A stretch of DNA of 63,463 bases, the filler included, from Reclinomonas americana ATCC 50394 (Eukaryota): the NCBI GenBank assembly GCA_048213135.1. It is 6 parts of 2 records of this genome, joined end to end, with 100 filler letters (N's around TTAATTAATTAA, not from the genome) between each part and the next. Parts side by side here need not be neighbours in the genome. Positions count along the whole stretch, not along the records: positions 1 to 18,446 come from PS015253.1; 5 more parts are not named here. One strand, given 5' to 3'. Positions 1 to 63,463 of the stretch are shown piece by piece. Both the position numbers and the translations under genes were made by a program. The notes under the pieces were generated by a model. It was not told where the DNA came from, made no database searches, and worked only from the letters and a program-made list of their open reading frames with translations. Each line of letters begins with the position of its first letter. The stretch's first letter is position 1.

Positions 1-60
1 CCCGTTACCCGTACCGTACCGTACCGTCTACGTCGTCGCGCGTGGGCGCGCGCGCGCGTA

Positions 61-194
<134 letters not shown>

Positions 195-197
195 CGT

Positions 198-3100
198 ATG
201 GTTTACCGTCTGTCTCGCAGAGCTCGTAAGCGTGTGGCATTGCTCATCGGTAATTCTTGCGATGGCAAGGGAGCGTACGAGTTGCTGAGGAACCCACCGA
301 ATGATGTGGGTACGTGTGCACATACATAGCCGCGCGTCTGCCGTTCACCGTCGGGTTCAATCTCTTCTCTCGCACACGCATCCGCAGACCTGTTGCAACC
401 AGTTCTTGTGGACTGCGGCTTCCACGTTTGCTCGCCTGTCGATGTGAGGGGCGATGACATGCACTCCGTGGTAAATGGATTTGTGGGCGAGTTTGTAAAT
501 GAGGAGTGCGAATGCGTCTTGCTGTTCTTTTCTGGTCACGGTCTCGCGGTTGACGGAGACCTGCTTCTCCTCCCGAGTGATGCCAACAGCATTTCCAATT
601 CACGCGTGGTGAGTTTTTTCAGTAGCTGGACTTTCTTGCTGCTGAGCAGTTGTTGACAAGCTCAATCGCAGACGAGTGGCGATAAATCACTGGCGCTTCT
701 CGGGTACTGCATGCCGCAACTGTGTAGCAATCGGTCAGAGCACACGGTTGTGATTATGTTGGCGAACTGTTGCCGCTCTGTCAACAGGTGCGCATTGATT
801 CAGAGAAGCACCACCTTGCAGTGTTAATTAACGCAGTCTTTGCGCGCTCGATCACAGCACTGTTCGCTCAATCTCGAGAGGCAATCTGAAGGAGAATGTG
901 TTCGTCGGCTTTGCGTGCGACCACGACTGGAAAGCGCACGAGGGCAGTGAGTACGCGAAGATCGACTGCATTTGTCGACTGCTGGTGCTAATTTTTCCTG
1001 CTGTATTAGCATTTGCATCGCCGTATGTGCGGGCGCTTGTGCACGCCATTCAGGAGCATGGGCATTTACCGCTGCCGGTGTGGCACGACAAAGTTAATTA
1101 TCGGTTAAGAGATCTTCGACAACAATCTTTTGAACAAGAGTCTGATCATCACCAGCGCCTACGGGAGAAGGAACTGGATGAGTTTCGATTAAGTTTGCGA
1201 CCAGGTAAGCAACAACGTGACCAAGCTATTTGTCTTGAGTGGCGTTGCTTTTGTTTGCGCAAAATGCGCCATTAGTTTGTTGGATGTGATGCTTCTGTCT
1301 GCGAACTTTCAATGTGTACTGTGTGATCACTTGCTTGCGGTGGCGAAGGCAGCTAACTCTCTTACGTTGTAGGTGTACACAAGTTGTGCATTCGGGAGCT
1401 GGCGTTCTACCAGCAAGATGAGAGCGTGCGCAAGGACATGCAGATGTATGTACCACTGTTGTGCTCTCGTGAGCGTGACATCTCGTCGAGAGACAAGATG
1501 ACGGATCTGCTGACGGAGGCGTATGCCTTCCTGTCTGACACGAATACCAGTCACCGTGTGCTGGTGCTCTTCGGCAACAGTGGAGCCGGCAAGACCACCA
1601 CCATGTCAGTGTTGGCTGAACGAGCATGGCGACAATGGCAGACGAGAGAGAGCAGACGAGTGCCTGTGCGTGTTCCTCTTGGTGCGCTGCGCAATGCCGA
1701 TGAGCGACTGTTGGAAGAGGCGCTGGAGCGACTGTCACCCGAGTTGGGATTCAGTGAGTCGGATGTGCGACGGTTGAAGGAGGAACCACTACTGTTGTTG
1801 CTTGACGGGTACGATGAGTTGTACCGTGGTGTGAATCTGTTTGGCAAGAACCAGTTGGATGCATCAGTGTGTCGCGATGTTAAGGTGATAATCACCTGTC
1901 GCGGCGACTACGCTCTGACGGCACTGGGTGGCGTGACGGAGTATCAGCGGTTCTTTGCTCCAGTTGATGCGCGAGGACAGTTGTGCGCTGAGCAGCTGAT
2001 GGAGCGACACATCGCACCGTTCGACAAGGTGCAGATTAAGGAGTACTTTGGGCGGCTGGTGCAAGTGGGTGGTGAAGATGACGACGGTGAAGTGCGATGG
2101 TCAACTGCCAAAGAGTACATGGATGCACTGAAGATTGTGCAAGGACTGGATGCACTGGTGTCGAATCCATTCCTGCTGGCAGTTGTGGCTCGTGTGTTGC
2201 CGCAGTTGGTGACGAGTGGTGTGCAGCGACCGACTCGGTGTGATGTGTTTGATCGATTCATTCGACAGTGGATTGTGAGAGAGCGGGAGAAGAAGACGCG
2301 TCTCGGTGCGGAGCGTGTGCCGACTGAGAAGACGTGTCTCGCGTTCTGCGAGGGACTGGCACGGCTGATGCATGAGAGGAATATGGTGCGTGTGTCTGTG
2401 ACGGAGGGTCAGTCAGGTTATGACGGTGGAGGGGACGAGGATGAATTTGGTGGTGCGCCACTCGCCTTGCGACGAATGGAAGACGAACCATTTGACAAGT
2501 TCCTCGGTCACAAGAATCAGTATGTGCGAGTGTGCTGTCCGATTGTGCGACGGTATGCGACGACGCAGTGGGGATTTGTACATCTGTCGTTGCTTGAGCA
2601 CTGTGTGGCACGGCATGTGTTTGCATGGGAGACGTGGGATGAAGAGAGGAGATTGACGATGGAAGATGTGCAGCAGCATGTGCTGGCAGTACGACTGCTG
2701 AATGATCGACCGTCGTTGGTGGGGCAGATGGCCGAAGTGGTGCGACGGTCTCCTCGACTGCAAGCAAAACTGTGGGAGGTGATTGAGTTGTCGCGAGAGG
2801 CGGATGAGGAGCGATTGGTGACAGCGTCGGCGAATGCAGCAACGGTGTTGTGTGTGGCACAAGTGTCGTTCAGTGGGCGCGACCTGTCGGGCGTGAGAGT
2901 GAGACGTGCAGATTTGAGGAATGCGGTAATGCACAAGACGGTGTGGAGGGGAGCGGATATGCGAGGGGTGAATGTGTGCATGGCGTATGCGAGGGAGGCG
3001 GATTTCAGAGGGGCTGATGTGACGGATGTGAAGTGGCCGAGGAGGCCGATGGAGGGGCACATTGACAAGATGACGGGAGTTGCCATTACCCCAGATGGTC

Positions 3101-5748
3101 AGCACGTTGTGAGTGGTGGTTGGGACGGAACATTAAGAGTGTGGTCCCTTGCGAGCGGAACCGAAGTGCGTCGATTGGAGGGACACACGGATGTGGTGCG
3201 ATCTGTTGCCGTCACTCCCGATGGTCAGTGCATCGTGAGTGGCAGTTGGGACAACACTGTGCTAATTTGGTCACTGTCGAGTGGAGAGGAAGTGCGACGA
3301 TTGGAGGGACACACGAGTGCGGTTCTTGCAGTGGCAGTGACACCTGATGGGCAGCACATCGTAAGTGGTAGTGAGGACACGACAGTGCGCGTGTGGTCTG
3401 CGACGAGTGGAGAAGAAGTGCGGCGATTGGAGGGACACACTTCATGGGTGTCGTCCGTCGCCGTCAGTTCCGATGGTCAGCACATCGTAAGTGGAAGTGA
3501 TGACGAGACAGTACGAGTGTGGTCACTCGCGAGTGGAGCGGAAGTGCGACGGTTGGTGGGGCACATTCGAGCGGTGACCTCTGTCGCCATCACTCGTGAT
3601 GGTCAGCACATTGTAAGTGGGAGTGAGGACTGGACTGTACGGGTGTGGTCTGTGGTGAGCAGAGAAGTGCATTGCTTTGACTCTCAAGGTGGTGCTGTAC
3701 ACTCTGTCGCCATTTCTGCGAATGGTGAGTACATTGTGTGTGGGTGCCTAGACGGCACCCTTCGAATGCTTTCGTTTGCAAGTGGAAAGGAAGTGCACAG
3801 ATTCAAGAGACATGAACGCAAAGAAGAGTTTGGATTCGCTGATATCGCGATCGGCGAAGAATTCTCTGTGGCTATCACTCCCGATGGCCAGCAAGTAGTG
3901 AGTGGGAGCGGGGACGGCAGGGTGAAAGTGTGGGCAGTAGAAGGTGGAGAGGAAGTGCTACGGCTGGAGGGGCACGGCAGAGGGGTGTTTTCTGTCGTCA
4001 TCACTCCCGATGGTCAGCACATTATCAGCGGTAGTGACGATAGAACGGTGCGGTTGTGGTCTGAGGCAAATGGTGACGAAGTTCGACGGTTGGAGGGGCA
4101 TGCTGGTTCCGTGTATTCTGTCGCTGTCACTCTCGATGGTCAGTACATTTTGACTGGAAGTGAGGATCATACGGTGCGAGTGTGGTTACTGACAAGTGGG
4201 AAAGAGATGCGGCGACTGGAAGGACACGTTGGCAAGGTGCGGGCTGTTGCCGTCACTCCCGATGGCCAGCATATTGTAAGTGGGAGTGAAGACATGACAG
4301 TGCGAGTGTGGTCACTGGAAAGAGGAGAAGAAGTGCGACGGATGGCGGGACACACCAAGACGGTGCTGTCTGTCGCCATTACTCCCAATGGCCAGCATGT
4401 TGTGAGTGGAAGCAAAGACATGACAGTGCGAGTTTGGTCACTGGCTAGTGGGGAAGAAGTGCGACGGATGGCGGGACACACCAAGACGGTGCTGTCTGTC
4501 GCCATTACTCCCAATGGCCAGCATGTTGTGAGTGGAAGCAAAGACATGACAGTGCGAGTTTGGTCACTGGCTAGTGGGGAAGAAGTGAGGCAGTTCACAG
4601 GACACACTGACGCAGTGCAGTCAGTTGCCGTCACTCCCGATGGTCAGCACGTTGTGAGCGGTAGCGACGACAAGACAGTGCGTATGTTATGTCTGGTGTG
4701 TGGTGTAGAAGTGCAACGGGTAGCGGGACACTCTGGCGCGGTGTCGTCTGTCATCGTCGCCCCTAATGGTCGGCGCATCGTCACAGGGAGTCAAGACACG
4801 ACGGTGCGAGTGTTCTATATGAACGAAGTGCAGAGATTGCTTGGGCACAGAAGCAAGGTCCAGTGTGCAGCAGTGTCTTCTGATGATCAGCTTCTTGTGA
4901 GTGGGAGTCGCGACAAGACGGTGCGCATATGGTCTGTTGCAGCTGGAGTGGAAGTAAAACGGTTTGCCGGACATACTGGGTGGGTGATGTCGGTTGCCGT
5001 CACTCTCGACGGCCAGTATGTTGTGAGTGGCAGCTTTGACATGACAGCTCGAGTATGGTCGGTTGTTAGTGGAAAAGAAGTGCGGCGGTTGTTGGGACAC
5101 TCTGGGGCGGTTCTGTCGGTTGCCGTCACTCTCGACGGCCAGTATGTAGTGACTGGCAGTTTCGACAACACAGTGCGAGTGTGGACTTTGGCAAGTGGCG
5201 AAGAAGTGCGACGTTTGGAGGGGCACACTTACGGTGTGCCGTCTGTTGCCGTCACTCCCGATGGTCAACACATTGTAAGCAGTAGTTACGACAACACAGT
5301 GCGTGTGTGGGCACTACCGACGGGAGAACAATTACGACAGTTCGTTTCCGAAACTGATTGCTGGTTCACATCAATGTCCATCACAGACGATGGTGCGAGT
5401 GTTGTTGCAGTCATGGAAGATCACAGCGTGAGCATGTGGTCGCTTCGTGACGGCATTGAGAAGCGATGGAATCCTGGAAATAAGTTGCTTTCATCCGCGC
5501 GATCCTGCAACTTTGGCATTCATACATGTGGCGACGCAGTTGTCGTGGTTCCCCGCAATCAACGTGGAGAGCTGCTCGAGCGCATCTTCGGGTCGTTCTT
5601 GGCAGACTATACCGACGCATTGGGGACGGACGAGTGGGTACCCGGGTGGTCAGTAATTGAACCCTTCGGAGAAGACCGACTGCGAACCTCTGTGAGACCG
5701 TCACGTGAACCTCATTTATTCAGGAGCGCCTTCAATGTCTTGCGGTGA
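198..5748 (+). CDS. Caspase-like (peptidase C14)-NACHT-pentapeptide-WD40 STAND/NLR-like protein, ~1702 aa, 6 exons (198-309, 388-608, 672-787, 858-946, 1010-1204, 1373-5748)
   Basis: All five introns are GT..AG and phase-compatible; the exons sum to 5109 nt with no internal stop. C14 motifs: KRVALLIGNS..LRNPPNDV, LFFSGHG (His 537-539), LLLLPSD, IMLANCCR (Cys 771-773), SPYVRAL. NACHT motifs: Walker A GNSGAGKT (1573-1596), Walker B LLLLDGYDE, VIITCR, SNPFLL, FVHLSLLE. Then pentapeptide repeats (RDLSG/ADLRN/ADMRG/ADFRG) and ~19 WD40 repeats from 3049. An additional exon upstream of 198 cannot be excluded. Confidence 0.88.
4327..4587 (+). repeat. Two identical 126-bp WD40-encoding units in tandem
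   Basis: 4327-4452 and 4453-4578 read identical by eye (EEVRRMAGHTKTVLSVAITPNGQHVVSGSKDMTVRVWSLASG). Confidence 0.9.
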
Positions 5749-6378
5749 CGGCGCCCGTACAGCTACATCAGCTGGCGAAGGACTCTTTTCGTCAAGTTCA
5801 TCCCACTTGCTGCGAAAGGAAACGGAGAGGAAGAGAGAGTCAATGAACCAAGAAGCTGCAGACTAGAAAACAAAGAAATGACATCCAGAAGTTGCTGATA
5901 CGTACACATAAACATTCACTCTCACACACACTCACACCCACCCACACACGCACGCGCGCGCAAACAACGAGACTGCATACCTATCCAAGTAAAGACCAAG
6001 CGTTCCTGCGTGCACGCGCACACAGTGAGTGCATTTGTCTCTCTCTCCCTCTTCCTCCTTCCTCTCCCTCCCTCCCTCTCCTCTCCCCCCTCCCTTCATC
6101 CGCGATGCTCACCTCCGATGATTCCCGTGATTCCTGCATGCATACACATGCATCAGTTGTCTCTCTCTCACACACACGCACCCCCACGCACACCTCCCCC
6201 ATCACTCACCCAACGCCAGTCGCGCCTGCTTGCTCAACGAGAGATACCACTTGGCAACGCCCGACATTCTCCCTCCTCTCACTCAACAACACAAGCAAAT
6301 GAAAATGCGACAACTCTGTGACAGGATTTGTTCGACGAAGTTCACTCGGCCTCATCCACCCCCTCTCTCCCTCTCTAT

Positions 6379-9300
6379 CTATGCACTGCGGAACAGCTCG
6401 CGGAACTGCGGATACTGCTGCTCAATCGCATCAATCGTCTTCCGGATGTTCTCGAGCTTGGCATTCGGTACCTCCTTGGCCAGATCTGCACCCGCGCTGC
6501 TGAGCNNNNNNNNNNNNNNNNNNNNNNNNNNNNNNNNNNNNNNNNNNNNNNNNNNNNNNNNNNNNNNNNNNNNNNNNNNNNNNNNNNNNNNNNNNNNNNN
6601 NNNNNNNNNNNNNNNNNNNNNNNNNNNNNNNNNNNNNNNNNNNNNNNNNNNNNNNNNNNNNNNNNNNNNNNNNNNNNNNNNNNNNNNNNNNNNNNNNNNN
6701 NNNNNNNNNNNNNNNNNNNNNNNNNNNNNNNNNNNNNNNNNNNNNNNNNNNNNNNNNNNNNNNNNNNNNNNNNNNNNNNNNNNNNNNNNNNNNNNNNNNN
6801 NNNNNNNNNNNNNNNNNNNNNNNNNNNNNNNNNNGGAAGAGCGAAGGGGAAAGCAAGAGGGGGAGAGCGACAGGGGGAGAGCGAGAGGGGGAGACGAGTG
6901 GGGGAGCAGCGAGTGGGGGAGAGCGAGAGGGGGGTGCGAGAGGGGGAGAGCGAGAGAGAGGAGGGAGCAGCGAGAGGAGAAAGCGAGAGAGGAAGCCACA
7001 AGAATAAGAATCGTCTCTTCTCCATCATCACTATCACTCCTCATCAATTAACGCAACCCCAAAGCAATCGGCCGCTCGCTGTCACTGGCGTTGATGCGCT
7101 CAATCGACTTGAAGACCTCCTCCGCGGCGCGAATCAGGTATTGCGGCAGGCGCATCTTGGCACTGAAACGAGACTGCAATCCCAGAGTCGGCATCTGTTG
7201 CCAAGGGACACAAGTTGCTGATTGCACGCACCACATAGGATTCCGTGGCCAGCGAATCCGCAATCTTCGCGGGTCCAGTCTCCACCGCCTCGGGGGCGCC
7301 CGGCACGTCGTCGTCCTTCATCGCCGCTCGCACCTTGGTCAGCACTTGCGAGAAATCGCGCTTCTCAATGTTGGACAGGGCGCACATTTCTGTGACGCAA
7401 ACGGGTAAGGGGAAGGGGGCTAACTGATCCTGGTGCTCGTTCGTCTTCTGCTCACCCCCCCTTCTCGTCTTTCCTCCTGTGCACATTCTCCGTTCTTCTT
7501 CTCAATCCCTCTTCTCGTCATGCACATGTTCTCACAACTGCTATCATTATCAACTTGCGTGTCTTCTTCGCCTTCTTCTGCATCTGTAATTGTTGCTCAT
7601 CAATATCATCTTCTTCGCTTTCTTCTCCTGTAAATATTCTCCCTCTTGCCTAATCATCTTGTTCTTCGTCTTCTTCGCTTCTTCCTCCTGTGCATCTGCA
7701 TGTCGTGCATGATTATCTTCTCAGTCTCTCACCTTCCTCCTGCATATGTTCACCTTATTGCTCATCGTCATCATTCTCTTAGCCTTCCTTTTTCTTCTCA
7801 TTCATGCTGTACATCATCATCGTTTCAATCTCTCGCCTTCCTCCTACGCATATTCACCTTCTTGCTCATCGTCATCTTCTTCGCCTTCTTCGACCTTCTT
7901 TCTTCTCTTTCATTCAGTACACCGTCAGCTTGTTCAACAATATCTTCGCCTTCTTCTGAAGGTCCTCCTCTGGCTTATCACCACCCCCTTCTCCATCATC
8001 GTCGCCCTTCTTCTGCATATGCTCTCCGTGCTCTCCATCTTCTCCGCTCTTCCTCCTTTCTGTACATTGCCATCTTGTTCATCATCACCCCGCTCATCTT
8101 CCTTCTCCCATTCTTCTTTCTCTTCCCCTTTCTCCCCTCTTCTCCCCCCACACACACGCACCCTTGATCGACCGCGTGACATTGTGCTTCCTGCACGCCA
8201 ACATCAGCAGCGTGGACACAATTGGCTTCAGCTGTCGCCTCTTGGCCTTGTCGGGCATGTTGAGGTTGATGAACTTGTCCAGCGCCTCCGCCTGCATGCA
8301 CAGATGAGGACACGAGCACACGCATGCACTCAAAGAAACTCAATTAAGCAGGCACACAGGCGCGCACACACAAATATCTACAGACGCCGCTATATCCACA
8401 TTTGTGCTTTCCAAACGGAACGAGTCCACGCGCACGCAAAACAACGTGCGCACACTCAATTAGAGACCTTGCGCGCAACTCACAACCTCCTCATCGATCT
8501 TCTCTTCTCTCAATACAAAGTCTCTCTCTTCGACTCACTACAGACTCTTTCTCTTCATCCCCATGTTCCTCTTCATCCCCATGCCCCTCCACGAACCCGC
8601 ACTGCATGGCGATGGAATAAGTCAGCAACACGCCCTCTCAAACAGGGACGACTTCTGCGTGCGCACCTTGCTGAGAAAACGATCCACGCTCCGCCACCGC
8701 ATTGATCTCCGACTCGGCATCCATGCGCAGCTTGTCCAGTTTGTTTCTCTGCGACGCATGATGAGCAAATAGCCTTCTCCTCCTCTCCCTCTCATCAACC
8801 CCACCGTGTTCTTCATCTGCGCGCGCGCCAACGCCGTCTTTGGTCCTCCCGTGATGCCGGTCGACAGGTCCTCCGGGTGCAGCGAGTCGGTGGCAGCCTG
8901 TGCACAAGAGATGTGAGATAGAAGCAGGATTCGACAGGGGAGCGGAATGGTACGCAACTCCCACACGACTCCTGTCTTCCTCCTCGTCAAAATTGCGCCA
9001 CTCTGGCCGCTCGTCAATCAGCGTGAAGGGTTGCACGGTGCCGCAGCGCAGGCACACGCTGTCGCCGTCCGATGCGCCTGCATGGTGGGGAGGGGGAAGG
9101 GAGAGGAGCGAGTGAGTCGAGTTGTCTGAGGGAGCGCTGTACACGCTCTCGCTCTGTGCGGATGCGTCAGTGCAGCTGTCACCAATGCATCGTGTATAGG
9201 ACTCTCAAGAGAGAGAGAGAATGGTGGGGAAGGGAGGCGAGACACCGCTTGTGAAGTGTGCAGCGAGTGAGTGCGAGTGAGACAAGTGCAGGCCATCAAG

Positions 9301-9703
9301 ATGTGCATCTTGGATTGACTTCATGAAAGGAAGAGAGATGTGAATAAGACAAGTGCAGGCCATCAAGAAGTGCATCTTGGATTGGATTCATGGAAGGGAG
9401 GGAGAGAGAGAGGGAGGGGGGGGGAGGGAGGGAGAGAAGGATGAGAAGAGAGGCTCAGTGACGTGTGCATCGAGTGATGTGTTTGCGAGACACGTGCAGA
9501 TCACCAGGACGTGCATGTGGGCTTGGACTCATGAAAGGATGAGAAGGAAGGAACGCTGAAAGAGAGAGAGAGAGCGAGAGGAAAGGAGTGTGCACATCCA
9601 GCACTTGTCTCACTCACACTCACTCGATGCAAACGTCACTCGAGGTGTCTCGCTCCCTCCTTTCTCTCTCTCTCTCNNNNNNNNNNNNNNNNNNNNCCTC
9701 CTC

Positions 9704-9786
<83 letters not shown>

Positions 9787-10040
9787 GCACACGTCACTGC
9801 AGACGTCTCGCCTTCCTTCTCTCTCCCTTCCCCCTTTACCCCTTTACCCCTTCCCCCTCTCCCTTCCCCCTTTTGCCTCGTTCCGCAACGTTCATCAAAC
9901 TCCGTGTACCCACACAACGTACACCTCTCCTCTCTCAACAACTCCAACTCATGATCCACACCCGCCGTCGCCGCAGCACCACCCGCCCGCGCAGGCGCTC
10001 TCATCGCCGGAGGACCCATTGACGAAGAAGAAGAGGCCAT
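6379..10040 (-). CDS. Transcription initiation factor IIB-family protein (multi-exon, one internal gap)
   Basis: Spliced zinc ribbon CTLCGYTEFDER/ASDGDSVCLRCG (intron 9889-9078), B-reader IDERPEWRNF..DRSRVG, cyclin-fold LLMLACRKHNVTRSIKEMC, second repeat SRFSAKMRLP. Stop at 6379 after RELFRSA. Confidence 0.8.
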
Positions 10041-10701
10041 TCTCAGCTCTCTCACACAACAACTTGCAATGTCAAACACGAATGGGACACATGCACAGGT
10101 AGTTTGACGTCACACTCTCTCTCCTCGAACACCCCCGTCAAACACCTATAATCACCTGTTCCCCTTTGTGCACTTGCTGCCTTTGCAGCTTGCATTTCTT
10201 GCGCAAGAGCGTAGTCCGATATCCTCGACGTTCGACGTACGCGTCGAGTCATAATCAGCGCGCTCAATAAAACATCGCCCAGTTGCATTATCAACAAACA
10301 AAACACTTCATTACCACATGCGACACATGTCCGCAAATCCCTTGCTGGCAATGACCTGGGCACTCCAACAAAACAAAACACTTCGAATTCTTTCAGTCCA
10401 AAAATCCCTTGCATTGCCAACGATGACCAAGGCACCAACTACCATTGTCTTCTCCAAACAGCCATCTTCCCTTAAGCTTCCAGGACGCACAAGCAATCGC
10501 GTGCTGGCTGGTGTGGTCCAGGACGTCGACTTCGAATATTAATTCATGCCGCAAAATGATTCAGCCACAAAACACACAACCTCTTCTCCAACAGCCATCT
10601 TTCCTTTCAGCAGACATATGTATATGTAAAGGCTTTGCACAACCAGCCCATTCTTCTCTCTTGTCCTTCTCCTGCATGTCCTCCCTTCTCCCTTCTCCCG
10701 G

Positions 10702-12318
10702 ATGTCCAACAACGAACCCCCTCTCCCCCCCTCCCTCCTCTCCCCGCTCCTCCACGCCACCTCCACCTACGACGCCCACGACTTCACCCTCGCCGCCACC
10801 CTCCTCTCCTCCTGCATCACCGCCCTCCGCGAGGCCGGCCACGGCGACCACGAGCACACCCTCCGCGCCTCACACACGCACGGCCTCGCACTCCTCTCCA
10901 CTGGCGACTATGCACAGGCAATCACCGTGCTGCAAGAGACACTGGAGAGGCGGCATCGCATCGACGGACCGGATCATCGCGCCTCACTGCTGGTGGCCGG
11001 CGACTTGGGAAGTGCATTGTACACATGCGGTGGTCGTGTGCTGGAGGCAGTTGCGGTGCTGCGGGACACAGTGGAGCGACAGCAGCGCGTGTTCTCGGTG
11101 CACGTGGAGGACGAGGAGGCGCAGGCACTGAATACGTTGCATGACTTGGCGCTGGCGGTGGAGGCGAGCGGGGATCGCGTGGCGGCGATTGCCATCAATC
11201 GGGATGTGCTGCGGCGGCGTGCGCAGCTGTTGGGCGACGATCACCCGCTGACCATGGTCACGGCGCATAACTTGGGCGTGAGCTTGTCGCGCGAGGGAGG
11301 CGAGTGGAGGGAGGAGGCGTTGCGCGTGTTGCAGGTGACCATGACGCGTCGGCTGGGCGTGCTGGGTGCGGACCACCAGCACACACTGTTGACGGCGGCC
11401 GAGGTTGGCACAGCGTTGCTGGAGCAGGGGCAGCACGCCGACGCTGTAAACGTGCTGCGTGTGGTCTACGAGCGGCAACTCGCGCTGTTGCCGCCGTACT
11501 GTCGCGATGTGCTCGTCACGCATCGCTCGCTGGCCGAGGCGCTGACGGCCGTGGTCAATGTCGACGATCCGGTCACGAGTGGCGAGGCGGTGCGGGTGAG
11601 TCGCGAGCTGGTGCATCGTGAGCATCGCTCGGTCGGCCCCGATCACGTGCAGGCGCTGATGAGTGCGCACAATTGCGCGGTGCTGCTGATGCGCTTCCCC
11701 GAGCACGCCCCGGAGGCGCTGCTGCTGTTCGAGGACACGCTGGAGCGGCGGAGGAGGGTGCTGGGCGTCGACGATCGCTACACCCTCAGCACGGCCACGC
11801 ACTTTTGCATCCTATTACGCGGGTTGCCGGAGCGGCATGCGGAGGCGGTGGAGTTGCTGCGCGACACCATGCAGCGCCAGCAGAGGGTGCTGCCGGAGAA
11901 CGACGCCGACACGCAGCGCACCACCAATTTCCTCTGCCTCGCCCTCAACGAGGCGGGTCGGCACGAGGAGGCCGCCGTGCTGTGTCGGGACTTGCTGGCG
12001 TGCCGGCGGCAGGTGCTGGGCGACGACCACGTGGACACGCTCACCAGCGCCTTTAATCTGGCACTCTTTCTGCGCGGATCCGCCGAGGCCACGCAAATGC
12101 TCGAGGACACACTGGAGAGATCGCGGCGCGTGTTTGGCGAGAATCATTGGCTGACGGCGAGTGTGGTGCGGCAGTTGGAGGGGGTGGCGGTGGTGGGAGA
12201 AGGAGGAGGGGAAGGAGGAGGGGGAGGAGGAGAAGAGGGGGTGGAGAATGAGAGGGTGGAGGAAAGAGGGGGTCCGGAGGAGGAGGAGGGGGGAGAGAAC
12301 GCGGGCGTGGATGTATGA
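10702..12318 (+). CDS. Intronless TPR-repeat protein (kinesin-light-chain-type TPR_10/TPR_12 repeats), 538 aa
   Basis: Repeated ~42-45 aa units such as RRRAQLLGDDHPLTMVTAHNLG and RRQVLGDDHVDTLTSAFNLA; acidic/Gly-rich tail. Confidence 0.85.
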   Translation: MSNNEPPLPPSLLSPLLHATSTYDAHDFTLAATLLSSCITALREAGHGDHEHTLRASHTHGLALLSTGDYAQAITVLQETLERRHRIDGPDHRASLLVAGDLGSALYTCGGRVLEAVAVLRDTVERQQRVFSVHVEDEEAQALNTLHDLALAVEASGDRVAAIAINRDVLRRRAQLLGDDHPLTMVTAHNLGVSLSREGGEWREEALRVLQVTMTRRLGVLGADHQHTLLTAAEVGTALLEQGQHADAVNVLRVVYERQLALLPPYCRDVLVTHRSLAEALTAVVNVDDPVTSGEAVRVSRELVHREHRSVGPDHVQALMSAHNCAVLLMRFPEHAPEALLLFEDTLERRRRVLGVDDRYTLSTATHFCILLRGLPERHAEAVELLRDTMQRQQRVLPENDADTQRTTNFLCLALNEAGRHEEAAVLCRDLLACRRQVLGDDHVDTLTSAFNLALFLRGSAEATQMLEDTLERSRRVFGENHWLTASVVRQLEGVAVVGEGGGEGGGGGGEEGVENERVEERGGPEEEEGGENAGVDV

Positions 12319-13400
12319 ATGGAGTAATGTTTTGTTGAAAGCGTCTGGATGTGTGCCGTACAGTTTTTCTGATCATGGGCAGTGTTCTTGAGTCCTGTGC
12401 TCCCTTCCACCTTTCCGTATCTTTTTCCTCACCGTTGCGTACATCAAAGCAATGTTTTCATTCACCTTGCGTCTTTCTTGTCGAGGAGGGGCGAGACATT
12501 GTGGGCGAGGATGCGAATGGAGCGATATTTTGTGGAGGTCGTGGTGTTGCACGCAGTTTCTTGGATCTGATCGCTTCTCTGAGCTGTGTTCTTGAGTCTT
12601 GTACTCCCTTCCTCCTTTTGCTTCTCATTCCTTTCTCTCTTGTGCGCCAAAGCACTATCTTCTTCGCCCTCGCGTCTTGCCTCTCGACGAGGGGGGAGAC
12701 AATGTGGGTGCGGATGCAAATGGAGCGATATTTTGTGGAGGTCGTGGTGTTGCACGCAGTTTCTTGGATCTGATCGCTTCTCTGGGCTGTGTTCTTGAGT
12801 CCTGTGCTCCCTTCCTCCGTTTTTGCTTCTCATTCCTCGCCCTCTTGTACGCCAAAGCACTATCTTCTTCGCCCTCGCTGTTTTCTTCACGAGGAGGGGG
12901 GAGACAATGTGGGTGTGGATGCAAATGGAGCGATATTTTGTGGAGGCCGTGGTGTTGCACGCAGTTTCTTGGATCTGATCGCTTCTCTGAGCTGTGTTCT
13001 TGAGTCCTGTACTCGCTTCCTCCTTTTTGCTTCTCATTCCTCACCCTCTTGTACGCCAAAGCACTATCTTCTTCGCCCTCGCGTCTTGCCTCTCGACGAG
13101 GGGGGAGATAATGTGGGTGCGGATGCAAATGGAGCGATATTTTGTGGAGGTCGTGGTGTTGCACGCAGTTTCTTGGATCTGATCGCTTCTCTGAGCTGTG
13201 TTCTTGAGTCCTGTACTCGCTTCCTCCTTTTTGCTTCTCATCCCTCACTCTCTTTGTGCGCCAAACCAGTGTCTCATCCACCCTCGCTGTTTTCTTCTCG
13301 AGCGGGGAGATAATGCATCCGTGGACGTGAATGGTGGTGTTTGTTTCGTCGCTCCGGCTCCTCTTCTCATTCCTCACCCTCTTATACGCCAAAGCACTCT
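12280..13400. repeat. ~204-bp tandem repeat, about 5-6 copies
   Basis: GTGTTCTTGAGTC recurs at 12382, 12586, 12789, 12994 and 13198; copies at both ends are degenerate. Confidence 0.85.
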
Positions 13401-13981
13401 TCTCTCTCCTCACTGTCCGTCCATGACTTCCTGTCTGTCTCCTGCAATATCTTCCATCGCTCAGCGAGCAGAGCATGGCTCTTTCCTTCTCGCGCTGGCA
13501 GTACAGTCCTCAAGCATCGCGATCCTTGAAAGTTAAGCGATGCCTTGACGTGATCCAAAGGTCGGTACTGGTGATTGTCTGGCTGTCAAATGCTGCACGA
13601 GGAGCAGCGCATGAGATGGACGTTGAAAGATGGTGTGGAAGCGCATGCCGAAGCACCTGTTGGAGGCTGCTATTCCGAAGCCTGCCGGTGCCTTCCAGTT
13701 GTGTGGCCACTCTCCAAAGAGATGCATGGCAAACCCTTGACCTCCTTCCTCCCTGATTGACTCCGCCACTCGAGCTCACCCAGCGGCAGCTCTGTGCTCT
13801 TCATGGCCACCCTCCAATCGGTTTAAAGTTCACTAGTCTCGGGGCGTGGACCGTTGACCCTTGGCAGAGCTCCTGGGGCGCGCTAAAGCGCATCAAACCC
13901 CCTTCAAGTACCAGAAACGTCGCGATCGCGATCCACTCTGTCCCACTTCCTCGTTCTCCGACTTGTCTCCACCACCAAAGC

Positions 13982-14844
13982 ATGCACATCCTCGTCTCTC
14001 GCGTCCCTACTCGCCTCCTCCACTCACCTCTCTCCTCCTCTTCTTCCTCTTCCTCCTCCACCGTTCCATGGCTGATCGCCTTTGATCTGGAGGGCACACT
14101 TTTGACAACTTCCGATGCTGCTCCCTCTCACAAGCCGCCCTCCTTCTCACTATCGCTGTCGCCCACTGACTATCGCACGGTTGCGTTGATGTGTGTGTTT
14201 GCGTGAGAGAGAGAAAGATGTTGATCGCTTGTCATTGCAGTTGTCTCCGACATCGATCGATGTGTGGCTTCGGTGAGAAGCGATCGCCCTTCCTGCTCTT
14301 CTGCACAGCCCCTGACGAGTGCGTTCTCTCTCTCCCTGTGTGTGAGTCACAGTCATGGTCTGTGCGAGTGGTTGCACGGGAGTTGGGCGTCGACTGTGAA
14401 CGCTCGTTTCGCCGTGCTCTGTGCATCGCCCGACGGTACGCTGTGATGTCGATCGCACGCAGCGCCAGTGCTGTCAGTCTCACTGACGTATGGCAGAGTT
14501 TTGTCGGCGAGTGGTCGCCGAGTTGGATCCGCACCAGCGACTCTTTGACAAGGTCCTCTCCCGCGATTCGTGCAGGTATGCCGTCGTCGTTCCGCACCCT
14601 CTGATGCGTATCGCCCATCGAGTGCAGATTGGAAGGGCTGCAGCGCGTTCGCGATCTAATGGCCCTCCAGCACCCGCTCGATCGCGTCGTGTATGTCACC
14701 GCCGATCCACTGGCGTGCCCGGCGGAGCAGCGATCGCGCATGCTGCTGGTGCCTCCCATGTCGGGCAACGCGGACGACGATGCGCAGGCGTTGCTCGAGC
14801 TTAGCAGTCGCCTGTATCATCGTCTTGCGCAAGAGGAGCAATGA
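13982..14844 (+). CDS. FCP1/NIF (SCP/TIM50-like) HAD-family domain protein with degenerate active site; start uncertain
   Basis: Exons encode WLIAFDLEGTLL, VVAELDPHQRLFDKVLSRDSC and RVRDLMALQHPLDRVVYV..LVPPMSGNADDDAQALLEL, paralleling the NIF motifs DLDETL, LDP..F..RLFRESC, KDLSxLGRDL and GDxxDxELL. Confidence 0.65.
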
Positions 14845-14897
14845 AAACGCGACGACATTTGAGGGATTTCAGAGAAAGAGAAACAAGTCAGCATTCT

Positions 14898-17800
14898 TCA
14901 CTGCGCAGCAGCAGCAGCAGCAGTTGCTGGAGGTGGTGCTTGAGGTGTTGCCGTTTTCGCCGCCTGTCCGCCAGCGGGTGAGGCGGTGGCCGGTCTCCTA
15001 ACGGCTGCCGAGGGCGGCGGACTGCGTTGACGGGTCGGCGAGGCGGCGGAGCGTGGCGGTGACTTGTTCTTGGCCGCGTAGTCGCGATAGTACTGCTGCA
15101 GCGAGTCGGACGACTCGTTGGCCGTCTCGTCGCCCTCCTTTAGTGCACAAATCGAGTCAGGGAAATGCATGCACGAAGACGTACAAGGGACGGAAGCGCA
15201 ACTTTGTGCAGCCGCGGTCGAAAGTCGAGCTTTGGCTGCCACTTTTCGCGCATCTTCTCCAACTCGGCTTGCCGCTTGGTCAGATCGGCGGCGGCTAGTC
15301 GCTCGAAGACGCCGCTGGCGGGCTCTGGGGAGCGGGGGAAGGGAGGGTGAGGGAAGGGAAGGGTTGGGGAAAGGGAGTGAAGGGGAAAGGAGAAGGGGAG
15401 AAGGAGAGCAGCGCGGTGAGGAAAACGGAAGGGGAGAGGAAGAATGGGGAAAGGGGAGAAGGGGAAGGGGAGAAGGGGAGCAGCGCGGTGAGGAAAACGG
15501 AAGGGGAGAGGAAGAATGGGGAAAGGGGAAAGGAGAAGGGGAGAAGGGGAGCAGCGCGGTGAGGAAAACGGAAGGGGAGAGGAAGAATGGGGAGAGGGGG
15601 AGAGAAGGAGAGGGGGAGAGGGGGAGAGGATGAGGATAGATGGAGAAAGAAAGTGTGCGACTGGAGATATGTTCACGAATCTTCTGCCTTTCTCTGACAT
15701 GCATTGTTTGACGACTTGTCCCCAAAGGCGTGAGTGAATGGGAGCTCTTTTTGTCTCGCTCACTCAATCTCTCTTGCTATAGTGTCAAGATGCAGACGCA
15801 CAAATGTGAGAGTAAGAAGGAGCTCGCTCCAGTCCACAATCAACAAATCTCTCTTCGCCCGTCCCTGACTAACGCACTCAGTCGCGTGCTCGCAGTCTCT
15901 CTCTCTCACACACGCATTCTTTCTCTCCTTTTGCTCCAATCTCCCGCCAAAGGCACAGAGAGCAGCGAAAATTCTCTTCTCCTTCTCCACTCATCTGTCT
16001 TTCTCCTGGCAAATCTGTGCCTCTTGCGACGCAGCCACATGTACAGCAGAACGAGAGTAAAGCAACACACCTCGCGCGCCCGTGACTTGCACTCTCTCTT
16101 TCTCTCTCTCTCTCTTCCTATTGACATTCTCTTCCCGCCAGACTGACGGTAAGGTAAGAGTGCAGAAACCGATCTCTCTTCGACCGTCACTCACGCTCTC
16201 TCCCTCTCTCTCTCTTTTCTGTATTCGCGGATGCACGATACAATGAGAACGCAACAAAAGCTCTCACTTCCCCCGCTCTCTTTCGCTCTCCTCATTCATG
16301 CTCCGTTCCATCCCGCCAGAGGCACGGAAAGATGTGGATACTCTGTCTCTCTCTCGCACNNNNNNNNNNNNNNNNNNNNNNNNNNNNNNNNNNNNNNNNN
16401 NNNNNNNNNNNNNNNNNNNNNNNNNNNNNNNNNNNNNNNNNNNNNNNNNNNNNNNNNNNNNNNNNNNNNNNNNNNNNNNNNNNNNNNNNNNNNNNNNNNN
16501 NNNNNNNNNNNNNNNNNNNNNNNNNNNNNNNNNNNNNNNNNNNNNNNNNNNNNNNNNNNNNNNNNNNNNNNNNNNNNNNNTGTGAGATATCCAAAAAAAG
16601 GGCGTGCGACCTGCGGTGGACGACGCAACTGATCGTACTCGCGCCGCAGCTTGGCCTCCTTGACGCGATCAATCGCCTCGCTCATGCACTCCAACTTGTG
16701 CAACGCATCCTCCCACTTGTTCGTCGGCGTCACCACCACTCCGCGCACATTAATCTGACTCGCCGACACATTAAAGGGAAAGTACAGCGGGGTGTCGGGG
16801 TTCAGTCGCGCCAATCGCTTCTGCTTCTTCTTGACCGAGGCCGGCGGCTGCACGGGGTCCGAGTCGAGAACTTCTTGCACGAGACTCGGTCCGCGGCGGG
16901 TGGTGCCGGAGGAGGAGGCCTTTTTCTGTGGCAGGGAAAGGGGGAAGGGAGGGAGAGAGAAGGGGCGATGAGGGAGGGCGAAAGAGAGAATGAGGGGGGA
17001 GGAGGCAAAAAGAGATGACGAGTGGGTGTTGAATCGCCAGCGAGTGATGGAGAAAGAACAAATGAACGAAGTATCGAGAACAGACGGCCAGGTAGAGGAC
17101 ACGGTGAGAACTCAAGGAACTGAGGCGGAAGCTGCAGCGAGAACACACGACCCGGAAACAAGTGAACACGAGAGAAAGGCCATGGTTGCGGAGAAAGAGG
17201 AGCCGAAGCAGCAAAGGAGGACAGCGAGAGGAGAAGCGATTGCAGAAGGAACAGAATAGAGTGCACAAGCAACTGGAGAAGAACAACAAGAGGGACGGAA
17301 CACAGTGCTCGGCGAGCAGCAAAGATCGAATGCCGCTCAAGCAGCGAGTACCCAGTGAAAAAGAACAGAGGGCACAAGCTGCTGGAGAAGAACAACAAGA
17401 GAGTTATGCGCATGGAGGAGCGTGGGAAACGGAACAGAGTGCACAAGCTGCTGGAGAAGAACAACAAGAGAGCTATGCGCATGGAGGTGAGTGGAAACGG
17501 AACAGAGTGCACAAGCGACTGGAGAAGAACAGTTATGCGCATGGAGGAGCGTGGGAAACGGGACACAGAGTGCACAAGCTGTTGGAGAAGAACAACAAGA
17601 GAGTTGCGCGCATGGAGGTGAGTGGGAAACGGAACACAGAGCGCACAAGCTGCTGGATAAAACAACAAGAGAGTTATGCGCATGGGAGATGGAATAGAGT
17701 GCACAAGCCACTGGAGAAGAACAGCAAGAGAGTCATGCGCATGGAGGTGAGTGGGAAACGGAACACAGAGTGCACAAGCAACAGAGAAGAACAGCAAGAG

Positions 17801-18288
17801 AGTTATGCGCATGGAGATGAGTGGGAAACGGAACAGAGTGCACAAGCTGCTGGAGAAGAACAGTTATGCGCATGGAGGTGAGTGAGAAACGGAACAAGAG
17901 TGCACAAGCGACTGGAGAAGAACAGCATGAGAGTTATGCGCGTGGGAGATGGAATAGTGTGCACAAGCAACAGAGAAGAACAGCAAGAGAGTTTAGAGAG
18001 GAGATGAGTGGGAAGCGGTTCGCAAGTGAGAGCAAGGGGGAGAAGAACAGCAATAGAGGGCAGTAGCGAGAGAGAATGGAGAGCGGGATGATTGTAAAGA
18101 GAAGAAACAAGAGTGGAGAAGCCAAAACGCACTGATGGTGACGCGCTGCCGTTTCCTGCCTGTGCATGAGGAGGCGACGAGTCCTCACTGGGCGCAGACG
18201 CAGGAGCAGCAGCTGATGTCTTGTGCTGTTGTTGTTGTTGTTGAGGAGACATAAAGGCAGAGGGAGCTTGTGAGGGCGGCGACCACAT
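14898..18288 (-). CDS. Hypothetical multi-exon low-complexity/coiled-coil protein
   Basis: Protein-like exons MWSPPSQAPSAFMSPQQQ, KWEDALHKLECMSEAIDRVKEAKLRREYDQLRRPPQ, GVFERLAAADLTKRQAELEKMREKWQPKLDFRPR and SLQQYYRDYAAKNKSPPR with splice-like borders. Gene boundaries and linkage of the exons are inferred. Confidence 0.5.
17250..18010 (+). repeat. ~60-70-bp minisatellite, roughly 10 imperfect copies
   Basis: Recurring GAACAGAGTGCACAAGC(T/G)(G/A)CTGGAGAAGAACAACAAGAGAGTTATGCGCATGGAG. Confidence 0.85.
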
Positions 18289-18363
18289 CAATGAGTCAGT
18301 GTCAGTGGGTGCGTCGGCACCACCCTGTAATGAGAGAGAGAGAGAAGAGGGGGAGTGAGTGGC

Positions 18364-18446
<83 letters not shown>

Positions 18447-18490
18447 NNNNNNNNNNNNNNNNNNNNNNNNNNNNNNNNNNNNNNNNNNNN

Positions 18491-18502
18491 TTAATTAATT
18501 AA
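18491..18502. other. Artificial scaffold spacer TTAATTAATTAA (also 40089-40100, 54851-54862, 60098-60109, 62308-62319)
   Basis: Identical 12-mer with stops in all six frames, flanked by N runs, seen five times. Confidence 0.95.
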
Positions 18503-18863
18503 NNNNNNNNNNNNNNNNNNNNNNNNNNNNNNNNNNNNNNNNNNNNCCCCCTCCCCCTGCTTTGCTTGCTCCACGGATCCGAACCCGACGTTGTGCTTCG
18601 TGCTTGCGGCTTTGGTCTTCAGCCAGCTGCGCATCACGCGTCTGCGCATGCATATGATTGTTCGAAGTTGATCATGAGGTCGTGAATCGCTCTCCGAACA
18701 CATCCAGGCTGTTGTGCTTTGCGAGTGAGCCCCTCGACTGCTCGTTCTAGTGGCTCCGCCCAGCACGCCTGCGCGCATCGGGCCTGCCTTCCGTCATCGA
18801 CGTGCATGCATTGCATCTGTCCCGTCCAGTATCTATCATCATCGCGCGCACAGTGCATTCGCC

Positions 18864-21957
<3,094 letters not shown>

Positions 21958-22699
21958 ACTGGCGTCGCTGCAAGTGAACAGCCAAACACACTTCTCTCCC
22001 ATCTGCGAACATATTTAGCACTGCCATTCATTTCCTTCCCGCGCACACGCAGCCTCACGACGCGCGCCACCTCTCACTTGCACTCCGCCAGTGTGGCTGG
22101 CAGTAGCACATAGAAAAAATCTACTTTTTTGAAAATCTGAGACACACCCAAGACAGGAGCGAGTAATCTCCATCTTTGACGGGCGTGCTCGTCACACGAT
22201 GAGTAGGTTGGCGCACTCGCGAAACCGCGGCGCTGCAGGAAAAACAAGGAAAGATACAGCCCTCCGCCGACACAATTGTGACGCGGAGACGCCGAGGCAA
22301 ATCACTTCATGCCCTCCGTCGTCGTGCCAGCCACTTGCTTGCGAGCCAGCATGACCACCTGGCACACACACAATCAGAGACTGACACAGGGAAAAGACGA
22401 AAGGATAAAAGACGCAACTTCACCAGGCCGCGGCCACCGCCGCTGCTTCAGCTTGGAGAACAGCAGTGTGCCCGTGTCCACTCGACCCAAATACACCTCC
22501 ATTGCACCCGACGGCGGGGACTCTGGGTTGCCTGTGCACGAGAAGAGGTGAGAATTACAGGCAAACGGAGGATGAGATGAGGGGCGATGTTGAGTTTCTC
22601 TCTCTTTGCAGGCACGTCGCTCGCTCTGCTCTCACTGTGTCGCTCGCGGTATCGCTCGCTGTGCTCTCGCTGTGTCGCTCTGCTCTCTCTCACTTTGTG

Positions 22700-22910
22700 T
22701 CTCTCGCTCTGCTCTCTCGCTCTGCTCTCTCGCTCTGCTCTCTCGCTCTGCTCTCTCGCTCTGCTCTCTCGCTCTGCTCTCTCGCTCTGCTCTCTCGCTC
22801 TGCTCTCTCGCTCTGCTCTCTCGCTCTGCTCTCTCGCTCTGCTCTCTCGCTCTGCTCTCTCGCTCTGCTCTCTCGCTCTGCTCTCTCGCTCTGCTCTCTC
22901 GCTCTGCTCT
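22700..22910. repeat. 13-bp tandem repeat (CTCGCTCTGCTCT)n
   Basis: Directly visible; explains the 13-aa periodic ORFs here. Confidence 0.9.
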
Positions 22911-23739
22911 CTCTCTCTCTTTCTTCTCTCTTTCTCTCTCGCTCTGCTCTCTCCCTGTGTCGCTCGCTGTGCTCTGCTCTCTCTCTCTCTCTCGCTCTAT
23001 CTCTGTGTGTGTCGCGCGCTGTGCTCTCATATGTCTCTCGCTCTGCTCTCTCGCGGTCTGNNNNNNNNNNNNNNNNNNNNNNNNNNNNNNNNNNNNNNNN
23101 NNNNNNNNNNNNNNNNNNNNNNNNNNNNNNNNNNNNNNNNNNNNNNNNNNNNNNNNNNNNNNNNNNNNNNNNNNNNNNNNNNNNNNNNNNNNNNNNNNNN
23201 NNNNNNNNNNNNNNNNNNNNNNNNNNNNNNNNNNNNNNNNNNNNNTCTCTCTCTCCCTTTCCCTCATCACCCCTTCCCTCATTCTCCCTTCTCCCTCCCT
23301 TCTCCCTTCCTCCCCTCCACCACACACACACTCACCCACAACCACAGATCCCGGAAGCGCTTCCTTGAGCTCCTCAGCGAGCTCCTGGAAAGCGCCATAG
23401 TAACCTCAGGAAGCTATATCAAAATCAATCCATAAATCTCTCCCCTCACTCTCTCACACACACATAAATACAAACGCAACTACAGAAGAGAATGCTAAAG
23501 TACTGTCCATTGCCTTGCGGCTGTTTACACAATCACACAGAGAGCAAGTGAGACAGACAAAAACGCGCGCGAATCTTCTTCTCTCAAAGACACTCACTCA
23601 CCACAGAGTCGATCGCGTCACCCGATTGCCCGCTTCCCATGAGACCTACTCACACATACACACACACACAGAGTAAGCCTGTGAGAGAACTCGGAGTGTC
23701 CACTCCGATTATTGCGCACCTCTCTCGTGTGTGTGTCCT

Positions 23740-25315
23740 TCAACTCCACCAAAAGGACACTGAAAAGCTCACTTGCAGCGAGCGTACATAGTGCCAATAG
23801 TGCGGTGGCATGTAGAGCATATCCCCACGCTCTAGTGTGCACTCCCAGAACGGCACGCCGGCAAAGAGCGGGAAGGCGACGTCGACGTCGGGGTTCGCGA
23901 CGTCGATCAGGCTGGTGTTGTGCAGCATGCTGTCGGGGCGCGGGTACAGGCGCGTGGAATGTGCGGGTGAGTAGATGCGAATGAGCTTGCTGCCGACGGC
24001 TTGGCAGAGGAGGTTGTGGTGCGGGTCGTGGTGGAGGGGGGAGATGGTGCCGCGCGGTCCGAACCAGGCGTTGCGGGTGAAGACGGCACCGGTGCCGAGG
24101 GCGCGGCAGTAGGGCGGAGTGACGATGTCGTGCTGTAGTCGGGGGATCTGATCAAAGAGCGTGTGCTGCGCGAGGTAACCGCGTTCCTCGTTCGGGTGCA
24201 GCACGAAGATATCGACAAAGTCGAGCAGCGGAATCAGTCGCTGCGACCAGCCCTCGGCGACGTAGTGTTGGCCGACCTCTGCGCAAATAGGCGATAGTGA
24301 GCAAAGTGGATACAAGGGCGGAGCGGCGGCTGCGAACAGACCAACGGGGACTGTGCGATGGCCGGCCACTCGTTTCAAGTACGCCATGTTGGCCCAGCTG
24401 TGGTCCGCCGACATGCACGGCCACTCCTGCATCGCTCGTGCACTATAAGCCATGATGCGCAGTGGGTGCCGGTGATGAGGCACGCCTCACCTGCATGCAT
24501 CCACGCAACAGCGCCGGTCGCATCGGCGTGAAACACTCCCTCTCAAACTCCTCCACCGACGGGCACTCCAGCACCAGCAACTCCAATCGCTCCGATCCAG
24601 GCGGCACTGGGAGCTCCACCTCTTTGTCCATCACGAACGAGTGAGCATCCAGGCGAAGAGTGGAAGACGAGACAACTGCACACCATCGCGCTCCAGACTG
24701 GCAATCTCCATTTTGTCTTCTTCTCCCCCTTGCGCATCGTCCTCGCGATTCGTATCGCGCAGCTCCTCCACCAGCTCCAACAGCTCAAAGGCCTCCTCGC
24801 GAAACATATTCGCGCCCATGATCAGCGCCATGTCAATCGTCCGCGAGACCTCACACAATCGATGCGAGTCAAAGCGATGCAATCGACCTGTGCGCCACGT
24901 GCTAAGAGAGAGACTCGGAAAGGTGAGAGGAGGAGAGAGAGAGACCTTGCTCCTCATCCATCAACAGCTCGATCTTGGCCAGTGCCAGCGAGGCTGCAGC
25001 ATACACATCTCGCCAGGCGACATTGACACGATGCCACACTCCCACATGCAGCTGCTCCCAGGCAAGGATCTGTGCCTCCACTGCACACTTGCGTGCTTCT
25101 CTCGGTTGGCCACGACGGTCAGTGAGCGAAGAGTGCACGCGTTGCAGGAGTGACACGACGAGTGTGCCGTATGACTCGGGAGGGCGCAGTTGCGCGAGGA
25201 GTGTGTCCCATTGGTGTTGCAGCTCGTCAGAGACTGTGTCAGTGGTGGTGTGGTGGGGGCGGTGGCCAGCTGGATGCAGTGTGAGGGTGCCGTGTGGGGT
25301 GTACTCCAGGTGCAT
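23740..25315 (-). CDS. JMJD5: JmjC-domain protein 5 (KDM8-like hydroxylase); start approximate
   Basis: AWEQLHVGVWHRVNVAWRDVY, GHRTVPVEVGQHY, GYLAQHTLFDQIP, NAWFGPRGTISPLHHDPHHNLLCQ, GDMLYMPPHYWHYVRSL..SFSVSFWWS. Confidence 0.9.
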
Positions 25316-26631
25316 TTCTTGAGAGGGACAAGTTGTCCCGATGACGGACGAGGAGACGTCGCTGACACTGTCGACGTGATGTAAGTGCGTCTAACCCATC
25401 ATTGAACCGCGCTATTGGCCCATTAAACCTGCCTGTGTCCGTCAAGATCTTGTCGGCGATCACTCACTGTTGTGCATGGATCGGTGATCATGAATTGTGA
25501 TTGTGAGTGGAAGGTGTTGTCGTTGGCACGGCTGCAGAGCCGTAGCAGTTCCTCAGATCCAGTACGGGACGAGCAGAATGTAAAAGAGAACCATGTCGGG
25601 TTAAGTAGCGTGCAGAATGGCAGAAGTCCACAGTCAGTGGGCGGAAAGCAGCAGCACAACAACTGTGATCCAATGAAGTGCTTGCAAGACGCTGCAGAGG
25701 ACCACGCCAGAGCTCTCCAGATCCGAGATGAAGCAGAATGAACAACAGAGTAGTGCGCTTCCACCCGGCGCCCCTTATCAACAGCGTCGATCCATTAAAG
25801 ACCGTGCACAGGAGTGACACAACTCGGCCCGATCCAAATCCCGACAGAAATGTGCACAATGCCGACGAAGACCAACGCAGAAGGCAGAGCACTCCGGATC
25901 CAAGACGAAAACGTGCAAGACGGGAAAGATGACTCAGACAGCGGGCAGGGCAACGCCGAGTCCGGATCAAAGAAGAAGAATGATCAGCAGCGTTGTCGTC
26001 ACACCTTGAAAGCTCTCTCCCTTTTTTGTGTCTCCCACTTGTCAACAGTGTGTATACGTACATTCGCTGCTGCGCGCTGCAGCAGCATCCATTCAGAGTT
26101 TCTCGGTGTGAGCCATCTGCTCACAACGGGTACTGCAGACAACACAGAGACTCAGTGAGCTCAGAATCGAGCGGTTGCAATGCTGACATCCTTGCTTACT
26201 CTCTCTCTCTCTCTCCATCACTCACACTGTCACCCTCTCACTGTCGGCCCCCTACCCAGTCATCGACATTCTTGCTCACTGAAGGCAATTGCTCTTCTTC
26301 AATTTCTCGTTCAGTCGCTCGCAGTTTTGCTCTTGTCTCCAACTCACTCTGTGCTTCTCGCTCACTGCAGTCACTCTCTCTTGCACTTATTGAGTCCTTC
26401 TCTCACATTGTCTCACTCTGTTTCGCTCGGACTCTTAACTCAATCGCTGATTTCTTCGCCAACTGAAGGCCTATCTTCAATCGCCTGGCGCTTTATCGAT
26501 TACTCTCTAAGTCTCTCGCAGTTTCACTGCCCACCACTCATGCGGCCTCAAACTTACTCTCTCTCTCTCACTCTCGCCCCTCCCTTCCCCTTACACTCCC
26601 TTCCCCTCCCTTCCCCTATTCCTCTCTCCCT

Positions 26632-28307
26632 TCACGCAACAGCTGCAACCAACGGCTGACCGGCAAGTCCATTCATCACATTCCTCACGGCGATGCGAGC
26701 CATTTCCGCTCGCGTCTTTTCCGTGGCACTAGCAAAGTGTGGTGTGATGATGCAGTTCGGCAGCTGCAGCAGCGGATGATTCACCGGCAGCGGCTCAGGG
26801 TCCTGCAGCGACAGTGAGAAGACGAGGAGAATTAAAATAATCGCATCTTCTTGCCGCTGCTCACCGTTACATCGAGCGCAGCCGCTGCCATTCTTCCGGA
26901 TTTGAGCGATGCGTACAGTGCGTCTTGGTTGATCAGCTGCACGAGGGCGATGAGTTTCACAAACACATTCCTCACCACTAATCAGCACCGCACCTTGCCG
27001 CGTGCCGTGTTGACGAGGATGCCACCCTTTTTGAATTCCCGGAACACCATTGTGTCGAAGAGATTAAAGCTTCCTGGCGAGTACGACGTGTGCACCGACA
27101 CAATGTCCTGGAATCGTGCGGTGAGTGCCTATCATCACCGACGATGCACATGATGAGGGGGTGGTATACGCACCGCCGCCGCCACCAACTCGTTCAAGCA
27201 GCGCACATACGTTAGTCGATGACCCAGCTGCGCGAATTCAGCCTCCGCCTCGGGTTTGCGATGCGGTCCACAGTACAAGATCTCATCCGGGCCAAACGCT
27301 GCCATCAGGCGAGCGTAGGTGCTGCCGATGCGCCCGAGACCCACCACCTGCGACACTCACTTGTCACACACAACACATGCCACGAACGCCACATGACGCG
27401 ACTACGCAACGCCCAGCACAGAGCCGCTAATATCCTTGCCACACAGCCTGCGCCCGAGACAAGAATCACACACACAACCTCTTCGCTGTGCTTCGGAAAA
27501 ATACACACACCATTCTGGTTTCCACGTGCTCCACTCGCCCGACCGCACCGCCCGCTCGCCCTCCATCATCCTGGCGCCATCCAATGAGCAAAAGGAAGAC
27601 TTGCTGTAAGGCACAGAGGCACACTCACCGTCGCGTCGCAGCAAGAGTGAGTCCGACCGCCAGCTCCGCCGTCGATCGAGTCAGCACATTGGGTGTGTAT
27701 CCCACCTGAATGCCACGCTCGCGGCACCTGGCCAGATCGATGTGATCCACGCCTACGCTCATTGTCGACACCACCTGCACGCGCTCGAGATGAGCACAAG
27801 AGAGGGCAAACGAGCGATCGATTGGCGATCGGTATGTGCGCACCTTCAGTCGCGGTCCGCACGCATCCAACACCGCTCCATCGATCTTATCGCTGCGCAG
27901 ACGAGAGAGTATGAGAGGGAAGTGCAGTGGAGGCATCACGTGTGTTGGAAGAAAGCACTGTGCCTGAGTGTGCAGATGAGACCCTCGGGTTGTCGATCGC
28001 GCAGTTCTTGTAGCAGCACATCGCGCGGAATGGCCTCAGCTGCGCACACAGACAGAGATCAGCACACACACAGATAACGCCAACGCGCGAGCGAGAGGCA
28101 GACCGTTGTCCCTGCGCGCGTGTGCATCAGTGTCAGTCGCATGAGCGATAAAGAGTTGTGTGCTTAGAGCAAGTACCAAAACGCAAAGCCGAGTCGCAGA
28201 AATCGCTCTCGCATGCCGAGATTGAGCAGGCGAGTCATGAACACAGAGCACTGCCCAAAGGCGCCGTTCATGGCACCAGTGGGCGCACCAATCGCCGTCG
28301 CGGCCAT
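26632..28307 (-). CDS. GRHPR: Glyoxylate/hydroxypyruvate reductase (D-2-hydroxyacid dehydrogenase)
   Basis: [66 protein letters not shown]. Confidence 0.85.
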
Positions 28308-28549
28308 TTGGTTGACACAATAAAGTGATGCAGCAGGACAAAGTGATTGGCTGGCAGTGATGCGAGGGTGGGGGTGAGAGGGTGGTGTTGTGCGTGATAT
28401 GAGGTACCTGTGGGAGAAATCTGGCATCAAGTGGCGGCAAGGGAGGCGCGATGCAATGGATTTTAACCGTCGACGTCGCGAAGTTGCATTGACTCAGCGG
28501 CTCGGAAAGCAACGGCAGCAATCTGCAGATATGAGTGACGGGGCGTAGT

Positions 28550-28920
28550 ACTACAGTGCCCACCGTGTTAAGTGGCTCAGACGAGCAAGCGACCGAGGAG
28601 AGCAGCGACGTTGCACCACGTAGGACAATCTGCTCTGCAGCTTGTGAAAAGTGTGCTCTTGTGAAGACGAGTGTGCACATATGTCGAAAAGAGCTCCAGT
28701 CACAGCACCCACTGTGTTTCGTGGCTCAGGCGAGTCAGTGACCGGAGAAGCTGCGACGTTTAACTGCGCAGGACATTCACCTCTGCTTCTTGTGCAAAGC
28801 AAGCAAGTGAGAAAGCGAGCGTGTAAATGCGTCGAATAGGGCCCGAGTCACAGTATCCACTGTGTTTCGCGGCTCAGGCGAGTCAATGACCGGAGAAAGC
28901 CTCGACGCTCGCACATTGCA
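28550..28920. repeat. Degenerate ~148-bp tandem repeat, about 2.5-3 copies
   Basis: CCAC(C/T)GTGTT..GGCTCAG at 28560, 28709 and 28857. Confidence 0.7.
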
Positions 28921-29149
28921 GGACAGTTGCCTTGCTACTTGCAGAGAGCGTGCACACGCGAAGACGAGCATGCAGACGAGCTATACTATACCACAACCAC
29001 AGGTATCTGTGATAGCAGAGGCGCGCAAGTGAGCAGGGAAAGCCGCGACGTTCCCCACATCCAGGACAAATCACCTTTTCACCACAAAAACACAGCAAGA
29101 ACGCGAGAAGAAAGCCAGCGTGCATTGTGTCTCTTAGTGTACTTATCAA

Positions 29150-29535
29150 ATGGGAAAAGGCCGACGCAATGTCGTGTCTGCGCAAGGCAGGCACAACAAG
29201 AAGAACAAGAAACGCGATGATGACTATGCAGAGTCGTCTGTGCCACGTGGCTTGGCTGCTCTTGCGCAACCGGTGAGTGACTGAGAGTGGGAGAGAAAGA
29301 AGAGTGAGAGAGAGAAAAGTGAAAGTGTTTCTCACGTGAAAGTGCGCGTGTGACATGTCAATTGGGGCTCTCTCAGTCGCGACCAAGAGGTGAGTGTGCT
29401 TGTGTGTGTGTCTGTATGTGTTTATGTGCAGTTGTCGCCCTCTGTGTGTGTGTGTCAGAGAGGTGATTTATTTCTGGCTCTGCAGGCATTCGTGGATTGG
29501 CCAATCTCGGGAATACCTGCTTCTTCAACTCAGGT

Positions 29536-29576
<41 letters not shown>

Positions 29577-30701
29577 GGAGGGAGGAGGAGGAGAGGAGGA
29601 GGAGGAGGTAGGTTGGTAGTAGACGAAGAAGGTAGGACGAGAGGTAGAGGACGGGACCGAACGTAGTCGGACGGTTAGGGTAGGAAGGAAGGAAGGANNN
29701 NNNNNNNNNNNNNNNNNNNNNNNNNNNNNNNNNNNNNNNNNNNNNNNNNNNNNNNNNNNNNNNNNNNNNNNNNNNNNNNNNNNNNNNNNNNNNNNNNNNN
29801 NNNNNNNNNNNNNNNNNNNNNNNNNNNNNNNNNNNNNNNNNNNNNNNNNNNNNNNNNNNNNNNNNNNNNNNNNNNNNNNNNNNNNNNNNNNNNNNNNNNN
29901 NNNNNNNNNNNNNNNNNNNNNNNNNNNNNNNNNNNNNNNNNNNNNNNNNNNNNNNNNNNNNNNNNNNNNNNNNNNNNNNNNNNNNNNNNNNNNNNNNNNN
30001 NNNNNNNNNNNNNNNNNNNNNNNNNNNNNNNNNNNNNNNNNNNNNNNNNNNNNNNNNNNNNNNNNNNNNNNNNNNNNNNNNNNNNNNNNNNNNNNNNNNN
30101 NNNNNNNNNNNNNNNNNNNNNNNNNNNNNNNNNNNNNNNNNNNNNNNNNNNNNNNNNNNNNNNNNNNNNNNNNNNNNNNNNNNNNNNNNNNNNNNNNNNN
30201 NNNNNNNNNNNNNNNNNNNNNNNNNNNNNNNNNNNNNNNNNNNNNNNNNNNNNNNNNNNNNNNNNNNNNNNNNNNNNNNNNNNNNNNNNNNNNNNNNNNN
30301 NNNNNNNNNNNNNNNNNNNNNNNNNNNNNNNNNNNNNNNNNNNNNNNNNNNNNNNNNNNNNNNNNNNNNNNNNNNNNNNNNNNNNNNNNNNNNNNNNNNN
30401 NNNNNNNNNNNNNNNNNNNNNNNNNNNNNNNNNNNNNNNNNNNNNNNNNNNNNNNNNNNNNNNNNNNNNNNNNNNNNNNNNNNNNNNNNNNNNNNNNNNN
30501 NNNNNNNNNNNNNNNNNNNNNNNNNNNNNNNNNNNNNNNNNNNNNNNNNNNNNNNNNNNNNNNNNNNNNNNNNNNNNNNNNNNNNNNNNNNNNNNNNNNN
30601 NNNNNNNNNNNNNNNNNNNNNNNNNNNNNNNNNNNNNNNNNNNNNNNNNNNNNNNNNNNNNNNNNNNNNNNNNNNNNNNNNNNNNNNNNNNNNNNCGTAG
30701 A

Positions 30702-30744
<43 letters not shown>

Positions 30745-33700
30745 AGGGAGAGGCAGAGGTGAGAGGAGTGGTTGATGCAAGAGGTGACAGGATGAGGCGG
30801 ACATGCGAGTTGGAGAGAGAGAAGAGAATGCATGCAAGCAGCTGCACTGACGCATGCGCACAGAGTGAGAGCGTGGTTGATGGAGGCAGCCTCACCGTTT
30901 CAACTTGTCTTGCACTCAGGATGCAGTTCGTGTTTGGGATAGAGAGAGAGAGAAACAGAGAGACAAGTGCACACATTCACACCCTCAGACTGACTCTGGA
31001 GCATCTGCCGCGTTGCACCTGCTTCGCTCCATCGTGTCTCCGAGCACCTTGTTTTTGTTGCACGCTGTCGCTTCATACCCATCGGTGTTTTGCCCTTTCA
31101 TGTCCACTGTCTCATTTGCTGCACTCTCGCCCTCTGCTTCTCTCTCTTGTTGACTGAGTGTGATTGCAGTGTTGCAAGTTCTCGGCCAGACGGCACCACT
31201 GGTGGAGTACTTTATGTCGGATCCAGAGTTGTACTTGACGATGGATTACATGTGTGGTGAGTTGTCATGCCGGGTGGACAGGATGGCATTGTTGTCGGGG
31301 ATGCTGCGCCGATCGCTTGGAGTTGGCACTCGCCCTCACTTTCCTGTCACTTGCGTTCACTCCCATTCCTGTCGCTTGCGTTCTCTCCTTCCTCGTCGCT
31401 CACTCTTTCACTCTCGTCGCTCGTTCGCTCTCCCTCTTTGTCGTTGCTCGTTCCCCTTTATTGTCACCCGCTCTCTCCCTTGATCGTTGCCTGCATTCAC
31501 CCTCCTCCGCGTCGTTCATGCACACACGCTCTCTATGGTTGTCTCTCGCTCTGTCTACTTATCTCACGATCTCCTCCCTTCTATCACTCTCTCTCTCTCA
31601 CACACACACACTCACACACTCACTCACTCTTTCCCTTTGTCGTCTCTCACTCTCCTTTGTCGTCGCTCACTCTCTTTGCTTCCCCACTGCTCACTCTCTC
31701 CTTACATCGTCGTTCATTCTCTCCCTTCCTCGTCGCTCACTCTTTCCCCTTGCCCATCGTTCGCACTTTCCCCCTCTTCGTCTCTCGCGTTCTCCATTCC
31801 TCATCGTTTGCTCTCTCCTTTCCTCGTCCTTCATTCTCTCCCTTCCTCGTCGCTCACTCTTTCACCCTCTTCGTCTCTCGCGTTCTCCATTCCTCGTCGC
31901 TAGCTCTTCCTTTCTTGTCGCTCGCTCTCCTTCCCCCTTCCCTTCCCCCTTCCCTTCCCCCCTCCCTTTCCCTCTCCCTTCCCCTCCTTCTTCCCCCTTC
32001 CCCTCTTCCCTCTCCCNNNNNNNNNNNNNNNNNNNNNNNNNNNNNNNNNNNNNNNNNNNNNNNNNNNNNNNNNNNNNNNNNNNNNNNNNNNNNNNNNNNN
32101 NNNNNNNNNNNNNNNNNNNNNNNNNNNNNNNNNNNNNNNNNNNNNNNNNNNNNNNNNNNNNNNNNNNNNNNNNNNNNNNTCGCTCGCTCTCCTTCCCCCT
32201 TCCCTTCCCCCTTCCCTTCCCCCCTCCCTTTCCCTCTCCCTTCCCCTCCCTTCTTCCCCTTCCCCTCTTCCCTCTCCCTTTCCCTTTTATTCCCCTTCCT
32301 CACCCTTCCCCCCTCTTCGCGCAGAGGAACCTCACCCCCTCGACGACATCGTCACCATGCCCGCCCGTTCAGTGGAGGCACAGCTGACGATGGTGCAGGC
32401 CTTTGGCACCGTGCTTCGCGACGTGTGGCAGGCCGACAAGGCCGGCTCCACCCTGCGACCCTCGGTCTTGTTTGACGCACTGGCGGCCAAGGTCGCTCGC
32501 TTCCGCGGCAACCACCAGCAGGATGCGCAGGAGATGTTGAGGTGCTTGACGGACTTGATGTTGACGGAGCTGCGTGTGCACTTTGGCAAGCGCATGGTAC
32601 CCCCGCCGCCGCCTCCACCCGAGCCGCCAGCAGTGGTGGCAGGAGAAGGTGGAGACGCAGCAGCAGCAGCAGCAACTACCACAACAGCCACCACGGATGG
32701 AACGGCCGCCACGGATGCAGGCGCGTTGGTGGTACCCGACATCAAGCTGAAGAAATCGAAGAAGCAAAAGGGCGGAAACGGCAAGAACAAGAACAAGCGG
32801 AAAGGCGGGAGCATTTTCGGCTATCTGGGTGCGGCATTCGCCGATGAGTCGTCGGAGGACGAGGGTGGCTGGGAGCACTGTTGCGTTTCCTCCTTCTTCT
32901 CTCTATCATGCGGACTGCGCATTTGTGTTGACTTCGTGTCGACAGTTGTGGATCCGTACGGTGGTTTCGAACCGCGATACCTCTCACGCATCCCCACCTT
33001 TGTCAACGATGTGTTTGGCGGCGAGTTGAATGTCACGTGTGTGTGCCACCGCTGCGCAACGTGTTCCACGCGCCTCGAACCGTTCCTGGATCTGTCGTTG
33101 CCGGTGCCGGAGAAGCCCCGAAAAGCGCCGGCGCCTGCCGCTACCAGCAGCGCCAGTGGCTCCAATAGCAAGGGACGCAAGGGAGGAGCGGCTGTGGTCG
33201 TGGCACCGTCAAGAACCGACGAGCAAGACGGAAAGCAGTTCATGAGCCAGCGTGACAAGAAGAAGTTGCAAAAGGAGAATCGACAGGCACGTACACGAGT
33301 GTGTGTGTGCTCTTGCGTGCGTTGGTGATCGGGGCCTCATTTCCCCTTCCGCGCGCAGGCCATGTTTTTGGAGGCACAGCGCATCCGTGCCGGCCTGCCG
33401 CCGACTCCGCCGGCCGGCAAGAAGGGTGCCGCGGCCAAGCAAGTCCCAGAAGTCACAGAGGCCGAGAAGGAGGAGGCGGAGATGGCCGACCTGGTGCGCT
33501 CGCTGAGCGAAATGAGCGTGGACTCGACGAGGTGCGTACCATCACGGGTGTTCTCCCCCTGTCGAGTTCGTGTCACCGACAGCGCATTGTGCTGTGCGCA
33601 GTGAGCGTTCACAAGCCGAGGCGGAGGCCATTATCGAGGAGGCCGAGTTTGGACGATTCCGTTTCCTGTGCTACTTTTACCAGAAGGCAACAGATGAGAT

Positions 33701-35457
33701 TGTGGGTGGTGCGGCAAGCCGTGAATACGACGACGAGGAGGAGGAGGAGGAGGCTGTGGAGGATCCGTGGGGACATTGGAGGAAACGAGTGCAGGAGCTG
33801 AAGGATGAGGCGCAGTTGACCATTAGGTGGGTGCACACGCCAAGTCCAGAAACCTGTTACACAGACGCACGCGCACAAGCAATGTGCTCTCTCGCGCTCC
33901 ATTGTTTTGCTGCACTTGCACTCTTCTGCTTTCGCCGCACTTACTCGGTCTCACGCACTCGCACTTACACTCTCAACACTCACACAAGCGCAGTCATCCG
34001 CAGCCTCACGTAAGCACGCTTTACGCGAGCAATCCATTTCGTTCATTTCACCCCTCCCGTTCTCCGCCCTGTACCCTTCTTTGCCCTTCACTCCCTCTCC
34101 CTCTTGTCTCCCCGTTTACCCTCTTACCCTCCTGCGCCATTAGAGCGCTCTCTCACTCCCTACACAAGAGAGTGTTTTCGACGACTCCATGATGTTGGTG
34201 TTGCAACGTTGCTTGAGAGTCAGCTACTCTGATTGTTTTTCTCTCTCACTTTCTCTCTCTCTCTCTCTCACTCTCACTCTCACTCTCACTCTCTTCTCCC
34301 TTCCCCTCCCTCCCTTCTCCCTTCTCTCACCCCCACATCAGGGACTCCATCTTGGACACCGCGGAGCCATCACTGGCCGGTGCCTCGCAAGCCAGCATCA
34401 CTGTGGAGCGATGTTGGCGCAACTTTTGCTCCAAGGAGGTGCTGGGCGGTGACAATGGCTTCCGCTGTGAGGCCTGCGAAGACACGTTTGTGTTGACACC
34501 GGATACGAGACTATCGAATGCGACGCGGCAGATGACACTGCACTCGGCACCGTTGACGTTGACGTTGCATCTGAAGCGATTCGCCCACTCGGCGTACGGG
34601 TTCGAGAAGAACGACCAGTTTGTGCGTTTTCCCGAGTTCCTGGATGCGCGACCGTTCCTCGGTCCGCACGCGTCGCGCAGTCAGGCCCTGGAGTACAGGC
34701 TATACGGAGTGGTTGTACACAGTGGAAGTGCGTGGATGAGGGGAGGAGGAGGGAGAGGAGGCTGTGGCTCATCTTTTGTGGACAGGTCTGCACGGTGGTC
34801 ACTACACGTGTTTCATTCGACGACTCGACCTCGACGCCATGCTGGTCCGCGCACCGGGGGAGGAGGACGACGCCGGTGCGGGCAGCGGGTTTGTGGAGGA
34901 AGCCGAGGAAGGAGCGTCAGGATCGGCCGATCCCAGGCCACGTGAGGGACCGTTGCACTTTGTGAGTCGCCGCGCAATGCGCATCTTTGTCAGTCTCTCT
35001 CTCTTCTCCTCCTCCTCCTCCTGGTCCCCATCTCTTCTCGTGTCTTTTTCCTCCTCCTCTTCCTCCTCCTGCTCTCCATTCCTTCTCTTGGTCCCCATCC
35101 CTTCTCTTGGTCCCCATCCCTTCTCTTGTCTATTTCCTGACTTTCCCTTCCCCTCCCTCCCCCCTCTCTCTCTTTCTCCTCCTCCTCCTCCTGCTCCTCT
35201 TGGTCTCCATTCCTCCTCTTGGTCCCCATCCCTTCTCTTGTCTTTTTCCTGACTTTCCCTTCCACCCTCCCTTCCCCCTCGCGCAGAACCTCCCCTCCCA
35301 ACACATCCTGCCCGACGGACAGTCCACCTACCGCTGGTCATACCCACCACCCCGCGGCGACTGGTTCTACTGCTCCGACTCCACCACACGCCAAGTCAAG
35401 ATCGACGAGGTGCTGGCGGCGCAGGCCTACATGCTCTTTTACGAACGCTTCCGGTGA
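29150..35457 (+). CDS. Ubiquitin-specific protease (peptidase C19, USP16/45-like catalytic domain)
   Basis: Cys box GLANLGNTCFFNS, QQDAQE, FGGEL, EPFLDLSL, LTLHLKRF, His box YRLYGVVVHSG/LHGGHY, WFYCSDS, AYMLFYERFR*. 5' exons 29150-29272, 29377-29389 and 29486-29533 join in frame. Confidence 0.9.
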
Positions 35458-36329
35458 CGAGCGGAATGATAATATCTTTTAGCAATGCACACACGAGGAG
35501 GGTTGGATTCGGNNNNNNNNNNNNNNNNNNNNNNNNNNNNNNNNNNNNNNNNNNNNNNNNNNNNNNNNNNNNNNNNNNNNNNNNNNNNNNNNNNNNNNNN
35601 NNNNNNNNNNNNNNNNNNNNNNNNNNNNNNNNNNNNNNNNNNNNNNNNNNNNNNNNNNNNNNNNNNNNNNNNNNNNNNNNNNNNNNNNNNNNNNNNNNNN
35701 NNNNNNNNNNNNNNNNNNNNNNNNNNNNNNNNNNNNNNNNNNNNNNNNNNNNNNNNNNNNNNNNNNNNNNNNNNNNNNNNNNNNNNNNNNNNNNNNNNNN
35801 NNNNNNNNNNNNNNNNNNNNNNNNNNNNNNNNNNNNNNNNNNNNNNNNNNNNNNNNNNNNNNNNNNNNNNNNNNNNNNNNNNNNNNNNNNNNNNNNNNNN
35901 NNNNNNNNNNNNNNNNNNNNNNNNNNNNNNNNNNNNNNNNNNNNNNNNNNNNNNNNNNNNNNNNNNNNNNNNNNNNNNNNNNNNNNNNNNNNNNNNNNNN
36001 NNNNNNNNNNNNNNNNNNNNNNNNNNNNNNNNNNNNNNNNNNNNNNNNNNNNNNNNNNNNNNNNNNNNNNNNNNNNNNNNNNNNNNNNNNNNNNNNNNNN
36101 NNNNNNNNNNNNNNNNNNNNNNNNNNNNNNNNNNNNNNNNNNNNNNNNNNNNNNNNNNNNNNNNNNNNNNNNNNNNNNNNNNNNNNNNNNNNNNNNNNNN
36201 NNNNNNNNNNNNNNNNNNNNNNNNNNNNNNNNNNNNNNNNNNNNNNNGTGGGAGGGAGGGATGGGGTGCAGAAGTGAGCCACATGGGAGGCGGAGAAGAA
36301 CAAGCAAAAGGTAGCGAAAGATGTCGTAC

Positions 36330-38002
36330 CGTGTGGTCGAGGCGTGTGCCATAATGTTGCCGCCAATGGGCTTCTTCGGATCGGCCGCAAACATGGAGGC
36401 ACCGTCGACTTGCGCCACGACTTGGTTCGTGATGACCACGGCCACTCCGAACTGTGGGCATGCAGACAGTGAGCAACGACAGAGAAGAAGCGATTGTTGT
36501 GGCCGTGCGAACCTCGTCGGCCAGGCGGGCCAGCGAGCGGAGGAAACGCGCCAAGTGCATCTGGCGCGACGACAGCTCACCACGACCCGAGTAGTCGGTG
36601 CGGTAGAGCGCCGTGGAGCTGTCGACCACCAGCAAGGCATATCTGCGGGCGTTCACGGCATGTGAGTAAAGCGGGAGGGCAAAAAACGGGCCATCGGACT
36701 CACCGCGACTCGGCCATCAGCGCGGCAGCGTGCATCAGCAGCGTGGTCTGGTGATCCGAGTTGTAGGCACGCGCATACGCCACGTTGTCCATGACGGCGT
36801 CGGGAGCCAGACCAAAGCTGCGAACAGGACGTGGTGAGCGAGAAGGCAGCGGCGGCGACGACGACCATGTCAAGCAGACGTACCGCTCAGCAATGGCATG
36901 CAGGCGCTCGGGGCGGAAGGTGCCCTCCGTGTCAATGTACAGCGCCTTGCCATCGCCACCACCCGACTCGACACCCAACTGCCGCACAAACATTTTTAGC
37001 CCGCCAAAAAAATTGCGGGAGATACCATATTTGGCAAGAGGGAGCGACAAGGGGTGGAGGAGGGAGAGGAAGAGAACAGAGCAAAGGGGAACACCGCACC
37101 TGCGCAGTGACACACAGAGTGTGGCAGATTTGCGTCTTGCCCGTGCGGAACTCGCCAAAGATCTCGCAAATCGACGCCGTCTCAATGCCGCCTGCGCGCG
37201 CGCACACACACACACAGACACACAACCAAGTGAGCACAAAGAGCGAGAGAAAAGACAGAAGGAGAGAGAGCGACTCTTTTTCACAGAAGCACACACAAAC
37301 CTCCCAGCAGGCGATCCAGCTCCTTTGAGCCGGTGGAGATAAAGACCAAGTCCTCGCGCTTCTTGGCGTGCTCAGTGGCCGTCGTGAAGCCCATGGGAAT
37401 CAGCTTGGTGGCCTCAGCAATGAGCTTGTCGGCCTTGGCTGCAACGAGAGAAAGAGAGTGTGAGCGAGACAGAGAGAGAGACAAGTCGCGCTCTCTTTCT
37501 TTTACACACGCACCTTCACTGATGCCTTTGATGGTGATCAGTTGCTTCTTGGGCGTAAAGGCCACGCTCTCCACTGTGTGGAAGCCGGCCTCGATGAGCT
37601 TCTTCACATCAGAGGCAGTGATGCCAGCGCCCTGCACACACGAGAGAGAGAGAGAGAGAGTGAGAGTCATGACATGCGCGCGCGCTCAGTGTGTGAGTCA
37701 CAGTGTGTGTGTGTGTGCGTGCGTACCTCGAGCTTGTTAATGGGCATCGCTGTGGGTGAGGGAGAGAGAGGGCGAGTGAGTGAGTGATGGCGATATCGCG
37801 CGCAACACACGCACGTACACAAACACGCGCGCGCGCTCTCTCTTTCACACACGCGCAAAGAGAACAACAGCACACGCACGCACAACGCAAAGAGAGAGAA
37901 AACACACACAAAGAGAGAGTGCGTGCGTGTGCGCGCGAAGACGCAACGTCCACTCTCCTCCTCCGCCACCTCCTCAGCCTCACGCACAGCCGCACGACTC
38001 AT
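36330..38002 (-). CDS. RAD51: DNA recombinase RAD51 (3' end presumably in gap 35513-36247)
   Basis: [88 protein letters not shown]. Confidence 0.95.
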
Positions 38003-38630
38003 CTCGTTGTTGTTGTTGTTGTTTGAAAGAAAGAAAAAGCAGATGGCGTTCGCGCACAGACGACGATGCAAAAAAACGAGTGGTTTGCTTCGCGAGTTGC
38101 GCGAAAATGACGTCACCGGCAACACATTGTCCACGCATGCGCGATTTACAGTGTGGCAGAGCACTGCAACGACAGCGGCAGTGCAATAGAGCGTGGTAGA
38201 CAGTGAGCAGAGTGGCATCTTGTGAGTGGCGCGCTGTAATGCAGCTGTGGCAAGCGCGCGCGCGCTCGGACGAATTTTCGTTTTTTAAATTCGTGCGCTT
38301 GAAGAATAGAAGTGCGCGTGCGTGTACGAGCAGGTGATCGGTGTGCGCTTGCTGCTGCGCGTGCTTCGGGAGAAAACGCGCTTTTACAAAAGGACAATCA
38401 CGCCGGTGAACCTGACAGACCGTGGAAATGCACATTCGAATCCCCGCTTCAAACCTTCAACCGCGCGTGTGTGCGTGTCTCTGTGCCACTGCGCGCGCAC
38501 ACCACATAGAGAGAGTTACGCACCACACGCTCTCTCACTGTCCCACTCTTGCAGTCACTCACCATGTGCGCATGCACGGAAAAACCTGCATTTTACACAC
38601 ACTCTCTCTCTCTCACTCACTCTCACAGTC

Positions 38631-40044
38631 ATGTCACGACGCGGAGGCGGCTCCGCGCGAGCCTCAGGCGCACTTGACGAGGAGAACGAAAAGGCGCGTC
38701 GCGCACAGCTGTTTGCGCGACTTCCACCGGCCGCCGCTTCCGTTGCCCGTTTGTTTGACGAGTTGGTCAATGGCGATAAACACGCCTCCTCCTCCTCGTC
38801 GCAGAAGAAGAGCAAGAGCGGCAAGAAGAAGTCGACATCGACTGCGGGAAAAGGCGGCTCGCCGTCACAGAGAGCGAGCCAGAGCGCGCGCTCTCCGCCT
38901 GCCTCGCCGCGCATGCCCAACGTATTTGCCCGACTTTACGACGAGGACAGAGCGCGTGAGTCGCGACAGCACTTTCTCGCACGACAGGTGAGAGAGAGAG
39001 AGAGAGACACACACACGCACGCACACGCACACAGACAGTCGCGCGTCACACGCAACACATATGTTATTGCTCGATAGGTTGGCACTGGCTCGCCGCGATT
39101 GGAGACCGTGTTCAGCACCGTGTCGCCGGGACCCGTATATCTGCCTTCGCTGGTACGCGTAGTGTACTCACCGCCGTCGTCGCGTCCTGCGCGCAACACT
39201 GACTCACACGCACGCGCGCGCGTAGGACTATGCCAAGCCGGCGTCGCCGCGGCCCATGTTTTCGCGCTTCTCCAATCCGAATATGCTGGGCTCGCCGCGT
39301 GGATCGCGTGCCACGTCACCACTGGCGTCGCCGAGGCGGCGGTCGCCGTCGCCGCCTATGCCTGTGGTTAAGCCGTGGTTGCCGCTGTCGTCGCCGACGC
39401 ATGGGCATGGGAGGCGAGGGAGTGTGGGATCGGCGTCGAGTCGCGGGTCGTTGCAGAGTCCGTCCAGGTACTTGGAGTCGTGCGAGCGCGGGTCGTGGTT
39501 GAAGACGCATGCGCCGCAGGAGGGGCCGGGGCCGGCGTATCGACCGAAAGGCGGTGTAGGTTCGATGTCCCTCAAGTCTAATTTCCTTCTTCTTCATTCT
39601 CTCCTCCTTCTTCTTCTTGCTCTTCTTCTTCCTCTTGTTTTTCTGCTTCTCCTCCCTCCTTCTTCTTCTTTTTCTTCTTCTTCTCCTCCTTCTTCTTCTT
39701 CTCCCTCTGCTTTCTCCTTCGTCCTTTTCTCCTCCTTCTTCTTCTTTTCCCTCTGCTTTCTCCTTCCTCTTCTCCTTCTTCTTCCTCTACTTTTCCCTCC
39801 GCTTTCTCCTTCTTCTTCTCCCCTCTTCTTCTTCTTCTTCTTCTTTTCTTCCTCTTGTACTTCTCCTTCTCCTCCTCCTTCTTCTTGTTCCTCTTGCATT
39901 TTGTCTACTTTGTCTGATTGTGTGTGCTGTTTTGCGCGTAGCCGAGGTGGCCAGTCGACTGGCGCCGCGGTACAGCTTCCCGACGTCGCCGTGGAAGGCG
40001 GCGGAGCCGACGGATGTGTTTGAGGTGCGCGATTTGAAAAAGCT
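38631..40044 (+). CDS. SHIPPO/ODF3-like PGP-repeat protein, 3' partial
   Basis: SPGPVYLPS, EGPGPAYRPK and APRYSFPTSPW match the Pro-Gly-Pro-x-Tyr / P-x-Y-S-F SHIPPO repeat pattern. Confidence 0.6.
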
Positions 40045-40494
40045 NNNNNNNNNNNNNNNNNNNNNNNNNNNNNNNNNNNNNNNNNNNNTTAATTAATTAA
40101 NNNNNNNNNNNNNNNNNNNNNNNNNNNNNNNNNNNNNNNNNNNNGTAAGGTAAGGTAACGGTAACGTAAACGTAACCGTACGTACCGTACCGTACGTACC
40201 GTACGTCCGTCGGTACGTACGACGAGAGAGAAGAAGAAGAAGAGAGAGAGAAAGAGAGAGAGAGAGAGGAGACGAATGCGGCGTGCAACAACACTTTGTG
40301 GGGTGAGAAAGTGTGCATGCAACAAACGTACACCTCAAAACAAGCACAACACACAAAGGGAGCGCTTTGACTTACGACCCTCGATAAATGAAGCACTTGA
40401 GGTGTCCATGCAACAAATAAAACACTGCACAACAGGCAAAAAAACATAGAGAGAGAGAGAGAGAGAGACCCTTGCCCCCCTCAAGACACCCCAC

Positions 40495-42005
40495 CTGCAC
40501 GCCTGATAATCCCAGCCCTTGTCACCGAGAGACGGACTGATCGGCGCCGTCGTGTCGAAGCACTTGGGGTACTGCGGCGCGCACAAGAGGTGTGAGTTCG
40601 CGCGCCCTCGTATTCCCTTCCACCACCTCCCACACACCTGGTTGGTGTAATTGTAGTAGACGGCAATGCCCTCGCGCACGGCCGCCAGCAGCACCGTGTC
40701 GGGAGCCGAGTCATTCGGCGCAATGTTGAGGATGCGACGGCAGGCCTCCTTGACCGGCCAGCCAGGCATCGGCTGCAAAAAGTTGCTGGGATAGGGGTAG
40801 TCGGTCATGGCCATGTACTGGAAGCCCTGATTGAGCCAGTCGGAGAGCGCCTGCGCCGTCTTGCTGTCGACCACGGGCTTGCACAGACGGAACGACGACG
40901 TGAGCGTGTCCCTGCCCGACGACGACTGCGACAGACGCGGGAGCGCATCGGTGAAGGTCTTGCGAATGATCGCCGAGCAGTTGGGGTTGGCGGCGGTAAA
41001 GTCGGCCGTGATGATCTTGTTGTAGGCCGCAGGGTCGACCAAGCCCGGGAATTGCAGCACGGGTGCGGACGACGCCACACCTCCCGCCACAATGTGCGGG
41101 TACTTTTGGCGGAACCACGCCGTCAGCATGCCACCGTACGAGCCTCCAAAGGCAATAATCGGCGCCGACGGCGACATGAACGACGAGCGCAGCATCAGCA
41201 GCAGCTCCGCAAAGTCGGCCAGTGCCTGCTCCGCCGACAAGAACACCACCTTGTCGGGGTCAAATGAGTTTTGCCCAAACGGCATCGTTTGCCCTACATA
41301 AGCGAATGTAAGCAAGCAAGCAAGCAAGCAGCACGGATCATATGCGGACCGTAGTAGCGATGCTCGGCAAAGATAATGAGTGCCTTGTAGGCGGGCGCGA
41401 GGTCGAACATGAGTCCGGTGTTGGCATAAAAGTTGGCAATGTCGCCCTGTATGCACAATATATGGGTTGAGTTGAGCTCCGCTGAGAGAGAGAGAGCGCG
41501 CGCCTGCTCCCTCGAGTTACCTCGTTGCCTGTGTAGAAGAAGACGGGCGAGGTGGAGGAGCGGTCCCAGAACTTGTCGCACACCAAGTAGCGCTGCTGGA
41601 AGCGGCGGTTGTCGCCAAAGTTGAAGTGGTCGAGTGTCTGCGAGTACCAGTTGGTGGTGTACGCTGAGATTATGACAAAAAAAGTGAGAGAGCAATGACC
41701 CCAATTGAAGTTCAACTCAAAACGCAACGCGGTACATCCTCGACCGACGCCTCGCGCTCGCGCACCAATCGCTCCCAATTGTACGTGGGCGGCAGGTGGA
41801 GACCCTCATCCTCCTCCGCCTCCTCCGCATCGACATCCTCGTCACTCGACTCCAACACCTCCAGTCGCGCAACAAGCTCCTCCCACTCACTGCTCACATC
41901 GTCGCCTTTGTGGACGTTGTGAGTCAGTGCCGCGGTGGACGACACGGCGACGGCGAGGAGCGCGAGGAGGAGAAATGCGAGGAGAGCAACACGCACGCCA
42001 CGCAT
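40495..42005 (-). CDS. PRCP: Lysosomal Pro-X carboxypeptidase / DPP7 family (peptidase S28), 3' partial
   Basis: Signal peptide MRGVRVALLAFLLLALLA, QTLDHFNF, FFYTGNEG, FAEHRYYG, EQALADFA, catalytic GGSYGGML, AMTDYPYP, WDYQAC. Confidence 0.88.
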
Positions 42006-42500
42006 TTGAAGTGATCGGTCAATCCACTCGATCGATGGAGTTATCATGGTCGGGCAGTGACATGGCGGCGTGGTAAGCTGTGCACTATGCTGTGCGAGTT
42101 GTGTAGAACGCAGTGACCACGCAGGAGCCAGTCATGTTGCCCAGTGCGGTGAGTTGAAGTGATCGATTGATCCACTCGGCCGACGGAATTATCATGGTCG
42201 GGCAGTGATATGGCGGCGTGGTAAGCTATGCACTATGCTGTGTGAGTTGTACAGAATGCAATGACGGCGCAAGAGCCAGTCATGTTGCCCAGTGCGGTGA
42301 GTTGAAGATATCGGTCAATCCACTCGATCGATGGGGTTATCATGGTCGCGCGTTGACATGGCGGTGTGGCGTGTTTGCGCATTACACGTGCGTATGGAAG
42401 ACAAAGCAATGACGATACGCGGGCCGCTCATTTCCCTCGGCGAGCCGAGTTGAAGCAGTCGGTGGGTCCAGTTGATCGATCGGTGTGTTGTGATTGAGTT
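42006..42500. repeat. 148-bp tandem repeat directly upstream of PRCP, 3-4 copies
   Basis: TTGAAG..TCG unit starts at 42006, 42154, 42302 and 42450. Confidence 0.85.
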
Positions 42501-43605
42501 TGGTCGGGAGTGAGCGTTCACTCGTTCTTTTGTGTGTGTGCGTGTGATAGACAAAGGCGAGGGCATTGAGGAGCTGCAGGCCAGTTGAAGTGATTGTTGA
42601 ATCCAGCTGGTTGGTTGTGTGAGTCAAAGGTGTGTATGTCTCTCTGTCTTTCTCTCTCTCTCGCAGTGTGCCTGTCTCTGTTAGTGCGTGCGTGCGTGTG
42701 AGAGAACACGGTTGTGTGTGAGAGAGGGAGATGCAAAGGAGAAGAGAGCAGAGGNNNNNNNNNNNNNNNNNNNNNNNNNNNNNNNNNNNNNNNNNNNNNN
42801 NNNNNNNNNNNNNNNNNNNNNNNNNNNNNNNNNNNNNNNNNNNNNNNNNNNNNNNNNNNNNNNNNNNNNNNNNNNNNNNNNNNNNNNNNNNNNNNNNNNN
42901 NNNNNNNNNNNNNNNNNNNNNNNNNNNNNNNNNNNNNNNNNNNNNNNNNNNNNNNNNNNNNNNNNNNNNNNNNNNNNNNNNNNNNNNNNNNNNNNNNNNN
43001 NNNNNNNNNNNNNNNNNNNNNNNNNNNNNNNNNNNNNNNNNNNNNNNNNNNNNNNNNNNNNNNNNNNNNNNNNNNNNNNNNNNNNNNNNNNNNNNNNNNN
43101 NNNNNNNNNNNNNNNNNNNNNNNNNNNNNNNNNNNNNNNNNNNNNNNNNNNNNNNNNNNNNNNNNNNNNNNNNNNNNNNNNNNNNNNNNNNNNNNNNNNN
43201 NNCGGATGTTGCGTGAGGGGGGGGGGAAGGGAGAGAGAGAGCAAGAGAAGGAGGGAGGGAGGGAGGAGAAGAATTGAGGACAACGGAGGAAGAGGACGAC
43301 GAGGAGAGGAAGAAGATGAGGCCGGAGAAGAAGATGCAGTGACGATAGCAAGGGCAGAGAGGCAAGTGAGGAGGAGAACAAGGACAACAACAACAAGAAG
43401 AAGAAGAAGAGACTGCGGAGTGGAGATAGACACCTGCAACAGCATCGACAACAGACAAGTGAAGGTAGAAAGGGCAGCGTGTGAGAGATAGAGAAGATGA
43501 GCTGTCCAGACTTTCGGGGAGGGAGGAGAGATACAGCTGCGGGCGAAGGAAGACGCCTGCAACGGCATCGAGTATTAAGTTCGAAAGGCGATTGAGTGCT
43601 TGCGT

Positions 43606-43727
<122 letters not shown>

Positions 43728-44585
43728 NNNNNNNNNNNNNNNNNNNNNNNNNNNNNNNNNNNNNNNNNNNNNNNNNNNNNNNNNNNNNNNNNNNNNNNNN
43801 NNNNNNNNNNNNNNNNNNNNNNNNNNNNNNNNNNNNNNNNNNNNNNNNNNNNNNNNNNNNNNNNNNNNNNNNNNNNNNNNNNNNNNNNNNNNNNNNNNNN
43901 NNNNNNNNNNNNNNNNNNNNNNNNNNNNNNNNNNNNNNNNNNNNNNNNNNNNNNNNNNNNNNNNNNNNNNNNNNNNNNNNNNNNNNNNNNNNNNNNNNNN
44001 NNNNNNNNNNNNNNNNNNNNNNNNNNNNNNNNNNNNNNNNNNNNNNNNNNNNNNNNNNNNNNNNNNNNNNNNNNNNNNNNNNNNNNNNNNNNNNNNNNNN
44101 NNNNNNNNNNNNNNNNNNNNNNNNNNNNNNNNNNNNNNNNNNNNNNNNNNNNNNNNNNNNNNNNNNNNNNNNNNNNNNNNNNNNNNNNNNNNNNNNNNNN
44201 NNNNNNNNNNNNNNNNNNNNNNNNNNNNNNNNNNNNNNNNNNNNNNNNNNNNNNNNNNNNNNNNNNNNNNNNNNNNNNNNNNNNNNNNNNNNNNNNNNNN
44301 NNNNNNNNNNNNNNNNNNNNNNNNNNNNNNNNNNNNNNNNNNNNNNNNNNNNNNNNNNNNNNNNNNNNNNNNNNNNNNNNNNNNNNNNNNNNNNNNNNNN
44401 NNNNNNNNNNNNNNNNNNNNNNNNNNNNNNNNNNNNNNNNNNNNNNNNNNNNNNNNNNNNNNNNNNNNNNNNNNNNNNNNNNNNNNNNNNNNNNNNNNNN
44501 NNNCCCTTCGTCCTCCTCTCTCTCTCTCTCTCTCTCTCACCCTCTCCCCTCCCTTCCCCTCACTTCTCCTTTCCCCTTGTGGCAG

Positions 44586-45426
44586 GTGGTGGCCCGGGAC
44601 GCCCTGCTGGCCCTCATCGCCCTCGACTCGGCGCCACAACCCATTATTCACCGCGACATCAAGCCGTCCAACCTGCTGGTCAACGCCAACGGCGACGTCA
44701 AGCTGTCCGACTTCAACACGGCACGTGTGCTGGCCGAAACACGACAGGCCAAGACGTACACCGGATCGCGCGACTACATGGCTCCCGAGCGGATCCGTGA
44801 GCAGGGCCACACCACGGTGGGCATTGCGCTCTCCATTGGTCGTTGGTTAGCTTACGTAGCTTCTGACTCTCGCACTCGCAGATCTCCGATGTGTGGAGTC
44901 TCGGTTTGACGCTCTTTACGCTGGCGATGGGTGGTACGTTGTGTAGAATCCACCAGTCCCACGCCATGCATCTCACCACCACCTCCTCTTGCCAGAAAAT
45001 CCATACCAGCGGTTGAACACAAATCCCTTCCAGCTTGGCATTGCGATTGTGGAGGACGAACCTCCACGGCTCCCTGAATACGTGCGTCGCCGTCGCCGTC
45101 GCCACCTTTCTCACTCATCCATCCCGCTCACGAACGCGTATTAGTTCACGCCCGGTTTCCGGGAGGTCACTGCACTGATGCTGGAAAAGGATCCACTGAG
45201 GAGAGCCACCGCAGCACAGCTGTACCAGCACGACTGGGTGCAGGCGGCGCCCGTCAACCAGTGGCTCGCACAGTGGATAAGCCAGCAGGTATACGATCAA
45301 CAGCAGCGAGCCGCACAAGCCGAGGCCGAAGCGGCAGCAGCAATGAGCGGAGAAGGCGGGGAGGGGGGAGATTACGGCGCGTACTATGATCCTTCGCAAG
45401 CACCACCCGCACCAATGTACGATTGA
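44586..45426 (+). CDS. MAP kinase kinase (STE7-like), 5' part not visible (likely in assembly gaps)
   Basis: IIHRDIKPSNLLVN, VKLSDFN, TYTGSRDYMAPERI, SDVWSLGL, IVEDEPPRLP, LEKDPLRRATAAQLYQHDWV. Confidence 0.8.
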
Positions 45427-45569
45427 CAGATTTTCCATGGTTTGATGATATGAGTCATCGCTCCACCAAACACACGCACTCGGCAGAACGCAACGCGCAA
45501 CGCACTCTCTCTCTCTTTCTCTCTCACACATTCTCTCTTGCTTTATCTCTCTGTGCGCGACCACCACAC

Positions 45570-54806
<9,237 letters not shown>

Positions 54807-54926
54807 NNNNNNNNNNNNNNNNNNNNNNNNNNNNNNNNNNNNNNNNNNNNTTAATTAATTAANNNNNNNNNNNNNNNNNNNNNNNNNNNNNNNNNNNNNN
54901 NNNNNNGTACGGTACGTACGTACGTA

Positions 54927-54973
<47 letters not shown>

Positions 54974-55132
54974 AGAGGAAGGGGAGGCAGACTGAAGGGG
55001 AGACAAGCAGGGGACTGCTGGAAAGAAGGAAGAAGACAAGGAAGGAAAGGCAGGAGAGTTCCATAATGCTCTGTGGACTTCCTCCGATTATGGACTTGCA
55101 AGTTGTCTCTTATTCCATGGCGCTGCATGCAG

Positions 55133-56521
55133 ACGAGGTTCTTCGTCAAGTACTTCCCGCCGAGCTGGACGTGCCGAGCGCGTTTGAGTGTGTGGGCCAC
55201 ATTGCGCATCTCAACCTCAAGAACTCGCACCTGCCGTACAAGCGCATTATCGGGCAGGTGCTGCTCGACAAGCATCCGTACTTGCGCACCGTGGTCAACA
55301 AGGTCGGCAGTATTGCGACGGTGTATCGCGAGTTCAAGATGGAGGTCATTGCCGGCGAGGAGGATTTCATTGCGGAAGTGGTGCGTGCGTCTTCCCCCCC
55401 TCCTCTGTTCTCTTTCCACTCCCTGGGCTGACTCTGTGTGCTGTGCAGAAAGAACACGGCGCCACGTACCACCTCGATTACTCCAAGGTCTACTGGAACT
55501 CGCGCCTCGGCACCGAGCATCAGCGACTGGCCGACCAGTTCAGCCCGCCAGAAGTCGTCTGTTGCGCGAGGAGATCACATTTTTCTTCCCTCCCTCCCTC
55601 ATTGATTATCAATTAATTCTTCCGTCACCACAGGCGATGCGTGTTGTGGCATCGGGCCTTTCGTCATCCCGGCGGCCAAACGCGGCTGCAAGGTGCTGGC
55701 CAACGACTTGAACGAGACGTCGGTGGAGTATTTGCGAAAGAACATTGCCGCCAACAAGGTAGGCGTGCGCGTCATTGTCGCTGGTCGCGCCCTGGCACTC
55801 AACCCCGTGTCACTCGTGAGGTGGGCCGCCTGGTCACCGTGTACAACATGGATGCGCGCGACTTGCTGCGCAAGCTGGTCGACGAGTCGGTGGTCTTCCA
55901 CCACGTGACCATGAATCTGCCGGCACTGGCCGTCACCTTTCTCGATGTGTTCCACGGATTGTACGCCGGCAGGCCCGACTTGCCGTTGCCACGCATTCAC
56001 GTGTACACGTTTTCGAAGAATGCGGAGGACTCTTTCAAGGATGCCGTGAAGCAGGTGCGTGTGTACGCGCACACGTGTCGTTAATTGCCCTCGCTTACCT
56101 GTGCGCAGGCCGAGCTGCATCTGGGCACACGAGAGCTGTCGGAGAACCCCGACGCACACCGCCTGGTGGTGCACCACGTGCGCAACGTGGCGCCTAAGAA
56201 GGACATGATGTGTGTGTCGTTCAACCTGCCGCCATCTGTGGCGTACGCGTCGGCTGAGGCCGGCGAGTCGCATCGGGCGGCGAGAAAACGAGCGCGTGAG
56301 GAGCACGCGGGCGATGGAGATGACGAGGACGAGGACGGTTTCGGGGAGGAATTTGGTGGTGAATCCAGTGGCGCGGCTGCGGCGGTGAGTGTGTCGCGCC
56401 GCTGTGTTGTCGCTTTCGATGGCTGACCCACAAACCTCGTGTGTTTCAAAAAAAGGCTGCCGCCGAGGAGAATGGGGAGCCGCCTCGCAAGGTGGCGCGC
56501 ACTGACAGCGGCGTGCAATGA
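55133..56521 (+). CDS. TRM5: tRNA (guanine37-N1)-methyltransferase, 5' partial
   Basis: [65 protein letters not shown]. Confidence 0.92.
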
Positions 56522-56554
56522 ATCACAATCTTGAATGCACGACGGCCACGCATT

Positions 56555-57588
56555 TCATTCAGCGTCCTCAAAGCGCTCCACGCCCTCGGCAGTGATGCAC
56601 TCGTCGACGGTGATGATCTCGTCAATCAGCACGTCGGTCTCCTCGACCGGCACCTCGTCGCACAACTGCTGCTGCAACACCAGCGACACTGCAACGGAAG
56701 GGAGGATCGAGTGAGTTTGACTGCCTCCCTCGACAACCACGCGATCGCGCACCAGTGATGGGCTTCTGGAGGCCGTGCTGCTCGGCCGCCGCAAAACTCC
56801 GCCGCAGGAACCGGTCATAGTACCTGGTTTGCTTGCCAGGCATGAGAGAATCTCCGTAACAACACTGGCTTCTGCACGCGCACATACACACACCCTTTGC
56901 CGTATCCAATCCTCCGTCGGTGTCGGTCAAAACCCAGGCCTGTGTCGGGAGAGGAGAGTGAGCGACAAGCCGGCACAGTATATCCGCACACAGACACACA
57001 CCTGGCACCAGCACCAAGTCCATGCCACGCCCATCCTCGCCTGTGCAAGAACCCGCAATATGCATATTCATGGGTGATGCAGCAACAATGGGTAAACAGA
57101 CACTGCATGGCCGGCCACACGCAACTGATCTCCGCCGAGTTGTCCATCGGAGGTTCCCTGATGCCCCATCGCGGATCCCTCTCCAACGCCATGAACGCCT
57201 CCCACGACGGCACACGGATCATCCACATGAGACACTTATCGGCGTCCACCACTCGCGGCAAGAACACATGCTTGCCTGTAAACGCAATGAGGTCCGAGAA
57301 GAGAGATCGAGATTGTGAGAGAGAGAGGAGCCGCGACGCACCCAACTCCAACGCATGGCGTACAATGGGCGCCGTGTCTGGCTCGCGATCCAGCAGCGAT
57401 GCAAAGAGGCACACGCGTTGGATGCTCTCACTGCGCATGTACGGGCGATGCTCGAGGAATCGATCGGTGAGCAGCGCACTCTCCTCTGCCAACGCATTCG
57501 ATCGCCCTCCTCCGCCTCCGATCGCCGAGCGAAGGCGAAGTCGCAGAGCGGCTTTCTGTGCGGCGATACTGCAGGCCATCCTGAGCAT
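56555..57588 (-). CDS. MTHFS: 5-formyltetrahydrofolate cyclo-ligase
   Basis: KAALRLRLR, GKHVFLPRV, WGIREP, DLVLVPG/LGFD..RIGYGKG/YYDRFL, VPVEETDVLIDEII. Confidence 0.9.
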
Positions 57589-57647
57589 GCGCGCGCATGT
57601 GTAGTGAATGAGCAGAGAGGAGAGTGAGGACGCAGAGGACACCGACT

Positions 57648-58415
57648 ATGCATCGCGTTCGCCGAGTGCTTGCTCACCTCTCTCCATCTCCGCCACTGGT
57701 GTATCGCACTGTGGTGAGTGTGGACAGCACTGCGCCCAGTGGTGACACTCGCGTGTTGTCACTGGCCGAGTACGCCAGCTCCTCGCAGCCGCATTTGCAG
57801 CATGTGAGTGTCAGTGGCCGTCACAGTGAGGCACTCGTGCGTGCCGCGTGTGAGTCGATTGTCGCGAAGCACACGGAGGAGGAGGGAGTGGCGTTGTACG
57901 TGAGAATGGATGTGAAACGACAGAGGTGGTGGCGAAGACGCAGGCACTGGTCGCTGGTGGAGAGTGTGAGACAAGTGGCGCGACGTGGACTGCTGCTGGT
58001 TGCGGTGCTGAGTGGTGAGGAGGTGCAGGCAGAGGTTGATCAACTGTGCAAAGCGCTGCGCGAGGCGGGTGCACGAGGCATTGTGTTTGCCTCCACAGAC
58101 GGCGATCAGTGTCGCGAGTTTGCACGCTGTTTGGTGCACCCGGTGGAGGTGGTGTTGGCGCACGGTGATCCGCTGCACTTGTTGGGCGACGAAGACAAGC
58201 AGGAGGGAGACGAGTGGTCGACGGCGCCCTACTTTCTGCCTGGATCGCCAAACACGCGACGCTTTGAGCAGCTGGTGCGGAAACGTAAAGTGGCGTCGAG
58301 TGGATCGTTCGTGGACGAGTGGTTCGCGTGGGCGGCATTGTGGGCGGAGCTGATGGAGTGCACGGAGACATCCAAGCGACAATCGTCGTGGACTCTGACA
58401 CTTGTCAATCGCTGA
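57648..58415 (+). CDS. Intronless hypothetical protein with N-terminal PTS2-like nonapeptide
   Basis: 255-aa ORF between two clear genes; starts MH-RVRRVLAHL. Confidence 0.6.
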   Translation: MHRVRRVLAHLSPSPPLVYRTVVSVDSTAPSGDTRVLSLAEYASSSQPHLQHVSVSGRHSEALVRAACESIVAKHTEEEGVALYVRMDVKRQRWWRRRRHWSLVESVRQVARRGLLLVAVLSGEEVQAEVDQLCKALREAGARGIVFASTDGDQCREFARCLVHPVEVVLAHGDPLHLLGDEDKQEGDEWSTAPYFLPGSPNTRRFEQLVRKRKVASSGSFVDEWFAWAALWAELMECTETSKRQSSWTLTLVNR

Positions 58416-58680
58416 CGAGCAGAGGCGAAGAAGATCGACAAGGGAGACAGTTGTTTGCCAAGCGACGCCTGGTGTGCGAAAGTTGAGGAAAGATCGATGA
58501 CGTCGACTGTGCCAACTGATCGTTGCCACTCGTTCTCCTCGTTTTCTCCCCACTATGCGTGTTTCTGTCTCTGATCAGTAACACGACTGCAACGACGACG
58601 ACGAATGAAAGGAAGGAACCAATGTGAAGTAATTGTTGTCCCTCTCATTGTAAAGATCGTCATTGTGAAGAGAAGGCGAG

Positions 58681-58984
58681 ATGGAGGCAGCGGCCACCTC
58701 TCCACCACTGTCCTCTGGCGAGGCCGGTGTGTTTGGCTATGAGTTCAACGAGTTTGTGCGACTGCTGACGGTCAGTCTCGCCACGTGTCACTCGCTCTCA
58801 CACGCAGTGACCTCACCCTGTGAGTCTTGTGTGCAGGCATCGATCTCGTTCAGTGTGGTGTCACTAGTGTCGAGCTTTCTCGCGCTGCGAGTGTTGCAGA
58901 GTGGCGAGGATCAGCAGCAAGTCGATGAGCAGCAGTTGCAGCAGGGAGTGGGCGAGACGCACCAGCGTGTGTCAGGTGTGTGTG

Positions 58985-59035
<51 letters not shown>

Positions 59036-59898
59036 CAAGAGAGAGAGAGAGACAAGAGAGAGAAGAGGGAGAGAGAAGCGCACAGTTGTCCTTCATTTCG
59101 CGCTTCCTTCTCTCCTCCCTCACTCTCCGTGTTCGTGTGCGTGCGTGTGTGTGATTGCGTGAGAGAGAGAGCGACACGAGAGAATGATAGAGACTTGTTC
59201 TTCATTTGCGAATCCGCGCGACTCACTACCCGCCATAGTCGTACCTCGTTCGGGCACATACGACGCTCGTGCTGTGTTTCCGTTGCGCTTCCTCTGCTGC
59301 TCTCCTGGGTTGCTTCCTCACCGCCTCTGACCAGTCTCTGTCGATTAGGCTCATTCTGTGCGCACTGGCGCTCATCACGGTGCTGGGCACGGCCTTCCTG
59401 GCACCCGTGTCCATCATCAGCGAGGAGGTGCGATGGCGCGGGCTCGAGAGCAGCGAGTGGCTGACGGAGGAGTTTGTCATGGGTGCGTTGCGGTGTAGGA
59501 AGGCGGTGTGTAGGTCGTGGTTTGGCACTGACTGTAATGATAGGTCTGTGGACGCTTGTGTTCTGGGGCTGCAACACCTCGTTCTACTTGCTGGTACCGT
59601 TTGCGTACTTTTACCACGAGGCGGAGGGCATCTTTCGTCGAGGACGGGGTGTGCTTGGGAGGTGCGGCGAAGCAGCAGCGAGAGACACAGTGCACCAGTG
59701 AGTGTGCGTCACTCACCTGGAAATCTGGGTGTTGCAGAATCACCGAGGTTTTCCTGATTCTCGGTGTGCTGCTGTCGCTGCTGAGTCTGCTGCTGCGCCT
59801 GTTGAACGTGGTGCTCGGGCTGGAGTTCGAGAGCGTGCTACCGCTGTTCCCGTTCTCCTTCTCACTTATTTCCATGCTTGGTTCCCTGTTGCTTCTCG
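58681..59898 (+). CDS. LMBR1/LIMR-like multi-pass membrane protein, 3' partial
   Basis: AFLAPVSIISEEV, WLTEEFVMG/LWTLVFWGCNTSFYLLVPFAYFYHEAEG, SLISMLGSLLLL. Confidence 0.8.
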
Positions 59899-60010
59899 GT
59901 AAGGAATGGAGAAGGTAGAGATGAGTGCAGAAGATTGTGCCCTTGCAAACACGCCCACGTGACACGTACACAATGGTATCACTTTGTGCCGTCTGTAATG
60001 CGTGCCTTCG

Positions 60011-60053
<43 letters not shown>

Positions 60054-60153
60054 NNNNNNNNNNNNNNNNNNNNNNNNNNNNNNNNNNNNNNNNNNNNTTA
60101 ATTAATTAANNNNNNNNNNNNNNNNNNNNNNNNNNNNNNNNNNNNNNNNNNNN

Positions 60154-60421
60154 CGCGATCGGAGAAACACGTGTGTTGTCAGGCACACCAAATCGAGACG
60201 CAACGTTGTGGCACACGCAGGCACCCGACGAGCAGTAGCCCTGTTGACACAAGAAGAAGAGATGCGATGGGGTGAGATTCGATTAGAATAGAACCACAGA
60301 AAGGAGCTCGAGGTGGACGCACGTTCGAGTTGCACTCGTTGCCATTGGGGCACAGGCCACCCTGGGCGTTGGCGACGGCCACAATGGCCACAAACAGAGC
60401 GAGGCAGGCGATGAACTTCAT
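60154..60421 (-). CDS. Secreted EGF-repeat protein paralog, 5' exons only
   Basis: MKFIACLALFVAIVAVANAQGGLCPNGNECNSN/GYCSSGACVCHN, nearly identical to the N-terminus of the adjacent gene. Confidence 0.8.
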
Positions 60422-60617
60422 GATGAGGAGGTGAGGTCTGCTCTCAGGACGAGTGTAAGATGCAATGATGCGTAATTGGCCACCACACCGCGAACACGAG
60501 AGGGACAATGACCCAATCGAGATCCGCCCGTGTTCGGAATAACCAAATGAAGCGAAGCACAAAAATGGTCAGGCGGACTGTAGGCCTCGCTGTACAGTGG
60601 CGTCACACACACACTCA

Positions 60618-60681
<64 letters not shown>

Positions 60682-60757
60682 GCGAATGGACACTCACAAA
60701 AACTGAGCCGAGCGAAACCGTGCTTTATTTGGTTTCACTCTCGTGATCCGGGATTAC

Positions 60758-63463: not shown

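Follow-up and report, generated by a model that had tools for sequence, protein, structure and literature searches.

A predicted intron-bearing gene joining a C14-type protease domain to NACHT, pentapeptide and WD40 modules, probably from a jakobid protist

Described proteins of similar design

In the apoptosome and the inflammasomes of animals (Apaf-1/caspase-9; NLRC4 or NLRP/caspase-1), a STAND NTPase equipped with a repeat sensor oligomerises, and the oligomer activates a protease of the caspase family by proximity. Sensor and protease are separate polypeptides in animals, linked by CARD/PYD death folds. A Metacaspase-NACHT-Pentapeptide-WD40 architecture was published in 2012 for Cyanobacteria and is described, in the text of that paper available to us, as specific to them (Asplund-Samuelsson et al. 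2012, PMC3501461); the wider bacterial Metacaspase-NACHT-WD40 architecture of the same source is also among the closest known systems. Bacterial Apaf-1-like proteins with a 'Caspase instead of CARD' have been described as well, in an account of which excerpts were at hand. In fungi, NLRs carrying their own protease and HET-Q2-like proteases are known, as S8/NACHT/WD40 and TPR-CHAT proteins encoded beside genes for gasdermins (Clave et al. 2022, PMC8851545); the available portion of that paper does not mention a C14-NACHT fusion. The HET-D/HET-E (NWD) proteins of Podospora are NACHT-WD40 proteins of allorecognition (Paoletti et al. 2007, PMC1805685). According to the accessible part of a review, extra domains are found only on prokaryotic orthocaspases, while the eukaryotic p20-only proteases are simple (PMC5756287).

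We analyzed a gene model at positions 198-5748 (+ strand) of the window, by which we mean the whole 63,463-nt stretch of DNA. Like the animal platforms, the predicted protein combines a STAND NTPase and a repeat sensor with a caspase-family protease, but here the protease lies within the sensor chain and no death fold was detected. The domain order C14, NACHT, Pentapeptide, WD40 is the one given in the available text of PMC3501461. Compared by description, the gene shares with those cyanobacterial orthocaspases the four modules, their order, the pentapeptide stretch that separates NACHT from WD40 and the His/Cys dyad. It differs in its eukaryotic host and in its introns: the published architecture is one of prokaryotic genes, whereas this gene has five introns of the spliceosomal GT..AG type, all in the protease part. 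The bacterial caspase-for-CARD proteins resemble it in that the protease is fused straight to a STAND NTPase and beta-propeller sensors, termed in the excerpts a 'more direct effector mechanism'; they are Apaf-1 (AP-ATPase/NB-ARC) orthologues, whereas the present NTPase is scored as NACHT, in a eukaryotic host. The protease-bearing fungal NLRs are likewise eukaryotic, with a NACHT-WD40 core and a protease that is built in rather than recruited, but as far as the available text of PMC8851545 goes the NLR architecture named is S8/NACHT/WD40, and the CHAT protein that was characterised is TPR-CHAT and lacks NACHT. HET-D/HET-E share NACHT and unusually alike WD40 units but have an N-terminal HET domain instead of a protease.

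Our literature search did not find the C14-NACHT-pentapeptide-WD40 layout described for any eukaryote. The first-pass annotation of this DNA had implied a novel design, which overstated the case, as the four-module order was reported for cyanobacteria (PMC3501461) and protease-bearing NLRs for fungi (PMC8851545). Since the design principle has been published for bacteria and, in combination with other proteases, for fungi, to go by the parts of these papers at hand, the finding extends a known class and opens no new one. What is new is the host, in that this is an intron-bearing nuclear eukaryotic gene; the design itself is not new.

Gene model and domain content

The first-pass annotation had placed five small exons in frame ahead of a large ORF, with a C14-type fold encoded by the former and an intact NACHT directly after it. 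In silico splicing of the six exons (Table 1) yielded 5109 nt in a single frame of 1702 codons, whose sole stop is the terminal TGA at 5746-5748. All five introns had a GT donor and an AG acceptor at the predicted coordinates. A frame check indicated an early stop if intron 1, 2, 3 or 5 is kept, while the reading frame does not require removal of intron 4, whose 63 nt contain no in-frame stop. We also trained codon log-odds on exon 6, the large exon (1373-5748). Per codon, the small exons scored +0.175 when read in the frame of the model and -0.27 and -0.26 in the two alternative frames; only the modelled frame thus agrees in codon bias with exon 6, supporting the model. The proposed in-frame splicing therefore stood up in borders, frame and codon bias, although we infer the splicing itself from sequence logic. 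No AG acceptor was found between the (GT)n tract that the gene adjoins at the window start and the ATG at 198. Overall, we consider the gene structure and domain content highly probable as modelled.

Table 1. Exons, introns and repeat or domain features of the gene model, in window coordinates
Feature	Position	Strand	Description
Exon 1	198..309	+	ATG at 198; first strand of caspase-like domain; ALLIGN, NPPND; aligned with start of C14 profiles
Intron 1	310..387	+	78 nt, GTACGT..CAG; retention gives stop at 327
Exon 2	388..608	+	p20-like core with SGHG, His88 codon 537-539; Pfam PF00656
Intron 2	609..671	+	63 nt, GTGAGT..CAG; retention gives stop at 654
Exon 3	672..787	+	strand ending NCCRS, Cys145 codon 771-773; aligned with bacterial C14 D-x-C-H-S columns
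Intron 3	788..857	+	70 nt, GTGCGC..CAG; one-base frame shift; retention gives stop at 825
Exon 4	858..946	+	strand after catalytic Cys; within hhalign alignment
Intron 4	947..1009	+	63 nt, GTGAGT..TAG; in frame, no stop; retention adds 21 residues
Exon 5	1010..1204	+	C-terminal helices of caspase-like domain and charged linker; PF00656 positions 181-229; within hhalign alignment
Intron 5	1205..1372	+	168 nt, GTAAGC..TAG; protease/NACHT junction; retention gives stop at 1273
Exon 6	1373..5748	+	4376 nt, intronless; NACHT, pentapeptide, WD40 array, C-terminal tail, TGA
NACHT NTPase core	1555..1911	+	Pfam PF05729 E 6.2e-9, 36.3 bits (cut-off 26.7)
Pentapeptide-repeat stretch	2863..2967	+	Pfam PF00805 E 2.2e-6, 27.5 bits (cut-off 20.2); between NACHT and WD40
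WD40 array	3043..5499	+	about 19-20 units, 42-residue period; PF00400 finds 18 stretches
Exact tandem duplicate of one WD40 unit	4327..4587	+	135 identical bases at offset 126

The four C14-type motifs named in the annotation are all present in the spliced protein: ALLIGN (residues 14-19), NPPND (32-36), SGHG with the His (86-89) and NCCR with the Cys (143-146). We ran Pfam on single exons and scored the whole spliced caspase-like domain with custom profiles. Exon 2 alone matched PF00656 (Peptidase_C14) with 29.2 bits (E 9.3e-7; cut-off 21.4). Exon 5 matched the C-terminal part of that model in the correct order but weakly (E 0.11), exons 4 and 5 read together gave E 0.24, and exons 1, 3 and 4 individually had no Pfam match at E<=1. 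The spliced N-terminus scored 20.6 bits against a custom HMM of 20 bacterial C14 domains, where the maximum of 1000 shuffles was 6.0. By hhalign, residues 7-213 aligned to a C14 profile with 94.4% probability through all five small exons in order; 100 shuffles reached at most 2.6%. Membership in the C14 profile family was thus borne out. His88 and Cys145 also occupied the catalytic dyad columns of 20-21 bacterial C14 domains, in line with the proposed dyad, and the residue two before Cys145 is Asn, a position that is mostly Asp in the bacterial domains compared. These profile comparisons support an N-terminal C14-type protease domain with a putative His/Cys dyad, and by none of the tests run here did the protease appear to be an animal-type caspase. 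Exon 2 also hit NCBIfam caspase_w_EACC1 at E 4.6e-4, far below the cut-off of that model. A look at the ESM Atlas, used as a lead only, returned C14 sets as 30 of 30 named matches to exon 2.

Directly after the protease, the predicted NACHT passed its Pfam cut-off and had both nucleotide-binding motifs intact, as had been noted: Walker A is GNSGAGKT (residues 312-319, nt 1573-1596) and Walker B is LLLLDGYDE (residues 385-393, nt 1792-1818). The pentapeptide and WD40 modules, also anticipated, both exceeded their Pfam cut-offs (PF00805, PF00400), and 14 regular WD40 units had a mean identity of 61%. An Apaf-1-type apoptosome protein was rejected, as the NTPase is NACHT and neither NB-ARC nor CARD was found by Pfam at E<=1.

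Relatives and the predicted joining of protease and NACHT parts

The NACHT region matched 1502 library proteins at E<=1e-3. Its best match was an EST-derived protein from Reclinomonas americana, a jakobid, with 89-90% identity over 150 residues, which agrees with the protist host that had been proposed. This EST-derived ORF is evidence that the family is expressed; it covers the NACHT part only and, given the ~10% difference, may belong to a paralogue or to a different strain. The next 149 library relatives listed were 27-39% identical in NACHT. We read the gene as a nuclear, intron-bearing one of a protist, probably a jakobid flagellate.

We asked next whether the large exon could stand alone, because a second arrangement is conceivable: a stand-alone metacaspase-like gene (exons 1-5, with the stop at 1273) followed by a NACHT-pentapeptide-WD40 gene, the in-frame join being coincidental. 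In favor of two genes, intron 5 exceeds every other intron of the gene more than twofold in length, and the reading that leaves it unspliced ends after 23 codons. The N-terminal domain is also a different one in most NACHT relatives (of 31 scanned, 14 have ARM_5, one a kinase and one a TIR), and a tiny private first exon may lie inside 1205-1372. Against this, relatives show homology upstream of the first in-frame Met of the large exon, query residue 22, which falls inside a conserved D-L-x-L-Y-I-P block: 62 of 152 aligned NACHT relatives begin at or before residue 21, and 40 of 68 have Leu where the Met stands. An in-frame stop occurs at 1354-1356, just ahead of the exon 6 acceptor, and no ATG lies between it and the residue 22 Met. 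Since homology extends upstream of the first in-frame ATG, the large exon needs an upstream coding exon. We show here, from these alignments, that the large exon would be incapable of starting translation alone. Two separate genes would moreover leave a mere ~160 nt between the stop of the first and the first ATG of the second, and intron 5 has a canonical donor and acceptor and keeps the frame. Because the caspase exons join the large exon in frame, we took them as its upstream coding exons; we thereby infer the caspase-to-NACHT junction, and the three NLR/STAND parts are predicted to form one mRNA.

The same fusion also occurs elsewhere, in the cyanobacterial proteins of PMC3501461 as described in its available text and in two stored proteins, P0145 and P0157, which are NCBI-sourced and both encoded on one 218-kb contig. 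These were the only matches of the custom bacterial C14 HMM among 231 stored NACHT relatives, a count of at least two that is a lower bound given the insensitivity of the HMM, and it can also be read in favor of two genes. P0145 and P0157 have C14 (Pfam E 4.7e-19 at P0145 residues 125-344), NACHT, a pentapeptide-like stretch and WD40 in the same four-module order, and the 15 WD40 units closely resemble one another. Over the stretch from NACHT through WD40, P0145 and the window protein share 31% identity, but the caspase domains of P0145 and P0157 have no detectable pairwise similarity to that of the window. Nor are they the nearest NACHT relatives; they rank 141 among the best 150 listed and join the window NACHT two nodes away in a midpoint-rooted tree. 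With at least 2 of 231 relatives carrying C14, on one contig and with dissimilar caspase domains, the fusion is rare in this NACHT clade. Taking both sides together, we consider two neighboring genes unlikely. Our preferred reading, to which we give a probability of about 0.7, is one predicted STAND/NLR-type protein of 1702 residues with C14, NACHT, pentapeptide and about 19-20 WD40 units, a bacterial-type 'all-in-one' molecule.

Proposed function and alternatives

A self-contained sensor-protease would be the natural mechanistic reading of the single protein. By analogy with characterised STAND proteins, the WD40 propellers may keep the protein closed until a ligand is bound; binding would then lead to nucleotide exchange and oligomerisation of NACHT, and oligomerisation would bring the N-terminal protease domains together. 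The His88/Cys145 protease, now active, could then cleave its substrates; immunity or regulated cell death would be the most plausible setting, a role to which we give roughly even odds. A broader proposal is tentative and, on balance, doubtful: that a free-living unicellular jakobid, from a deep-branching lineage, has a working one-polypeptide 'apoptosome', in which WD40 ligand sensing drives NACHT oligomerisation and switches on the fused protease without death-fold adaptors. Such a protein might be a domesticated bacterial import with five gained introns, or a survivor of the ancestral state of the adaptor-based eukaryotic caspase platforms. A C14-NACHT-pentapeptide-WD40 gene with introns in a protist would be an exception to the statement in the accessible part of PMC5756287, and would offer a eukaryotic system for a direct test of whether a fused protease of the caspase family is switched on by STAND oligomerisation. 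It would also be a data point for the debate on repeated transfer of NACHT from bacteria to eukaryotes (10.1101/2022.07.19.500537, available in part).

The gene could be a single fusion and yet no immune or death device, serving ordinary regulated proteolysis or signalling, or acting as a non-catalytic scaffold as proposed for many orthocaspases. Non-metazoan caspase homologues are often homeostatic and an intact dyad is no proof of activity, according to the available text of PMC5756287, and no gasdermin-like or other death effector was found among the 27 window ORFs of at least 224 aa that were scanned. The WD40 array bears on both sides of this question. Its units varied mainly at two x-conserved-x pairs separated by 18 residues, and at positions 7, 8, 9, 11, 27 and 29 pN was 0.61 versus a pS of 0.65, about the synonymous rate, indicating that these positions are under relaxed constraint and not under demonstrable positive selection. 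However, the pattern shares the geometry of the selected sites in the Podospora HET-D/E repeats, where variable pairs also flank a conserved residue and lie 18 residues apart (PMC1805685, in the part at hand). Bacterial NACHT proteins act in anti-phage defence (10.1101/2022.07.19.500537, as far as available) and fungal NACHT-WD40 proteins in non-self recognition (PMC1805685). A role outside immunity and cell death seems improbable to us.

We regard a decaying, non-functional copy or an assembly artefact at the scaffold start as most improbable. The gene adjoins a repeat tract, the window contains 22 N runs, and the exact WD40 duplicate could be an assembly effect, but none of the N runs falls inside the gene. 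No internal stop or frameshift interrupts the 5.1-kb spliced frame, whose catalytic and Walker motifs are undamaged and whose codon bias is retained, and outside the variable WD40 positions pN (0.17) is far below pS (0.68). Save for the one exact duplicate, synonymous differences among the WD40 units were near saturation (pS about 0.65), whereas the Podospora repeats are described, in the text available, as near-identical in DNA via concerted evolution. The ORFs neighboring the gene include EGF/DSL, UCH, JmjC and S28.

Gene model and predicted domains

The region 198-5748 (+) reads as a six-exon eukaryotic gene whose joined exons (5109 nt) make one frame of 1702 residues with a single stop at 5746-5748. 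The first-pass annotation had proposed the five introns and the in-frame splicing of the small exons to the large ORF, and that observation was right; each intron has canonical borders. Retention of intron 1, 2, 3 or 5 places an in-intron stop in the frame; intron 4 keeps the frame and holds no stop, and its removal is judged only by its canonical borders and the better domain fit. With a codon model trained on the large exon, the log-odds of the five small exons was +0.175 per codon in the proposed frame, against -0.27 and -0.26 in the other two frames and -0.10 to -0.32 in the introns. Upstream of the ATG at 198 we found only a (GT)n tract without an AG acceptor, and this codon is therefore the likely start, although the window begins close by and exons further upstream are possible. 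The tract is a long microsatellite (62-191) broken by (GTT)4 and lies directly 5' of the start codon. All five introns fall within the first 1.2 kb of the gene, and the other 4.4 kb are coding without introns. Loss of introns from the 3' part would fit this strong 5' bias, and so would the recent import of a NACHT-WD40 block that lacked introns.

Exons and introns of the gene and selected ORFs of the window
Feature	Position	Strand	Remarks
Exon 1	198-309	+	
Intron 1	310-387	+	donor GTACGT; acceptor CAG or TAG
Exon 2	388-608	+	
Intron 2	609-671	+	donor GTGAGT; acceptor CAG or TAG
Exon 3	672-787	+	
Intron 3	788-857	+	donor GTGCGC; acceptor CAG or TAG
Exon 4	858-946	+	
Intron 4	947-1009	+	donor GTGAGT; acceptor CAG or TAG; 63 nt
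Exon 5	1010-1204	+	
Intron 5	1205-1372	+	donor GTAAGC; acceptor CAG or TAG
Exon 6 (large exon)	1373-5748	+	
TPR_12/TPR_10 ORF	10630-12315	+	562 codons; E 9.5e-38 and 1.3e-34
JmjC/Cupin_8 ORF	23743-24486	-	E 1e-35
Ubiquitin hydrolase UCH ORF	34217-34942	+	E 1.4e-14
Serine carboxypeptidase S28 (peptidase S28) ORF	40338-41516	-	E 5.4e-42
EGF/DSL repeat ORF	60761-61828	-	E 1.2e-30

Exon 2 alone matched the caspase-like family Peptidase_C14 of Pfam (PF00656; E 9.3e-7, 29.2 bits against a cut-off of 21.4) over profile positions 29-105 of 233, and exon 5 matched positions 181-229 weakly (E 0.11). The stop-free translation running from exon 4 through intron 4 into exon 5 brought no gain over exon 5 by itself (E 0.24). 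Exons 1, 3 and 4 taken singly had no Pfam match at E<=1. The NCBIfam match of exon 2 was 'caspase, EACC1-associated type' (E 4.6e-4, far under the model cut-off), and in the ESM Atlas 30/30 named matches were C14 sets (top score 0.94, 148 shared features), which serves as a lead only. Exon 2 had no match at E<=0.01 among the longer proteins of a 5.8-billion protein set and a single chance-level match (E 1.6) among PDB sequences. We obtained bacterial C14 domains by a PF00656 search of five genomes reached via WD40 loci, which gave 29 matches in four of the five. A profile of 20 such domains scored 20.6 bits against the spliced N-terminal 260 residues (maximum 6.0 bits in 1000 shuffles); it aligned residues 10-147, and the catalytic columns were occupied by His88 (SGHG) and Cys145 (NCCRS). 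By hhalign against 21 C14 domains, residues 7-213 were aligned through all five small exons in order with 94.4% probability (E 8.8e-8), the maximum in 100 shuffles being 2.6%. The profile comparisons support the C14 assignment and the intact His88/Cys145 dyad of the predicted N-terminal domain.

The large exon matched Pfam NACHT (PF05729) at E 6.2e-9 (36.3 bits against a cut-off of 26.7), and both Walker motifs are present (A, GNSGAGKT; B, LLLLDGYDE). It also holds a pentapeptide-repeat stretch (PF00805; 27.5 bits against a cut-off of 20.2) and 18 Pfam WD40 stretches (PF00400), which by eye are ~19-20 units with a 42-residue period. The earlier domain reading, a caspase-like protease ahead of NACHT, pentapeptide and WD40 parts, thus found support in the Pfam match of exon 2, the C14 profile and hhalign results and the matches of the large exon.

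Probable joining of the protease and NACHT parts

Of 154 NACHT relatives that we aligned to the large exon, 152 matched at E<=1e-10. The alignment began at or before query residue 21 in 62 of these 152 and at or before residue 10 in 13. Residue 22 is the first in-frame Met of the large exon; the relatives have Leu there in 40/68, and the block around it is conserved, with D at position 15 in 22/40 relatives and Y-I/V-P at positions 25-27 in 82, 84 and 74 of 89-90. A stop at 1354-1356, immediately 5' of the acceptor, closes the frame of the large exon. Homology upstream of the first Met together with this stop means that the large exon cannot be the first coding exon. The coding sequence ahead of it could come from a short first exon of its own within 1205-1372, or the protease and NACHT parts could be two separate genes; taken jointly, we consider these alternatives rather improbable. 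The caspase exons adjoin the large exon upstream, and removal of the canonical intron between them keeps the frame; a hidden fused caspase-NACHT gene is the reading that we favor, with a probability of about 0.8 from the sequence.

In the library, the NACHT region was matched best by P0005, an ORF of 178 residues from a Reclinomonas americana EST (EukProt), which was 89-90% identical over 150 residues of this region and falls short of the protease-NACHT junction. Both ends of this ORF resemble frameshifted read ends: its first 22 residues look like a +1-frame translation of the window directly 5' of the P-loop, and its end is out of frame. Given these two ends, read errors probably account for the 'complete ORF' label. 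As judged from this match, the window probably comes from a jakobid in which the gene or a close paralogue is transcribed; tblastn found no paralogue elsewhere in the window.

The spliced frame is open, and its predicted product has four recognizable modules arranged as in an NLR, with the catalytic motifs and those for nucleotide binding intact. The established behavior of characterized STAND proteins was our model for how it may act. By analogy, the WD40 propellers would hold the protein closed, and ligand binding would permit nucleotide exchange and oligomerization of the NACHT domains. Proximity would then activate the N-terminal protease domains, which would cut substrates, and the outcome may be death, immunity, allorecognition or ordinary signaling.

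Relatives and known architectures

The NACHT region had 1502 matches at E<=1e-3 in a 1.84-billion representative library, and among the best 150 all but the EST fragment (149) were 27-39% identical. Those listed included the Mortierellomycotina fungi Modicella, Linnemannia, Mortierella and Gryganskiella, two Cyanophora paradoxa proteins and IMG metagenome proteins. Against genome contigs the region had no match, and against metagenome contigs a single weak P-loop match. When 31 relatives were searched with Pfam, the matches listed contained an N-terminal ARM_5 in at least 14 of 31, a protein kinase in at least one and TIR_2 in at least one; no C14 was found in the same 31 among the matches listed (up to 25 families, swamped by WD40 models). 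TIR_2 is present in both Cyanophora proteins, and SAM domains in one of them. The caspase part of the window had no phmmer match in the 154 relatives. The bacterial C14 HMM found at least two of 231 relatives, P0145 and P0157, a pair with 95% identity from a single NCBI contig; this count is a lower bound because the HMM is insensitive, giving P0145 15.5 bits against 69.4 by Pfam. In P0145, C14 (Pfam E 4.7e-19) is followed by NACHT, a pentapeptide-like stretch and 15 WD40 units; the predicted window protein has its four modules in this order too. A midpoint-rooted FastTree of 97 NACHT regions (376 columns) was built from matches with at least 300 aligned query residues (127/231), the best 90 being kept plus the labelled ones. 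It placed the window NACHT beside a Cyanophora protein (support 0.86), with P0145/P0157 attached two nodes beyond that (0.83); the fungal sequences fell elsewhere. On sequence comparison, NACHT-pentapeptide-WD40 is a chassis with interchangeable N-terminal effectors, the predicted caspase-like domain occurring in a few lineages.

Two NACHT-WD40 proteins of Mycoavidus sp. (P0163 and P0174) stood among the Mortierellomycotina NACHT-pentapeptide-WD40 proteins; Mycoavidus is an endosymbiont of Mortierella fungi. This placement hints at a possible host-endosymbiont exchange. An exchange of this kind is proposed for another clade by Kibby et al. (10.1101/2022.07.19.500537). Contig C14 of a Lewinellaceae MAG (G003) carries, at about 114-131 kb, five tandem ORFs of 1162-1409 codons (L023, L032, L035, L037 and L041), each with a Peptidase_C14 match. 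At the loci L007/L023 the C14 sits close to the C-terminus and a separate WD40 gene comes next, so that the same modules occur there in split form.

The Metacaspase-NACHT-WD40 architecture is widely distributed in bacteria, and the cyanobacterial version has a pentapeptide domain between NACHT and WD40, according to Asplund-Samuelsson et al. 2012 (PMC3501461); the module order of the window gene is that of this cyanobacterial version. Dyrka et al. 2014 (PMC4986451) report that bacterial STAND proteins often begin with a metacaspase, and suggest that the ancestral state may have been the all-in-one form. Kibby et al. (10.1101/2022.07.19.500537) name caspase as one effector domain that bacterial NACHT proteins carry, and they argue for repeated NACHT transfers to eukaryotes. 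Clave et al. 2022 (PMC8851545) describe fungal S8/NACHT/WD40 NLRs and CHAT proteases adjoining gasdermin genes. Klemencic and Funk (PMC5756287) state that among p20-only caspase homologues only prokaryotic ones have additional domains, to which the window gene would be an exception. A literature search limited largely to open-access main texts found no description of a eukaryotic C14-NACHT-WD40 protein and no paper pairing jakobids with NACHT. Since the architecture is of a known bacterial kind, what is new is that a protist probably carries it in a nuclear gene with introns. The first-pass term 'one-gene inflammasome/apoptosome' is a fair analogy but not a membership, as no NB-ARC, CARD, PYD or LRR was found in the window protein.

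WD40 repeats and surroundings of the gene

The 14 regular WD40 units had a mean identity of 61% (range 43-100%), and one unit is duplicated exactly in tandem (135 identical bases, offset 126). Variation clusters at unit positions 7, 8, 9, 11, 27 and 29, which make two x-conserved-x pairs at a spacing of 18 residues. Codons 7/9 and 25/27, those under selection in the Podospora HET-D/E repeats, have the same geometry. At the variable positions pN was about equal to pS (0.61 vs 0.65), while pN was 0.17 against a pS of 0.68 at the remaining ones. From this contrast we take the WD40 scaffold to be under purifying selection and the putative surface positions to be unconstrained. Positive selection on the surface positions was not supported, pN being about equal to pS. 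The near-saturated pS also ruled out recent concerted evolution of the units, the exact duplicate excepted.

The window has 22 runs of N (5635 nt in total, none inside the gene), which mark it as a draft scaffold. PADLOC returned nothing relevant to the gene. The TPR, JmjC/cupin, UCH, S28 and EGF/DSL ORFs fit a eukaryotic nuclear region. The TPR ORF sits ~5 kb 3' of the gene and has a repeat type common among NLR-like proteins; no NB-ARC/NACHT module was found in 14 ORFs upstream of it, where a run of N lies at 9677-9696. Low-complexity DNA, C/T-rich and CA-rich, follows the gene on its 3' side at about 5890-6200.
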